Assembly: GCA_964291315.2 (NCBI GenBank)
Contig: OZ219753.1
Span: forward strand, 2,432,001-2,496,000
From: Candidatus Poribacteria bacterium
Lineage (GTDB): Bacteria > Poribacteria > WGA-4E > WGA-3G
Length of the DNA: 64,000 nucleotides
Direction: 5' to 3'
In this document: positions 1 through 64,000 of the stretch, piece after piece
Numbering within the stretch: the first letter of the stretch is position 1
Layout of the letters: each line of letters starts with the position of its first letter
Made by a program: the position numbers and the translations under genes
Notes under the pieces: model-generated
The model's database searches: none
Told to the model about the DNA's origin: nothing
What the model saw: the letters and a program-made list of their open reading frames with translations, nothing else

Positions 1-114
1 GGAATTGAAAGGCGGGTCGAGGCAGATCAGATCTACAGCGTCCTCGGGAAAGTTGCTCATGATGTCGAGGCAATCTCCATAGTATAATGCATTTGTTTCG
101 AAACGTAAGTTCAT
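1..114 (-). CDS. N-terminus of a site-specific DNA methyltransferase (N6/N4, beta class); runs off the window edge
   Basis: Not in the ORF track. Manual translation from ATG at 114: MNLRFETNALYYGDCLDIMSNFPEDAVDLICLDPPFNS (GDCL and DPPF motifs); SD-like AGAGGAG upstream. Confidence 0.85.
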   Translation of the reverse strand, partial: MNLRFETNALYYGDCLDIMSNFPEDAVDLICLDPPFNS

Positions 115-667
115 ACAGCAAATCTCCTCTGCATCAAATGTGTTGTTAGATGTCGTTTTCGGGGATGCCTCTCTCTTTCTAGGCGTGTCGTCTCTGGTAG
201 ACAGTGTGTTGCCTGCCGTCCCTGATTAGGTCGGACGCAAAGACTTAGGTAGGATTTACGCAAAGATAATAGAACAGTAGAAATAAGCGCAATGCGAGCG
301 AAGGGATGCCCGCGCGAAGACACCTGATAATGTATGTTCGCGTAAGTTTTGTTGGAAATAGTGAGGGAATAATCGAGATGTGTTAACTTTAAGTTAAATT
401 TAGCGGGGGGGGTAATAACCGATTGTTAAAGCCGATGCATTGACGAAAGACAAGAAGAAGTTAGCACTCCACAAGGCGCAGCCTCGGAGAGTTTTTCGCT
501 TTACTTTTTTATCTGTGAAATTAACAACTCGGTTATTCACTGTTGCTCGTTATCACTTTCAATGTAGAATGCTTAGGAGGTCACTTTCGCTTTAAAAATT
601 CTTGTTTAGACGTTTTTAGGGACATTTAGAGTTTGCTGTGAAGTAGCAGAGATGTTTTGTATCTACA

Positions 668-1462
668 TCATTTATTGTTTCGTTGTAGGCGTTTTATTTC
701 AGCTAATGCCTCGGCGAGCTCTGCGTCGGCTTGTTGTCGTGCTTTTGCCTCTGCTGCTGCCCGGGCGTCGGCTTGTTGTCGTGCTTTTGCCTCTGCTGCT
801 GCCCGGGCGCCGGCTTCAGCTGCCCGGGCGTCGGCTTGTTGTCGTGCTTTTGCCTCTGCTGCTGCCCGGGCATTGGCACTTCTAATCTGTTGCCCCGAAG
901 GCTCCAGCCACACCGAACGAACAGGATCATAAAATCCCAGGCGCCCCGCACGCTCTCCTAACTCTAAACCCAGCACAAGCGACGGCAGCCGATCACCCAC
1001 AAATGCTATCTCTTCATACACGCCTTCCACAAGATGATACCCAAGAAAAGCAGGCAACACCTCACCATACGGATCGTAAATATAATACTCACGCACACCC
1101 AGCACCGATGCATACAACTCACGCTTCGCAGTCAAGTCGTGCCTATAGGTGCTTGGACTCGCCAACTCTAACACAAAGTCAGGCGCGTGTCCCTCTTCCC
1201 AGACCCGATAGGTGCGCCGATCCTTTTTGCTAACCCCGAAGACAACAAACACATCTGGCGACACCGATTTCCTGGGGTTCCCCTCCTCATAATACATCAT
1301 CAGGTTGCCAGAGACATATGCGTCGTTGATGTTTTGGAAGTGGTGCTTAAGCATCTGAATGCAGTCGATCATGAGGTTTCTGTGCTTGTCGGTCTCTGCC
1401 ATAGGTTTACCGTCCGATTCGGGATAGACGAGCGTTGGAGCGGCTTTTATTCCTCTATCCAT
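668..1462 (-). CDS. Uma2 family (PD-(D/E)xK-like) putative endonuclease with repetitive coiled-coil tail
   Basis: YPESDGKPMAE start, SPDVFVVFG, PDFVLELAS, GVREYYIYDP; GGAGG SD upstream. Confidence 0.9.
   Translation of the reverse strand: MDRGIKAAPTLVYPESDGKPMAETDKHRNLMIDCIQMLKHHFQNINDAYVSGNLMMYYEEGNPRKSVSPDVFVVFGVSKKDRRTYRVWEEGHAPDFVLELASPSTYRHDLTAKRELYASVLGVREYYIYDPYGEVLPAFLGYHLVEGVYEEIAFVGDRLPSLVLGLELGERAGRLGFYDPVRSVWLEPSGQQIRSANARAAAEAKARQQADARAAEAGARAAAEAKARQQADARAAAEAKARQQADAELAEALAEIKRLQRNNK
723..871. repeat. In-frame 42-bp tandem repeat (3 copies plus a 21-bp half unit) encoding ARAAAEAKARQQAD
   Basis: gcgtcggcttgttgtcgtgcttttgcctctgctgctgcccgg at 723, 765 and 828; half unit at 807. 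Confidence 0.95.
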
Positions 1463-1632
1463 GGGCTACCTCCTGCCTCTACTATCGTATTAACTTGTAG
1501 GATGAAGTGTATCACAAAAATCGGTATATAGCAAGAAAATTTCATATACCTCGCGGCAAAATCTAAACACGCCTTTTTAAAACGAAGGGGGCCTGATACA
1601 ATACAGCTGTTTTTTTGATGAGAAGCCAGAAG

Positions 1633-2400
1633 TTAAGCATCCAGCGGCACGATATCAGCATAGATGTACGTGGGCGAACTGTTCCTGCTTGAGTGAATTT
1701 TGTCATCTTTGTCTTTCTTAGAAACGATATTTCTCTGGACAACACGCCCGGGTTTCGCTGCCACAGGCGAACTAAACATGGGGCCATCAATCACACAGGT
1801 ATGGAATTCACCGTTTTCACCGAGCGGGTCCACCTTCTGTGGTAAGTCTGCAACGAGTTTGGCATCAAACCATCGACCTGCAAAATCGGCGGGCATCTGA
1901 GTCGGGTTGAGTGCGGTAATAATGGCCCGGATGCCGGAAGCAATCATCTCTTGCGCGAGTTCGGTAGTGTCCCTACCCCATATTGGAAAGATCGGTGTCA
2001 CGCCGGTTCCTTTGAGTTTATCCTCGCGATACTCACGAATATCTTCAAGAAAGAGATCACCGAAGGCGAAATGTGAGGCACCCAGATGTTCAGGCAGCGC
2101 CTCTACTTCGGCGAGAAACTTTCGCATCGCCTCTTCATAGATAGCATTAGAGCAAGGATAGGGGATCGGTATCTGATACAGCGGTACACCAATTTTTTCA
2201 GCCTGCTGTTTCAGCACCCATGCCGGCGTAGAGTGGATAGACACCCGGTCAAACGTCTTCGTGACGGTTGTAAAGATACCGCGCACCTCATACCGTTCGG
2301 ACTGCTGCCGTAAGGTCTGCAGTGCCCAAGCGGAATCTTTACCTGAAGACCAAGAGACCAAGATTGGCACGGGCATTGTTTCGTTCGTCTGTTTTCTCAT
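1633..2400 (-). CDS. PP-loop adenine nucleotide alpha hydrolase (diphthamide synthase/MJ0570-like)
   Basis: SWSSGKDS PP-loop, FGDLFLEDIREYRE, DPLGENGEFHT. Confidence 0.85.
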   Translation of the reverse strand: MRKQTNETMPVPILVSWSSGKDSAWALQTLRQQSERYEVRGIFTTVTKTFDRVSIHSTPAWVLKQQAEKIGVPLYQIPIPYPCSNAIYEEAMRKFLAEVEALPEHLGASHFAFGDLFLEDIREYREDKLKGTGVTPIFPIWGRDTTELAQEMIASGIRAIITALNPTQMPADFAGRWFDAKLVADLPQKVDPLGENGEFHTCVIDGPMFSSPVAAKPGRVVQRNIVSKKDKDDKIHSSRNSSPTYIYADIVPLDA

Positions 2401-2428
2401 TCTAGAACCTTCTCTCAATTTAGCTGCA

Positions 2429-2992
2429 TTACAGCGCCAAAAAGTTTGCCAATAAGCTCTTTCCAGCGGTTGTTAAAATGGATTCGGGATGAAATTGCAC
2501 GCCCCAAACGGGTAAAGTTTTGTGCTTAAGCCCCATAATCTCGTCTTGTTCTGTCCAAGCCGTAATTTCAAAGCAATCCGGCAGCGTCTCTTTCTTTACT
2601 ATGAGAGAATGGTAACGCGTTGCTTCAAATGGGTTAGCCAAGCCGTCAAAGAGGTCAGTCCCGTTGTGCAGGATCATGGACGTTTTGCCGTGCATCAAAC
2701 GTTCTGCCCGCACCACTTCACCGCCGAATACGTCGCCGATGCACTGGTGGCCGAGACAAACCCCTAAAATTGGGACTTTTCCAGCGAAGTATTTTATAAC
2801 GGCGTTAGACATGCCTGCTTCTCGCGGTGTGCAAGGTCCCGGGGATATTACAATGCGCTCCGGATTCAGCGAATCTAATGCATCTAGCCCTATTTTTCTA
2901 CTGCGACGAACCTCTAATTCAGCCCCGAGTTCACCGAGATACTGCACAAGATTATACGTAAAGGAGTCGTAGTTATCAATCATTAAAACCAT
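2429..2992 (-). CDS. trpG: Anthranilate/aminodeoxychorismate synthase component II (glutamine amidotransferase)
   Basis: [28 protein letters not shown]; directly downstream of trpE. Confidence 0.93.
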
Positions 2993-3081
2993 CTTTTGTC
3001 TCCTACAGTTTTAATTGACACTTATTGAACGGGTTTCGGGAGCACACACGTTCCCGAAAATGTTAACTCAAAAGATGAGTC

Positions 3082-4584
3082 TCACAATAAGAAACCTCGT
3101 TCTGCCAATGCAATAGCGCTGAGCATTGCTCGCGCCTTGCTCACAGTTTCATAATATTCGGTTTCAGGGTCTGAATCCGCGACGATCCCGCCGCCGGCTT
3201 GTACATAAGCCGTGCCATCTTTAATAACCGCAGTTCGGATAGTAATAGCTGTGTCTGCACTGCCAGAGAAACTGAAGTACCCGACCATTCCACCATACGG
3301 ACCGCGCCGCGTCGGTTCCAGTTCGTCAATAATCTCCATCGCACGGATCTTCGGGGCCCCAGAGAGCGTACCAGCCGGAAGGCACGCGCGCAGAACGTCA
3401 AAAGCCGTGAGATTTTCGCGCAATCTTCCGACAACATGTGAGACGATATGCATCACATGCGAAAAACGTTCAACTATCATAAAATCGGTGACTTCAACGG
3501 TATGATATTCGCACACACGTCCAAGGTCGTTCCGCCCTAAATCGACAAGCATAACGTGTTCTGCACGTTCTTTCGGATCCGAGAGAAGCCGCTGCTCCAG
3601 CTCCCGGTCCTCCTCGGCAGTTGCGCCGCGCCGGAGTGTGCCTGCGATCGGGCGTGTTTGGACGATGCCGTCCTCTACCCTAACCATCATTTCCGGGGAC
3701 GCCCCTACAATGTCAAAGCCATTAAACTTCAGGTAGTACATATAGGGCGATGGATTAACCATTCGCAACGCCCGATAGACATCAAACGAATCTACGGACA
3801 CCTGGCAATTGAAACGTTGTGAGGGGACAACCTGGATGATGTCCCCCGCAGCGATGTATTCTTTAGCATGCCTAACCGCGGCTTCGTAATCAGGTTTCGT
3901 GAAATTCGACTGCGGATCGGACGGAATTTCATTATACCAATCCTGATCCTCGCTTCTATTCCTATGTAGGTGTGATTCGGAAGCAGCTGTAAGTTTTTTA
4001 ACCCATACCTCAATTTTTGCCAGGGCATCCGCATAAGCTGCGTCAACATCGCCATCAATATGGGCGTTTGCGACAACCTGAATCTGATGGTTTACATGAT
4101 CAAATATCAGAATGGTTTCCGCGATCATGAAAAAGCTGTCCGGAAGCTGCAATTCATCTTCGGCACTGTCCGGCAATTCCTCAACGAAGCGAACCATGTC
4201 ATAACTCATATAGCCGACTGCCCCACCGTGGAATTCCGGTAACGTTTCAGCGTCAACCGGCCGGTAATTCTGCATCACTTCTTCAAGTGCCTTCAACGGA
4301 TCCTCACAGTCTTGGACCACAGTTTCGCCTTTTGCCACATATTCAATGGTAACCTGATGGCCTTTACTATGGAACAGCACGGACGGTTGACTCCCCAGAA
4401 ATGAGTAGCGGGCAACCGTCTCACCGCCTTCAACGCTCTCTAGCAAGAAGGCATAATTACTAGGCATCAACTTGTAAAAGGCGGACACCGGTGTCTCCAT
4501 ATCCGCCAAGATAGACCTGTATACCGGTATCGTATTGCCTAATTTTGCTTTTTCTCGAAAATCCTCCAACGTTGGATAATACAT
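3082..4584 (-). CDS. trpE: Anthranilate synthase component I
   Basis: LLES, NPSPYM, KERAEHVMLVDLGRND, GTLSGAPK; start set at MYYP after a GGAG SD. Confidence 0.95.
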   Translation of the reverse strand: MYYPTLEDFREKAKLGNTIPVYRSILADMETPVSAFYKLMPSNYAFLLESVEGGETVARYSFLGSQPSVLFHSKGHQVTIEYVAKGETVVQDCEDPLKALEEVMQNYRPVDAETLPEFHGGAVGYMSYDMVRFVEELPDSAEDELQLPDSFFMIAETILIFDHVNHQIQVVANAHIDGDVDAAYADALAKIEVWVKKLTAASESHLHRNRSEDQDWYNEIPSDPQSNFTKPDYEAAVRHAKEYIAAGDIIQVVPSQRFNCQVSVDSFDVYRALRMVNPSPYMYYLKFNGFDIVGASPEMMVRVEDGIVQTRPIAGTLRRGATAEEDRELEQRLLSDPKERAEHVMLVDLGRNDLGRVCEYHTVEVTDFMIVERFSHVMHIVSHVVGRLRENLTAFDVLRACLPAGTLSGAPKIRAMEIIDELEPTRRGPYGGMVGYFSFSGSADTAITIRTAVIKDGTAYVQAGGGIVADSDPETEYYETVSKARAMLSAIALAERGFLL

Positions 4585-4626
4585 TGATAACTCCTTCGAA
4601 ATTGCCACACTAACGTTTATCAAAAT

Positions 4627-5007
4627 TTAGTAGACAGCATCCGCGTTGAAAACCTTCTCACCTATTACACGCGTTGACTCTCCGTCAAGCGAAACTTCTC
4701 GGTAGAAGCATGAGCGATAGCCGACATGACATGCTGCGACTTTCTGATCGACCTTTATGAGCAGGGCATCCCCGTCGCAATCGACGGCAATAGACTTAAC
4801 CGTCTGCGTATGCCCTGAAGTTTCTCCCTTTATCCACAGCTTCTGACGGGAACGGCTCCAGAAGCAGACACGTCCAGTTGTTAACGTCTCTTTTATCGAT
4901 TCCGTGTTCATGTACCCCACCATTAAAATCTCGTTGTTCGTATAGTCTTGAATGACTGCAGCCACTAAACCGTCACGGTCGTACTTAAGCTCCGACAGAA
5001 TGTTCAT
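4627..5007 (-). CDS. hisI: Phosphoribosyl-AMP cyclohydrolase
   Basis: [30 protein letters not shown]. Confidence 0.95.
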
Positions 5008-5055
5008 CCGGGTTCTCCTTTCAAAATCAGGTTCTATGAAATTTAAGCGCTTTGC

Positions 5056-5098
5056 AAAAAAAATACCTTATGCTGCCGGGTTCGGTGTGCATAAGGTT
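5056..5098 (-). terminator. Intrinsic terminator (attenuator) in the hisI-trpE-trpG leader
   Basis: Minus strand ACCTTATGC-acaccgaacccggca-GCATAAGGT followed by A and T8, about 50 nt before the hisI start. Confidence 0.8.
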
Positions 5099-5146
5099 TC
5101 AATACGACTTAAAAATAAAAAATATTATTTTCAATCTCTGTTTCAG

Positions 5147-5248
5147 TTATACGTTTGAGCACACACTTCCCCGCAAGACGTTGGAACACCGCCAATACCA
5201 ATGGTTAAATAGACTATTCAAGTTGGAGTGTGAACGTACAAGTGTCAT
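5147..5248 (-). CDS. Putative attenuator leader peptide, 33 aa: MTLVRSHSNLNSLFNHWYWRCSNVLRGSVCSNV
   Basis: Manual translation; H-W-Y-W codon cluster, lying between a promoter and a terminator upstream of his/trp genes. SD is weak. Confidence 0.65.
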   Translation of the reverse strand: MTLVRSHSNLNSLFNHWYWRCSNVLRGSVCSNV

Positions 5249-5395
5249 GTTTATCGCTTTTCGTAGATAGGTCAATAATCGCAATACTCGCGTCCGGGCA
5301 ATACCAAGTGCTAACCGATACTGTGATTTAGTTTTTTGTTCTGAAAAACTAAATGCTCGCGTTTATGCGCAACTTCAAACACTACTATTCTATTA

Positions 5396-5424
5396 ATGAT
5401 ACCATATTGAATATATGTTGTCAA
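5396..5424 (-). promoter_or_regulatory. Sigma70-type promoter for the hisI-trpE-trpG leader
   Basis: Minus strand TTGACA-N17-TATCAT with TG extension. Confidence 0.65.
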
Positions 5425-5446
5425 TTTTTTTTAATGTCGAAACAAT

Positions 5447-5476
5447 TTGCAAAGGAACGGTACAGTATGCTATAAT
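5447..5476 (+). promoter_or_regulatory. Sigma70-type promoter upstream of the cobalamin riboswitch
   Basis: TTGCAA-N18-TATAAT with TG extension. Confidence 0.65.
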
Positions 5477-5503
5477 ATATAGATTACAATCGAATAATTT
5501 GAA

Positions 5504-5719
5504 GATTCAGGTGCCGGAAGAGCCGGAGAATAGGGAAGCGCGGTGAGAAACCGCCACGGCCCCGCCACTGTGAACGATCCACCTTCGTTGAAGGCGAGTA
5601 TCCGCTGAAAAACCACTGTCAATAGACTAATTGATGGGAAGGATAGCGGATTTACGTAAAGCAAGTTTGGACGTGTCAACCACGCCAGAGGATCGGAAGT
5701 CAGGAGACCTGCCTGAATC
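5504..5719 (+). ncRNA. Cobalamin (AdoCbl) riboswitch
   Basis: AGGTGC...AATAGGGAA..CGGTG..AA.CCG..CGGCCCCCGCCACTGTG...CCACTG...TGGGAAGG...B12 box AAGTCAGGAGACCTGCC; P1 GATTCAGG (5504) pairs with CCTGAATC (5712). Confidence 0.95.
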
Positions 5720-5864
5720 GTGTTTCACACATCTGTTTTCGCGGGAGAGCAGTGGAACAGCGTACAGCAATATCCTGTTAGATGAAGAAGATAGAAGTGC
5801 TGCGGAAGATATAGAATCCTTGCACGAAATCACAGGATTAGACTTACATGACATGTCGCCGTAC

Positions 5865-5934
5865 CCTCTGTTTCTCGGAGCTGATTGTGAGTTGGCAACT
5901 TGCAATCAAAAGCTGTGAAGACAGAGGTTTTTTG
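5865..5934 (+). terminator. Long hairpin plus U-tract, probable riboswitch expression platform
   Basis: CCTCTGT..AGCT-GATTGTGAGTT-ggc-AACTTGCAATC..AGCT..ACAGAGG-TTTTTT just before the GGAGG SD of the first gene. Confidence 0.55.
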
Positions 5935-5954
5935 TTTCATTACGGAGGCTTTCG

Positions 5955-7331
5955 GTGAAGCTTGCAAGCCGAAAGTTATTATTGAAAAATATGAACAACG
6001 TTTTTTGCCCTCGGCGGCATTTTTCGCGCTATTCTCACAACCTATATTCGCTCCTACTTATAGGCGCGATACTCTTCACGCCTCTCCTGAGCCCTGTTTT
6101 TGGACAAACAGAAGTTCAGGAGATAGCTGTTGTCATAAACGCTTTAACCCACCCCGACTTAGGTATTACCGCTTCACTTTCGCTCATAGATCTAACGGAA
6201 ACCAACGAAAAACGGGCTGTTGATAATGAGGTGCTCCATTTCAGTACCGAGGTGCTTCATCGAAGACGGGCAGCCGAACTTTCCATTCACGGTCATCTGG
6301 CTTATATTCCGACCTTTAACTTACCTGCTACGGGTGATTCCAGTTTCGGCGACAACATCTTTATTGTCAACTTAGAAAACCGAGAAATTGTGGGTGAAAT
6401 TCCGATTCAAGACGGTGCAACCCCTCAACAGATCGCTCTTATCAGTCATCAGAAGATGTATGTCACCTGTGCCGCGGCACATCAAGTGCATGTCATCGAC
6501 ATCCCTAATCGTAACGTAACGAAGGTCCTCACCGGCCCCTTCAACAAACCCACGGGTATTACGCTGCTCAATGGTAAAGCGTACGTGTCGAACCCTGCGT
6601 GGGAGTGGGATCCGGTTGAACGGAAAACAATCTATTACGACAGCAGCATCACAGTGATTGATACGGAGACAGATGTTATACTGACATCGATCCCGGTACC
6701 GACAAACGCCGGCGAGATCATCAACGATGCTGAATCCACCATTATTGTCAAAACAATAGGCAATTATAATGACATCTTGGGACATCTCGTTCTGATTGAC
6801 GCAACCACTGACGAGGTAATTAAAACAGTTAAACTGGGCTTCACCCCTGGTTCCGCTGCTCTTAATCCACAAAAGCAGCTGTTTCTTCAAGGGAGCTGGG
6901 AAAACCCAGGGCTGCTTATCTACGATGTTGTTGCGCAAGACTGGGTCCGGGATGAAGATGATCCGATTGCTAATTTTAGTAACGATGAGGAAGCTCCTAT
7001 CGACGGGTCTCTGACTTTTGCGCCGGACGGTCATTTGTTTATAACGAAGCCTGATTGGGCGGGTAGCGGTCAGGATTTCGTTCGTATCATGGACGTGACG
7101 GACGCGGCTCTTCTAAAGACCTATCACGTCGGTCCCGGCGGTTCCATCCTAGCATTTGCACAGATTATTCCTCGTGGCGAAGACATCAATAACGACGGGT
7201 TTGTTAACATGGAGGACTTAACACTGGCAAGCAAGTTTTTGGGCGATCAAGGGACCGGACGTGTTGCCGATGTCAATGGAGACAGCATTGTTAATGTTCT
7301 CGATCTAGTGCTGATAGCACAAGCACTATAA
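5955..7331 (+). CDS. Secreted YncE-like beta-propeller with C-terminal type I dockerin; candidate cobalamin-binding protein
   Basis: Signal-like hydrophobic segment, YncE-type repeats (KMYVT, KAYVSN, ITVIDT), paired DINNDGFVN..DL / DVNGDSIVN..DL; GGAGG SD; under a B12 riboswitch. Confidence 0.75.
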   Translation: MKLASRKLLLKNMNNVFCPRRHFSRYSHNLYSLLLIGAILFTPLLSPVFGQTEVQEIAVVINALTHPDLGITASLSLIDLTETNEKRAVDNEVLHFSTEVLHRRRAAELSIHGHLAYIPTFNLPATGDSSFGDNIFIVNLENREIVGEIPIQDGATPQQIALISHQKMYVTCAAAHQVHVIDIPNRNVTKVLTGPFNKPTGITLLNGKAYVSNPAWEWDPVERKTIYYDSSITVIDTETDVILTSIPVPTNAGEIINDAESTIIVKTIGNYNDILGHLVLIDATTDEVIKTVKLGFTPGSAALNPQKQLFLQGSWENPGLLIYDVVAQDWVRDEDDPIANFSNDEEAPIDGSLTFAPDGHLFITKPDWAGSGQDFVRIMDVTDAALLKTYHVGPGGSILAFAQIIPRGEDINNDGFVNMEDLTLASKFLGDQGTGRVADVNGDSIVNVLDLVLIAQAL

Positions 7332-7352
7332 GGGTTATCAGTTCTTAGTTAA

Positions 7353-9347
7353 GTGAGGTCTATGGACGGAACTTGCAACACCCATACAAGATCAATCGAT
7401 AACCGCCAACTAGGGACTAACAACTATTATGAGTCTCTTTGGTACGTGCCACTGCTCATTTTCTTGATCAGTTGTGCCTCATCCGTTAAAGATGCACCGT
7501 TTTCATGGAAGGTGACGTTCTTTTCGCTTGGGGCAAAGGCACGCCTGAGTGCGGAGGCACCTGTGCAGCGCCTGACTGCCTTTAACGCCGATGGCGTAAC
7601 GGTTGCACAGCTCAATTTTCCCGCTCCACCGCGTCAGATAGAATCCCTCTATTTTGAATGGCAGTCAGGGGAAACCTATAGGTTTGAAGCCACTTTGACA
7701 ACAGGGGATGTGGAGACTCAAACCCTAACGGCTCCGCGAAGATACACACAAGGTGGCTTAGAGATCGCTATCCCCTACGGTGTTGGAATGCAATCGGAGC
7801 CAGGCAGCACAGCAAGCAACGACCAAGTTGCTCTCGTCTTACACGAAACCGAGATGGCAGCCACCGTCCTCGTTAGAAACGGAAAGATGCCAGCGACCTT
7901 TGACGTCAACGTCTTTCTCCCGTCAACGTTGAGTGTTGCCCGTCTGCCGGCGGGTTGGAAAATCGAAATAACTGAGGCAGGAACACACCTCTCCACCACT
8001 GATAGATTTGGCGTTGCATCGGAGGTTTGGTATCGTGAGCTAATTTTGAAGACCTCCACGTCAATCGACTCAGGGAGGCAAGAAATTTCTGGGGTTGTCC
8101 AGTTCACAACAGACAGGGGGCAGGTATGGGAACACCGGACGACGGTACAGGTGCGTGTTGCAACTGTGCCAGAGATTACCGAGAATCTCTCAATAGTATC
8201 GATGGAGATGCCTACAGATGCAAAAGGAACAGCAGATCCAAAGCAACGAGCGGATACTATCTACTATCCACGCCCACTGTTCCGTTGGCTTGAGACCTCA
8301 CAGACGAACCCGTTCGAACCCACAACCTATCAGACCGTCCGGATCCGCAATGCGGGCGAGGAAACTATCCATGTGCTTGTGTCCTCGACCGCTAGAGATG
8401 TAAAGACGGGTGAAGTTGTGCCTTTCCTTTCGCCGCCGGAGGCAGCAAACGGTGGAACGAACCAGAGCGTCGCCTTCGCAAGTCTGCCCGGAGGCATCGT
8501 TACTGAAATTGCGTTACCTATCTATTTTCACCCGGTGTATTTAAAAGAAAGTAGGCCGGAACGGGCGGTCCCGGGGGAATACACGCGCGATATTGCAGTG
8601 AAGATCTGGGGAAGCGACACGACAATATTCCGCGCAAAACAGCCACTCCATCTGATGGTGCCAAATCGACAAGCACTGCTCGTCAGTCTACTAGCGATCG
8701 TCAGCAGCACCATCGGACTGGCAGTTGTTCTAAGACTACACAAACAACTGTTCGCCGGTTTCACAACAAAACAGCTCATTGTCATCGCGCTGTTTGGCAC
8801 AACCATGTTTGTGGCGGTGACTGTCCCGTCAACGCTATTTCTTAACTTGATTCGTGCTGTCCTGGGACCTATCTCTCTCCTGCTGACAGGCTTGATAAAT
8901 GAGACGCTCTACTATGCTTTGCTGACCGCGTTGCTCATCTATATTAATGGAAGCCCCGAAAGCAACGAGGGCGCTAATCGAAAACCATATCGTAAGGGCA
9001 GCGGGGTCATTCTGCTGGTCTCCGCAGTACGCTTACTTCTCAGCGGCGTGACCTTCGGGCTTTTTACACCAATAGCGATCGTCTACACTGGTGCAAGCGT
9101 ACTTCTGTTGGAAACAGGTTTTCTGTTCGTGCGAGAACGTAGCCTGTTCATGTGGGCAGTTGTGTTGAGCCTCTGTGACGCCATCGCCGTCTATGTCGAT
9201 TTTCAACTCTCTATATTCCTCTACCGGCTTTTCTACGCCGATTGGTATATTATTCTCCGGATCTTAATAGAGGGATTCGCCTATACGTTTATTGGGGTGC
9301 TACTCGGTGCAAGATTAGGACGAGGTCTCTGGCGTGTAGCGGATTAA
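7353..9347 (+). CDS. Lipoprotein-like extracellular domains fused to a C-terminal multi-TM domain resembling an ECF S-component
   Basis: LLIFLISC lipobox-like; about 6-7 hydrophobic helices from QALLVSLL on, including FTTKQLIVIALF; start uncertain. Confidence 0.65.
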   Translation: MRSMDGTCNTHTRSIDNRQLGTNNYYESLWYVPLLIFLISCASSVKDAPFSWKVTFFSLGAKARLSAEAPVQRLTAFNADGVTVAQLNFPAPPRQIESLYFEWQSGETYRFEATLTTGDVETQTLTAPRRYTQGGLEIAIPYGVGMQSEPGSTASNDQVALVLHETEMAATVLVRNGKMPATFDVNVFLPSTLSVARLPAGWKIEITEAGTHLSTTDRFGVASEVWYRELILKTSTSIDSGRQEISGVVQFTTDRGQVWEHRTTVQVRVATVPEITENLSIVSMEMPTDAKGTADPKQRADTIYYPRPLFRWLETSQTNPFEPTTYQTVRIRNAGEETIHVLVSSTARDVKTGEVVPFLSPPEAANGGTNQSVAFASLPGGIVTEIALPIYFHPVYLKESRPERAVPGEYTRDIAVKIWGSDTTIFRAKQPLHLMVPNRQALLVSLLAIVSSTIGLAVVLRLHKQLFAGFTTKQLIVIALFGTTMFVAVTVPSTLFLNLIRAVLGPISLLLTGLINETLYYALLTALLIYINGSPESNEGANRKPYRKGSGVILLVSAVRLLLSGVTFGLFTPIAIVYTGASVLLLETGFLFVRERSLFMWAVVLSLCDAIAVYVDFQLSIFLYRLFYADWYIILRILIEGFAYTFIGVLLGARLGRGLWRVAD

Positions 9348-9527
9348 ACTATCAGTCCATACGCTGAAGCATGCCACACACTAACACCCTGTGCTACAAT
9401 GTTCCTATTCATTTCTAAACCTTACTGTCGAACTTACGTTGACGATCTATACCGAGTAACTCACAAAGAAACGCGAAACCTGCAGTCCGAACAACGCAGA
9501 AAATTTACAACACAAGGAAACACGATC

Positions 9528-11225
9528 ATGAAGCGGATTCAATTTTTTAGTTTGCTCTGTCTGTTTACGATCTTACCTGTCAGTATTGTGACAGCCGACA
9601 TAGGTATCACTTGGGTAAGGACAGGCGTAGTGCTTGAAGTTCAACACGAAAATGGTCTCGAGACCGAGATTAACGTCACAACTACGGTTAACGGAACAGC
9701 ACAAGCATTAACCACACCGCCCACAATCCAACGGTTTGATGTGAACCGTGCTTTGCTCCAGTTTGAATGGCAACCCAATCAAAATTACCAATTCCGCTTG
9801 AACGATACGGAAACGACAGCGACAGCTCCGCTAAAGCCTGAACCTTACCTCATCCGTACCGTCGAATTAGATGGTCTCTTGTCATTGATGGAAAACTTGC
9901 GTCGACCGGCAACGCCGACAGCCGTTGCTTTAAGCTCCGGAAACGCTCTTGGCACAGAAAAATTGGCGGTTGCAACCGACAGCGGGCATCTCGCTCTTCT
10001 CCACCCCATCACAGGGAAAACGCTCTGGAAAACCCGTATCTCGGAAGGTTACGTGCGGCAACTTGCATTTAGTGCTGACAGTACCTCGCTCTACATTGGG
10101 GAACAAGCAGCAGACGGGTTCATCTATTGCTACAGTCTAACAGACGATACACCCAAACCTCGCTGGAAATACCGGACCGCTGATGATATCGAGACTTCTA
10201 CACCGCGCGACCCGGAGAGCGCCTACGCATGGGTTAGCTATCCGGGTCAGGCTTGTATGCAAACGTTGACGAACGGGGATCTTCTGGCTGCAGGTGTGCA
10301 TTCGTGGACAGAAAACGATATACCACAGAAGAAGTCCCAGCTCTATAGGTTTGAGAGTGAAACCGGAAACGTTATTTGGAAATGGCCACATAACAACCCG
10401 GTATCAAGGATAATCCGCTGGTTTGATATAAGTGCTGACGGGGAAACCCTCGCGCTCGTAACAGATGCCGGACACAATCTACAAGGAGCAACAACTGAAA
10501 ACGAGCTTGGCAATGGGAGACTGGTCCTTCTCAACACAGAAGATGGCACAGAAAAATGGCGCACCGATATTGACCCCTTGAGTCCCTATTTTTCGCAGGT
10601 TACGTTTTGGCGCGGGGTCAGTGTATCGCCTGATGGCACGTTCGTCAACGTAACAACGGACGACGGGCGCTCCTTCATTTTCGATGTCAATACATCTGAA
10701 CCGGTATGGCAAGAGAATCTGGCGACACCGTTAGAGGTGAGCGGTGTCCCCATCGTTGCTACTTCTGGCACGATTGGCGCGACGGATGCAGCCGCACTTT
10801 TTGTGACGGGTGACACGTATATTCCGTACCACCTCCGAAAAGGCACACAACGCCCTTCGGCTGCACATCCAAACGGGATGACACTGTTTGCCTATTCTTG
10901 GACAGGCAAAAAAATCTGGCAGTGGCAACTTGAGAATATGCCGCAAGGTTTACGTATAGACACAAAGGATCGCTATGCCTTGTTGTCTGTTTCTAAGCGC
11001 GCACAAAATCCGAATGAGAACCTCCACGGCGTGTCAATGTTTGACCTAACAGCAGCAGGAGGCGGTTTATCGAAATATCTGTACACCTATCGCACAGAGG
11101 GGCAGCTGCCTTATGATACGCTCGCGATCAGCGAGGACGGCGCGCTCGTCGTCGTTGTTGAAATCCCTATTGTAATGCAGGACGAAACGACGCGCGGAAA
11201 AAATCGGGTGCATCTACTCTATTGA
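9528..11225 (+). CDS. Secreted PQQ-like/WD40 beta-propeller protein
   Basis: Signal peptide MKRIQFFSLLCLFTILPVSIVTA after AAGGA; repeated TGKTLW/TGNVIW/GTEKW/TGKKIW blades. Confidence 0.8.
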   Translation: MKRIQFFSLLCLFTILPVSIVTADIGITWVRTGVVLEVQHENGLETEINVTTTVNGTAQALTTPPTIQRFDVNRALLQFEWQPNQNYQFRLNDTETTATAPLKPEPYLIRTVELDGLLSLMENLRRPATPTAVALSSGNALGTEKLAVATDSGHLALLHPITGKTLWKTRISEGYVRQLAFSADSTSLYIGEQAADGFIYCYSLTDDTPKPRWKYRTADDIETSTPRDPESAYAWVSYPGQACMQTLTNGDLLAAGVHSWTENDIPQKKSQLYRFESETGNVIWKWPHNNPVSRIIRWFDISADGETLALVTDAGHNLQGATTENELGNGRLVLLNTEDGTEKWRTDIDPLSPYFSQVTFWRGVSVSPDGTFVNVTTDDGRSFIFDVNTSEPVWQENLATPLEVSGVPIVATSGTIGATDAAALFVTGDTYIPYHLRKGTQRPSAAHPNGMTLFAYSWTGKKIWQWQLENMPQGLRIDTKDRYALLSVSKRAQNPNENLHGVSMFDLTAAGGGLSKYLYTYRTEGQLPYDTLAISEDGALVVVVEIPIVMQDETTRGKNRVHLLY

Positions 11226-11364
11226 GATTGATAGGCGATATTCTAGGGGCCCGATTAAAAGCAGACGATGTCGCCCTTTTGACCGATTAATTTGCGATGT
11301 CGACAAATATGTTATAAAATATATTCGTGAGAAATAAGCGAACTATTCAAAATTGGAGGTTTAA

Positions 11365-13158
11365 ATGACCAAAAACAAGAAATTACAGCGTTGGGTTGAA
11401 GAAGCCGCAGAGCTCTGCCAGCCTGAAGCTATCCACTGGTGTGAAGGGTCTCAGGAAGAAAACGACCGGCTCTGCGAAGCATTGGTACAAAAAGGCACGT
11501 TTGTCCGATTGGACCCCAAAAAACGTCCGGGAAGTTATCTTGCCCGCTCCAGCCCCGCCGATGTCGCGCGCGTTGAAGACAGAACCTTTATTTGTGCAAA
11601 GAACCCGGTTGAAGCAGGCCCCACCAACAACTGGCACGATCCGGAAGAGATGAAAACTACTCTCAAAGGGCTCTTCAAAGGGTGTATGAGAGGCAGAACG
11701 ATGTACGTTGTGCCGTTCAGCATGGGGCCCCTCGGCTCCTCTATTTCGCACATCGGCGTTGAAATCAGTGATTCACCGTACGTCGTCGTCAACATGCGAA
11801 TCATGACCCGCATGGGCAGCGCTGTGCTTGACGTGTTGGGTGAAGATGGCGATTTCGTACCGTGTCTCCATTCTGTCGGAATGCCCCTCGAACCCGGGCA
11901 GACAGATGCTGTCTGGCCCTGCGATCCTGATAACAAATATATTGTGCACTTTCCAGAAGAACGTTCCATCTGGTCCTACGGTAGTGGGTACGGTGGTAAC
12001 GCACTGTTAGGGAAAAAATGCTATGCCCTCCGCATTGCTTCTGTGATGGCGAAAAATGACGGATGGATGGCAGAACACATGCTTATCTTGGGACTCACCA
12101 GTCCTGAAGGTGAGAAAACTTACATCGCGGCGGCGTTTCCGAGTGCATGTGGTAAAACGAACCTCGCCATGCTCACGCCAACCCTGCCCGGTTGGAAAGC
12201 CGAAACAATCGGCGACGACATCGCTTGGATGAAATTTGGTGAAGACGGCCGGCTCTACGCGATTAATCCAGAAGCTGGCTTTTTTGGCGTTGCACCCGGG
12301 ACATCAATGCACACCAACCCAAATGCAATGCACACCCTCGAATCAAATTCCATCTTCACGAATACCGCACTCACAGAAGACACAGATGTCTGGTGGGAAG
12401 AGATGAGCGAAGAACCGCCTGAAACGCTAACAAGTTGGCTTGGCGAAGAATGGCATCCTGGGGATGAAAAGACAGCGGCGCATCCGAACGCCCGCTATAC
12501 AACGCCCGCCTCACAATGTCCAATCATCGATCCGAACTGGGAAAATCCTAACGGGGTCCCGATTTCTGCTATTCTTTTTGGGGGCCGACGTGCCACGACC
12601 GTTCCGCTTGTGTTTGAGAGCTTCAATTGGCAGCACGGTACGTTCATCGGCTCCATCGCTTCTTCTGAACGCACTGCTGCTGCTGCTGGTACAGTCGGCG
12701 AACTCCGACGCGACCCGATGGCGATGCTCCCTTTCTGTGGCTATAACATGGGCGACTACTTCGCACACTGGCTGCAGATGGGCAAGAGCACCGATGCTAG
12801 CAAGCTGCCAAAGATTTTCTACGTCAATTGGTTCCGTAAAGATGCTGACGGCGGTTGGCTCTGGCCCGGCTTCGGTGAAAACAGCCGTGTGCTTAAGTGG
12901 GTCGTGGAACGCGTCTCCGGAAAAGGAGAAGCGGTCGAAACACCCATCGGCTACCTGCCTGCCCCCGATGCAATTGACACTACGGGTCTGGACATCACAG
13001 GCACACAGATGGATGAGCTCCTGAACGTCGATGTTGAAGAATGGCTCAACGAAATTGAGTCGATTCGAGAACACTACCAACGTTTTGGCGAGAGGTTACC
13101 CAAGGTGTTGGCTGATGAATTGGCGGCGTTAGAGGCTCGCTTGCGCGAAAACCTATAG
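11365..13158 (+). CDS. pckG: Phosphoenolpyruvate carboxykinase (GTP)
   Basis: [35 protein letters not shown]; GGAGG SD. Confidence 0.97.
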
Positions 13159-13185
13159 GACCCAGCACTTCGAATTAATTGAATC

Positions 13186-13219
13186 ATAGGGCAGGGCACT
13201 TGTGCCCTGCCCTATTTAC
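13186..13219. terminator. Perfect hairpin between convergent pckG and patatin genes
   Basis: ATAGGGCAGGGCAC-tt-GTGCCCTGCCCTAT, then TTACTT. Confidence 0.7.
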
Positions 13220-13305
13220 TTGCCCGCATCCACTCCACGTTTCCTCACACCGCGGAGATTCCTATCAGTCTATAGCATGCATATAACGAAATTCGGGGGT
13301 AAATT

Positions 13306-14223
13306 TCACGGCTGCAAGCCGCGCAGGAACCCCTCAATTTCTGCAGTGTGCTCTCCAAAGTCTCTATCGGCAAGAGCCTTGAGATTATCCAGCTGTGTCA
13401 GGCCATCCAGATCCCAGAAATCGATCCTCGGATTAATCCGCAGGTAGTTCTCTTTTAGGAGAAGTTGTGCAATGTGCGCGGCCCCTTGAGACTGAAGTGT
13501 CATCACGTAAGAGGTCAACTTTGCTCCACCCCATTTGGTGAGGAATCCCCAACCGCGACCGTTGCGGTACATGTTCACGGAATGGCCTGTGCCGATGGAC
13601 AGCAGGCGAACCAATTGGGGGCCTTTTCCAAATGCCGAGAGTGCCTCTGTGAAAGCAATTACTGCGGGATTATTTGCCCAAAGGCCGCCATCTGCTAACA
13701 AGGAAGTGTTGACAGGTTTAGGAGCAAAAAATGTAGGAGCGGCGCAGGAGGCGAGGATCGCATCTCTTAAACTTACCGCTTTATCCGAAGAATGAGGTTC
13801 ACCCGGTTTGTTTGCGTAATTTGATCTGAAAATGTAGGCTTCGCTTTGGGCGATCTCGGAACTCGTTATCATCAAAGGGGTTGCTATTTCGCCCAGGGGC
13901 GTCGCGGGTAAGTGCGCAGCGAGGATTTGAGAAAGAATTCGACTCGGATATTTACTAAGAAACAACGGAATACGATACCACCTTCTTCTGAAGATACGCG
14001 GTGCTTCGGTCTCAAAAAGTCTGACAATGTCTTGCATAGGGATATTGGAGACAGCGGCCCCGGCAACAATTGCCCCCGTGCTTGTCCCAGCGATCAGATC
14101 GAAACAGGTTTGAATAGGCGTTTGAAAGGTCTGTTCAATTTTGGCAAGGAGCTGTGCAGTGTATATGCCGCGGGTACCGCCGCCGTCCAACGCGAGGATA
14201 TGGAAGGGGTCCGTGTTTGTCAT
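13306..14223 (-). CDS. Patatin-like phospholipase (CapV-like)
   Basis: DGGGTRG, GTSTG nucleophile elbow, SCAAPTFF, DGGLWANNP. Confidence 0.9.
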   Translation of the reverse strand: MTNTDPFHILALDGGGTRGIYTAQLLAKIEQTFQTPIQTCFDLIAGTSTGAIVAGAAVSNIPMQDIVRLFETEAPRIFRRRWYRIPLFLSKYPSRILSQILAAHLPATPLGEIATPLMITSSEIAQSEAYIFRSNYANKPGEPHSSDKAVSLRDAILASCAAPTFFAPKPVNTSLLADGGLWANNPAVIAFTEALSAFGKGPQLVRLLSIGTGHSVNMYRNGRGWGFLTKWGGAKLTSYVMTLQSQGAAHIAQLLLKENYLRINPRIDFWDLDGLTQLDNLKALADRDFGEHTAEIEGFLRGLQP

Positions 14224-14240
14224 GGAGCGTTTTTCTGTGG

Positions 14241-15218
14241 TTATTTTGCCTCCTCGTTTTCGAGTGGTTCCCCATCGGCGGAATTGAGTTCTTTGATGCG
14301 AGGCTGAAAAACATTATAGAATTTTTCAATAGTAGTAGCGAGCCATTTGTGTTGCTCGGGCCAATCACTCTCATTCGCCGGATCTGCGTTGCTCTTTCGT
14401 AAAGAGATTTGTCTTGTCCCATCAGACTTTTCTGACCAGCCAAGTTGCCCCTCAAATTCGTTTTCGATCTCTTCACGTTTTTCTTTCAGCGAGTTGAAAT
14501 ATCCCTTACTATTTTCTCCTTCTATGTGAATTGAGACCGCAATACCTTTTTTCTGTTTTTGTCTTCTCTGCAATGCTTCTATCCAGAAGGGACGTTCTAT
14601 CGGGAAGTAAATTTCTCCCCTTTTCTTTGGTTTCGGGAATTGAAGCTGACTCTTTGCCTGCTTCATATGTTCTAGCAATTTAGTCCAGAATTCGAACTGC
14701 TGCTCCTCTCTTGGGGTGAGGTTAGTGTTTCGGCTCACCTTGCGGCTCCAGGTATTAGGGCTCGAAACAATCTCGAATTGTGGAGCGGGATCGGAATTCC
14801 CAATTTTCCACACCTTAATTTCTATGCCGAAATACTTAAAACGTTCATCTGTAATTTCATTTTGATGGTCAAGCGCGGCACGGTGTTCTTCTCTAATTTT
14901 TTTCGCAATCCAGATAATTGTGTGAGCCTTCAATCCAGCTGCGTACGTCATAATTTGACCGAGGTGGGTGTGATCGCTTACTTCCAACTGGTTTTCGATT
15001 AGAACCAGTGAACCATTCCTTGTATTTCTGCACAGGATGTCTGCCCGGAAGTCCCCAACGTCTGTCTCTTGTGCTTTCAGTTCAAATTCCATACCCAATG
15101 TTTCACCGAGGAGGTTAAGGTTTTCCTCCTTCGCTAACCAAGGAGTGAAGTGCTGGGCTTCGGTTTCCCAGATTTCGCGAAGGTCAACCGGTTCAAGATT
15201 GGCCAGTTTTTTACACAT
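14241..15218 (-). CDS. DUF4268 domain protein with N-terminal nuclease-like domain
   Basis: LREIWETEAQHFTPWL, ADILC..VLIENQL..DHTHLGQIMTYAAG; C-terminal FWT...IENEF..QLGW. Confidence 0.8.
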   Translation of the reverse strand: MCKKLANLEPVDLREIWETEAQHFTPWLAKEENLNLLGETLGMEFELKAQETDVGDFRADILCRNTRNGSLVLIENQLEVSDHTHLGQIMTYAAGLKAHTIIWIAKKIREEHRAALDHQNEITDERFKYFGIEIKVWKIGNSDPAPQFEIVSSPNTWSRKVSRNTNLTPREEQQFEFWTKLLEHMKQAKSQLQFPKPKKRGEIYFPIERPFWIEALQRRQKQKKGIAVSIHIEGENSKGYFNSLKEKREEIENEFEGQLGWSEKSDGTRQISLRKSNADPANESDWPEQHKWLATTIEKFYNVFQPRIKELNSADGEPLENEEAK

Positions 15219-15316
15219 AAAATATTGTCTCCCTTGTATATCCTAATTTCTTACATCTCATATTGCAATCATAATACTATATCGCTTTGCGGAAATCAAT
15301 TGAAAATAAAATTATC

Positions 15317-15346
15317 TTGACACAGATGCCCGGCTTTTGGTAGAAT
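15317..15346 (+). promoter_or_regulatory. Sigma70-type promoter of sodA
   Basis: TTGACA-N18-TAGAAT with TG extension. Confidence 0.6.
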
Positions 15347-15377
15347 GCTGCTCAAAATAGTGCGATAAGGAGAGCTC

Positions 15378-16094
15378 ATGAATCGTAGAAATTTTTTAAT
15401 TCAAGGAAGTACAACGTTGGTAGGAATTTTTCTTGCCAACAGCCCGCTGCGTGTATATGCTGACCAGCATGATCATCAGATGGATCAGAATCTACCGCCG
15501 CTTCCGTACGCTTACGATGCCCTTGAACCACATATTGATAAACGCACAATGGAGATCCATCACGGGAAGCATCACCAAGGCTATATTAATAAACTCAATG
15601 CCGCAATTGCGCGCAGCCATGACTTGCAGCACATGACGCTTGAGCAGATGCTCCGCAATACCGATAAAGTAGCAAAGAACCTCCGTCAGACTGTGATTAA
15701 CAGCGGTGGCGGGCACGCGAACCACACGCTTTTCTGGAGCATTATGAAACCCGGCGGCAGCGAACCGATGGGGAAAGTTGCGGAAGCTTTGCAGTCAACG
15801 TTCGGCTCATTTGATGCTGGCAGCGAAATGTTTGTCAAGGCGGCGAAAACACATTTCGGATCAGGTTGGGCGTGGCTTGTTGTCGACCAAAACAAGAAGT
15901 TGCAGATCTATTCAACATCTAATCAGGATAGCCCCTTGATGAAGGCACATACGCCTATACTGGGTCTCGATGTTTGGGAACACGCTTACTACCTCAAATA
16001 CCAGAACCGACGCGCCGACTACATTGATGCATGGAGCAAGGTCATCCATTGGGAACAAGTTAACACCAACTATCTTGCGGCGATGAACGCGTAA
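15378..16094 (+). CDS. sodA: Mn/Fe superoxide dismutase with Tat signal peptide
   Basis: MNRRNFL; HHGKHH, GGGHANH, FGSGWAW, DVWEHAYY. Confidence 0.93.
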   Translation: MNRRNFLIQGSTTLVGIFLANSPLRVYADQHDHQMDQNLPPLPYAYDALEPHIDKRTMEIHHGKHHQGYINKLNAAIARSHDLQHMTLEQMLRNTDKVAKNLRQTVINSGGGHANHTLFWSIMKPGGSEPMGKVAEALQSTFGSFDAGSEMFVKAAKTHFGSGWAWLVVDQNKKLQIYSTSNQDSPLMKAHTPILGLDVWEHAYYLKYQNRRADYIDAWSKVIHWEQVNTNYLAAMNA

Positions 16095-16145
16095 CCTGCC
16101 CACAACCAAGTGGAGGGCAGAGACAGACTTGATGCGTGAAAAAAT

Positions 16146-16925
16146 ATGAATATAACTGATGAACAGAAACAGCAATTCCGAGAGGAAGGCTATCTCATTT
16201 TAGAAAGTGTTATTCCGGAGTCACTACTAGAGCTGCTCCGGGGTGAGTGTGGTAACTTTATCAGCCAGATGGACGCTGAGATGGATCGTCAGGAGACGGA
16301 TGTCCTCGGCATTAACCACCGCAACAAGCGGTATTTTGTCTCAAATTGTTTCAGGAAACAACCGAAACTTCGTGAGTTTCTGTTCAGCGATTTGATGGCG
16401 GAAGTTTGCCGTGCAACTTTAGGCGATACCGCTTACCTTTTCTGGGAGCAATACGTTGTCAAAGGCGCAGAAGCCGGCATGAAGTTCAGCTGGCATCAGG
16501 ACTCTGGGTATGTCGGCTATCCTGACCACAAACCGTATCTCACCTGTTGGTGCGCACTTGACGATATGTCGGAAGAGAACGGAACCGTCTATGTGATGCC
16601 GTTTTCACAGATCGGCATCCGCTCTTGGGTGAAGCATATCCGTGAAGAGGGTAGCAACGATATGGTTGGCTACTTTGGGGAAAAGAGGGGAGTGCCTGCT
16701 ATCGTGCCTGCTGGAAGCATCGTTGCATTTACAAGCATCAACTTCCACTGCAGCGGGGCGAACCACACGAATAAGCTGCGACGCGCCTACCTTGCTCAAT
16801 ATTCTGCGCAGCCCCTTCTGTCGCATGACGGGAGTCGTTTGTGGGGAAATGCAGAACCGTTCTTGAAAGCAGGGGAGTCTGTGATCGGAGAATCACCGCC
16901 AGATATTGCCACCCGGTCTGATTAA
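16146..16925 (+). CDS. Phytanoyl-CoA dioxygenase (PhyH) family protein
   Basis: FREEGYLI, WHQDSGY, ALDD..EENG, distal His in FHCSGAN. Confidence 0.9.
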   Translation: MNITDEQKQQFREEGYLILESVIPESLLELLRGECGNFISQMDAEMDRQETDVLGINHRNKRYFVSNCFRKQPKLREFLFSDLMAEVCRATLGDTAYLFWEQYVVKGAEAGMKFSWHQDSGYVGYPDHKPYLTCWCALDDMSEENGTVYVMPFSQIGIRSWVKHIREEGSNDMVGYFGEKRGVPAIVPAGSIVAFTSINFHCSGANHTNKLRRAYLAQYSAQPLLSHDGSRLWGNAEPFLKAGESVIGESPPDIATRSD

Positions 16926-16965
16926 CGACACAAAATCATGGGGTGCTGATTTTTAGATCGTTTCA

Positions 16966-18234
16966 TTACTCCGCTCCGACTTTACGCGGCGTGAAGCCTG
17001 TCAAATAGTTCCCGATTTTATCCTGAATACTGCGCGCAAGTGCCGGGGGACCGATATAGTGGCTAATGAGAATACTGAACGCAAAGACTTCATCGGCTGT
17101 CGTGACGGTATAGCCAGCGAGTGCCGAAACGCCGCTCAATGTGCCTGTTTTTGCACGCAACACCCTTTCAGCAGACACGCCTTGCATCCGATGTCTTAAA
17201 GTTCCATCAACACCAGCGATCGGTAGGGAAGCCAGATACTCCGGCATCAACTCGAAATTCTGATACATATAGACGAGCAGAGTCGTGAGCAATTCGGCGC
17301 TGAGAAGGTTGTAGCGAGAGAGCCCAGAACCGTCAACCAATCGATGTACCGGTCGGTCGTCCATGACTTCTTCTAAGAACCCAGCGACAACTTCTTTCCC
17401 CTTTTTCCATGTTCCGGGTTCACCTCTCATTTCAGCCCCGATCGTTTTAAACACTAGCTCGGCGATCCAATTGTCACTGGGTTTGTTCATTCGTTTCAGA
17501 ATATCAGCGAGCGGCGGCGATAGATGCTTAGCGACAATACACGCATCTGAGGGTACCGTGCCAGACACCACTTCCCCTGCCACGCTAATGCCTTTCTCCA
17601 CGAGTGCGGTTTTCAGAAGATGACCACATGCAAAGGCACTATTCCGTATGTTCGTGTCGGGTTTAATATCACGAACGCTCAAAGCGCCGATTATAAGCGG
17701 TCTGTCGTCCCACATCCACCCCGGCCCTTCCGGCACACGGTCTAAATATGTTTCATCGGTGACGATGTTGCCTTGTATGCATTGTACCCCTCTCTGCAGA
17801 AGTGCATCGACTAATTTTAGCAGATCATTACGCTGAAGCACCGGATCCGCTCTACCTTTGAGGTAGATATTGCCGGTGATCCTCGCGTCCATAGTCGCAT
17901 CAACATAGAGCGTTGTTTCAAATCGGTAGTTTGCCCCTAATTTTGCCAAGGCAGCCGCCGCTGTAAGGAGTTTCGTCGTGGAGGCAGGATGATGTAGTTT
18001 GTGTGTGTTCTTTCCGTAAATTACTTTCCCTGTCTCAACAGCAACGACTTTGATACCGACGCTCGCTGTTGTAAACAAAGGATCCTGCAGAACAGCATCA
18101 ATATCGGTTTGTAGCTTTTCGAGCGGATCTGTAGAGTTCGCTAGGCTCTCAATTCGAATATGCTTTGTAGCAGGTATGCCACACCCTGATAGCAACAAGG
18201 CAAGACAAAACAGCACCATGGTATCAGTTTTCAT
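16966..18234 (-). CDS. dacB: D-alanyl-D-alanine carboxypeptidase/endopeptidase (PBP4, S13), lipoprotein
   Basis: PASTTK (SxxK), SDN, KTGT, DGSGLSR; lipobox LLSGC supports the start at 18234. Confidence 0.92.
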   Translation of the reverse strand: MKTDTMVLFCLALLLSGCGIPATKHIRIESLANSTDPLEKLQTDIDAVLQDPLFTTASVGIKVVAVETGKVIYGKNTHKLHHPASTTKLLTAAAALAKLGANYRFETTLYVDATMDARITGNIYLKGRADPVLQRNDLLKLVDALLQRGVQCIQGNIVTDETYLDRVPEGPGWMWDDRPLIIGALSVRDIKPDTNIRNSAFACGHLLKTALVEKGISVAGEVVSGTVPSDACIVAKHLSPPLADILKRMNKPSDNWIAELVFKTIGAEMRGEPGTWKKGKEVVAGFLEEVMDDRPVHRLVDGSGLSRYNLLSAELLTTLLVYMYQNFELMPEYLASLPIAGVDGTLRHRMQGVSAERVLRAKTGTLSGVSALAGYTVTTADEVFAFSILISHYIGPPALARSIQDKIGNYLTGFTPRKVGAE

Positions 18235-18501
18235 AGTCTCTAATGATACCACAACCCAACGAATTATCAAAATGCAAAGCGATAGGGATGGGGTTATTTG
18301 GTTTTCCGTTTTTCTTGCCTCTTTTGGCTGGAAGTTGTTTCTACCTTGACTTCTTCTCTGAAATGTGATAAAATAGAGTGGTAATTTAGGAGGAGATGTG
18401 CGACGTATACCTATAAAAAGGAGGCACCGATTTTTGGCGTTGTAGGGCGAAATTGGGAGACCCATATTCAAAAGCACAAGCCAAACTTATAAAAAAACAC
18501 C

Positions 18502-20088
18502 ATGGTTGAATTTTACGATACAACACTCAGGGATGGCAGCCAAGCAGAAGGCGTAACGTTTTCTGTCGAAGATAAACTTATCATCATAGAAGCACTGGAT
18601 AAATTAGGCATCCGTTATATTGAGGGCGGCTATCCTGGTTCCAATCCAAAAGATATAGAATTTTTTAAACGCGCCAAAGGCATGGCATTAAAAACGGCAA
18701 AAATTGTGCCGTTCGGTAGCACTTACTATCCTACATATACCGCCGAGACCGACCCGAATTTGGCTGCGCTCTTGGATACCGGGGCAAGCACGATCACCAT
18801 ATTCGGAAAAAGTTGGCGACTCCATGCGACCGATGTTCTAAGGGTGACCGCAGAAAAGAACTTGGAATTGATCGAGCGCTCAGTCCACTACCTCGTGAAG
18901 AACGGGCGTGAGGTTATCTACGATGCGGAACACTTCTTTGATGGGTACGCCGACGATGATCAGTATGCCATAGAGACCCTGCACGCAGCCGCAGCTGGCG
19001 GGGCAAGTTGTCTTGTACTTTGTGATACTAACGGCGGTAGATTGCCGTTGGAAATTCAGGAAGCTGTCACAGTTGTCCATTCTGAATTAACATTGCCTGT
19101 GGGGATTCACATGCACAACGATGCCGGTATGGGTGCTGCCAACTCCGTCCTAGCTGTGCAAGCAGGCGCAACACACGTGCAAGGAACATTCAACGGCTAC
19201 GGGGAACGGTGTGGCAACGCTAATCTCGCCTCCATCATTCCTACTATTCAGCTTAAACTTGGAATAAAGTGTGTAAGCGAAACGCAACTTCAGGCAATAA
19301 CGGAAACCTCACGCCTCATCAGTGAACTCGCAAATCTACCTCACGATGAACGGCAGCCCTATGTCGGGCGCTCCGCATTCGCCCACAAAGGCGGCTTGCA
19401 TACAGATGCTATTCGCAAAAACCGCCTTACGTATGAACATATTGAACCCGAGAAGGTAGGAAATACGCAACGTATTCTTGTATCTGACCAAGCAGGACGC
19501 AGCACGATCATGAAGAAGATCGAGAAAGCGTACCCGAATTACGACAAGAATTCGATGCAAGTGCGAGAACTCTTCAAACGCCTCAAAGAAGCCGAGAACG
19601 AAGGCTACCAGTACGAAGCCGCCGAGGCATCCTTCGAACTTCTAACGCACAAAGTGTTTAACAGACACAACCCCTTTTTTGAACCCATCGGGTTTCGAGT
19701 AATTATCGAACAGTTCAGCGACTTTGCTATGCGTTCCGAAGCAACAGTAAAGGTCACAACCGCAGACGGTCTTACCGCACACACCGCTGCTGATGGTGAT
19801 GGCCCCGTCAACGCACTTGACACCGCACTCCGAAAAGCACTAGAACAGTTCTACCCCGCCTTGCAGACAGTCAGGTTGATAGATTACAAGGCACGAGTGC
19901 TGGATACTAAAGCAGGAACAGGGTCAAAAGTACGAGTCCTAATTGAAGCAAGTGATGGCGAACGGAGTTGGAGAACCGTTGGTGTTTCGGAAAATATCAT
20001 CTCCGCAAGTTGTGAAGCACTAATAGATAGCCTTGAGTATAAACTCCATACGGATAAAGGGACCTTCGTCTCAAAGCAGACCGAATAA
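18502..20088 (+). CDS. cimA: Citramalate synthase
   Basis: DTTLRDGSQ, DAEHFFDG, DTNGG, HMHND, GYGERCGN, AHKGG, GPVNALD. Confidence 0.92.
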   Translation: MVEFYDTTLRDGSQAEGVTFSVEDKLIIIEALDKLGIRYIEGGYPGSNPKDIEFFKRAKGMALKTAKIVPFGSTYYPTYTAETDPNLAALLDTGASTITIFGKSWRLHATDVLRVTAEKNLELIERSVHYLVKNGREVIYDAEHFFDGYADDDQYAIETLHAAAAGGASCLVLCDTNGGRLPLEIQEAVTVVHSELTLPVGIHMHNDAGMGAANSVLAVQAGATHVQGTFNGYGERCGNANLASIIPTIQLKLGIKCVSETQLQAITETSRLISELANLPHDERQPYVGRSAFAHKGGLHTDAIRKNRLTYEHIEPEKVGNTQRILVSDQAGRSTIMKKIEKAYPNYDKNSMQVRELFKRLKEAENEGYQYEAAEASFELLTHKVFNRHNPFFEPIGFRVIIEQFSDFAMRSEATVKVTTADGLTAHTAADGDGPVNALDTALRKALEQFYPALQTVRLIDYKARVLDTKAGTGSKVRVLIEASDGERSWRTVGVSENIISASCEALIDSLEYKLHTDKGTFVSKQTE

Positions 20089-20197
20089 ATAGGTAGGAAA
20101 ATCGCATTACAATCTCTTACAGCCTCATGCATACATAGGTAGGTAGATTTGGTGCTTTAAGCCTAAACTACCATACTTCGTATTTTGGAGAGAAAAG

Positions 20198-20785
20198 ATG
20201 GGACATTTGGAGACAATTGAGAAAGCAGCACAGAAGCTGATCGCCCTCTGCCAGAAGGGAAAGCAGACAAAGAGCGACAAAAAAAAGATGTTGGTCATAC
20301 ATGCAGATATTCTGACGAGCATCGAAAACCTTGCTGAATGTGATCTTTGTGGAGCGATCAGCGAATTGATTGTAACAATAACCTTAGCGGACACCACAGC
20401 GAAGTTGTGTAAGGAGTGTGCCATCAAATCACTTGAGGCAGGAAAGATTCAGCCTTCTAGGCAGAAAACACCTCGCGCGAGAACACGGCGCTCGAAAACG
20501 GAAACCACCACATCAGGAACCCAGAAATCCGAGAACAGTGCGGTTTCTGCCACGCGCGAAGCCCCCGCCAAAGAAACAGAGTCCCTCTCGGCGCTGCATG
20601 CCCGCGTAGAAGCCCATACCGGCATCAAGAAAGCCGATGTAAGACGTATCCATAAGATTATTCAGGGGATTGCTGCTCCAATGAGTCCTGAACATACGTT
20701 GAATTATGTGCAACGCGAAGCAGAAATAGCGAAGATAAAGGTAGACGCGGCTGCCTTGAAAAAGGCAGTCACGCTATTGAGTTAG
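20198..20785 (+). CDS. Hypothetical protein with two CxxC motifs and a basic linker
   Basis: 195-aa ORF with GGAG SD; CDLC and CKEC. Confidence 0.7.
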   Translation: MGHLETIEKAAQKLIALCQKGKQTKSDKKKMLVIHADILTSIENLAECDLCGAISELIVTITLADTTAKLCKECAIKSLEAGKIQPSRQKTPRARTRRSKTETTTSGTQKSENSAVSATREAPAKETESLSALHARVEAHTGIKKADVRRIHKIIQGIAAPMSPEHTLNYVQREAEIAKIKVDAAALKKAVTLLS

Positions 20786-21753
20786 TCCGTTCGGATGTGC
20801 TTTGCCCATTCACGATTCGCTTGATACCACTCCACAAGGGCGGTGATGCCTTCCCGAAAAGTGACCTGGGGTCGCCACCCCAGCAGTTTCTCTGCTTTCC
20901 GGATGTCTGCCCACGTCGCGCGCGCATCTGCGGGGTGAAACGGCTGATGCAAGAGTACCGCCTCTTTGCCAACCAGTTCCTCTACCAGTCGAATTGTATC
21001 AATCAGCACAAGCGGACTATCGGACCCGAGGTTAATCACCTCATACTTGAGCGGTTTCAATCCGGCAATCACGCCTCTTGCAACATCATCAAGATAGGTG
21101 TAGTCTCGTGAGGATTCTTTGCCGTCCCCGTAGACGATAACAGGTTTCCCTTCACTAATCCAATGCACAAAGCGAAATGCACTCATATCCGGCCGGCCCG
21201 CGGGGCCATAGACTGTAAAAAAACGGAAGATCGTCATGTCAATGCCGTAGAGATGGTGATAACTATGGCAGATCGCTTCCGCCCCTTTTTTGGAGGCAGC
21301 ATAAGGGGACAAAGGACCATCTGTATTCGTCTCCTCATTGAACGGAAGCGGGTTGTCCGATCCATAGAGGCTCGATGTTGATGCCAAAACAAATTTTTTG
21401 ACATCAAACTGGTGGCACAACTCCAGCAAATTCAACGTGCCAGTTACGTTCGTGTCAATATATACCCACGGATCCTCGACAGAGTGTCGGACACCGGCGC
21501 GCGCAGCAAGGTTAATGACAGCATCATAAGGCGTGTTAAATATTTCCCGCAATGCGCCTCGGTCGCAGATATCTGCTTGGTGAAGGTGGAAACCTGGGTT
21601 TGGTTCAAGTTGACGGAGTCTCCAATATTTCACTTGCGGATCATACGCGGCGTTTAGAGTATCGATTCCAACCACAGAGTGTCCGGCTTTAAGCAAGAGC
21701 TCGCTTACTTTCCATCCAATAAATCCAGCGCACCCAGTAACGAGATATTTCAT
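20782..21753 (-). CDS. NAD-dependent epimerase/dehydratase (UDP-glucuronate 4-epimerase-like)
   Basis: GCAGFIG, LAARAGVR, YAASK, FFTVYGPAGRPDM. Confidence 0.92.
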   Translation of the reverse strand: MKYLVTGCAGFIGWKVSELLLKAGHSVVGIDTLNAAYDPQVKYWRLRQLEPNPGFHLHQADICDRGALREIFNTPYDAVINLAARAGVRHSVEDPWVYIDTNVTGTLNLLELCHQFDVKKFVLASTSSLYGSDNPLPFNEETNTDGPLSPYAASKKGAEAICHSYHHLYGIDMTIFRFFTVYGPAGRPDMSAFRFVHWISEGKPVIVYGDGKESSRDYTYLDDVARGVIAGLKPLKYEVINLGSDSPLVLIDTIRLVEELVGKEAVLLHQPFHPADARATWADIRKAEKLLGWRPQVTFREGITALVEWYQANREWAKHIRTD

Positions 21754-21755
21754 AT

Positions 21756-22316
21756 TTATTTCCTCTTCTCTTTATTCGTGTCTGACACTAAGAGTCTTTC
21801 CATCTCTTTTTTAAGTTGTGCGTAAATTTCGGGTTCGAAATTCGATTTTTGGTGGAACACAATTGTGCCTTCCTGTGAAATTAGGTAGAGTGTCGGTTTC
21901 TCCTTTTCCGTTTGATACCGCTTGTGTACAGTTCCCTTCCAATCTAGCAGAAATTCAACAGGGGGCGGGTTCTTTCTCAGCTGTCTCCTGATGAAACGTT
22001 TCGGTATGAATCCGGGGACGCTCCGCATATCGGCGATGATATAAGCGGTAACGCGTGCATTCCCCCCGTACGTCTTTTGGAACGCTTCTGCCCACTTGTC
22101 ATCCTCCTTCCGAATCTTGCGGTTACCCATAATGAGGAAAACAGCTTTGCCACGAAGTTTTTTTAAGGTGTGCTCTTTTTCTTCTACATCCTGAAGCGTC
22201 CAACCCGGGGCAGTATCGCCTACTTTTAGCGGGGCTGCTTCGGTTTTATCGTCAGCGGAACTCATAAACGTTCCAAAAATGGCAGCAATGATAACAACAG
22301 CAATGAGCCGTTTCAT
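21756..22316 (-). CDS. Exported redoxin-fold protein without CxxC
   Basis: Signal peptide, LKVGDTAPGWTLQD, LLDWKG, PTLYLI. Confidence 0.7.
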   Translation of the reverse strand: MKRLIAVVIIAAIFGTFMSSADDKTEAAPLKVGDTAPGWTLQDVEEKEHTLKKLRGKAVFLIMGNRKIRKEDDKWAEAFQKTYGGNARVTAYIIADMRSVPGFIPKRFIRRQLRKNPPPVEFLLDWKGTVHKRYQTEKEKPTLYLISQEGTIVFHQKSNFEPEIYAQLKKEMERLLVSDTNKEKRK

Positions 22317-22521
22317 AGCAATTATACTTCCTTGTGTTTCTTATAGCTATTCTAACATGCCACCGCCCAATTGTCAAGTTGACTTTGTACTGCAGAAAGA
22401 TGAAGTGGGCAAGGACGTATCCCGGGACATTTCGCTTTTTAGCGGCAGCAATCAAGCGTCGGCAGAATTTGTGGTATTTTGTGCCTACCGAAACAAAAAA
22501 AGACAAGCAGGGACTGTGGTT

Positions 22522-22562
22522 AAAAACGTTGGGGGTGAAACATACGTTCCACCCCCAACGTC
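22522..22562 (-). terminator. Intrinsic terminator of the lamin-tail gene
   Basis: Minus strand ACGTTGGGGGTG..CACCCCCAACGT followed by a T run. Confidence 0.75.
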
Positions 22563-22613
22563 TTATGAGTTGATTTGTAAGGTTAGCTTGTCTATTTCTA
22601 ACCGCTGTGTCTG

Positions 22614-25352
22614 CTATTGGTCAGACGATTTCAGATCTCCCCAACGCGTCGTGAGCTTACCCCTCGCAGAGACATCCCCACGCAGATGCGTCGTCCGTAA
22701 CGTCGTCCGCACCCCGTCCATAGAGACATCCTCTATCTGGTAGTAATACACCACATTCGGCTTCGCAGTCGTATCTGTGTAGCGATACACTTGCCTCTCA
22801 GAGGTCGTGCCGTGTCCCGCAATCAGACCCTTCGTGTTGATAACCGCAAACTCGCCGGTCTTACTCTCACTGCGTAGGATATTGAACCCCGCATTGTTAA
22901 GTTCGGACTGAGTTATCCAGCTAATCTCAACGTGGCCCGTTACGGCATCGCGCACAGGCCGGAAGCTGGAGAGCGAAACCGGGAGCGGACTACCCAGACG
23001 ATAGCCGGGCGTGCCGACATCGTTGCGATGCCCGTAGAACGTCAGCGAAGCACCTGCCAGATCAGACTGCCGCCAAGAGGCTGCCATCAGCCCATCATCC
23101 GCATCATACGGTCCAGAACCCTCTGACATGTCGTTGAACACACCCCCATAGGTCCGCACAATAGAGGTCCGCATCTCACCGCGTTCAGGCAAGTCCCACG
23201 CATGGGTCCGCATAGCACCATTTACCTCAACGTTGCCAGCCTCGTCCATAACCTCCATTTGATTCCGGGTGCCAGTCGGCGCACTCAGCTTCAAATAGAA
23301 GCCCTCCGCACTCAGCAACCGACGCCCGCGCGTCGCCAACCCGAGATCGCTACGGTGGGTTTCTTCTAGATTATACACGTAGTTCTCTGGCACATCGTTC
23401 GCACCGCTGCTCGAGACCAGCAACAACGTCTGATTCGGTGGAATATAGGTACCCGCATCAAACTTGAACTCCGCATCTACATACGACTCTACCTGTGTGT
23501 TCTCGTTACGGATCTCAAACTTCCAATTCTCAAGGTTCACCGTATCGGTCCTAGAGCTGTTGTAGAGCTCTATCCACTGCACCAAGTTCCAGCGCGGCCC
23601 CGCGTCATACATAATCTCGCTGATCGTCACTGTCCCCTTGAAGGTGTAGTTTCCCTCGGAGACCTTATTCACTGCCATGTTCGGATACCCCGGCGTGCCA
23701 GGGGAATCCATGGGGTCAACAGTTTTATCGCGCCCGCGATCGTAGCCAGTGCCCATGAAACCGAATGACTGCCAGTCGTTTTTGTGAACGCGGTTCACAT
23801 TCGACTTCGCGCCGTACATGCCCTGTGAATTGATCTCGACACCCCGACCGAACGACATGCTCCGAGAAGAGAAAGTGTTCATACCACCGAAATCGTTATC
23901 ATCAACGTCTCCCGGCTTCGTCCAACCTACGAACGGCCAGACATCCGTGTTGAACTTCCTATCTTCCATCCGCCCAAAGAACCCATTGCCGGCATAGTCT
24001 TTGATATTTGTCGCCTTGCCGACATCATCAGCGCTATTCCGCGTGCGCAGCAAGATCAGGAACTTCCCTTCAGCCGGAAGTTTTAAATCTGTGGAGACCA
24101 CATACTTGTGCATGGTCCCTTTTTTGATGTCGGTTTCGTCCAAGAGATCCTGAAGATTGACACCATCCGCGAGCGGAACCGTGCGCCCCGGGTCTCGGTT
24201 ATAGACAACAAGATACTCGCCCGGCATCATCTCGTATTCAGGCAGCACCGCAAGGCTCGTGTCTGTAAAGTTCGCATCACCCGACTCGTGATAGCCGCTA
24301 CCGTCGTCCTTCATCTTCCCCATCACCAAGCTCAGCTCATAGTCCTTTATGTTCACCGGAGGATCCGATGCATTCTCACTGTTATAGAAGAGCTCTATCC
24401 AATCGAAGTTCAGACTTGAAGGATCGTTGCGCACCTCGTTGATGATGATGTTCGGAAGCTCTGTAAAATCGGGTTGCCTAGCAAACATCGTTACCGTTGG
24501 ACCGCCCGGGGGAACGTGAACGCTCCCTGGGGAACCTGTGTAAAAACTCCAGAGATTAATCCGACCGGTAGAAGCCTCCCAAGAACTTGCCTCGGCCCCG
24601 GAACCCAACCCCTTCAGTTTTCCGTTTTCGAATTGATACCCCGTACCCGTGCTATCCAGCTCGATCTTCCGATACATAGAGACCATATTCTCGGGAAGAG
24701 CACCGGTATTCGAGTTCCCATCGGTATTGCCATTGGTACCTTTCAGCGCCCAAAGACGGCCAAAACGGTCAACCGTTGTTACACGATCCAAAACGACATA
24801 CTTGCGTTCAGGAGTGTTTGCATCATTGTCATGATCACGCATATACGTCTCACCCGGAGCAGGTAAAAGCACATGATGTTGCCGCATAGCGATTACATCG
24901 TCTTTTTTCAGACCACTGTGGCAGTAGAGTTCAAGCCATTGGGCATCTTTTCTGTAAGGAGAATCCGTCCCCCACATTACCTCGGTGAAGACGATGTAGT
25001 GCTTGTACGCCCTCAGCTGCTCATCTGTCATATCAGCCTTCAAGGTATACTCACTATCAGCCGTTCCAATTTCAGCTGCCGTTGGCACTTGCATTGCAAC
25101 GACATACGCACCACCTGCCATTAAGTTCTCATGTACATCCCACAAGGCAGCCCCCTGGTTAACCCCGGTTGCGGTCGCCTGGATCCCATTCTTAGTCCAG
25201 TCGGCAGTAGCAGCCCAAACAACAAACTGTTTGGGCTTCAGGAATCCTTTTGTGGTGGAGTCAATCACGGTAAGATTTGCTGGAGCCCAGGTTGTCGCGA
25301 ACACAAACATAAGCCCCAAGACTATAAAAAATCTCATTCTACTACATAACAT
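22614..25352 (-). CDS. Secreted lamin-tail-domain protein, 912 aa
   Basis: Signal peptide; three LTD-like starts (FTEVMW..QWLELY, INEV..DWIELF, ISEIMY..QWIELYN) closed by GSPG/SPG/GTPG; LPVSLSSF Ig-like domain; GKLTTRWGDLK tail; AGGAG SD. Confidence 0.85.
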   Translation of the reverse strand: MLCSRMRFFIVLGLMFVFATTWAPANLTVIDSTTKGFLKPKQFVVWAATADWTKNGIQATATGVNQGAALWDVHENLMAGGAYVVAMQVPTAAEIGTADSEYTLKADMTDEQLRAYKHYIVFTEVMWGTDSPYRKDAQWLELYCHSGLKKDDVIAMRQHHVLLPAPGETYMRDHDNDANTPERKYVVLDRVTTVDRFGRLWALKGTNGNTDGNSNTGALPENMVSMYRKIELDSTGTGYQFENGKLKGLGSGAEASSWEASTGRINLWSFYTGSPGSVHVPPGGPTVTMFARQPDFTELPNIIINEVRNDPSSLNFDWIELFYNSENASDPPVNIKDYELSLVMGKMKDDGSGYHESGDANFTDTSLAVLPEYEMMPGEYLVVYNRDPGRTVPLADGVNLQDLLDETDIKKGTMHKYVVSTDLKLPAEGKFLILLRTRNSADDVGKATNIKDYAGNGFFGRMEDRKFNTDVWPFVGWTKPGDVDDNDFGGMNTFSSRSMSFGRGVEINSQGMYGAKSNVNRVHKNDWQSFGFMGTGYDRGRDKTVDPMDSPGTPGYPNMAVNKVSEGNYTFKGTVTISEIMYDAGPRWNLVQWIELYNSSRTDTVNLENWKFEIRNENTQVESYVDAEFKFDAGTYIPPNQTLLLVSSSGANDVPENYVYNLEETHRSDLGLATRGRRLLSAEGFYLKLSAPTGTRNQMEVMDEAGNVEVNGAMRTHAWDLPERGEMRTSIVRTYGGVFNDMSEGSGPYDADDGLMAASWRQSDLAGASLTFYGHRNDVGTPGYRLGSPLPVSLSSFRPVRDAVTGHVEISWITQSELNNAGFNILRSESKTGEFAVINTKGLIAGHGTTSERQVYRYTDTTAKPNVVYYYQIEDVSMDGVRTTLRTTHLRGDVSARGKLTTRWGDLKSSDQ

Positions 25353-26259
25353 GACCTTTATTCTCCTTTCTTATTCATACATTAAATATAGACAAGAAGA
25401 GAGAGGGAACAGAGATTACAGCTCCATTCTCTCCTAGCTACAAACTTATGCCGAGGATCCCCCTCAGCTCTCGATATTAAGTGTTAAATGACATAGCAAA
25501 CCTCTCTAATACGATATAATACTATAACGCAAAAAGCCACCAAAGAATAACAACATCTATTGTTAGAGGCGTGAATTTCATTCTTGCTATATTCCACAGA
25601 CAATGTGCTTATATTTTAGGGTAAATGGAACAAATTGCTTACCATACGTGAAGTTAAGGGGGGGGGTGAAACGACTAAAATTAACCCAACAGCAGGGCTT
25701 AGGCGATAGGATAAGCAACCAACGTGGAGAGCTTTGCCAAGCCCCTCTAACTTTCTGATTCTAATGCGAGTGTCCAAATGTTCCAGGTGGCTCACAGATT
25801 ACAGATGACGCGCCTAACAGATCACTGGCGAATTATCTCCTTCCATATTTCCTATTACATCATATGTAGTAATTATATCTTAAACCGCGCATCATGTCAA
25901 GTTTTTTTTTCATCAGATAGCGCGGATACCCTTTTGACTATCTGCTCCTTAAATTTCAGCCAGAGAATACGCAAACGCGCTTCTCTGCCGGGGGTTGTTT
26001 TCTCTGATATGTGAGAAAAAAAAATTCGTCTATTTTTCAGAAGAGTGATACAATATATATCGGCGAAGAATGTAATAACCTTGTTAAACCAAACGAGGTT
26101 CTCAAAAAAAACGGTCAATTATTTCTCAAACTCGCGTTATTCTATTGTAGTGTCCTTTAATTTTCGTGTAGTTCTTGTGGCTTGTCTATTTTCTCTGATT
26201 TCCGACGGTTTCGCTATGGAAGAAGTCAGAATATTGTTTTTAACTTATACCCACAACAT

Positions 26260-26961
26260 ATGAACGCTGAACGCACCATTTCTTCACTGTTGACGCAGAT
26301 TCGTAGAGAGATTCTCCCGTATATTGCTAACGTATCGAGGCTGCAAACAATAGGTGGTTTGCAAGACTTTCGGAGCCACCTTCACAGCCTCCACTACTCC
26401 TGTATCCGTGTGCAAATTCCGGATGGAGTCCGCAATCGTGTAGAGAGCCTCCTTTCAACAAGCGCAGATTTCTGGCATCTTATTGCTGAAAATGAGTTGA
26501 TGTTGAAAAATTTGAAAGAGTACACGCGCGTGCGAACCTTTTCTGCGGAAGCAGAGGGGATTACCAACATAGAAGAACTCCTCTCCGGTGAAGATAATTT
26601 CCGTGATGTACTTATCAATAGTGTTGCATTTATGCTCAAGTGGAAAGCGAATACGATCTGGGTGGATTCTGCAAAGCGGGCGCGCACCGCGATGGCAAAA
26701 AATTATATGCTTGAAATCCAAGATCGTATCTGGCAGTTCATTAAAGAGAACGCACCGGAAACAGCAGAGAATGACCTAGAGAAAGCAGCACAAGTGCGTG
26801 AACAGGTAGACAATCTACTAGCGGTGATTCGTGACAGCGATTTTCCAGCCGAAGCACAAGTCACGCTCCTAATGAATATCTATACACTGCTATTGAGATT
26901 GCAACTCGGACAACTCATTATTCAATTAGAGACGCTTCAGGAGAACACAGCAGCGCCATGA
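26260..26961 (+). CDS. Hypothetical helical protein
   Basis: Long ORF; start placed at MNAERT; no recognisable motif. Confidence 0.7.
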   Translation: MNAERTISSLLTQIRREILPYIANVSRLQTIGGLQDFRSHLHSLHYSCIRVQIPDGVRNRVESLLSTSADFWHLIAENELMLKNLKEYTRVRTFSAEAEGITNIEELLSGEDNFRDVLINSVAFMLKWKANTIWVDSAKRARTAMAKNYMLEIQDRIWQFIKENAPETAENDLEKAAQVREQVDNLLAVIRDSDFPAEAQVTLLMNIYTLLLRLQLGQLIIQLETLQENTAAP

Positions 26962-27172
26962 AAATAAGACTTTCCCTGCTTTGCAATAGCTTTTCATGCC
27001 GTGGCGGAGGCATTAGAGGAACATGCATGTCAGCCAGAGAAAAACTACACCCGTGCCCTGCAATCGTATAAACTTTATCTGACCCATTTCACAAGGGCAG
27101 AACGCTATTCAGATGTCCAAAAACATGTGACGGAATTGAAAACAGAATGAAAAAAAAATAAAGGAGCCCGAT

Positions 27173-27964
27173 ATGGAAAAAAAGTTGTTTGAGGAATTGG
27201 TTGATGTTATAGCCACTCTAAGGAGCGAGAACGGGTGTCCCTGGGATCGGGAACAGACACATGAGTCGCTGAAGTCTACACTCATCGAGGAAACCTATGA
27301 AACGCTTGAAGCAATTGATACCGCGGACCCCAACAAACTGAAGGAAGAATTGGGAGACCTTCTCCTGAATATTATGCTCCAGGCACAGATTGCAGCTGAA
27401 CACAAAAATTTCGACATCTACGCTGTGATTGAAGCATTGACAGATAAACTCATTCGCCGTCATCCGCACGTCTTTGGCGATATCAATGTCGAAAATTCAG
27501 AAGAGGTTGTGAAAAACTGGGAATCAATCAAACGCCAAGAACCGGGCTATTCAGATCGGGAATCGTTGCTTGACGGAATTCCAAATGCGATGCCTACACT
27601 GCTCCGAGCACAGAAGATACAGAGTCGAGCAGCCCGCGTCGGTTTTGATTGGGAAGAGCTCACCGATGTCATCGCCAAAGTCGAAGAAGAGCTTGAAGAG
27701 GTCAAAACCGGTATCAGGGCAGATAATTCTGAAGCAGTTGCAATAGAACTCGGTGATCTGTTATTCGCTATTGTTAATCTGTGTCGCTTTATGGAACTTC
27801 AGGCTGAAGAGACATTACGGAAGGCAAACCGGAAGTTTATAGCGCGCTTCAAGTGGATGGAATCAGAATTAGAGAACCGCGGAACAAACTTTGAAGCACA
27901 AGACTTAAAAAGTTTAAACGCAATCTGGGAACAAGCAAAGAAAGCGGAAACCGATCCGAATTAA
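27173..27964 (+). CDS. mazG: Nucleoside triphosphate pyrophosphohydrolase
   Basis: GCPWDREQT, EELGDLL, KLIRRHPHVF, ELGDLLF. Confidence 0.96.
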   Translation: MEKKLFEELVDVIATLRSENGCPWDREQTHESLKSTLIEETYETLEAIDTADPNKLKEELGDLLLNIMLQAQIAAEHKNFDIYAVIEALTDKLIRRHPHVFGDINVENSEEVVKNWESIKRQEPGYSDRESLLDGIPNAMPTLLRAQKIQSRAARVGFDWEELTDVIAKVEEELEEVKTGIRADNSEAVAIELGDLLFAIVNLCRFMELQAEETLRKANRKFIARFKWMESELENRGTNFEAQDLKSLNAIWEQAKKAETDPN

Positions 27965-28016
27965 TTCCGTGGATATCAGATAAATCTTTGACATAACGAA
28001 AAGGACACCTGAACAA

Positions 28017-28793
28017 ATGGCAAACACACTATTGCACCTGCTAGCACAAAAATGTGAGCGTCATCCCGACTATGCGCGGTGCACTGAACTTTTTGCCCAA
28101 TTGGATCCATCAGGACCTCCGCGAATAGAGCTTGTTCACCGCGCTAACCTACCGAGGCACGGCACCAAAAAACTCGGAATTTTTTCTGGATCCTTTAATC
28201 CACTGACACTTGCACATACGCAAGTGGTAGAGAACACTGTTACCGGCTACCAATTAGATGAGATGCTCCTGCTCCTTGCAAAGGCGAATGTGGATAAAGA
28301 GGTGTGCGGTTTACCTCTCGCAGCGAGACTTCTGACGGTCAAAAAATATGCCGAAAACCGACAAAAACTTTCTGTCGGCATATCGAGCCACGGTAGATAT
28401 ATCGACAAGATCACTGCTTTAAAAACCATTTTGCCACCGGAAACCGAGATCTATTTTGTCGTTGGGTATGATACTTTGGTGAGAATCTTTGACCCAAAAT
28501 ACTATACCGATTTCCACGCTGAATTGCAAGCGCTATTTGTAACTGCTCGCCTCATCGTTGCGAATCGAGCGGAAGCAGATATGGAGACAATAGAGGAGTT
28601 CATGGCACGGACAGAGGTTCTCCAATATGCCCCGTATGTTTCACCCCTTTTGTTATCTGATGTTTATGCCTACATGTCCTCAACAGAGGTGCGAGAACGG
28701 TTGAAACGGGGCAAGTCTATTGAACATCTCGTTCCTTCCAGTATCCTCACTATGCTCGACGAAAATTTCGCTGAATCTATTCGTACGGAATAA
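28017..28793 (+). CDS. NadD-like nucleotidyltransferase
   Basis: GSFNPLTLAH, VVGYDT, SSTEVR. Confidence 0.82.
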   Translation: MANTLLHLLAQKCERHPDYARCTELFAQLDPSGPPRIELVHRANLPRHGTKKLGIFSGSFNPLTLAHTQVVENTVTGYQLDEMLLLLAKANVDKEVCGLPLAARLLTVKKYAENRQKLSVGISSHGRYIDKITALKTILPPETEIYFVVGYDTLVRIFDPKYYTDFHAELQALFVTARLIVANRAEADMETIEEFMARTEVLQYAPYVSPLLLSDVYAYMSSTEVRERLKRGKSIEHLVPSSILTMLDENFAESIRTE

Positions 28794-29025
28794 CATGCCC
28801 GTTCAATTTTCGGCACGAGAAACATCTTTTATTTCCACGCTAAAAATAAGATACGGATACGCTTACGCTAACAATAAAAACCTTTATTGGAAAGGCTCGA
28901 ACCAGTGATTGTTTCTACAGAAAGTCTTGTTTTTATTTTTCTACATTTTCTTCAGACTACCTGCCCCATTGTGTTAAATAGTATACACTCTCGCTAAATT
29001 CAACCCTTGTTTTAGTACTTTTACG

Positions 29026-29042
29026 CTGGCACGATTCTTGCT
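29026..29042 (+). promoter_or_regulatory. Sigma-54 promoter
   Basis: cTGGCACG-attc-TTGCT matches the -24/-12 consensus with exact spacing, in an intergenic region. Confidence 0.75.
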
Positions 29043-29203
29043 AAGTAAGTTTAGGCAGTAAGAATTTATACAGAGTTCTGAAACTGATTTACACGTAATT
29101 TCGTTTATTTTATCAACTTTTCGGTGACAGACTCAGGTTTGGAAAACATCGAAAATTCATAGCGGATTATTATAAAAATTTTTTTATAGTGAGGAGAAAA
29201 TTC

Positions 29204-29356
29204 GTGTTTAACGGCATAGAAATCATTATTGGGGTTTTGGGTGCCCTAATCGGCATTGGCGGCGGTTATCTGGTCCTTTCCGCTTTTTTTGCAGGTATTC
29301 GACATATTGCGAAACCCAATGCTGTTGAGGCTGAAGAGACAGCATCGAAAAAATAG
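29204..29356 (+). CDS. 50-aa single-TM membrane protein MFNGIEIIIGVLGALIGIGGGYLVLSAFFAGIRHIAKPNAVEAEETASKK
   Basis: Manual translation; GAGGAG SD 7 nt before GTG; hydrophobic Gly-rich helix and charged tail. Confidence 0.75.
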   Translation: MFNGIEIIIGVLGALIGIGGGYLVLSAFFAGIRHIAKPNAVEAEETASKK

Positions 29357-29549
29357 GACATCCGGTGGTTACACCGAAAGAGTTTGAGTATTGACGTTTT
29401 TTCTATCATAATTTCGTTGGGCGCTTCGGAGGAAACTTACGGTCTGCTCTAAGCTCCTCAACGGGTTGTAAGGCAGAACACAAGTTTATCGAAGTTTCCG
29501 CAGGCTTTCGCTGGCGGAGTAGGTCAAATTAAAACGAACAGCGGCAGAT

Positions 29550-30230
29550 ATGCAGTATCGCTCCCTCCATCCGTGGGATGTCACGCCTCAAGAAGCCAGA
29601 GAGATTCAAAACCGGCTCCGTAGAGAGGTGGTTGTGACAAATCAGTTTGGAACGATTAACACCGTTGCTGGGGTAGACATCGGACTGAAAAAGGACGTTG
29701 CACGCGCATCCGTGGTCGTCCTTAGCTTTCCCGAATTGCAGATGGTAGACAGCGAGGTTGCAGAAAGCCCTGTTCGTTTTCCTTATGTACCAGGGTTGTT
29801 GTCTTTTCGAGAGATACCACCCCTATTGGAAGCATTTACACAGCTAAAAACAGAACCAGATTTACTGATAGTGGACGGACAAGGTATTGCACACCCTAGA
29901 CGGTTTGGACTCGCATCACACCTCGGATTAATTTTGGATAGACCGACAATCGGGTGTGCTAAATCCCGACTCTGTGGGAAATATGAAGAACCCAAACCCG
30001 AACGCGGAGCTTACACAGACCTAATAGACAACGGAGAGACCATTGGTGCCGCTGTTCGGACCCGCACAAACGTCCGAGTGGTTTATATATCTATAGGACA
30101 CGGGATATCTTTGCATTCAGCCCGTACATTAACATTGGCATGTTGCCGAGGCTACCGCTTGCCTGAAACGACTCGTTATGCCCACAAAGCTGCCTCTGGT
30201 CACATGCCCCAAAATCTGTTACTGTTTTAA
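29550..30230 (+). CDS. nfi: Endonuclease V
   Basis: AGVD, FPYVPGLLSFRE, DGQGIAHPRRFGLA, GCAKS, LPETTR. Confidence 0.96.
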   Translation: MQYRSLHPWDVTPQEAREIQNRLRREVVVTNQFGTINTVAGVDIGLKKDVARASVVVLSFPELQMVDSEVAESPVRFPYVPGLLSFREIPPLLEAFTQLKTEPDLLIVDGQGIAHPRRFGLASHLGLILDRPTIGCAKSRLCGKYEEPKPERGAYTDLIDNGETIGAAVRTRTNVRVVYISIGHGISLHSARTLTLACCRGYRLPETTRYAHKAASGHMPQNLLLF

Positions 30231-30386
30231 ATCATGAATGATGTACCGGCCGTTTGACTACAGTTACAGTAACCAAAATCCACGATTTGATCAGGAGGCA
30301 ATTGGTGCACTTCGTGGGTATGATCCGGAATTGGAAAAAAAATAGATTCATTGGCACAAATCTAAAAAACGCAGGATTTTGGAAAA

Positions 30387-31562
30387 ATGAATATCTTTTC
30401 AAAACGATTAAATAGACTCCCACACTACATGTTCGGCAAACTCAAGCAATTAACACATGAACGCCGACAGTTGGGGATAGATATTATCGACTTGGGAATG
30501 GGAAACCCAAATCAGCCGACCCCGCAACCTATCATTGATAAATTGACTGAAGCAGCACAAGAACTTCGGAATCACCGCTACTCCGCTTCACGCGGCATCT
30601 TCAACCTTCGCCGAGAGGTCAGCTGGCACTATGAGCGCCGGTTCGATGTTCACGTTTCCCCAGATGAAGAAGTTATTTCTGTTATCGGAACCAAGGAAGG
30701 ATTAGGGCATCTAGCGTTAGCCCTAATTGACGACGGCGACTTGGCGATGGTGCCGAATCCGACATTCCCAATTCATACCCACAGCGTTGTGCTTGCCGGC
30801 GGAAGCGTTGTGAGTATACCGCTCACCGAAGAAAACCATTTTATTCCATCGCTCACCGAAATCACACGCGATATTTGGCCGAGACCGAAGATGCTTATTC
30901 TAAGCTTCCCGCATAATCCAACGGGGGCAGTGGTTGACCTCGGGTTCTTCGAGGAAATCGTGGCGTTCGCAAAACGTCAAGAAATTGTAGTGATTCACGA
31001 TCTCGCTTACGCCGACATTGTTTTTGACGGTTATAAGGCACCAAGCTTCCTACAAGCAAAGGGCGCGAAGGATGTCGGCATCGAATTTTTCTCGCTCTCC
31101 AAATCCTACAATATGGCCGGGTGGCGCTGTGGTTTTGCAGCCGGCAATCGTGAGATAATTGAGGCTCTCGCTCGAATTAAGGGGTATTACGATTACGGGA
31201 TTTTCGCGCCGATCCAGGTTGCTGCAATCATGGCGCTCCGCACACCAGCGGATACAGTGATGGAAAACGCTGCTGTCTATCAAAAACGACGCGATGTGCT
31301 CGTTGAAGGGTTAAACCGAATCGGATGGAAAGTCCCAAAACCTCAGGCCTCTATGTTTGTCTGGGCCCCCATTCCTGAAACATGGCAGCATCTCTCCTCT
31401 ATGGATTTCGCTATGAAACTCCTCAACGAAGCAGAAGTCTGTGTCTCTCCAGGAGCCGGGTTCGGGCATAACGGCGAGGGGTATATCCGCATAGCACTTG
31501 TGGAAAACGAGGACAGAATCCGCCAGGCAGTCCGTCAAATTCGACGAGCTCTATTCAGCTAA
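30387..31562 (+). CDS. alaC: Class I PLP aminotransferase (AlaC-like)
   Basis: DLGMGNP, FPHNPTG, HDLAY, SLSKSYNMAGWR, LARIKGYYDYG. Confidence 0.8.
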   Translation: MNIFSKRLNRLPHYMFGKLKQLTHERRQLGIDIIDLGMGNPNQPTPQPIIDKLTEAAQELRNHRYSASRGIFNLRREVSWHYERRFDVHVSPDEEVISVIGTKEGLGHLALALIDDGDLAMVPNPTFPIHTHSVVLAGGSVVSIPLTEENHFIPSLTEITRDIWPRPKMLILSFPHNPTGAVVDLGFFEEIVAFAKRQEIVVIHDLAYADIVFDGYKAPSFLQAKGAKDVGIEFFSLSKSYNMAGWRCGFAAGNREIIEALARIKGYYDYGIFAPIQVAAIMALRTPADTVMENAAVYQKRRDVLVEGLNRIGWKVPKPQASMFVWAPIPETWQHLSSMDFAMKLLNEAEVCVSPGAGFGHNGEGYIRIALVENEDRIRQAVRQIRRALFS

Positions 31563-31572
31563 TGATCAAGTC

Positions 31573-31634
31573 ATATGTATACAAACTATATATATCAACC
31601 AGGATATGTATAAAAATCGTGAAAAAGTATACAT
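31573..31634. repeat. 62-bp direct repeat, copy 1 (upstream of fic)
   Basis: atatgtatacaaactatatatatcaaccaggatatgtataaaaatcgtgaaaaagtatacat; 56/62 identical to 32796-32857. Confidence 0.92.
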
Positions 31635-31659
31635 GTTCAGTTGTTAAAGGGGGCGGCCC

Positions 31660-32760
31660 GTGAGAAGAACGGCGCAATTCAATCCGAACGTTCCATGGAA
31701 CGATCTTCCTGAACTTCCGCCCGCTGCGGACCTTGAATCGCGTGTCATCCTTAAAGGGTGCATATCGGCAACGGCTGAGCTTTTCAGGGCAAATGCCTTG
31801 GGGAAAATGCTGCCAAACGAAGAGGTTCTGATAAATACGTTACCACTTCAGGAAGCACGTAGGAGTTCGGAAATCGAAAACATCGTTACAACCAACGATG
31901 ACCTATACCGAGCGATGGCATCTGACATAAACTGTGTTAAGCTCGACTCCAATACCAAAGAAGTACTACACTATCGCGAGGCATTATGGCAAGGTGTCAG
32001 GCAGATCCGAGAAGGCTTATCTCTAGACATACGCCTCTTTGAGCACCTCTGCTCGCTTATTCTTGGCGAAAAAATGAAAATCCGTAACGACGAAGTGGTG
32101 ATTGAAAACCGAGCAGCACAGCAGCTCATTTACAAACCCCCAACCGGATACAGCACCCTTATCAGATTGCTAACCAATCTTGAACGATTCATTAATGATA
32201 CGTCTGATAAATTCCAACCCCTTGTTAAAATGGCCGTAATGCACTACCAGTTTGAGGCGATACATCCCTTCGTGGATGGCAATGGACGAACAGGGCGTAT
32301 ACTCAACGTCCTCTATTTGGTGTATCAAAAACTGCTTGATGCCCCAATCCTTTATCTTAGTCGTTTCTTCATCCAAAATCGGGATGAGTATTATCGCTAT
32401 CTTCGTGACGTCACGGAAAATGGAGACTGGCAGCAGTGGATTCTCTATATCTTGGAAGCAGTAGAACAGACCTCGCGAGACACGGCAGACAAAATAGAGG
32501 CAATTAATCGTCTTATCAATGAAGTCTCCATAAAAGCACGAGGCAAAACAAAAGCCGTTGAACGTGAAGGGTTTGTTGACCTACTTTTCAAGTGGCCCTA
32601 TTGTAAAATCGGCATCGTCCAGAGAGAATTGGGGTGTACTCGCGTCACGGCCACAAGGTACTTGAACGAAACCGCAGCCCTTGGATTGCTGAGGCGTGTA
32701 AAATTCGGGCGAGAATACTACTACATCAACAAGGATCTGATGCAGTTACTATCAGACTAA
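31660..32760 (+). CDS. Class II Fic protein with C-terminal HTH
   Basis: Inhibitory SSEIEN, catalytic HPFVDGNGRTGR, C-terminal TRVTATRYL helix. Confidence 0.93.
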   Translation: MRRTAQFNPNVPWNDLPELPPAADLESRVILKGCISATAELFRANALGKMLPNEEVLINTLPLQEARRSSEIENIVTTNDDLYRAMASDINCVKLDSNTKEVLHYREALWQGVRQIREGLSLDIRLFEHLCSLILGEKMKIRNDEVVIENRAAQQLIYKPPTGYSTLIRLLTNLERFINDTSDKFQPLVKMAVMHYQFEAIHPFVDGNGRTGRILNVLYLVYQKLLDAPILYLSRFFIQNRDEYYRYLRDVTENGDWQQWILYILEAVEQTSRDTADKIEAINRLINEVSIKARGKTKAVEREGFVDLLFKWPYCKIGIVQRELGCTRVTATRYLNETAALGLLRRVKFGREYYYINKDLMQLLSD

Positions 32761-32795
32761 ACATTTAATGACAGCTGAGAAGCAGATCTGTGCGG

Positions 32796-32857
32796 ATATG
32801 TATACAAACTATACATGTCAACCGGGATATGTATACAAATCTCGAAAAAGTATACAT
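32796..32857. repeat. 62-bp direct repeat, copy 2 (downstream of fic)
   Basis: atatgtatacaaactatacatgtcaaccgggatatgtatacaaatctcgaaaaagtatacat. Confidence 0.92.
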
Positions 32858-32912
32858 ATCCCGTCTAAAATGTATAGAAATTGCTCAAAGCCCCATCTCT
32901 TAACTCTGCAGG

Positions 32913-33815
32913 TTATGCAAGCCCCCACTGTTTTTTTGCTTCCTCAAACGAAATCTTTTGGCTGCCCGTGTGAGACATAGGGTTTTTACCGATCCATCGT
33001 TCATCAATCGGGTCTGCTGCTGGTTGAAAACGGATGTCGCAGCTAATACGCCACTGGTCGGACAGGTTTTTCGTGGAGGCGTGCAACGTGTGCATTGTGA
33101 AGATAACGACATCCCCCATCTTGAAGTCGGCGGTCTTCCATTCGCCACCATACTTATCACTGATTTCCATTGGGTCGCGTCCGAAATGCCCGGGGGTACC
33201 GTCCCGATCTACGTCTGTTCTTCCATAGGTGTTCCGAATGGGTGCAAAACTCGAAAGATTGTGTGAACCCACAAGCACAGCCAGTGTACCCATAGTTGCA
33301 GGCACATCCCCGAAAGGAACCCAACACGTATGGAGCTGCTCCGATCCACGTCCCATATAGACGAAGTCGAAATGTGGACCTGACCAGACGGTGGGGCGGA
33401 TAAACCGCAGCCATTTATAATCGAAAGTTCGAGTATCGCCGCTGAAGAAGTTTCGGAAAAATTTGAAAAGTTCATCTCCCTCTAACACTGCAAGTACATC
33501 CGGGTGGTGTGTGATCGCAGGGGTGCCCATCGTCCGTCCGGGGCTCCCCGCACCGGCGAAAGCCTCCATGATGTCGGTGCCCGGCTTGAAAACCTCATCT
33601 TTTCCGTTTCCGGCGGCGTATTCAAGGATAGCACGCCTCGCAGCGATAACTTTTTCTTTTTCTATTAAACTCCGCACAAGCAGATAGCCATCCTCTGCTA
33701 TCTGGCGGTGCAAGTCTTTTGTTGAGTCAAGCACCTCATTGCAGTCCCGAAGTACACCGAGGTGTGGCCCGGGGAAGGTCAATTCATGGTCTCCTAAAAA
33801 GACAGTTTCTGCCAC
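32913..33815 (-). CDS. PhyH family dioxygenase
   Basis: EDGYLLVR, PHFDFVYMGRG, GDVVIFTMHTLHAS, RISCDIRFQ; GGAGG SD. Confidence 0.9.
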   Translation of the reverse strand: MAETVFLGDHELTFPGPHLGVLRDCNEVLDSTKDLHRQIAEDGYLLVRSLIEKEKVIAARRAILEYAAGNGKDEVFKPGTDIMEAFAGAGSPGRTMGTPAITHHPDVLAVLEGDELFKFFRNFFSGDTRTFDYKWLRFIRPTVWSGPHFDFVYMGRGSEQLHTCWVPFGDVPATMGTLAVLVGSHNLSSFAPIRNTYGRTDVDRDGTPGHFGRDPMEISDKYGGEWKTADFKMGDVVIFTMHTLHASTKNLSDQWRISCDIRFQPAADPIDERWIGKNPMSHTGSQKISFEEAKKQWGLA

Positions 33816-33857
33816 TGTTTGCCTCCAAATCGTGTGATTAAGCCATAGTTTATCTTC

Positions 33858-34484
33858 TTAGATTACAGAAGGTTGAATCCGTTGTACGCCAAGTTGAAAG
33901 AGAGCAGCATTTGCTGAGCTATCAAAGGTGAAAACTGGTTTGCCCGACCTCACTACCCTCTTTGCAAATTCCAACGTCTTACTGTCTTCAGCTGCATGGG
34001 CAATACAGATTTTATCAGCAAGCGCAGCAACGAAAACGTTCCGCTGCCTTGCAAGTGCCGCAGTGGATCGTTTATATTCACTCCCGAAACTAGATAGAAT
34101 TAAGAACCGAGATTCCGATAACGCGGATTGCCACGCAGGTTTCAGCCGCATATTTTCAATGCCCCGCGCAGGACAGAGAAGAATCGGTTGTGAACCGCGC
34201 AATAGGACACGTAGACATTCTTGCTCAACCGGCGAGTGATACCCGCCAATCGTCGGCACCCCTATTTCCTTGAAATTTTGCGCCAAGTCGTGTGTTTTCA
34301 GGATGATCTCACCAGAACATTTGCTGGAGCAGAAAAGTGCCCAAAGATTGCCGTTCAAGGCGGTGTTCGGTCCTGGGAATAAATTCATATTTCCGCGCAC
34401 CCAGATAGTTTCCGGGGCATCTGTCTTTAAATAATTCTTCACCCCTTCTGGATAATTCACGTCTGTTTGTGTGATGCGTTGCAT
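33858..34484 (-). CDS. Short DprA/Smf-like Rossmann-fold protein
   Basis: ALFCSSKC, GGYHSPVE, CPAR, RNVFVAALAD. Confidence 0.78.
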   Translation of the reverse strand: MQRITQTDVNYPEGVKNYLKTDAPETIWVRGNMNLFPGPNTALNGNLWALFCSSKCSGEIILKTHDLAQNFKEIGVPTIGGYHSPVEQECLRVLLRGSQPILLCPARGIENMRLKPAWQSALSESRFLILSSFGSEYKRSTAALARQRNVFVAALADKICIAHAAEDSKTLEFAKRVVRSGKPVFTFDSSANAALFQLGVQRIQPSVI

Positions 34485-34736
34485 TGATCGCGTCCCTTCC
34501 TATTTATGCCCGCATTTATTGTAGATATTCGGCTGCCCTATCCGAAGTTGTAATATTTTAACAAATCTCGGCAATTCGTGCAAGCGGAACGTGTACCCAA
34601 TCGCTTAGCTAGTTCCAGCGCAGGGATTTGTGTATCGGTAAGATAAAAGTTTCTTTAAAGGAGGTTGTTCAGTTTTCAGGTTTTTCCCAAAAACGAAATG
34701 ATAGAGCTGAGCACCCCTCTCCTTTAAAAAATGTTG

Positions 34737-34765
34737 TTGACCCGACGATGAATAACTGCTAAAAT
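34737..34765 (+). promoter_or_regulatory. Sigma70-type promoter
   Basis: TTGACC-N17-TAAAAT with TG extension. Confidence 0.55.
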
Positions 34766-34824
34766 CATGCTATTCTGGATTTACATCCAACAATTTGATT
34801 CAACAAAATATTGGGGGGCGACCT

Positions 34825-35697
34825 ATGAAGGAATATTTGAAGATTCAGAAACCTGAGCTTGATTATACCTACGAGTTTGGGACCGATCAGCTGTCTCTCA
34901 TGTCCGAATGTCTAGAGGCACACGGATTTGCAATTATCAAAGATGTTCTACCTCCAGAGTTAGTCGATAGCGTAAAGCAGGCAGTCTTTGAGGGTACAGA
35001 TCCGAATCTAGACCTAAAGCATGGAGAAAGCCGGACCCGACATGCTTGGATTGAGTCTGGGCCGGGGGCGTGGCAACTCTTGGAGTACCAGCCCTTCATG
35101 AAAATACATCACCATCTGATTGGAGCAGAAACCCTGACGCTACACCGCTCTGCCGCTATTATCCGGATGCCCGGGTCGCGGCCCGTTGCATGGCACACAG
35201 ATTGGTGCGGGTTTTCGTCAGGTACACCTAAGAATTCAGGCGATGTACTCAACCGCGGCCCCTGGCCATCAGGGAAATGGTTCTATCTGACAGGCTCCCG
35301 CCCGGAACACGGAGGGTTGTGTGTGATTGCAGACTCTCATGTGGAAAATTGGGAGGGGCCTGAAGGTTTTAACATGACAGCAGATAGACGCTCTTTTTAC
35401 AAGAAAGGCGAAGAAGAGAAGGCTTATATCGACTTCGATATTCCGGACATCGTGCCGCTGTTCACGAATCCAGGCGATATGATTGTGTTTGCACACCGGA
35501 CGTATCACGGCGCATTCCCTAACCAAAGTAATGAGATTCGATTGTCATGCGCTATCGGTTTCCGGAGCCGGGACCACTACATCGATATTCCGTGGGAGAT
35601 CCCAAATGAGGGGAAGCAGTTTTTAGGAGATTTACCGCCACATTTACATGCATACACCCACGGTTACACCAGTATTGATTTGGCATGGCAGGGATAG
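34825..35697 (+). CDS. PhyH family dioxygenase
   Basis: HGFAIIKDVL, WHTD, PGDMIVFAHRTYHG. Confidence 0.88.
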   Translation: MKEYLKIQKPELDYTYEFGTDQLSLMSECLEAHGFAIIKDVLPPELVDSVKQAVFEGTDPNLDLKHGESRTRHAWIESGPGAWQLLEYQPFMKIHHHLIGAETLTLHRSAAIIRMPGSRPVAWHTDWCGFSSGTPKNSGDVLNRGPWPSGKWFYLTGSRPEHGGLCVIADSHVENWEGPEGFNMTADRRSFYKKGEEEKAYIDFDIPDIVPLFTNPGDMIVFAHRTYHGAFPNQSNEIRLSCAIGFRSRDHYIDIPWEIPNEGKQFLGDLPPHLHAYTHGYTSIDLAWQG

Positions 35698-35749
35698 ATT
35701 TTTCTATTTTGTTAGATAAACGTAAAGTTTCCGATTCAAATCTTTTTTC

Positions 35750-37072
35750 TCAAAGTGCCTCCTTTTTGACGAAGCCAATGCTGTCCACTGCATCGAGATA
35801 GTGGCTCTGTGTTTTGAGATCAACCTCATCAAAGTCTTCGGGCCAGTCCCCATAGGCTCCTGTCTCGTCTACGTCGGCACTAGCAACTTCGGTTATACCC
35901 TCTTCACGCCGAGTAAACCAATGCAATTTGACTAACTCCGGTGGGAGGTTTCCTTCAGCAACAAGCGTCTGAATTCCTAAAAGTAGGAGTGAGCTGTGTG
36001 TTTCGGCAACGATGCGTACGCCTCGTTTCGCTGCGTCTGCAAGCACTCTTGCCAAAGCAACCTGCGCGCGCGGGTGGAGATGCAGCTCGGGTTGTTCGAG
36101 ATAAACTAACTGCCCCGGCTCCGCAACAATCAAAGCAACCAAAACAGGTAGAACTTGTGACACCCCAAATCCTACGTCTGCGATGTTGACCATATCCATG
36201 TTGTTAGTGTTAGCGTGGTAAAGACGACTCACTTGAAGTTCTATGCGGACATCGTCAATTGTTTTGGTACCGACTTTTTCTGTTAGCCCCAGGATATGCA
36301 GTGCTTCGGTTAATGTTTGCAGGCGCCCATCTTTTTTGAGCTGCCATTCGTGAATAAGACTTGCGGTGTAGTATTCAAAAGTCCCGTAATACCATGGCCC
36401 GGTGCTGGTTCGTTTGTAGGTACGTTCTGGATTGCCACGTAAACCGGGAAGATGAAGGCTTTGAAGAATCTGATATCCAGTATTCACTCTAATGGGAGTG
36501 ATTAAACCGATAAACTGATCGTCTCTACGCTTGTCTTGGATTTGCTGTTCAAAATCTAGAAAACAACGTAACTGTCGCACGACATCAAATCCCTCAGGGA
36601 TCCAGTCTTCCTCAACCATTCGCTTGATTTCTTCAGGCTGCATCTTAGGGGACACAGTGGTTACCTTAGTAGCATCTGGGGTGTCCTTGAATTTTACCTC
36701 CATTTTGACAAGCTCAAGCCCGCCCGAGCTTTTACTGAAGGTTATCCCCACTGCGTGAGAAAAATTAGGAGCCACCGCTTCAATCTGAATCCGAAAGCCG
36801 TCTGTTTTCTGCCCGTTTGTTAGCTTAGACAGAAATTGTTCTGCCAACGTAAACTGAACATTTGGTCCATCAATTAACAGAGGACCTGGATCGTAGGGTG
36901 CCTCCAGCGTCTGTTTTAGCATCAGCAACGGTTGCATAATGCTGGATTTGCCAGAACTGTTCGCACCCGCAAGGATCGTCAACGGTCGAATGTCAATTTC
37001 ACACTCCTCCACTATCGACTTGAAACCTTTAACGGCTATCTTGGTGATGCTTTCTATCGTTTGTTCAGGCAT
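35750..37072 (-). CDS. AAA_21/AbiEii-like ATPase with DUF3696-like C-terminus
   Basis: GFKS, GANSSGKS Walker A, VGFGVSQVLP, EQPELHLHP, ETHS, DWPEDF. Confidence 0.88.
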   Translation of the reverse strand: MPEQTIESITKIAVKGFKSIVEECEIDIRPLTILAGANSSGKSSIMQPLLMLKQTLEAPYDPGPLLIDGPNVQFTLAEQFLSKLTNGQKTDGFRIQIEAVAPNFSHAVGITFSKSSGGLELVKMEVKFKDTPDATKVTTVSPKMQPEEIKRMVEEDWIPEGFDVVRQLRCFLDFEQQIQDKRRDDQFIGLITPIRVNTGYQILQSLHLPGLRGNPERTYKRTSTGPWYYGTFEYYTASLIHEWQLKKDGRLQTLTEALHILGLTEKVGTKTIDDVRIELQVSRLYHANTNNMDMVNIADVGFGVSQVLPVLVALIVAEPGQLVYLEQPELHLHPRAQVALARVLADAAKRGVRIVAETHSSLLLLGIQTLVAEGNLPPELVKLHWFTRREEGITEVASADVDETGAYGDWPEDFDEVDLKTQSHYLDAVDSIGFVKKEAL

Positions 37073-37136
37073 ATAAGTACCTACCTCTTGTGTTCGGTGA
37101 GTTAATTGTCTGAAGGATTCGTATAAAATTTAATAT

Positions 37137-37346
37137 CTATTCTTCCCACGGATTTTCAACGGGTATCGGTTTACCTGGTTCTTCGTATGTTAACTTCACT
37201 CGTATAGTACCTGATTCGAGCGGAGGCGGAGTGAATATAACAGCATCCAAGTTAAGAATGTCTTCTTCTTCATAGAAAGGAAAAGGGGATAGTTTCTTTC
37301 GTGTATCCGTCAATTCTTGTGTCATTATAGACTCAATATCCTCCAA
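37137..37346 (-). CDS. Small acidic hypothetical protein
   Basis: 69-aa ORF filling the gap between the methyltransferase and the ATPase on the same strand. Confidence 0.55.
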   Translation of the reverse strand: MEDIESIMTQELTDTRKKLSPFPFYEEEDILNLDAVIFTPPPLESGTIRVKLTYEEPGKPIPVENPWEE

Positions 37347-37366
37347 TGTTTGTTCAATTCAATACA

Positions 37367-40300
37367 TCAATCTCTCAAACCCATCCGATATTTGATGTCG
37401 TAGTTGATGATGAAATCTAATTCCTCGTCCGTGAAGCCGTAGTGTTTTGCGAGCACGCGGTCTATTTCGTCTATGATGTGCTTGGAATGCCGCGGAAAGG
37501 TTGCTTGTATCGTCAGTTTACCATAGTTTAACATGCGCGAATTGTTGCCAATGTCTACCATTAGTTCTTCAGCAAAAGCAGCCAATTGGGTTAGGCACTG
37601 TTCATCTGAAAGGTCAAACCGAGTCATCCAAATTTCTCGCCTATTTAAGTTCCTACAATCAGAATGAATTGTAGTAAGCCAGAAAAATAATGACGAATTC
37701 AAGAAACCTAGAATAGCATTGGCTGTGTTTTCGTTCTCAAACCATATTTCCTTTAGTTCTGAAGGATTTCGCCTATTACCTAACGAATCATAAATTAATG
37801 GAATGAAATTAAGTACTTGAACGAAATGACTAAGTTTTCTTGTGTAGTAAATGGCAAAACGTCTAGATATCAAAGAATAACGGGTAAATATTAAAGGTTT
37901 TCTACGAAATTTATCTAGTATCGATTTTTCAACATTATTTCCAAGCTTAGCTATGCTTAATTGAGAATCTACTTCGGCTGAATCAACAAACGCTAAGTTT
38001 TGAAAAAGAACATCACCTTCTTGTGGCCACCATTTGTTATATTTTGTAGTGAATGTTCCCTGTATATTTGCACCTTTATTTAATAAAATTATCGAGAGTC
38101 GACTGTGAGATATACCTTTAAACAGGTTGCCTGAATTATCTCCGTAACTGCTTATCGTAAGCTCACCAGCGGAGGTCAACAAATTACGCAAGGGGGCAAA
38201 ACCGTTTGTGCAAACTGCTGCTGCTGGAACAATAAATCCGATATATCCGCCAGATAACAAGTTAAGAGAGAGTTCCCAGGACATTGCGTATAAATTGCCG
38301 CACGTTTCGGTTTCGTATCCTTTTACTGTGTAATCCTTTTTGACTTTGCTATATTCTATGTAGGGCGGGTTTCCGATAATGACATCAAAGCCGCAGTCTT
38401 TGAGTATGCCGTAGAAAGCGATGAACCAGTGGAAGGGCTTATGCGTGTCAAGCCATTTGTGGTAATCTGTGATTACCCCCCCCCACTTATATTATGTGAA
38501 GTGTTCACGCCATACTCACCCGCAAGGTAAACGTTCAACTCATCTTCTAAGACACCCAGTCTCTCCCGCAATGCCTGCTTATCCGCACGCGTCACGACCC
38601 CGCCTAACGCCGTCTGTTGCCTGCGGAACGCTTGGAACAACGCATCCACATCCTCCGCCTTCTCCCGAAGCCGCCGCATCGTGTCGTCAAAGTCCAGCTT
38701 GCCCGTCACCGCTCGCTCTACCGCATCATACGTTGAGAACCCGACGAGACTATTCCCCGCCTGAATGTTGAAGTCGATGTCTGGCAACGGCTCTATCTGT
38801 CGCACATCTTCAATCTGTGAGACCATCTTCAGGAAGAGCCGGAGCTTACAGATTTCAACTGCCTCCGCCATGATGTCCACACCGTAGAGGTTGTTTATCA
38901 CAATAGACTTGAGAATAAAATAGGCTCTGTTCGGATGCTGCTCTATACGCTTAAGCGTCTCTCGGAAGTCAGCATAGCGCCGGCCACCTGTTCCAGGGCG
39001 TGCGTCAGCGTCGTCGAGGAAGGCTTGCATTCGGTCGAGACACGCCTCATAGAGCGGCACGAGGATATTCACAGCAGCGAAGAGGAACGCCCCCGAGCCA
39101 CACGTCGGATCCAGGATGCTGATGTGTCTGATCGCCTGCCAAAACGCACGCAGCAGCTCGGGGCCCTCACATCCCGCGATTACGTCCTGTGCGAACTGAC
39201 GGACGTCTAGATTGTAGGTAATCAGATCGTTGATGCTCCCGACGTCTCCGTTCACCAGCTTCGCACGCAGCGTCTCGTAGCGTTGTCGTCTCGCAACGAC
39301 TTCCCGCCATATCTCTGTCGGCAAGGCATACTCGGAAGGCGCAACGGTGTTCCAATCCGTGCGCTTAGAGACATCCGCAACCCCCGCAGCGATGTGGGGT
39401 GGCAACTCTAATTCAGCACCTTTGCTCACAGCAGCGTAGATATAGCGCTCCGGGGCATCTCGCAGCAATTGCCACACCGCACCACCCGCCGCAAACGCTA
39501 TCTCACACGACCGACGCGCCGCATCAAAGAGAAACGGAATAATCGTGTTTTTGCTGATATACTCGGTGATGTCTTCCTTCGTATAATAAGCACCCATCTG
39601 CTTCTGATTGATGTATTTCTCAAAGATATATCCCAGCACATCCGGGTTGATCTCCGTGTCGTTTTTCAACGGGCGATCGTCCAAATGCCACTGATACGCA
39701 TCAAAGAAGCCGAAGAGCTGCTCAAACGCCGCATCCGGGATCTCAATACGCTCCCCGTGATGCGTCTCTATGGCGTGCTGCTCAAAGATACCGCCGTTGA
39801 GATACGGCACATCCCCGAGGAGCCCGACCACAGCTCTGCTCCGCTCTGCCTCCGGCTTTGCGAACCCTTCAAAGAACAGCGGACAGAGAAACGCTCTATA
39901 GTACCGGTCGCTGCCTTGCTTTTGCGTCTCCGTCAACGTGTGCCGCAGATAGTCTGGGTCATTGTTGAGAAACCCCTTTTTCTGAATGAAGTAGATGAAC
40001 ATCAGCCGATTCAGCAGGATAGAGACATATGCGCGCTGCACCTCGGCGTCCGGGATGCCCGTGAGGAACGATAAGAACGCCGTCTGCTCTCGCTTGAAGC
40101 GATCGTAAAACCGCTTGGTCACCCGCTCCGCATAGAACGCACTCCCGACACGCCCTGTCACGTCAGAGAGCGTCAGTTCGGCTTCTTCGTCAAGACTGAA
40201 GGCGATCGGCTCTAACTTTTGTATCAGCGACTCCCCCGATTGTGCCGTGTGATACCGGTGTTCTCGGCAGGCATCCGGCTTGCCCGGCTCTCGTCTGACC

Positions 40301-40608
40301 CACTGCCAGAGATGCGTTGTCCTCTCGGCATCCGTGTAGATGATAATATGCTCATGCGCAGAGCGAGCAACTTGCTGCTGGATCTTCCGGCGCATCGCAT
40401 AACTCGGGAGTTGTCCGGCCGTGTCTGTTGCGTGGCATTCAAAGACGAGCATGCCGCGTTTCTCTGCGACTGCGGAGAGGTGCCACTCGGTGGTGTCTAC
40501 GCTGATATTTAGTGTCTGTGTGTAGTGTTCCCACCCGAGTGCTTGGGTGAAGAGGGTGCTAAAGTTAGCCGCTCTGAGATAGTCAAGTATCTGTTCTCGA
40601 TGAAGCAT
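37367..40608 (-). pseudogene. Eco57I-like (gamma class) adenine methyltransferase, frameshifted at a G9 tract; candidate phase-variable gene in OFF state
   Basis: 5' ORF has LDPTCGSGAFL and YGVDI and ends AGT-G9-TAA; the shifted frame reads VITDYHKWLDTHKPFHWF..FDVIIGNPPY and continues into ORF 37367-38284. Confidence 0.88.
38476..38484 (-). repeat. Homopolymer G9 (C9 on + strand) at the frameshift site
   Basis: gatta-ccccccccc-acttat. Confidence 0.95.
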
Positions 40609-40868
40609 AGACGTTCTCCTATTCATTCGTTTTCACACATTATACACGATAACGAGATGGCTTTCAACACTGTTTTGTAGTATAGCCTGCTTGGTTGTGA
40701 GATGAGACCGACTGCCTTTTTCTTTTATCTGCTCTGTTTTTGCTAAACAGAGATATTTCTTGATAACTTTTACATGACACATTTTTTTTTCTGTGGTAAT
40801 ATATACGCTAATAGATCTCGTACCTCTTCACAGTGCACAAATTATATAACAATATTGGAGATAGGAAT

Positions 40869-41081
40869 ATGCTTGGCCTTGGTCCGTGGGAATTAGCGAT
40901 TGTGCTGGTTCTTGTGTTACTCGTATTTGGTGGGAAACGTCTGCCTGAATTAGCGCGTGGACTCGGTAAAAGTGTCACAAACTTCAAGGCGGGACTCAAT
41001 GAAGAACGCACAGAGGAAACCAAAACTGCGACACAAACGCAACAGGAGAATGGAATACCGCCAAAGGAAAAAAATGGATAA
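40869..41081 (+). CDS. tatA: Twin-arginine translocase TatA/E
   Basis: GLGPWEL, LLVFGGKRLPELARGLGK..FK. Confidence 0.95.
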   Translation: MLGLGPWELAIVLVLVLLVFGGKRLPELARGLGKSVTNFKAGLNEERTEETKTATQTQQENGIPPKEKNG

Positions 41082-41156
41082 AAACGCCCTGGGTCCCGCA
41101 TCAATTGATACCGGATGATGATCCCTAGGAGGGATTTCCGAATCCTGTAATTAACA

Positions 41157-41477
41157 ATGAAAGATAAATTACCCGATTTTCTTCAGAATGTCATTGAGGA
41201 ATACCCGGAAGTTTGGGGGGCCTATCAAGCATTAGGTGAAGCGTGTAGTGCTGCCGGCCCCCTTGACCCAAAGACGACGAGACTCGTCAAACTCGCGCTG
41301 GCGATCGGGGCGAAGTCTGAGGGGGCCGTACATTCGCATACCCGCCGTGCGCTCCGAGAAGGTATTGCCCGGGAAGAGATACAACAAGTTGCACTCCTAG
41401 CAGTAACTTCTATTGGTTGGTCCGCGAGCATGGCTGCCTTGTCTTGGGTTCAAGATATTGTAGATAAAACGTCTTAG
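41157..41477 (+). CDS. Carboxymuconolactone decarboxylase family protein
   Basis: GPLDPKTTRLVKLALAIG, VHSHTRRAL, EEI. Confidence 0.87.
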   Translation: MKDKLPDFLQNVIEEYPEVWGAYQALGEACSAAGPLDPKTTRLVKLALAIGAKSEGAVHSHTRRALREGIAREEIQQVALLAVTSIGWSASMAALSWVQDIVDKTS

Positions 41478-41496
41478 CTTGCCTAGGAAAATTAGC

Positions 41497-42768
41497 ATGA
41501 AGACAGGTCAAAAATACTCTCACTGGATGCTTGGAATGTGTATCCGATCGCTTCTAATTCTGACTGCTATTTTTTCCCTTCTATCGTCTGTCAGCGGAGC
41601 CGAAACGCCCCCCAGTTTCCAGAAAGGGGTGGAATATGTCAAATTACGGCTCTATTCACAGGCAAGGGACACTTTTAAATCTCTTTTGTCGAAACAGCCC
41701 ACGAATATAGAGGCACTTTTCCAATTGGCGAACGTCTATAAGTTGCAAGACGAGTCGGAATTAGCGATTGAGACGTTCAACAAAATTTTAAGATTCACAG
41801 ACCCGGAGGACTCACCTGCAAGCGGCAGGCTCTACGGATTAACCCATCTCGCCTTGTCCGAAATCTATTGTGAGCAGAGCAAGCTGCAAATTGCAGAACA
41901 GCACGCCAAGGTATCCGTTCAGAGGTGTCCTGCTGAGGCCGCTACACATTACCGACTCGGTTACATCTACACTCATCAAGCTAAATTTGACGAGGCACAC
42001 GCAGCCTTCAAAAATACCCTCGCGCGCAATTCCAATTTTGCTGAAGTTTACGAATGGCTGGGTCTGATCGCACTCATGCAACACAAACCACAGCAAGCTG
42101 TCCGATATTATCAGACTGCGATCCACAAAAAGCCTTACACTCAGAGCACTTATTATAATCTTGCTAAAGCTTATCGGATCCTTGGCGATACAGCGAAAGC
42201 GACCGAACAACTCAAATTGTTCGAGCAGATGAAGACCTACTACGACCAGACGTACGCCATTGAAGGGGCACTGATGGAGACCCCTGAAAATAACGCACTT
42301 CGGCTGAAATTAGCAGAGATACACCTTGCACATAGGCACACTGCTGCAGCGATTGCTACTTATCAGGCATTGATTCAATTGAACCCAACCTTTACAACCG
42401 GGTACGACAAACTGGCCCGTCTCTATATGAATCTCAATATGTCTGAGCGTGCAATTCCACTTTTCCACAAAGTCCTTGAGCTCAAACCGCATACCGTAGA
42501 AGCACACGTCCGACTCGGTTGGCTCTATACTCAATTAAAGTCCTTTGACAAGGCAGAATCACATCTACACACCGCAATAGAAAAAATGCCACAACTTACC
42601 TTAGCGTATCATGGATTAGCCGAAATTTACACAAAACGGGGACATGTTCAGAAGGCGGTAGATGTCTATGAGCATATCATTAAGATTGAACCCGGCGATA
42701 GCGCTGCTAGGGAGGCATTGCAAAACTTAGAGCGTTTAAAAAATAAGGATGCACAAACCGCCAGATGA
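41497..42768 (+). CDS. Exported TPR protein
   Basis: Signal peptide and many TPR units. Confidence 0.9.
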   Translation: MKTGQKYSHWMLGMCIRSLLILTAIFSLLSSVSGAETPPSFQKGVEYVKLRLYSQARDTFKSLLSKQPTNIEALFQLANVYKLQDESELAIETFNKILRFTDPEDSPASGRLYGLTHLALSEIYCEQSKLQIAEQHAKVSVQRCPAEAATHYRLGYIYTHQAKFDEAHAAFKNTLARNSNFAEVYEWLGLIALMQHKPQQAVRYYQTAIHKKPYTQSTYYNLAKAYRILGDTAKATEQLKLFEQMKTYYDQTYAIEGALMETPENNALRLKLAEIHLAHRHTAAAIATYQALIQLNPTFTTGYDKLARLYMNLNMSERAIPLFHKVLELKPHTVEAHVRLGWLYTQLKSFDKAESHLHTAIEKMPQLTLAYHGLAEIYTKRGHVQKAVDVYEHIIKIEPGDSAAREALQNLERLKNKDAQTAR

Positions 42769-44491
42769 ACCTGCCGTTATGGAAAAAAAACGCCCCGACA
42801 AGAGAAGGTTATATCTCTGTCGCTTGTTTGTACTTGTACTTACTGTGACATTCACAAGTTTCCAATATTGCGTAGATGTCTCAGCAGAGCCAACTTTTGT
42901 TGATGTTACCGAGTCTGTAGGGCTGACGTTTGTGCATACTGATGGCAGAAGCGGCTTACGATTTTTCAACGAGTTTCTCGGATCCGGCGGCGGGTTCTTT
43001 GATTATGACAATGACGGTGATCTCGACATCTACCTCGTCAACGGTGCAGTTCAGATACAAAGTCCGTCGACTCAAGCACAATCTAACGCGCTCTATCGAA
43101 ACGACGGTGACGGCACCTTTACGGATGTCACAGAGGAAACAGGTGTGGGCAGCACCGCATACGGCACGGGGGCAACTGTTGGTGATTACGATAACGATGG
43201 AGACCTTGATTTGTACGTCACTAACTTCGGTGAAGATCAACTCTATAGAAACGACGGTGACGGCACATTCACAAATGTAACAACTTTTGCTGGTGTTGGT
43301 AACTCGAATTGGGGAACCAGTTGTGCTTTCGCCGATGTTGATAATGACGGTGATCTCGATCTCTATATAGCCAACTATGCGGTATATACACTAGATAACG
43401 ATATTCGATGTGAAGAGCGGGGCGTTCACGTCTACTGTGGTCCCCACGCGTATCCAGCAATTCACGATACTTTCTATAAAAACAGAGGCGACGGCACATT
43501 TACTGATGCATCACACTTATACCAACCGTCAGGACTGCTTCCGCGACACGGATTAGGTGTCACATTCGGCGACTACGATACCGATGGGGACATAGACCTT
43601 TACGTCGCAAATGATCAGGATCCAAATTTTCTCTTCCAAAACAACGGGAACGACAATTTTTTAGAGATTGCATTAATTTCAGGCGTATGCTATAATGATA
43701 TGGGTAAAGAGGAAGCCGGGATGGGAACGGATTTCGGAGATTACGACAACGACGGAAGACTCGATCTGACTGTCAGTAACTATCAGACTGAAACTAATAC
43801 CGTTTACCGCAATTACGACGGCTCCTTTTTTATCGATAGTACCATTACATCGGGCATAGCAGAAGTAACACACGGCTATCTCGGATGGGGGATTAGATTC
43901 TTTGACTACGATAATGATGGATACCAAGACATCTTCGTTGCAAATGGACACCTGATGGATAACATTACCTTGCTTGAGAAGCACGTCAGTTACCCACAGC
44001 GGAATCTCCTATTCAGAAATATGGGCAATGGCACATTTGTGAATGTTATCTCGAGAACAGACGGTTTAGCCCTGAAAAAAGTGAGTCGTGGTGCTGCTAT
44101 CGGTGATTACGACAATGATGGAGACCTTGATATTCTCGTTACCAACTGCAATCAACGGCCCGATCTGCTCCAGAATGTGATCGGCAACCAAAACAATTGG
44201 ATACAAATCCAGGTTGTCGGACAAAAAAGCAACCGCTGTGGAATTGGTACGAGAATTAAGGTTGTAACCGAAACACACGCTCAATATCGGGAGGTGCAGA
44301 GTGGCGGGAGTTATCTCTCGTTCCACGACCTGCGTGTCCATTTTGGCGTTGGCAAAGTGGAACAGATTGAACGCCTCGAAATCCACTGGACCAGCGGACA
44401 AGTTGACAGCGAGACCGATCTTCCTGTTAACCAAAGGTTTATAGCAATTGAAGGGCGTGAGATCGTTCCCATAGATGAGTTATCTAGATAA
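42749..44491 (+). CDS. CRTAC1 family protein (FG-GAP repeats + ASPIC/UnbV)
   Basis: Repeated DYDNDGDLD; C-terminal GGSYLS..HFGVG. Confidence 0.93.
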   Translation: MHKPPDEPAVMEKKRPDKRRLYLCRLFVLVLTVTFTSFQYCVDVSAEPTFVDVTESVGLTFVHTDGRSGLRFFNEFLGSGGGFFDYDNDGDLDIYLVNGAVQIQSPSTQAQSNALYRNDGDGTFTDVTEETGVGSTAYGTGATVGDYDNDGDLDLYVTNFGEDQLYRNDGDGTFTNVTTFAGVGNSNWGTSCAFADVDNDGDLDLYIANYAVYTLDNDIRCEERGVHVYCGPHAYPAIHDTFYKNRGDGTFTDASHLYQPSGLLPRHGLGVTFGDYDTDGDIDLYVANDQDPNFLFQNNGNDNFLEIALISGVCYNDMGKEEAGMGTDFGDYDNDGRLDLTVSNYQTETNTVYRNYDGSFFIDSTITSGIAEVTHGYLGWGIRFFDYDNDGYQDIFVANGHLMDNITLLEKHVSYPQRNLLFRNMGNGTFVNVISRTDGLALKKVSRGAAIGDYDNDGDLDILVTNCNQRPDLLQNVIGNQNNWIQIQVVGQKSNRCGIGTRIKVVTETHAQYREVQSGGSYLSFHDLRVHFGVGKVEQIERLEIHWTSGQVDSETDLPVNQRFIAIEGREIVPIDELSR

Positions 44492-44612
44492 AGCTATAAA
44501 AGTGTTAGCATTTCGATGCTAACTTTGTAGAGTCCACCAATCTCTGGTGGTTACAAACCGAGGTTTCTATAGAAATTTATAGAGACACTCAGGTTCAAAA
44601 GGAACAATTACA

Positions 44613-45389
44613 ATGAGAAACCTATCTATTATTTTGGCATTGGTCGTGTTTGCGGCCTCTTCCGCCTACGCGCTGAATGAGCCAGAAGATTCGCTCATTC
44701 TCTATTTTTCATTCGATGAACTCGACAACGAAAACACTATTGACCATTCAAAGTATGAAAACCATGGTGAAATGGTAGGCGACCCAAAGCATGTTGAGGG
44801 TAAATTTGGAAATGCCCTAGAATTAAATGGCGAAAGCGACTGGGTTGTCGTCCCGCACGATGAAATCCTTACTGTTGATGAGAGCGTCACGGTCATGGCT
44901 TGGATCAATACCGAGCGTCATGAAGGGCCTGGTGGTCAACGATGGCAAGGTATTCTTTCAAAGAGCAACAATCCGCGCTCTTATAGTTTCTACACGGAGT
45001 CCCCGAGTGGATGTCTGCACCTCAGTGTCGGTGGTGCCGGAAGCGTTTGCAACAAAAAAGTACCGCTGAATGAATGGGTTCATGTCGCCGCCCAAGTTGA
45101 TGAAGATGCAACACATAGGTATTGGGTGAATGGCGAAATTGCTGGTGAATTTGGAGGCAAAAGTAATCCCCCTGGTAAAGCTGATCAAGACGATGTCCTT
45201 GTTGGGAAAACGCATGAGGGACAACGCGAATTCCTTGGATTGATCGACGAAGTGCGTATCTGGAACCGTGCCTTAACTGAAGAAGAAGTTATTGAACAGA
45301 TGGAGATTGGCTACTTTGAGATTTTTGCTGTCGACCCACGCCAAAAACTCACCACAAGTTGGGGACACTTGAAAACGTCAGAACGATAA
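44613..45389 (+). CDS. Secreted LamG-like jelly-roll protein
   Basis: LYFSFDE, GKFGNAL, WVHVA, GLIDEVRIWNRAL; tail AVDPRQKLTTSWGHLK. Confidence 0.9.
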   Translation: MRNLSIILALVVFAASSAYALNEPEDSLILYFSFDELDNENTIDHSKYENHGEMVGDPKHVEGKFGNALELNGESDWVVVPHDEILTVDESVTVMAWINTERHEGPGGQRWQGILSKSNNPRSYSFYTESPSGCLHLSVGGAGSVCNKKVPLNEWVHVAAQVDEDATHRYWVNGEIAGEFGGKSNPPGKADQDDVLVGKTHEGQREFLGLIDEVRIWNRALTEEEVIEQMEIGYFEIFAVDPRQKLTTSWGHLKTSER

Positions 45390-45464
45390 AACTTGATGCG
45401 CGTGCTTCTGAATCATGAATTTGGTTCTAAGCTCGCGCCTTGCTATGAAAGAGAGGTAAAATAG

Positions 45465-46226
45465 ATGAAAGTATTTTTTTCCACACTAGCGTTGGTTGCA
45501 CTCGCGATATCTTTAGCTCATGCTGCGGATCCGTCCGATGAATCCCTTATTCTCTATTTCTCTTTTGATGAACTGAAGGGCGATATGGTTACGGATCATT
45601 CGCAATACGAAAATGATGGCATCATTGCTGGTGCTCCTGAGTTAGTTGCGGGAAAGTTCGGCAATGCCCTTAAATTCAACGGGCAGAGCGATTGGGTCGA
45701 AGTACCGCACGCCGACATCCTTACTGTTGATCAGGATGTCACCGTCATGGCTTGGATTAATGCTGAGCGACACACAGGTCCTAACGACGCGCGATGGCAA
45801 GGTATTCTCTCAAAAGGGAACGGGCCCCGCTCTTACAGCTTCTACACAGAATCTCCGAGCGAATGTCTCCATCTCAGCGCTGGCGGCAGTGGGAGCGTTT
45901 GCACCGGGAAAATCGCACTCAATGAGTGGCAGCATGTCGTCGCACATGTAGAGAACGGCATGCATCGGTATTGGCTCAACGGAGAAAATGTTGGTGAATT
46001 CGGTGATAAGAATGCACTACCAGGCGCTGCTGACACCGCCGATGTCCTCGTGGGGAAAACGCACGAAGGTGAGCGTGAATTTCTGGGATTAATAGATGAA
46101 GTGCGCATCTGGAATCGCGCCCTCGATGAAGACGAAATTCGTGCAGAAATGAACATATCGCTAACACCGGTTGACCCGCTTGGAAAATTATCTATAACTT
46201 GGGCAACCCTAAAATCTCAAAAGTAA
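45465..46226 (+). CDS. Secreted LamG-like protein, tandem paralogue
   Basis: Same motifs; tail PVDPLGKLSITWATLK. Confidence 0.9.
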   Translation: MKVFFSTLALVALAISLAHAADPSDESLILYFSFDELKGDMVTDHSQYENDGIIAGAPELVAGKFGNALKFNGQSDWVEVPHADILTVDQDVTVMAWINAERHTGPNDARWQGILSKGNGPRSYSFYTESPSECLHLSAGGSGSVCTGKIALNEWQHVVAHVENGMHRYWLNGENVGEFGDKNALPGAADTADVLVGKTHEGEREFLGLIDEVRIWNRALDEDEIRAEMNISLTPVDPLGKLSITWATLKSQK

Positions 46227-46305
46227 GTATAATTGTTTTGTAATCAGGTGTGATTTAAAATTGCACCTGACCCCTCTATTTTCTGAGAGGAGAACTTACA
46301 GCATT

Positions 46306-46707
46306 ATGAACGGAAAATTTATCCCAGCTGCGGACGTAGAACGAGACAACCTCGACTGGGGAACAATCGGATGGCTCAGTCGACCAGAAAGCACAAACGC
46401 CAAGGACATCGTCGCTATGGAAGTTAGCCTCTCCCCCGGATACGGACACGACTTCCACAAACATCCGGAGCAGGAAGAGGTCATTTACGTTATAGCAGGC
46501 AGCGTGGAACAGTGGCTCGAAGATAAAAAACAGGTGCTCAACGCAGGCGATTCTGTGTTCATTCCTGCCGATATGGTTCATGCTTCCTTTAATATCTCCG
46601 ACCGGCCCGCGAAATTGTTGGTCACTCTGAGCCCGTCTAAAGGAGCAGAGGGGTACCAACTCGTCGATGTCTATGATCAAGCCCCGTGGAATTCGCTTCG
46701 CGCCTGA
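46306..46707 (+). CDS. Cupin domain protein
   Basis: HDFHKHPEQEE, GDSVFIP..VH; GAGGAG SD. Confidence 0.9.
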   Translation: MNGKFIPAADVERDNLDWGTIGWLSRPESTNAKDIVAMEVSLSPGYGHDFHKHPEQEEVIYVIAGSVEQWLEDKKQVLNAGDSVFIPADMVHASFNISDRPAKLLVTLSPSKGAEGYQLVDVYDQAPWNSLRA

Positions 46708-46742
46708 TCCATGTGAACGAGTCCTCTGCGAAACCTGGTGGA

Positions 46743-47564
46743 ATGGTGACCGGATTTAATAATTTAAAAACCCGCGTGCGGATGCGCGAATTCTACGAGA
46801 CATCGGAAACTTATAAGAGACTCTTAGACGCACATGACGAAGGGTATCTCCGACATTACGTAGAATTAGTAATCCATCATGCTCCATCTCAGTCTAAGAT
46901 ACTTGACGTGGGATGTGGAAACGGGATCTCCGCGAGACTCCTCAATCAGGCAGACTTCGATGTTGTGGGCACGGATATTTCCCCGCTCTTCCTTGAAGAA
47001 GCACTGCGGTGGGAAAATCCACGGCTCCACTATCGCGTCTGTGACGTAATGGAACTTCCCTTTGAAAGTGAGTCGTTCGATGTTATCTGCTCCAACGAAC
47101 TGATTGAGCACCTACCCGACGTGGAGACAGCACTCACCGAAATGATGAGGGTTGTCCGTAAGGGCGGTAGGATTGTGATTTCTGGACCGAATCTGTGCTC
47201 CCCGTTAATACCACTCTTCGATTGGTTATCGTTGATGTCTGGCAAATCTGGCAGGCCTGTCTGGGGGGAAACAAAGCTGCAAGCACTCAAGCAGTTTATG
47301 CGAAACTGCAGGCTCTACATAAGGAAGCGATTTTTGGCAAAATCTACATACTTCATTTATCGTGAACCCGATTTGCAGGCACATGCCATCGGGGGTGATG
47401 CCGACAGTGCGTATTATGCGAGTCCAATTGATCTTGCCCAATTTTTCCGACGTAACGGATGCACTATTGTCAAGAAAGCAGTCGGGTTTGGCATAAAAGG
47501 TAAAATCATTGCGCGTACTTTGCCGTATCTCAGCCCTTACATCGCTATGGTCGTCCGGAAATGA
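46743..47564 (+). CDS. Class I SAM-dependent methyltransferase
   Basis: ILDVGCGNG, LPFESESFD, LIEHL; start uncertain. Confidence 0.88.
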   Translation: MVTGFNNLKTRVRMREFYETSETYKRLLDAHDEGYLRHYVELVIHHAPSQSKILDVGCGNGISARLLNQADFDVVGTDISPLFLEEALRWENPRLHYRVCDVMELPFESESFDVICSNELIEHLPDVETALTEMMRVVRKGGRIVISGPNLCSPLIPLFDWLSLMSGKSGRPVWGETKLQALKQFMRNCRLYIRKRFLAKSTYFIYREPDLQAHAIGGDADSAYYASPIDLAQFFRRNGCTIVKKAVGFGIKGKIIARTLPYLSPYIAMVVRK

Positions 47565-48385
47565 ACATTCGTGCTAGTGATTTTGTCTTAGAGATAGGCA
47601 GCGGTCATAATCCGAAGAGACGTTCCGATGTTTTGTGTGACAAGCACTTCGCAGACGATGAACAGCGCGGCGGCAAAATCGTCGCTGATCGACCTATAGT
47701 AGAGGCAGACGGGCAGTTTCTCCCGTTCATGGACAATGCTTTTGATTACGTTATCTGTTCACATGTTTTGGAGCACGTGGAGGATCCGAAGCGGCTAATT
47801 GCAGAATTGACGCGCGTGGCGAACCGCGGCTACATTGAAACCCCTTCTGAAATCGGCGAGCGGATTTATGGATGGCACTATCACAACTGGGTCGTCAATC
47901 TAATTGGCAACCGTTTGATACTACAGAAAAACAACAAAAACCCTCAATTTGGGCAACTTTTTCATACATTGGCGGCGAAAGACAAGCATTGGAAACGGTT
48001 TCATATTACGCACCACAGTCTTTTCCTTGTCCAATACGAGTGGGAAAACGAAATAGACTACGAAATACTGCTAGAGCAAGGTTCTCCGCTGGATCTGGAA
48101 TGTTCTGAAACGTTGGAGAAGTTCGTCGCATCGAATAGAGGCACTTCCGCGCACAGACACTGGCTGCTCATGCTTAAAAGTGCAGTGCCACGAAGCGTCG
48201 TCTCCCGTGCGAAGTCTTTCTTAGCAAAGGGGACCCGGAAGCGCCAGAGGAAGACCCTACAAGAGATTCTTGTCTGTCCGCGGTGTAAATCCGAAATTAC
48301 ATGGGAAGAAGAGAGCCTCTATTGCAAAATCTGTGAACGGTGTTACCCTATTATTGATGGGATCCCGAGATTTCTTCAAGCATGA
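47561..48385 (+). CDS. SAM methyltransferase with C-terminal Trm112-like Zn domain
   Basis: VLEIGSG, CSHVLEHV; LVCPRCK..CKIC..YPIIDGIP. Confidence 0.85.
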   Translation: MNIRASDFVLEIGSGHNPKRRSDVLCDKHFADDEQRGGKIVADRPIVEADGQFLPFMDNAFDYVICSHVLEHVEDPKRLIAELTRVANRGYIETPSEIGERIYGWHYHNWVVNLIGNRLILQKNNKNPQFGQLFHTLAAKDKHWKRFHITHHSLFLVQYEWENEIDYEILLEQGSPLDLECSETLEKFVASNRGTSAHRHWLLMLKSAVPRSVVSRAKSFLAKGTRKRQRKTLQEILVCPRCKSEITWEEESLYCKICERCYPIIDGIPRFLQA

Positions 48386-48427
48386 TAAGTTTTATTAATC
48401 GGTTGATTGTAAACTTCGGTAAAAAAT

Positions 48428-49390
48428 ATGGAATCGCAAAAAAATAGTATAGAGGATCGAAATATCGTGATTATTGGCGGCGGGACCGCTGGTTTTGCGG
48501 CAGGTATCTATACCTCTCGCGCAATGCTTGAGCCTGTTCTGATTACAGGTGATGCGCTCGGTGGACAGCTCTCCCTGACGCTTGACTTGGAAAACTACCC
48601 CGGTTTCTTCGGCAACGAAGCGAGTGTATTCATACAAGGCATGCAGGAACAAGCAGAAAGGTTTGGTACCGAAGTCAAATTCGACACCGTAACAGCAGTT
48701 GACTTTTCTCAGCATCCGTTTGCTGTTACAACTGCTGAGACGGAATACCGCGCCAAATCGGTGATTATCTGCACCGGCGCTTCGCCTCGCACTCTTAATA
48801 TTCCGGGTGAGGAGCAATACGGGGGGCGCGGGGTCTCATATTGCGCCACATGTGACGGGTTCTTCTTCCAGGACCAACGCCTCATCGTTGTCGGTGGTGG
48901 CGATGCAGCGTTGGAGGAAGGTATCTTTCTTACCAAATACGCGTCCGAGGTATACATCGTCCATCGGCGCGATCAACTCCGAGCAAGCCAGATTATGCAG
49001 GAACGTGCCTTCAAAAACGATAAGATCAAGTTTATCTGGGACACTATCGTCGAAGATATCACGGGCGATACTGAAAAAGTGACCGGGGCTACCCTCAAAA
49101 ACGTTAAAACCGGGCAGACGCAACTCTTCCCGATTGATGGGGTTTTCATTTTCATAGGGCATATTCCAAACACAGAACTCTTTACAGATGTCATCGCTAT
49201 GGATGAGCAGGCCTATATCATCGTCGACGATATGCAGCGCACAAACATAAGAGGTGTCTACGCTGCTGGTGATGTACATGATCATGTATTCCGTCAGGCG
49301 ATTACCGCTGCGGGTGCGGGTGCGGCGGCCGCTATCGCTGCTGAAAAATTCGTTGCAGAATTAGAGAACCGCGCCTATCCCGGAAACTAA
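48428..49390 (+). CDS. trxB: Thioredoxin-disulfide reductase
   Basis: GGQL, CATCDG, GGGDAALEE, AAGD. Confidence 0.95.
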   Translation: MESQKNSIEDRNIVIIGGGTAGFAAGIYTSRAMLEPVLITGDALGGQLSLTLDLENYPGFFGNEASVFIQGMQEQAERFGTEVKFDTVTAVDFSQHPFAVTTAETEYRAKSVIICTGASPRTLNIPGEEQYGGRGVSYCATCDGFFFQDQRLIVVGGGDAALEEGIFLTKYASEVYIVHRRDQLRASQIMQERAFKNDKIKFIWDTIVEDITGDTEKVTGATLKNVKTGQTQLFPIDGVFIFIGHIPNTELFTDVIAMDEQAYIIVDDMQRTNIRGVYAAGDVHDHVFRQAITAAGAGAAAAIAAEKFVAELENRAYPGN

Positions 49391-49497
49391 CAATGATGGT
49401 TTCATTGTAGGACATATCCAAATTCTGACTCCGTTATTGTTAGGAGGGGGTCCGAATCCTGACCTCGCTACTGGCAATTATTGCAGAGGAGAAATTC

Positions 49498-51123
49498 GTG
49501 TCACAAACAAAACTTGCCCTCGGCTTAGATTCAAGCACGCAAAGTTTATCTGCTACTGTCATTGATATAAACGCAGCGGAAAAATGTTTTGAGCACTCGC
49601 TTGATTATCGGGCCGATGAACGCCTCAACCGATTCGGTATCCGGGAAGATTACATTTTACCCCCAAGAGAAGAGGGCGAAGCCGAGCAGCCACCGTTGAT
49701 GTATCTCGCCTCACTGGATGCTCTGTTTGCTGATATGCGCGAAGCCGGGGTGCCGCTTGAGTCTATTCGCCTCATCAATACGTCAGGCCAACAGCATGGA
49801 CATGTCTACCTCAACCGTGACGCGGATACCCTCTTCGCACAGCTTAACACGTCACAAGGCTCTGGAGACATGCCCGATCTTAAAACCTTGCTAGAGAAGG
49901 TGTTTGCGTATCCGAATGCGCCAATCTGGATGACCGCAAATACTGTTGCACAAAGCGATGCTGTCCGAAAAGGAGTCGGTGGCAAAGCGGAGATGATTTC
50001 TCTCTCCGGTTCAGATGCACCGCTCCGGTTTACAGGGGCTGTCATGCGACGCGTCGGTGAACAGTCTCCAGAACAGTATGCGTCGACAGCAAAGATCCAG
50101 TTGATTAGCAGCTTCGTTCCAGCGGTGCTCACAGGGAATGCCAACGTACCTGTTGACTACGGCAATGCTTGCGGAATGTCGCTCATGAACTATCGGAGAA
50201 AGAGATGGGATTCCGCCCTATTAGCAGCAACTGCCCACGGTTTACCGGGCGGTGTGACGGAATTCCGGTCGAAATTACCGCCACTTGTACCGCCAGATTC
50301 CGTTGTTGGTAGTCTCGCTGCGTATTACGTTGAGAAATACGGCTTCGATCCCGGATGTGCAGTTATAGCTGGTTCAGGTGATAACCCACAGGCAAAGGTC
50401 CCCGTTGCTGGAGATCTACTCAGTCTCGGCACAAGTTTTGTTAATATGGTTTCAACGGACGGGGATACACTCGATCCAGAAGGGTTCGCCAACGCTATGT
50501 ACGATGGCATCAACCGCCCCTTTATGTTCGGATGCCGTACCAACGGCGCGATGGTCTGGGATGCCGTGAGAGCCAATTACAACTTCACAAAAGAGGAATA
50601 CGATCCCGCAGAAGCAGCGTTGCAGGCTGTCGTCCCCGGGCGATTTATGACCTTTTGGCAACCCAAAACTGAATCTTTTCCAGTTTCCGGGGTGTTTGAA
50701 CTGATACGCACCACATCGGAGCAGGCATTTGCATCAGACTATACCGGCATTATTGAAACCAGCCTCGCTGCCCTTTACACTTACTCCGCTGTTTTCACAA
50801 AACAGACACACGCACCGCTGTTTGTGACCGGCGGGGCAACGGATAGCCCGGGAATCATGCGGCGTGTTGCTGGAATCTGGAATAGACCGACGCTCCCCGT
50901 GGAAAAGGGAGGGGCATCTCTCGGAGCCGCTGTCGCAGGCGTAAAGGCTCTGTTGGCCAGAGAAGAAACTTTTGATATTGAGACTTTCAGCGCTTCTCTC
51001 TTGAGACGCGGGGAACCGATTCAACCCAACCCCGCAGATGTGGCAGCCTATCACGGTGAAGGGAAATATCTCCAGCGATTCCGTGAAAAATACGAACAAA
51101 TTACGGCAGAACATCCCATATAA
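49498..51123 (+). CDS. xylB: FGGY carbohydrate kinase, xylulokinase-like
   Basis: LGLDSSTQS, SGQQHG, RFTG, GDNP, SLGTS, TGGA. Confidence 0.78.
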   Translation: MSQTKLALGLDSSTQSLSATVIDINAAEKCFEHSLDYRADERLNRFGIREDYILPPREEGEAEQPPLMYLASLDALFADMREAGVPLESIRLINTSGQQHGHVYLNRDADTLFAQLNTSQGSGDMPDLKTLLEKVFAYPNAPIWMTANTVAQSDAVRKGVGGKAEMISLSGSDAPLRFTGAVMRRVGEQSPEQYASTAKIQLISSFVPAVLTGNANVPVDYGNACGMSLMNYRRKRWDSALLAATAHGLPGGVTEFRSKLPPLVPPDSVVGSLAAYYVEKYGFDPGCAVIAGSGDNPQAKVPVAGDLLSLGTSFVNMVSTDGDTLDPEGFANAMYDGINRPFMFGCRTNGAMVWDAVRANYNFTKEEYDPAEAALQAVVPGRFMTFWQPKTESFPVSGVFELIRTTSEQAFASDYTGIIETSLAALYTYSAVFTKQTHAPLFVTGGATDSPGIMRRVAGIWNRPTLPVEKGGASLGAAVAGVKALLAREETFDIETFSASLLRRGEPIQPNPADVAAYHGEGKYLQRFREKYEQITAEHPI

Positions 51124-51377
51124 GGCACACCAGCCCACAAAAACGAGGCTCTTTTGTAGTGTAAACTGGCGGCTTGTGTGCGATGAGTCCAATACATTGA
51201 ACTCACGTTAACATTAACAAAAACAAACGTAAATTGGGTTTGAAACGAAAAAAAACAGCACCCTTTTCGCTCATATGGCTAATTTCTAATTTTCAATTGC
51301 CCATTCACATAGATAGATGGTCATAGCGAAACCTAACTATTCAAATACAATATATTGTTGGTCTTCGGAGTGCAAAA

Positions 51378-51896
51378 ATGAACGAGCAACTAACACACTT
51401 TGACGAAAAAGGCAACGTACGGATGGTGGATGTCGGCGGCAAGCAAGAAACCCCGCGTGTCGCGATTGCCCGTGGGCACATAACCGCTCGCCCTGAAACG
51501 CTCCGACGTATTACTGAGCAGAAGATGAAAAAGGGCGATGTTTTAGAAGTTGCACGCCTTGCAGGTATTATGGCGGCAAAGCGGACCGGCGAGCTCATTC
51601 CACTCTGTCATCCGCTCGCCTTGACTTCGATCCGCGTTGAACTCGTCATCGCAGCCGATGCATCAAGAGTTGAGATTCAAGCAGAAGTCCAGACGGTCGG
51701 ACGCACAGGCGTAGAAATGGAAGCACTCACTGCCGTGTCGGTTGCGGCATTAACTGTCTATGATATGTGTAAGGCGGTGGACAGGGATATGGTCATCGCT
51801 GATATCAGGCTAGCTAAGAAGACAGGCGGCAAAAGTGGTGATTTCATGGCGATTTCGGATGTAAATAATTCCCATGAGAAGCGGAGAAGGGGTTAG
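51378..51896 (+). CDS. moaC: Cyclic pyranopterin monophosphate synthase
   Basis: [32 protein letters not shown]. Confidence 0.97.
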
Positions 51897-51904
51897 AAAA
51901 GAAA

Positions 51905-54900
51905 ATGCGTCAATCACTAACTATGATAGATTTTAGAATTAATCGGACATTAGCAGCTGCGCGGTTACGAGACCTTGTCTACCAAGTGGTTTATCTCACA
52001 ATTCTTGCCCTCTTTTTACGTGCTGCACCAATCTCGTTTGCAGCAGATTACGTTCTGATTATTGGGGGTGCTGCCGGTGAAAAATCTTTTTACGATGCAT
52101 TCTGGCGTGCAACCTCCCAATTTCATCAATTGCTCACAGACGAATATGCTTATGACTCACGGCATATTACCTTCCTCTTCGAGGATATGGGAGATTCAGA
52201 AAGCCCCGGGCTCGTTGACGCTGAATCGAGGCGTGATCCGATTTTGACCGCGTTTGCACAACTTACTGATAAAATTCAACCCTCGGATCGGTTTTTGCTA
52301 TTCATGATCGGGCATGCATCTCGCACCGGCGGAAATCTGCGATTTAATTTAATGGGACAGGACATAAACGAAACGGAATATGTGACCCTCATTAACGGTA
52401 TCCGCGCCGAGAACCAGATTTTAATCTTTGGTTTCCCTTACAGCGGGAAGCTTGTGCCGCAGCTTAGCGCACCGGGACGCGTAATTCTGACCTCAAGTTC
52501 ACCAAATGAGGGATATTCACTGCAGGCAGGATTCGGTAAGCTGTTTGCTGATGCCTTTTCGACAGCAGCTGCCGATCTAAATAGCGACGGTGCCATCTCG
52601 CTTTTAGAATCCTTCCTATTTGTCGAGAGGCGAACAAAAGAGTGGTATGAAGATTTTGGTACGATTCAGGCTGAACACCCCTATCTCGACGATAATGCGG
52701 ATGGGAAGGCCTCCCGAAACCTAATCGCCACAAGGCAAGAAGCAATAGATGACGGTACGTTTGCTGATCAAACTTTTCTCGGCGAACGACTTACTGCACT
52801 CCCCAGCCCGCCTCCCGACTTGCAGGTCCCCGATGATGCAGTGCTTACTGAAGCAGCCGTCCCTGAGGATTTTCCGGTGCCTACTGTCCGCACTTACGAG
52901 GAGGGTAGCTCGGACCTCCCTTACACCTTTATTACCGAAGCAGACGAGAAAACCATCCGAAGAGCTATTAACGACGCACCTTCTCAAAAGGCGTACCCAG
53001 AGGATGGCGCTGTTGTGTTATGGGAAGGTGTTGAGATTGATATCGATGAAAAGAGCCGTTATATCTATTCCACGCGGCGGGTCGTCAAAATTTTTAATGA
53101 AAACGGCAGGGATCTTGCTGAAGTTAGTATTCCGTACATGCGCGGAAGAGACGATGTCACTATCCATCATGCACGGACGTTGACTCCGGGGGGTGACCTT
53201 GTTGAGCTTGATACAAGCGATGTTGTAACCGATCTCGTCCCGCCGAGTGCTGTAGAAGCGGGATTGTACGTCGATGCGCGCCTGATGTACTTCGCACTCC
53301 CAGACGTTACTGATGGATGCGTCATAGACTACGCCTATTCTACGAACAACCTTGGGCACGTCATGCAAGGCGAATTCTGGCGCAAGGTTTATTTCCAAGC
53401 CCGGCAACCGGTGGAATATTATCGACTGACTGTGCATATTCCGAAGAAAAAGGAGCTCTACTATCAGATCGCGGGAGCGCCTGCAGGATCCGACATGGGC
53501 TCTTTTCTCACGATGAAACCTGAAATCACAGAGAGCAACTACGCCCGAACCTATGTGTTTGAGGCGCGGGATGTTCCGCCTTTGAAAGAGGAATACCTTA
53601 TGCCTGCTCCTCAGGATCTCGCTTATAGCATTAGTCTTTCCTCGATTGATTCTTGGGATAAGCTCGTGACGTGGTATGCGACCCTGATTCGGGAGCAGGA
53701 CACCCTCACCCCAGAAATTGCTAAGAAGACGGAAGAACTTCTCAAGGGCGCTTGGTCCCATCAAGAAAAAGTGAAAAGACTTTATGAATACGTGGCAACC
53801 AACATCCAATATCTCGGTTATGAACTTGGGATTTGGGCGATTAAACCGCGTCCCGCTGACAGTGTTTTGAAAGATGGACAAGGAGATTGCAAGGATAAAA
53901 CGACACTCCTGTCCACAATGCTTGCATCGGCGGGTATTAATGCCTACCCTGTCCTCATTTCCGCTGGGGACACACGCGGCATTAATGCCCATCTTCCAGG
54001 CGGCGGCTCAGAAGTCAAAGCGGTTCCGTCGCTGGCCTATTTTAATCACATGATTCTTGCCGTTAAAGGAAGCAGGGACGATGAGCTTATCTGGCTCGAT
54101 CCGACATCAGAAACCTGTGCTTTCGGTGATTTTCCCGCTGGCGACCAAGATAGATGGACGCTCATTATCAACCCACAGTTTTTAACAGGGAGAACAGGGA
54201 GTAGGACACACGCGACAGAGGAACTTGCCTCCAAAAATGCCGAGGATCTACAGAACAGACTTTACCTTTTTCAGAAGAGTCCTTCCTTAGACGCGACATC
54301 GAACCTGAAACGCGTCCACACCGATGTACAACTAAAAAAAGACCTGAGCGTCTCCGTTCGCCAAGAGCTAACCGTCACTGGAAGTTTCAATACGCGGCTG
54401 CGGAGCCAACTCGCGCGTCTTGATACTGCCGAGGAGCGATCAGAGTTCATGCACAGTGAGTTAGAATTGGACGATCGCGCGAAAATAATTCAATTTAAAA
54501 CTTCCAATCTTTCCCAACTCGAAAAGGAATTGAAGGTCGAAGTCACTTGGACGTGTGAAGAATATTTGTACGCCATCGGCAGCCAATTTGTGCTTGAGCT
54601 TCCGCTTGTTAAACATCCGTATGCGGAACTGTTGAGCGAAGAGAGTAGACTATATTCGGCTATCCTCGGTAAAGCGTTGTCGCTTGAAGACAAAGTCAGC
54701 GTCAGCACAGAGGCACCTTTTAGGATAGATACCGTTCCTGAAGAACAGACGCTGAAAACCGAGGTTGCCGAGGTACAACTCCGTTATATGCAATCTAAGC
54801 GCAGAGCGGAGATGCATCAAATCGTCCGTTTTCTGACACCGACTGTAACGCCGCGAAATATTGAACATCTCAAAGAGGTTGTCAGAGTGGCTTCAAACCG

Positions 54901-54931
54901 AGGAACCAAAAGATTTATATTAACGCAGTAG
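51905..54931 (+). CDS. Caspase/C13-like N-terminal domain + DUF3857 + transglutaminase-like domain
   Basis: FMIGH, ADLNSDGAISL; GDCKDK, FNHMI, WLDPT triad. Confidence 0.8.
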   Translation: MRQSLTMIDFRINRTLAAARLRDLVYQVVYLTILALFLRAAPISFAADYVLIIGGAAGEKSFYDAFWRATSQFHQLLTDEYAYDSRHITFLFEDMGDSESPGLVDAESRRDPILTAFAQLTDKIQPSDRFLLFMIGHASRTGGNLRFNLMGQDINETEYVTLINGIRAENQILIFGFPYSGKLVPQLSAPGRVILTSSSPNEGYSLQAGFGKLFADAFSTAAADLNSDGAISLLESFLFVERRTKEWYEDFGTIQAEHPYLDDNADGKASRNLIATRQEAIDDGTFADQTFLGERLTALPSPPPDLQVPDDAVLTEAAVPEDFPVPTVRTYEEGSSDLPYTFITEADEKTIRRAINDAPSQKAYPEDGAVVLWEGVEIDIDEKSRYIYSTRRVVKIFNENGRDLAEVSIPYMRGRDDVTIHHARTLTPGGDLVELDTSDVVTDLVPPSAVEAGLYVDARLMYFALPDVTDGCVIDYAYSTNNLGHVMQGEFWRKVYFQARQPVEYYRLTVHIPKKKELYYQIAGAPAGSDMGSFLTMKPEITESNYARTYVFEARDVPPLKEEYLMPAPQDLAYSISLSSIDSWDKLVTWYATLIREQDTLTPEIAKKTEELLKGAWSHQEKVKRLYEYVATNIQYLGYELGIWAIKPRPADSVLKDGQGDCKDKTTLLSTMLASAGINAYPVLISAGDTRGINAHLPGGGSEVKAVPSLAYFNHMILAVKGSRDDELIWLDPTSETCAFGDFPAGDQDRWTLIINPQFLTGRTGSRTHATEELASKNAEDLQNRLYLFQKSPSLDATSNLKRVHTDVQLKKDLSVSVRQELTVTGSFNTRLRSQLARLDTAEERSEFMHSELELDDRAKIIQFKTSNLSQLEKELKVEVTWTCEEYLYAIGSQFVLELPLVKHPYAELLSEESRLYSAILGKALSLEDKVSVSTEAPFRIDTVPEEQTLKTEVAEVQLRYMQSKRRAEMHQIVRFLTPTVTPRNIEHLKEVVRVASNRGTKRFILTQ

Positions 54932-55091
54932 CTGTTGGGCCTCCGGGCGTTCCACTATGCTCCACTCACAGCTGTCAGTAACTCGTTTGTGGAGTCCCGT
55001 AAAGGCATTGTTCCGCGACCTACAATCTGCTGACTGCTAACGGCTAACGGCTATCCCGCTGATAGTCATAACAGAGGTAAACAATTAGGAA

Positions 55092-56099
55092 ATGCCAGCA
55101 ACAGAAGAAGTTCAAGCTATAGAAGAGTTGATGCAAAGCCAAGAGCTCATTTTGGCGCAACTGAAAAAGATCATCGTTGGGCAAGAGGAGGTCATTCATC
55201 AAATGTTGATGGCTCTTTTCGCCGGTGGGCACTGTCTGTTAGAAGGGGTGCCGGGGCTTGCCAAAACCCTCATGATTCGGACTTTAGCCCAAATCCTGAA
55301 TCTCAAATTCAAGCGGATTCAATTTACGCCGGACCTCATGCCTGCTGACATCACGGGTACCGATGTTTTGGAGGAAGACCGGAAAACGGGACACCGCACT
55401 ATCCGGTTCATTCAGGGACCTATTTTCGCTAATATCCTCCTTGCTGATGAGATTAATAGGACCCCGCCGAAGACGCAGGCGGCGCTCTTAGAAGCCATGC
55501 AGGAATACCGTGTTACCGCTGGCGGCACTGAATTTCCGTTGGAGCAGCCTTTCTTCGTGCTTGCGACGCAGAACCCGATCGAGCAAGAGGGAACATACCC
55601 CCTGCCGGAGGCACAGTTGGATCGGTTTATGTTTAAGATTGTGATAGACTACCCCACGGAAAACGAGGAAACAGAAATTATTGCTTCAACGACCGGGACA
55701 GATGTGCCTGAACTCGAAACAGTACTCTCTGGCGAAGCAATCGTGGCGCTCCATAATATCGTTAGGCGTGTTCCAGCTGCCGATAATGTCGTTCAATACG
55801 CCGTGAAGATTGCGCGTGCAACGCGTCCAAAAACCGAAGATGTCCCGGATTTCATCAAGGAATGGATCCGATGGGGGGCAGGCCCTCGCGCCGGCCAATA
55901 CCTTATCCTAGGCGCGAAAGCTCGAGCGATTTTACGAGGTAGATACAATGCCTCTTGTGAAGACGTTAAATCTGTCGCACCCGCAGTGTTAAGGCACCGG
56001 ATTTTAACCAACTTCCACGCTGAAGCAGAAGGGGTTGATTCTGACACCGTTATCCAACGCTTACTTGACACAGTGCAGGAGCCGGCTGCAAGGTTTTAG
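55092..56099 (+). CDS. MoxR family AAA+ ATPase
   Basis: [39 protein letters not shown]. Confidence 0.95.
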
Positions 56100-56163
56100 A
56101 AGGCAGCACCTACTATCCGGTCGGCTTGAAATGCGAATCAAGGTTTTCGGAGAGCAGAACCTC

Positions 56164-56880
56164 ATGCGCACAATTTCGGTTATTATTCCAGCACTCAATG
56201 AAGAAAACGCTATTGCCAAAGTCCTTGCCGATATTCCCAAAGCTGTTTGCACACCTGATGGAGGCACCGGGGCAATCGTACAGGAGGTTATCGTCGTTGA
56301 TAACGGTTCTACAGATGATACGGCTGCAATCGCGGCTCAGCACGGCGCACGCCTAGTGAATGAGCCGCGCAGGGGTTATGGGTACGCCTGTCTGGCAGGC
56401 ATCACTGCCCTTAAAACGACAACACCAGATATCGTCGTTTTCCTTGATGGTGACTACAGCGACTACCCCACAGATATGCCGAGGCTCCTTCAACCCATTC
56501 TTACAGGTGTAGCGGGGCTTGTTGTCGGGGCAAGGAAGGCCTACAACGCGCGGGAAGCCCTATTGCCACAAGCGCGATTCGGTAATTGGCTCGCGTGTCG
56601 CTTAATACATCGCTTTTTCGGCATCCGCTATACAGACTTGGGACCCTTTCGGGCGATCCGATATTCACATCTCCTCGCGCTTGATATGCAAGATAAAACT
56701 TTTGGTTGGACGGTTGAAATGCAGCTTAAAGCCGCGAAACAAGCAATTCCGGTGTGCGAAGTTCCCGTCCGATACCGAAAACGGATTGGCACATCCAAAA
56801 TCACCGGCACCTTCGTCGGTAGTCTCAAAGCAGGCTACAAAATACTGACAACTCTCATCTATCATCGCTTCTTAGCATAG
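56164..56880 (+). CDS. Glycosyltransferase family 2
   Basis: IIPALNEE, VDNGSTD, FLDGD, TDLGPFRA. Confidence 0.92.
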   Translation: MRTISVIIPALNEENAIAKVLADIPKAVCTPDGGTGAIVQEVIVVDNGSTDDTAAIAAQHGARLVNEPRRGYGYACLAGITALKTTTPDIVVFLDGDYSDYPTDMPRLLQPILTGVAGLVVGARKAYNAREALLPQARFGNWLACRLIHRFFGIRYTDLGPFRAIRYSHLLALDMQDKTFGWTVEMQLKAAKQAIPVCEVPVRYRKRIGTSKITGTFVGSLKAGYKILTTLIYHRFLA

Positions 56881-56961
56881 CCGAAGCTTAATACTGTTGT
56901 TTATAAATACAGATACATACACAGAACCTAATCTGTTCCCGGAGTCCCTAAAGGAAGCCTT

Positions 56962-58623
56962 ATGCCGACCCTTGAATTCAAAGGCAAACAGCACATCTAC
57001 GCACACCACCTCACCGTGCCTTATCGCCCACTCGAACCCGATGAAAACCGCTCTTGTAACCCATCCGACACAGACGACAACCTCATTATTCACGGGGACA
57101 ACCTACACGCCCTTAAAGCACTGCTCCCCCGCTATGCCAACCGTATCAAGTGTGTCTACATCGATCCACCCTATAACACCGGCAACGAGAACTGGGTCTA
57201 TAACGATAACGTGAATAGCCCCCTTATGCAGCAGTGGCTGACAGAGAACGCCCCCGTGGATAACGAGGACTTGGAACACCACGATAAATGGCTCTGCATG
57301 ATGTGGCCGAGATTGCATCTACTCAAGGAACTCCTCTCAGAAGACGGCATCATTTTTGTCTCTATTGATCATAACGAACAACATCACCTCCAGATGTTGA
57401 TGGATGAAGTTTTTGGCGTTCCAAACTTTGTTGCTCAATTTTTTTGGATGCGGACAGCAACGCCACCAAGCCTTTCAAAAACTGTTCGTCGAAAAATGGA
57501 GCCGTTGATCTGTTATAGGAAATCGGTTGTTGAGAAGCAGAGTCTCTTCGGTGGACTAACAGAAGGCGGGGATATGCCTCTGCTCAATCAGGTCAATAAT
57601 GTCCGTCAACTTGAATTTCCAAAAGATACGTTCAGCACAGTGAAGCTTGAAGACGGTGTCTATCAGCCGAAAAATTACGGCAGAATTAGACTTGTAAGAC
57701 GGGTAGAGGTGAAAAATCAGCGGTTCCTAAGTAACCTCATGATGGAAGGACGATTTAAATGGACACAAGACACCGTTACACGCGAAGTTGAGCTTGGCAC
57801 TCGATTTCTGATAAAAAGTGCAAGGTTCTCTATCCGTTATGAGCGAAAAAATAATCAAAGAACGAAAGTTCCTTCGAACTTGATTACGAAAAAAGAATGT
57901 CAAGTGGGCACTAATGAAGATGCCAACAAGGAATTAGAGGCGATTATTGGATCTGATAAATTTGACTATCCTAAACCTACCTCACTCATAAAATATTTAA
58001 TTAACATGATTTGTAAGGATAACGACATAATTCTGGATTCCTTCGCTGGAAGTGGTACAACAGCCCACGCTGTTCTGGCTTTAAACAGAGCAGACGGCGG
58101 CAATCGGAAGTTTATCCTCATCGAGTGCGAAGACTATGCCGATACCATCACCGCAGAACGCATCCGGCGCGTCATCAACGGCGTCCCCGAGGCACGGGAC
58201 ACCGCTCTTCGCGAAGGCTTAGGCGGATCGTTCACTTACTGCACCCTCGGAAAACCGATGGAGGTAGAGACAATGCTCACCGGAGCAGCTCTGCCCTCAT
58301 ATGCCGCACTCGCCGCAAACCTCTTATATACCACCTCCGGCACCTCTGTCGGATCCAACGCATTGACGGCGAAAAATGAGGACGGACTTTTTCACAGCGA
58401 CGCTGAAAACGACTATTATCTCATTTACAAGCCTGATCTGGAATACCTCCGCAGCGATGCCGCTGTTCTCAACATTGAGCGCGCAGAGCGAGTGCGGGAG
58501 GCAAGCGATCAGACCGGCAGAAAGGCGATAGTCTATGCAGCAGGCAATTACATAGGACAGCGGGAACTCACCCGCATGCGCATTATATTCTGCCAACTTC
58601 CCAATGCTTTGCATGAAAGGTAA
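56962..58623 (+). CDS. Type III Mod-like DNA methyltransferase (beta class), no adjacent res gene
   Basis: MPTLEFKGK, GDNL, IDPPYNTG, PKP, DSFAGSGTT. Confidence 0.92.
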   Translation: MPTLEFKGKQHIYAHHLTVPYRPLEPDENRSCNPSDTDDNLIIHGDNLHALKALLPRYANRIKCVYIDPPYNTGNENWVYNDNVNSPLMQQWLTENAPVDNEDLEHHDKWLCMMWPRLHLLKELLSEDGIIFVSIDHNEQHHLQMLMDEVFGVPNFVAQFFWMRTATPPSLSKTVRRKMEPLICYRKSVVEKQSLFGGLTEGGDMPLLNQVNNVRQLEFPKDTFSTVKLEDGVYQPKNYGRIRLVRRVEVKNQRFLSNLMMEGRFKWTQDTVTREVELGTRFLIKSARFSIRYERKNNQRTKVPSNLITKKECQVGTNEDANKELEAIIGSDKFDYPKPTSLIKYLINMICKDNDIILDSFAGSGTTAHAVLALNRADGGNRKFILIECEDYADTITAERIRRVINGVPEARDTALREGLGGSFTYCTLGKPMEVETMLTGAALPSYAALAANLLYTTSGTSVGSNALTAKNEDGLFHSDAENDYYLIYKPDLEYLRSDAAVLNIERAERVREASDQTGRKAIVYAAGNYIGQRELTRMRIIFCQLPNALHER

Positions 58624-58762
58624 TAGGCACTCCATGTGCCGGCGCCAATTGCGGGTCCGCAGCACTACCTGTCAATCAAATGCTTGGTCCGGATACCCAC
58701 CGGAAAACCTTGACAGCTGCTTAACAAATTGAGTATCATTAACTAAATAGACTGAAAGCGAG

Positions 58763-59752
58763 ATGGACGAGAACAATCTGAAATTGGGAGTCCGCGCTAA
58801 TATGCTCCGTTACGTACGCTTTTTGCTTTTGTTTTGTATTATCGGTGATGCAAACGCACAGGTACTGATTGATTACGTCGTTGCTGTTGTTAATGGAAAA
58901 GCAGTTACGCGCAGCGAACTCGACACTGAGTTGAATATCACTGTTATCCTAGGAACGAATGTTACCAAGGCTCGAACGACCGCCGAAAGACGCGATGCGT
59001 TTGATACTCTCATCAACCGAAAATTGGTTTTACAAGAATCTCAACGACTCGGTATTGTTGTTACCCAGCGTGATACGAGGGTGGCAGAAAAGATCGCAGA
59101 AATTCGCGCGAGATATACTTCGGATGCAGCCTTCGAGAGCGTGCTGCGTCGGCACAGTATAGAGGACGAAGTACTTAAGGGGTGGGTTTATGAGCAGTTG
59201 GTGTACGATGAATGCTTCCGGCGCCTATTTTTCAACGCTCTTAGTAGCTCGGAGATTGCGGCCTTAGCTAGATCATACTATGATGCAAACACGGCAGAAT
59301 TCGTTGTACCGCCTACCGTCACCTTTAATGTGTTGTCTATTCTTATACCCAAGCATGTTTTAGAAGCTGGTAGGTGGAAAGCAAGAGGTTTGGTCCAACA
59401 ACTCTATCTCCGCTTGCAACAGGGCGAAACGTTTGAGGACGTAAGAGAAGTTTATGAAACGCAGTTAATCATTAAACTTGAAGTATTAACACTTGAAGTA
59501 GATACGCCCTTAGGGGCTATTGTGGCTGAGCTGCAAAATTCTGATAGAAGCGAACTGTTTCCTATTTCAAACGGGTATCAGATCGTTGAACGTATTCGGA
59601 GTGATCCAGCGCGTCAGAAAACTTATGCCGAAGTCAGTGAAGAGGTTAGGGACCGGATTCAGCAGGAAAAGGCAGAAACCGAATTTGCAGCGTGGTTAGT
59701 CGAACAAAGAGAAAAGCAGAATTGGCATATTTTGGATCATGCACTCAAGTAG
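58763..59752 (+). CDS. SurA N-terminal domain / PPIase-like chaperone
   Basis: IDYVVAVVNGKAVTRSEL, LINRKLV, LQQGETFE. Confidence 0.75.
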   Translation: MDENNLKLGVRANMLRYVRFLLLFCIIGDANAQVLIDYVVAVVNGKAVTRSELDTELNITVILGTNVTKARTTAERRDAFDTLINRKLVLQESQRLGIVVTQRDTRVAEKIAEIRARYTSDAAFESVLRRHSIEDEVLKGWVYEQLVYDECFRRLFFNALSSSEIAALARSYYDANTAEFVVPPTVTFNVLSILIPKHVLEAGRWKARGLVQQLYLRLQQGETFEDVREVYETQLIIKLEVLTLEVDTPLGAIVAELQNSDRSELFPISNGYQIVERIRSDPARQKTYAEVSEEVRDRIQQEKAETEFAAWLVEQREKQNWHILDHALK

Positions 59753-59807
59753 AAAACGGGCGCGGATCACCCCACGCCGACAATAAAAGAAGCAAGGAGA
59801 TCTCCTG

Positions 59808-61451
59808 GTGCGAAGGAACGGGTTGCTTTTCATTCCAATACTTCTATTTCTGTTTGTTTCATTGACATCTGCGAATATTTTATCCGAAGATGTAGCAGAC
59901 TATCCTAAAACATTCCAGACGAGATTGAAAGACGCGCAGCAGGCGTTCCGGGCGGAAGAATGGAATCAGGCACTTCAGTTATACCAACATCTCGCCAAAG
60001 AAGCCCCTGAATTCCCGATTGTTTATATCGGAGAGGGTGATGCCGCTGCAAAACTGAAGAACTATTCCACCGCTATTGCTGCCTTCCAGCGGGCCTTGAA
60101 ACTCCTCTTGAACCCCACGAATCCCGAACGTTCATTCGGATCTGATTCCCCACACGGCAACATTGCAAGGGCGCGCTTACAGATCATGGTGCAAGCCAAA
60201 CTCGCGGCTGCATATCATCGCGATAAACAACTCGACGAAGCCGAGCTATGGTTTCAAAAAGCTGTCGAAGGTGCCGGTGAAGATGCCCCGGCGGCTTGGT
60301 ATGTCGCCTTGGGACAGATCGAGACCGAGCGAGGGAACTTAGAGCAGGCACGTAGATACTATATTGTTGCTATCCAACTCCAGCCTAATACAACTGCTGC
60401 CCATAATAACCTTGGACATGTCCTACTCAAGCTTAATAGAATTGACGAGGCCGATGCAGTCTTTAGGGAGGCTCTCGCGCAGGACGAGTCGCTTGCTAGT
60501 GCCGCATTCGGACGTGGTGAAGTGGGTGCAAAACGTGGAAAACTCGCTATTGCTCAACGTTTTTACGAACAGGCCATCCGTCATGCACCGCAAGAACCGA
60601 TATTCCATAAATCACTTACTCGTGTCCTGCGTGCCATCGGAGATGCCCAAGGAGCTGAAGCCTCCGAGGCGCGTTACCGCCGAACCCTTGCCGAGCGATA
60701 CCTCCAACAAGCACACTGGTTTATCCAACAAAAGCAGATGCGGCGCGCCCTAGTCCCACTACAGAAGGCCCTTGAAACTGATGATGGATTTACGCCAGCA
60801 TTGAAGGATTACGCCTATATTCAGATGCAACTCGGCGAATTAACAACTGCTAAGCAGACCTACCAACGTTTACTCGCGCTAGAGCCCACTTCGCGGCAAG
60901 CTCTTTTTCATCTCGGTATGATAGAAACAAAACTGGGTGATATAGCAAGTGCTGTGTCTCACTATCTCACACTCATCCAGCATGAGCCAGATTTCATGGA
61001 CACCTACGTGCAACTTGCAAACTTGCATGAGAATTCAGGGAACCTGGAAGCTGCCAAACAAGTACTGACAACCGGAATACAACATGAACCTACGTGGGCA
61101 CCCGGGTATTTATGGCGCGGCGAAATTTATCAGAAACAAGGCGCGTCCAATATGGCTGAGACCGATTTCCGTCAGTCAATCCAACTTGCACCGGACGCTC
61201 CGTTTCCAAAGGAGGCATTGGCATCCTTGTTTGCATCCGAAAACAGGGATCTTGATGAAGCACTCATCCTTGCCACAGCTGCTGTTAAAAACACCAGACA
61301 CCCGACACACCGAGCCACACTTGCACTCGTTTATCACTATCTTAATCGATCTGTTGATGCCAGCCGTGAAATTGAAACTGCCTTTGCCCAAGACCCTGAT
61401 CACCCCTATATTCTAAAGGTTCGCTCAAAAATTGTAAAACCCGATCCTTAG
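59808..61451 (+). CDS. Exported TPR protein
   Basis: Signal peptide; many TPR units (AHNNLG, ALFHLG); AAGGAG SD. Confidence 0.9.
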   Translation: MRRNGLLFIPILLFLFVSLTSANILSEDVADYPKTFQTRLKDAQQAFRAEEWNQALQLYQHLAKEAPEFPIVYIGEGDAAAKLKNYSTAIAAFQRALKLLLNPTNPERSFGSDSPHGNIARARLQIMVQAKLAAAYHRDKQLDEAELWFQKAVEGAGEDAPAAWYVALGQIETERGNLEQARRYYIVAIQLQPNTTAAHNNLGHVLLKLNRIDEADAVFREALAQDESLASAAFGRGEVGAKRGKLAIAQRFYEQAIRHAPQEPIFHKSLTRVLRAIGDAQGAEASEARYRRTLAERYLQQAHWFIQQKQMRRALVPLQKALETDDGFTPALKDYAYIQMQLGELTTAKQTYQRLLALEPTSRQALFHLGMIETKLGDIASAVSHYLTLIQHEPDFMDTYVQLANLHENSGNLEAAKQVLTTGIQHEPTWAPGYLWRGEIYQKQGASNMAETDFRQSIQLAPDAPFPKEALASLFASENRDLDEALILATAAVKNTRHPTHRATLALVYHYLNRSVDASREIETAFAQDPDHPYILKVRSKIVKPDP

Positions 61452-61487
61452 AATAAATCTGCGAGTCCTAATATTTTTATTTTTTTC

Positions 61488-61516
61488 TTGCAAATTAAAA
61501 CATAATATTGTATAAT
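61488..61516 (+). promoter_or_regulatory. Sigma70-type promoter
   Basis: TTGCAA-N17-TATAAT. Confidence 0.6.
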
Positions 61517-61651
61517 TTTTTCAAATTTGGATGGTATATGGATTTGGAGGGCACGCTCTGATGTGATAGGTTTTATTACTTTAAAATCTTGCTAAGAGAT
61601 TTGTCGCTCTCCTTTAACCTCCTACTTAAAATAGAATAAGGAGCACTAACA

Positions 61652-62833
61652 ATGTTAAAATTTCAGATTCTTTTCATTGTTGTTTTGATTAGTTGTCTTG
61701 CCTTTGTATCCTGCAACAGAACACAGAAAGTTTTGCAGCCGGCCGGCGACGCGATGGACACTATGATGGACGACCATATGATGGACATGATGGCACACAA
61801 ATCATGGGCACATACTATGCTTCCAGCCCCAGGGCCTCAAGAGGACGCTGGGAGCCCGGCAGAGACCGGGGGTGTGCACGGTATGGGCAGTCGCACCGTT
61901 TATATCAACGATGTCGGTGTCATGGCAAACAAGGAAGGGATGATGTATCCCGCTGGCTCCATGATTGTTAAAGAAATCATGGACGATGCCAATGAATTTG
62001 TTGCCAAGGTTGCCATGATGACGAAGACCGATGACGAGATGTATGCCGATCATAATGGTTGGATGTATGTCAAATATGCGCGTATGTCAGCGGATGGTGA
62101 ATACGAAATGGTTGGTGGTGGAAGCATGGAAAAGAGCATGGGCTGCCATGGTTGTCATGCCAAAGCTGATAACGATAGCGTCTTTGTCTCCCTCTCCATG
62201 GACGACCACATGAAAGATGACGACATGATGGACGACCACATGAAAGATGATGACATGATGGACGACCATATGATGGACATGATGGCACACAAATCATGGG
62301 CACATACTATGCTTCCAGCCCCAGGGCCTCAAGAGGACGCTGGGAGCCCGGCAGAGACCGGGGGTGTGCACGGTATGGGCAGTCGCACCGTTTATATCAA
62401 CGATGTCGGTGTCATGGCAAACAAGGAAGGGATGATGTATCCCGCTGGCTCCATGATTGTTAAAGAAATCATGGACGATGCCAATGAATTTGTTGCCAAG
62501 GTTGCCATGATGACGAAGACCGATGACGAGATGTATGCCGATCATAATGGTTGGATGTATGTCAAATATGCGCGTATGTCAGCGGATGGTGAATACGAAA
62601 TGGTTGGTGGTGGAAGCATGGAAAAGAGCATGGGCTGCCATGGTTGTCATGCCAAAGCTGATAACGATAGCGTCTTTGTCTCCCTCTCCATGGACGACCA
62701 CATGAAAGATGACGACATGATGGACGACCACATGAAAGATGATGATATGATGGACGACCACATGAAAGATGATGATATGATGGACGACCACATGGAAGAT
62801 GACGACATGATGGACGATGCCGGTGGGGCATAG
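61652..62833 (+). CDS. Lipoprotein with two identical cytochrome P460-like domains and Met/Asp/His-rich repeats
   Basis: Lipobox-like FVSC; each domain has YPAGSMIVKE, NGWMY and C-terminal CHGCH; AAGGAG SD. Confidence 0.82.
   Translation: MLKFQILFIVVLISCLAFVSCNRTQKVLQPAGDAMDTMMDDHMMDMMAHKSWAHTMLPAPGPQEDAGSPAETGGVHGMGSRTVYINDVGVMANKEGMMYPAGSMIVKEIMDDANEFVAKVAMMTKTDDEMYADHNGWMYVKYARMSADGEYEMVGGGSMEKSMGCHGCHAKADNDSVFVSLSMDDHMKDDDMMDDHMKDDDMMDDHMMDMMAHKSWAHTMLPAPGPQEDAGSPAETGGVHGMGSRTVYINDVGVMANKEGMMYPAGSMIVKEIMDDANEFVAKVAMMTKTDDEMYADHNGWMYVKYARMSADGEYEMVGGGSMEKSMGCHGCHAKADNDSVFVSLSMDDHMKDDDMMDDHMKDDDMMDDHMKDDDMMDDHMEDDDMMDDAGGA
61763..62746. repeat. 492-bp near-perfect tandem duplication
   Basis: 61763-62254 matches 62255-62746; the only difference I saw is the last base. 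Confidence 0.95.
62690..62818. repeat. 30-bp tandem repeats encoding MDDHMKDDDM (4 copies; 2 more at 62198-62257)
   Basis: atggacgaccacatgRaagatgaYgaYatg units. Confidence 0.93.
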
Positions 62834-62856
62834 TAGTTCCATCTTGTAACAGGAAT

Positions 62857-62901
62857 AAAAAAGGATCGGGAACTACAAAATGTGGTTTCCGATCCTTTTT
62901 T
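62857..62901. terminator. Bidirectional intrinsic terminator
   Basis: AAAAAAGGATCGGGAAC..GTTTCCGATCCTTTTTT between convergent genes. Confidence 0.85.
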
Positions 62902-62914
62902 GTCTTTCCAATTC

Positions 62915-64000
62915 TTAGGCGATAAATGATCCACTTCTTGCGGGGAGCGAAACGCTGACGGAATTTGCTGACGCTGTCACGGGATTTCCATTGAGTAGAT
63001 CCTTCACATGTCTTGATAACAAGGCAACCTGTACATTGATCGTTTGTGGACATTTGCTTGTATTCAATGCGATCATTACAGAACTAGATTCTGAAGTTTG
63101 AACATAAGCATAAGTTCCCTTTTGAACATCCAAGTGAACTGCTTCTCGCTTCCCTGAAGTAATCACTGAAAACTGCCTCCGTAATTCTCCCAAACGTTGA
63201 AAATAAGCGAGTAAGGCGCTATCTGCTTCATCTCCCCACAGCATTGGGAGTCTTGCCTCTTCAAAACGTCCAAGTGGATTTCGCTGGGAAACTCCGACCT
63301 CAGTTCCGTTGTAGATTATAGGTGGTGCCGAGAGCGTAAAAAGCACCAATGCCGCCAATCGGACCTTTGCTTTATCTTCCTTTGCTAGGTAAAGGATACG
63401 TGTCATGTCGTGATTATCCAGAAAAGCAGGCATAGAAAAACTTTCTAAGAAATACTCTTCGTGTGCTCCTAAAAAAGCCTCGAATTCTGATAAAGTTGAA
63501 GTCTCAAGCACAAAAGTCCTACGGAGTGCGTCCGCAAGCAGAAAGTCGAGACATCCATCAAAATGCGGGACGTAAGACGTTATAACTTCTGAGTGGCTAA
63601 CCACCTCTCCGAAGAGAAAAACGTTAGGATTCACGGCTTTACACACCTTGCGGAAGTCTGCCCAAAATGTATGCGGCGGCCCCGGGGCATAGTCGAGCCG
63701 ATAACCATCAACGCCTTTGCGTAACCAATGTTCTGCACATGCTAGTAAATAATCGCTTGTCGGTTTGTGCTTTAAATTAAGTTGGGGCATCCCGTTCACA
63801 CCGAAGAAGCTTGTGTATTCATCTGGCCACCGCTGCCATGTGTACCACTCCCGATATTCGCTATCTGGATCGCGCTGTGCTGCCTGAAACGTCGGGTGAT
63901 GGTTTGACCAGTGATTGGCGACAAAATCGAGAATAACGCGCATCCCGCGCTGATGTGCTTTTTCAATAAGCTCTATCAGTTCCGCGTTTGTCCCCAATCT
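62915..64000 (-). CDS. GH13 alpha-amylase family protein (5' end outside the window)
   Basis: DFVANH, DGYRLD, GEV, FLDNHD. Confidence 0.92.
   Translation of the reverse strand, partial: RLGTNAELIELIEKAHQRGMRVILDFVANHWSNHHPTFQAAQRDPDSEYREWYTWQRWPDEYTSFFGVNGMPQLNLKHKPTSDYLLACAEHWLRKGVDGYRLDYAPGPPHTFWADFRKVCKAVNPNVFLFGEVVSHSEVITSYVPHFDGCLDFLLADALRRTFVLETSTLSEFEAFLGAHEEYFLESFSMPAFLDNHDMTRILYLAKEDKAKVRLAALVLFTLSAPPIIYNGTEVGVSQRNPLGRFEEARLPMLWGDEADSALLAYFQRLGELRRQFSVITSGKREAVHLDVQKGTYAYVQTSESSSVMIALNTSKCPQTINVQVALLSRHVKDLLNGNPVTASANSVSVSLPARSGSFIA

Follow-up and report, generated by a model that had tools for sequence, protein, structure and literature searches.

The window, which is the whole stretch of 64,000 nucleotides of a Candidatus Poribacteria genome that was analysed, carries on its forward strand a cobalamin riboswitch followed by three co-oriented open reading frames, at 5955-7331 (P1, 458 aa), 7353-9347 (P2, 664 aa) and 9399-11225 (P3, 608 aa). 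Upstream of this operon and divergent from it are hisI, trpE and trpG, and the next gene 3' encodes GTP-PEPCK. The preliminary description of this DNA had seen a trio of co-oriented envelope genes behind a riboswitch, with no BtuB, BtuCDF or ECF A/T gene in the operon, and both statements hold.

The riboswitch aptamer (5492-5730, + strand) matches RF00174 with 88.7 bits (gathering score 31.5; E 1.4e-20), covers the full model (positions 1-189 of 189) and is the sole RF00174 match in the 4.40 Mb genome, which is 95% complete. The expression platform contains an intrinsic terminator (5865-5934, + strand, -31.9 kcal/mol), in which a T6 run (5929-5934) closes a long hairpin region (about 5865-5927), so that the terminator-like hairpin noted previously is borne out along with the aptamer. 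A simple terminator scan, the pattern of which permits loops of 3-8 only, omits this hairpin. Of 77 Poribacteria loci, 63 have a comparable hairpin and T-run 3' of the aptamer, compared with 2 of 76 control coding windows. A candidate sigma-70-like promoter (5447-5476, + strand; TTGCAA, 18 nt, TATAAT, with TG before the -10) ends 16 nt upstream of the aptamer and has 10 of 12 consensus matches, this being a consensus match only, with 9 such sites observed in the region where shuffled sequences give 7.2. At low AdoCbl the terminator would not form and all three genes would be transcribed.

The arrangement is conserved in the phylum. Of 80 Poribacteria loci, 77 have a riboswitch homologue upstream in the same orientation, the other three having less than 860 bases of upstream DNA, and P1 and P3 are each present in 78 of the 80. 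As PEPCK is found in 0/80 and hisI in 41/80 of these loci, it is the module that is conserved whilst its flanks vary. The linkage of homologues to a B12 riboswitch had been set beforehand as a test of the earlier reading, and it was found in all 77 assessable Poribacteria loci and, among metagenome loci with more than 2.5 kb of upstream DNA scanned with Rfam, in only 7 of 28, these coming from several lineages.

P1 is by family and profile matches a secreted YncE/BtuG-like propeller of the 7-blade type with a C-terminal type I dockerin. Translation probably begins at the ATG at 5991 (M13), which fits the 441-447 aa lengths of homologues, and P1 has a single N-terminal hydrophobic helix. The dockerin (residues 409-458, 7179-7328, + strand) matches PF00404 (Dockerin_1) with 33.2 bits against a cut-off of 22.9, solved dockerins are also matched by the P1 profile in the PDB search, and five cohesin matches occur elsewhere in the genome. 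The propeller gives weak matches to YncE, hydrazine-synthase-beta and DUF5074. The top PDB match of the profile is an archaeal S-layer propeller, ahead of BtuG, and the next 12 rows are all BtuG1/2/3. Every solved Bacteroides BtuG1/2/3 chain is matched over about 230 positions at E values from 1.6e-11 (BtuG1) to about 1e-7 (BtuG2/3), the entries being identified from the parts available of PMC10404256 and bioRxiv 10.1101/2024.02.16.580637. The comparison with BtuG made previously is thus stronger than expected, and P1 is by sequence a detectable relative of this corrinoid binder. Its propeller belongs to the same YncE-type superfamily and its gene lies 3' of a B12 riboswitch, as btuG loci are under B12 riboswitch control according to the available part of PMC6143338. 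However, BtuG is a lipid-anchored surface lipoprotein on BtuB, whereas P1 carries a cleavable signal plus a dockerin at its C-terminus, its gene does not adjoin a TonB-dependent receptor, and it comes from Poribacteria whilst the same part of PMC6143338 reports BtuG, by BlastP, as exclusive to Bacteroidetes.

P2 (+ strand) belongs to no Pfam or NCBIfam family in family searches. Its start codon is not firmly placed (between 7353 and about 7446), an N-terminal anchor is indicated by a lipobox-like LISC at residues 38-41 (Cys41), and hydrophobic helices occupy residues 442 to 655. The extracytoplasmic part (residues 52-435, 7506-8657) is modelled as all-beta with about four Ig-like sandwiches (AF2 pLDDT 87.8), and in Foldseek it matches solely Ig-like arrays (PrgB, integrin legs, RbmA). 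The membrane part (residues 439-663, 8667-9341; model pLDDT 92.9) is a C-terminal 7-helix domain in which a linker helix precedes a six-helix S-component fold, with E587, R625 and W631 invariant and a motif LYRLxFADWY.

Whether this domain has an S-component fold had also been set beforehand as a test. When the model was compared with 48,161 chains (VIA), ranks 1-15 were all ECF S-components, spanning Z 12.2 to 7.4, although for helical bundles a Z under about 13 may mean a common arrangement. The best match is YkoE (5edl; Z 12.2, rmsd 3.0, 170 aligned), which is also the top row and sole low-rmsd row in Foldseek, with FolT (10.7), RibU (10.6), HmpT (10.4) and NikM (10.3) also scoring highly; the cobalamin S-components BtuM (8ovv, one of the 15) and CbrT (6fnp_E) reach Z 7.9 and 5.7, and the first unrelated row has Z 6.2. 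By sequence P2 stands outside all S-component families, with PF09819 weakly matched by 2 of 56 members (best E 0.0032), a family to which the Atlas likewise pointed as a lead, and a PDB sequence search with P2 gave no match. On the model, P2 ends in an ECF S-component fold.

P3 (+ strand) is by family matches a secreted beta-propeller, PQQ/BamB-like, whose N-terminal beta domain is related to the first domain of P2. Its likely start is the ATG at 9525, its N-terminus is a signal-like helix, and it matches PQQ_2 with 43 bits (cut-off 27.6), being otherwise generically PQQ/WD40-like. A model of the P2-P3 complex scored 0.85 in three runs, with at least 56% contact agreement and partner pLDDT of at least 80, against 0.00 for the best of 3 controls; among solved complexes 116 of 157 come up to this mark, and among mismatched pairs 2 of 215. 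P3 is thus modelled as binding the P2 ectodomain. P1 is missing from most lineages, being found in 3 of 80 metagenome loci, and it is the PQQ-like P3 rather than the dockerin-bearing P1 that is widely conserved as a partner of P2.

A search of the genome for ECF A/T and cohesin genes, proposed with the preliminary description, found in addition to the cohesins one fused AA' ATPase gene and one T (CbiQ) gene, both outside the operon. The fused ATPase has 34% identity over 513 residues to that of a P2-type operon in metagenome locus L139. Of 80 metagenome loci, 60 have a CbiQ-type T gene next to the P2 homologue, 52 a fused double ATPase and 53 a P3-like propeller, these families being confirmed by Pfam in the loci examined for neighbours. 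In other phyla P2 homologues occur in S-AA'-T-propeller operons, often with TonB-dependent receptors. Phascolarctobacterium, a common human gut bacterium, is one of the carriers and has an unnamed relative of the P2 membrane part. In a phylum sample of 121 genomes (113 with P2, 8 without), P2 and the T orthologue are each in all 112 genomes of families f1-f4 besides G000, which has both; in the genomes of families f5-f8 P2 is found in 0/8 and T as only one weak 28% match. The idea of a solitary BtuM-like unit is not sustained, as the genome encodes a matching ATPase and T component, and in other phyla these share one operon with the P2 homologue.

Further context comes from the metagenome loci. 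L107, L113/L114, L118, L121, L139 and L149 carry a cobalamin-class riboswitch upstream in the same orientation, and no SAM, TPP or other non-cobalamin Rfam family was found in 53 loci scanned. Neighbours of P2 homologues include BtuR/CobO, CbiZ, CbiK and TonB-dependent receptors. When neighbour genes were scanned in 24 loci, CobN/Mg-chelatase genes adjoined the module in seven (L095, L099, L109, L110, L111, L117, L173), sometimes with reading-frame overlap, and ChlI/D-like genes were beside it in three (L111, L116, L139).

Among the closest known systems is YkoE-YkoD-YkoC, a dedicated Group I ECF transporter whose genes run S, fused double ATPase, T. The YkoE fold is shared by the final ~195 residues of P2, P2 operons in other phyla have the same gene order, and the weak PF09819 matches point the same way. 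However, P2 bears about 400 added extracytoplasmic residues as well as an extra helix, is accompanied by a conserved propeller, is controlled by B12 riboswitches rather than TPP and lacks family-level sequence membership, and its S gene lies apart from the AA' and T genes, themselves dispersed, in Poribacteria. ECF-CbrT and BtuM act on cobalamin and share with P2 the S-component fold, the B12 link and the presumed substrate class, yet neither matches P2 by sequence, and P2 differs in its dedicated module, its large ectodomain and its propeller partners. BtuM functions without an ECF module and CbrT relies on a shared one. Published abstracts present BtuM as a predicted uptake system and assign CbrT to an ECF transporter as its S-component.

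CbiC, CobS, CobD, CobN and BtuR-type genes were not found in this 95% complete genome, which does encode B12-binding domains, one of them in a 1235-aa ORF taken for MetH, and a PduO-type adenosyltransferase. The genome lacks corrin synthesis and nucleotide-loop assembly and retains B12-using enzymes. CobS is in 0/113 of the P2-bearing genomes and in 5/8 of those lacking P2, a complementarity that represents few independent events because genomes of one phylum are kin. There is also a BtuCDF-like ABC system with a TonB-dependent receptor, which scores best as heme transport and could carry B12; no outer-membrane route for B12 was identified in this genome.

Taken together, the locus is probably the substrate-capture half of an ECF-type ABC importer of corrinoids (vitamin B12 and relatives) that is switched off by B12, with the substrate suggested by context. 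The earlier reading, a B12-switched uptake system with an S-component-like membrane unit, is supported by the fold and the riboswitch linkage. P1, probably at the surface, would be fixed through its dockerin to an envelope protein with a cohesin and would capture the corrinoid. P3 and the P2 Ig-like array, presumably anchored to the inner membrane at both ends, may then relay it to the S-component pocket. Powered by the AA' ATPase, the S-component would topple against the T scaffold and free the corrinoid inside the cell, where it would be adenosylated. YkoE belongs to thiamine-related transport, and that it is the nearest solved S-component, with BtuM and CbrT scoring lower, counts against a corrinoid.

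An unlikely alternative is a CbiMNQO-like importer of cobalt (Co2+) feeding B12 synthesis, with the propellers and Ig domains as periplasmic metal-handling parts. A position beside a CobN chelatase is usual for a cobalt transporter, such transporters are, reportedly from the work of Rodionov and co-workers, commonly under B12 riboswitch control, B12 riboswitch control and chelatase neighbours each occur in some P2 lineages, and the NikM and CbiM (Z 7.9) alignments to P2 include its extra N-terminal helix (model range 13-232), with seven helices and the N-terminus outside as in CbiMNQO/NikMNQO. However, CbiM and NikM bind the metal with a free N-terminus, which in P2 is fused to about 400 residues, and a CbiN-like gene was not seen with P2. 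The host makes no B12, having no CobN, CbiC, CobD or CobS, the last missing from every P2-bearing genome of the sample, so a B12-repressed cobalt importer would lack a pathway to feed. The kinship of P1 with BtuG and the CbiZ and BtuR neighbours, which indicate corrinoid salvage, also speak for a corrinoid. For the other lineages in which CobN is a neighbour, cobalt stays a rival substrate.

Less probable still is that the operon imports or handles a different tetrapyrrole, either heme or a precursor of corrin, or else a nutrient that spares B12, for example methionine, and that B12 represses it since the need for it arises only under B12 shortage. Bacteroidota heme loci contain CobN-like proteins and the TonB-dependent receptors beside P2 homologues lack B12 specificity, yet all the neighbours that name a pathway (BtuR, CbiZ, CbiK, CobN) are corrin-related, P1 matches BtuG, and heme-type uptake has a cluster of its own in the genome, which includes an HmuQ-like gene. 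B12 riboswitches also repress bypass genes, such as the B12-independent metE and nrd in the available part of PMC8620254, but the scanned loci held no riboswitch for another ligand. An envelope or adhesion complex without a transport role, its S-component likeness that of a generic helical bundle, is very improbable, for although Ig-like arrays, dockerins and propellers are frequent in adhesins, whole-protein Foldseek matches of P2 are adhesins and integrin legs, and such bundles can reach Z values below 13 by chance, all 15 top structural matches are of one family and span the whole domain, most P2 homologues lie between or beside ECF AA' and T genes, the T orthologue shares the phylum distribution of P2, and the operon is under riboswitch control.

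With corrinoid import as the preferred reading, the operon of this sponge-symbiont genome looks like an undescribed kind of B12 import machine with an unusual S-component.

The cobalamin riboswitch (RF00174) lies at 5492-5730 on the forward strand and scores 88.7 bits against a gathering threshold of 31.5, covering model positions 1-189 of 189. It is the sole Rfam family matched in the 64-kb window and the only cobalamin riboswitch detected in the 4.40 Mb genome (4 contigs, 95% complete), which the names of close homologues assign to Candidatus Poribacteria. Directly upstream of the aptamer there is a promoter-like site (5447-5476, a consensus match only), and between the aptamer and the first gene the leader contains a long hairpin (5865-5927, -31.9 kcal/mol) followed by TTTTTT at 5929-5934, the hairpin and T-run together being an intrinsic terminator. 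A hairpin and T-run are also found behind the aptamer at 63 of 77 related Poribacteria loci, compared to 2 of 76 control windows taken from within P2 coding sequence; judged from sequence, the leader probably provides an expression platform able to switch the gene off by termination.

Behind the riboswitch are three co-oriented genes with short gaps between them, all on the forward strand: P1 (5955-7331) encodes a YncE/BtuG-like propeller of 458 residues with a dockerin, P2 (7353-9347) a 664-residue protein with a lipobox, an Ig-like array and a C-terminal membrane domain, and P3 (9399-11225) a secreted PQQ/BamB-like propeller of 608 residues. Family searches and translations agree in outline with the preliminary description of these proteins, and also with its statement that the genes of canonical uptake, BtuB and BtuCDF, are absent from the operon, with none found in 5492-11225. 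The operon is flanked downstream by a gene for GTP-dependent PEPCK and upstream by the divergent hisI, trpE and trpG. Elsewhere in the window, a 264-residue ORF (668-1462, reverse strand) ends in an alanine-rich unit repeated three times (AAEAKARQQADA...), and about 11 kb downstream of the operon an ORF at 22614-25352 (reverse strand) encodes a 912-residue protein that looks secreted from its translation.

Conservation within Poribacteria was assessed by scanning one genome per species, with 80 of the 319 confirmed relatives listed, all 80 of them from Poribacteria. An aptamer homologue is found 1.6-2 kb upstream of P2, on the same strand, at 77 of the 80 loci, the three loci without a match each having less than 860 bases of upstream DNA. 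P1 and P3 are each present at 78 of the 80, most misses falling at contig ends, and one locus (L080) has no P3 within its flank; the recurrence of the trio behind cobalamin riboswitches in other genomes, which had been proposed as a check, is therefore borne out. As the trio is kept while PEPCK is found beside it at 0 and hisI at 41 of the 80 loci, riboswitch and trio form a module that travels together. Of 121 sampled genomes from the phylum 113 have P2: all those of the families f1-f4 and none of the eight from f5-f8.

P2 does not match any Pfam or NCBIfam family. A full HMMER search gives a family of 347 clusters at 50% identity, mostly of 540-680 residues, that is best conserved from about residue 260 to the C-terminus, with E587, R625 and W631 invariant and a LYRLxFADWY motif near the C-terminus; the substrate pocket is expected close to the three invariant residues. 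The AlphaFold2 model of P2 (51 sequences, pLDDT 87.8) begins with a low-confidence stretch that holds the lipobox LISC, followed by beta-sandwich domains at 52-435 and helices at 439-663. Foldseek with the whole model returned Ig-like arrays only and the membrane domain was then folded separately, the last 235 residues alone giving a pLDDT of 92.9. When this domain was compared to 48,161 representative chains the matches ranked 1-15 were all ECF S-components, the substrate-binding membrane components of these transporters (Z 12.2 to 7.4), and covered model residues 40-235. The best match is YkoE (5edl; Z 12.2, rmsd 3.0, 170 aligned), which is also the sole low-rmsd match of the domain in Foldseek, with FolT, RibU, HmpT, NikM, ThiT, BioY, PanT, CbiM and BtuM also in the top 15; BtuM has a Z of 7.9, the first unrelated chain 6.2 and CbrT 5.7. 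The structure-comparison tool cautions that middling Z values are common among helical bundles, and it is because the match list is uniform and the full domain is covered that the S-component assignment carries weight. The membrane domain of P2 is predicted to have the six-helix S-component fold, and in the model an extra helix (439-461) takes the chain from outside to inside ahead of the six-helix unit, as in NikM and CbiM. In S-components an alanine-rich motif of helix 1 contacts the coupling helices of the T component.

By sequence, P2 is not a member of any described S-component family, with 2 of 56 relatives matching PF09819 at E 0.003 or weaker. The ESM Atlas also pointed to PF09819, its best score for P2 of 0.75 being a lead only. 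The P2 family profile found nothing significant among PDB sequences, the best match being OspA (E 0.086), a likeness that was taken as beta-rich noise.

The N-terminal end of P2 suggests how its ectodomain is held, a lipobox-like motif being present in 23 of 51 family members (using a loose pattern) and many others opening with a hydrophobic anchor helix. Because of this N-terminal lipobox or helix, the ectodomain seems to be tethered to the inner membrane at both ends. It may also bind P3: a complex prediction that paired P2 residues 46-440 with P3 gave a score of 0.85 over three runs, and none of three controls rose above 0.00. At least 56% of contacts agree between runs, partner pLDDT is at least 80, and the modelled interface on P2 spans residues 59-102. 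Of 157 solved complexes 116 attain 0.85, as do 2 of 215 mismatched pairs, a calibration that holds only roughly here because custom alignments were used; the model supports binding of P3 by the P2 ectodomain. The two proteins are also related in sequence, the N-terminal domain of P3 resembling the first domain of P2 (BLASTP E 2e-4); in some twenty genomes the P2 profile also picks up the opening ~110 residues of the next gene downstream. These related beta domains open P2 (window 7485-7760) and P3 (9525-9950) and share the motif FEWQ..Y.F....AP. By sequence P3 is otherwise a generic PQQ/BamB-like propeller; that it might be a BtuG relative was considered and rejected, its profile matching only generic PQQ/WD40-like proteins.

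The operon contains no A or T gene, both of which are carried elsewhere in the genome. There is one gene for a CbiQ-family T (C4:3058748-3059668 on the contig that holds the operon, 98 bits), which stands alone between moaB and a Ca/Na antiporter gene, and one for a fused double ABC ATPase, AA', of 507 residues (C4:545403-546926). The search for ECF A/T genes that had been proposed thus yields one T and one matching AA' outside the operon, and the companion search for cohesin genes gives five cohesin matches. BtuM is a solitary S-component that occurs without an ECF module in the genome and ligates cobalt through a cysteine; P2 differs from it in having an ECF T and a fused AA' in its genome, and the earlier idea of P2 as a solitary BtuM-like unit is abandoned. 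The fused ATPase gene starts 8 bases behind a B12-binding radical SAM gene (B12-binding, Radical_SAM and DUF4070 domains; C4:543392-546926, locus L174:3393-6927, outside the window), so one transcript may cover both a B12-using enzyme and the ATPase presumed to power the importer.

The range of the family outside Poribacteria is based on metagenome contigs and one name search. Genes adjoining the P2 homologue were counted at 80 metagenome loci, many on contigs that end early: 60 have a T gene, 53 a P3-like propeller, 52 a fused double ATPase, 31 a TonB-dependent receptor and 3 a P1-like gene. Pfam confirmed the neighbour families in the loci examined with it. In L139, for example, the riboswitch is followed by genes for a TonB-dependent receptor, the P2 homologue, a double ABC_tran protein, CbiQ, a PQQ_2 propeller and ABC_membrane. 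Loci of the gut type come from Phascolarctobacterium, which is cultured, and Acidaminococcaceae, the protein being recorded there as "hypothetical". At L113, L139, L149, L170 and relatives, which are of the Phascolarctobacterium type, the operon runs past the P3-like propeller into an ABC_membrane gene of exporter type, and at L149 a CbiK with a 70-residue N-terminal extension lies upstream of the riboswitch. Compared with its L139 counterpart, the Poribacteria ATPase shows 34% identity over 513 residues and the T 33%, each being the best or only match in the genome, and across the phylum sample the T orthologue is distributed like P2. P2 is therefore in genetic partnership with CbiQ-family T components and A-type ATPases and, given the adjacency, the matching genes of its own genome and the shared distribution, fills the S-component role in a dedicated ECF transporter. 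The Poribacteria version has its parts scattered, and the riboswitch governs the capture genes only.

The first of these capture genes, P1, has a family profile that, among all PDB sequences, matches a YVTN propeller of an archaeal S-layer best (E 2e-15), followed by twelve matches that are all BtuG1, BtuG2 or BtuG3 of Bacteroides thetaiotaomicron, with E-values from 1.6e-11 (BtuG1) to 1e-7 (BtuG2/3); hydrazine synthase beta, Lp49 and dockerins come below. The PDB entries were recognised as BtuG from PMC10404256 and the preprint 10.1101/2024.02.16.580637, according to which the cavity of the BtuG propeller is a very high-affinity site for cobalamin and cobinamide; the preprint also lists the residues that contact the corrinoid there. 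PMC6143338 reports BtuG, by BlastP, from Bacteroidetes only. The profile matches indicate that P1 is homologous to BtuG1/2/3 as a YncE-type propeller, probably a seven-bladed one. The two differ in their tethers, BtuG being a lipoprotein with a surface export signal whereas P1 has a plain signal peptide without a lipobox and a type I dockerin (PF00404, 33.2 bits against a cut-off of 22.9) that is kept in homologues. They also differ in setting, as BtuG is encoded next to btuB and the P1 operon has no TonB-dependent receptor. In a metagenome P1 relative (L146:2-1741) the dockerin is followed by a FlgD Ig-like domain, a different arrangement of the tether.

Few microbes make B12 and many compete for it. 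The genome, at 95% completeness, gave no match to CbiC, CobS, CobD/CbiB, CobN or a BtuR-type adenosyltransferase, and contains a PduO-type adenosyltransferase and three genes with B12-binding domains, one of which is a 1235-residue ORF taken for MetH. The sole B12 riboswitch of this B12-dependent, non-producing organism sits on the P1-P2-P3 operon. Across the phylum sample CobS is found in 0 of the 113 genomes bearing P2 compared to 5 of the 8 without it, a complementarity that amounts to few independent events because the genomes are kin. Beyond Poribacteria, at least five locus groups (L107; L113/L114; L118/L121; the L139 group; L149) carry a cobalamin-class riboswitch ahead of the module. 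A riboswitch was found at 7 of 53 metagenome loci scanned with Rfam, or 7 of the 28 that have over 2.5 kb of upstream sequence; the 53 loci matched nothing else in Rfam, and nhmmer added eight further near-copies of L139. BtuR/CobO, CbiZ and CbiK are among the neighbours of the P2 module. The kinship of P1 with BtuG also speaks for a corrinoid, which is the likely substrate in the Poribacteria genome.

For lineages in which the module is linked to CobN, that it transports cobalt is a live alternative. A CobN chelatase gene is directly beside the module, sometimes overlapping it, at 7 of the 24 loci with neighbours scanned, and ChlI/D-like genes occur at 3 of the 24; a place beside CobN is the usual one for a cobalt transporter, and YkoE, the solved S-component nearest to P2, is not a B12 one, which counts against a corrinoid. 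The loci with CobN/Mg-chelatase beside the P2/P3/T module are L095, L099, L109, L110, L111, L117 and L173, with stops and starts overlapping in L095 and L099 and L111 encoding CbiZ and a fused ChlI/D protein as well; genes for TonB and ExbD lie near the chelatase-linked modules. This suggests that a chelatase-linked subtype of the system exists. A cobalt importer in the Poribacteria genome itself was rejected, the pathway genes not having been found there.

A separate question is whether corrinoid has a second way in. The only strong FecCD system of the genome (294 bits, contig C1) scores best as heme transport, a second FecCD match having 31.6 bits. It is part of a heme-type uptake cluster (C1:144590-152469, locus L012) that encodes a TonB-dependent receptor, a HmuQ-like heme-degrading protein, a BtuF-like binding protein, a BtuC/FecCD permease, an ATPase passing the heme ABC equivalog cut-off and a Dps-like protein. 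This BtuCDF-like system could be a second B12 route. The genome has ten matches to TonB-dependent receptors, with none under the riboswitch.

If the substrate is a corrinoid, low AdoCbl would allow read-through of the terminator, and P1, its dockerin on a cohesin protein, would then capture the corrinoid. P3 and the P2 arm would hand it on to the pocket of the S-component, toppling and release would be driven by the AA'T module, and a PduO-type enzyme would adenosylate the product, so closing the switch. The scheme draws on the riboswitch with its terminator, the S-component fold of the model, the ECF partners, the BtuG-type homology of P1 and the conserved pairing of P2 with P3. In the way it would work, the system resembles both an ECF vitamin importer and the capture step of Bacteroides BtuG. 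It is quite possible, if still short of probable, that P2 and P3 form an unrecognised family of ECF vitamin importers for outer-membrane bacteria, in which an Ig-like periplasmic arm tethered at both ends, in obligate complex with a PQQ-like propeller, replaces the soluble binding protein. The complex would receive corrinoid from an outer-membrane receptor, or in Poribacteria from a BtuG relative held by its dockerin, and pass it on to the membrane pocket. The open-access literature gave no description of the P2 S-component family or of the operon, though one may be in print.

To our knowledge the import route of B12 is unknown in most bacteria, and ECF transporters have been studied mostly in bacteria without an outer membrane. 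The system would provide a new ECF transporter architecture and, in the dockerin-tethered P1, the first relative of BtuG from beyond Bacteroidota. It would also name, and give a testable function to, a family of "hypothetical" proteins of 347 clusters that reaches human-gut Phascolarctobacterium, and would give a testable B12 uptake system to Poribacteria, a group of uncultured symbionts that are abundant in sponges and, going by these searches, are unable to make or finish cobamides. If the reading is true, the P2/P3 importer would be the sole entry route of B12 in the main Poribacteria order and a main one in gut Phascolarctobacterium.
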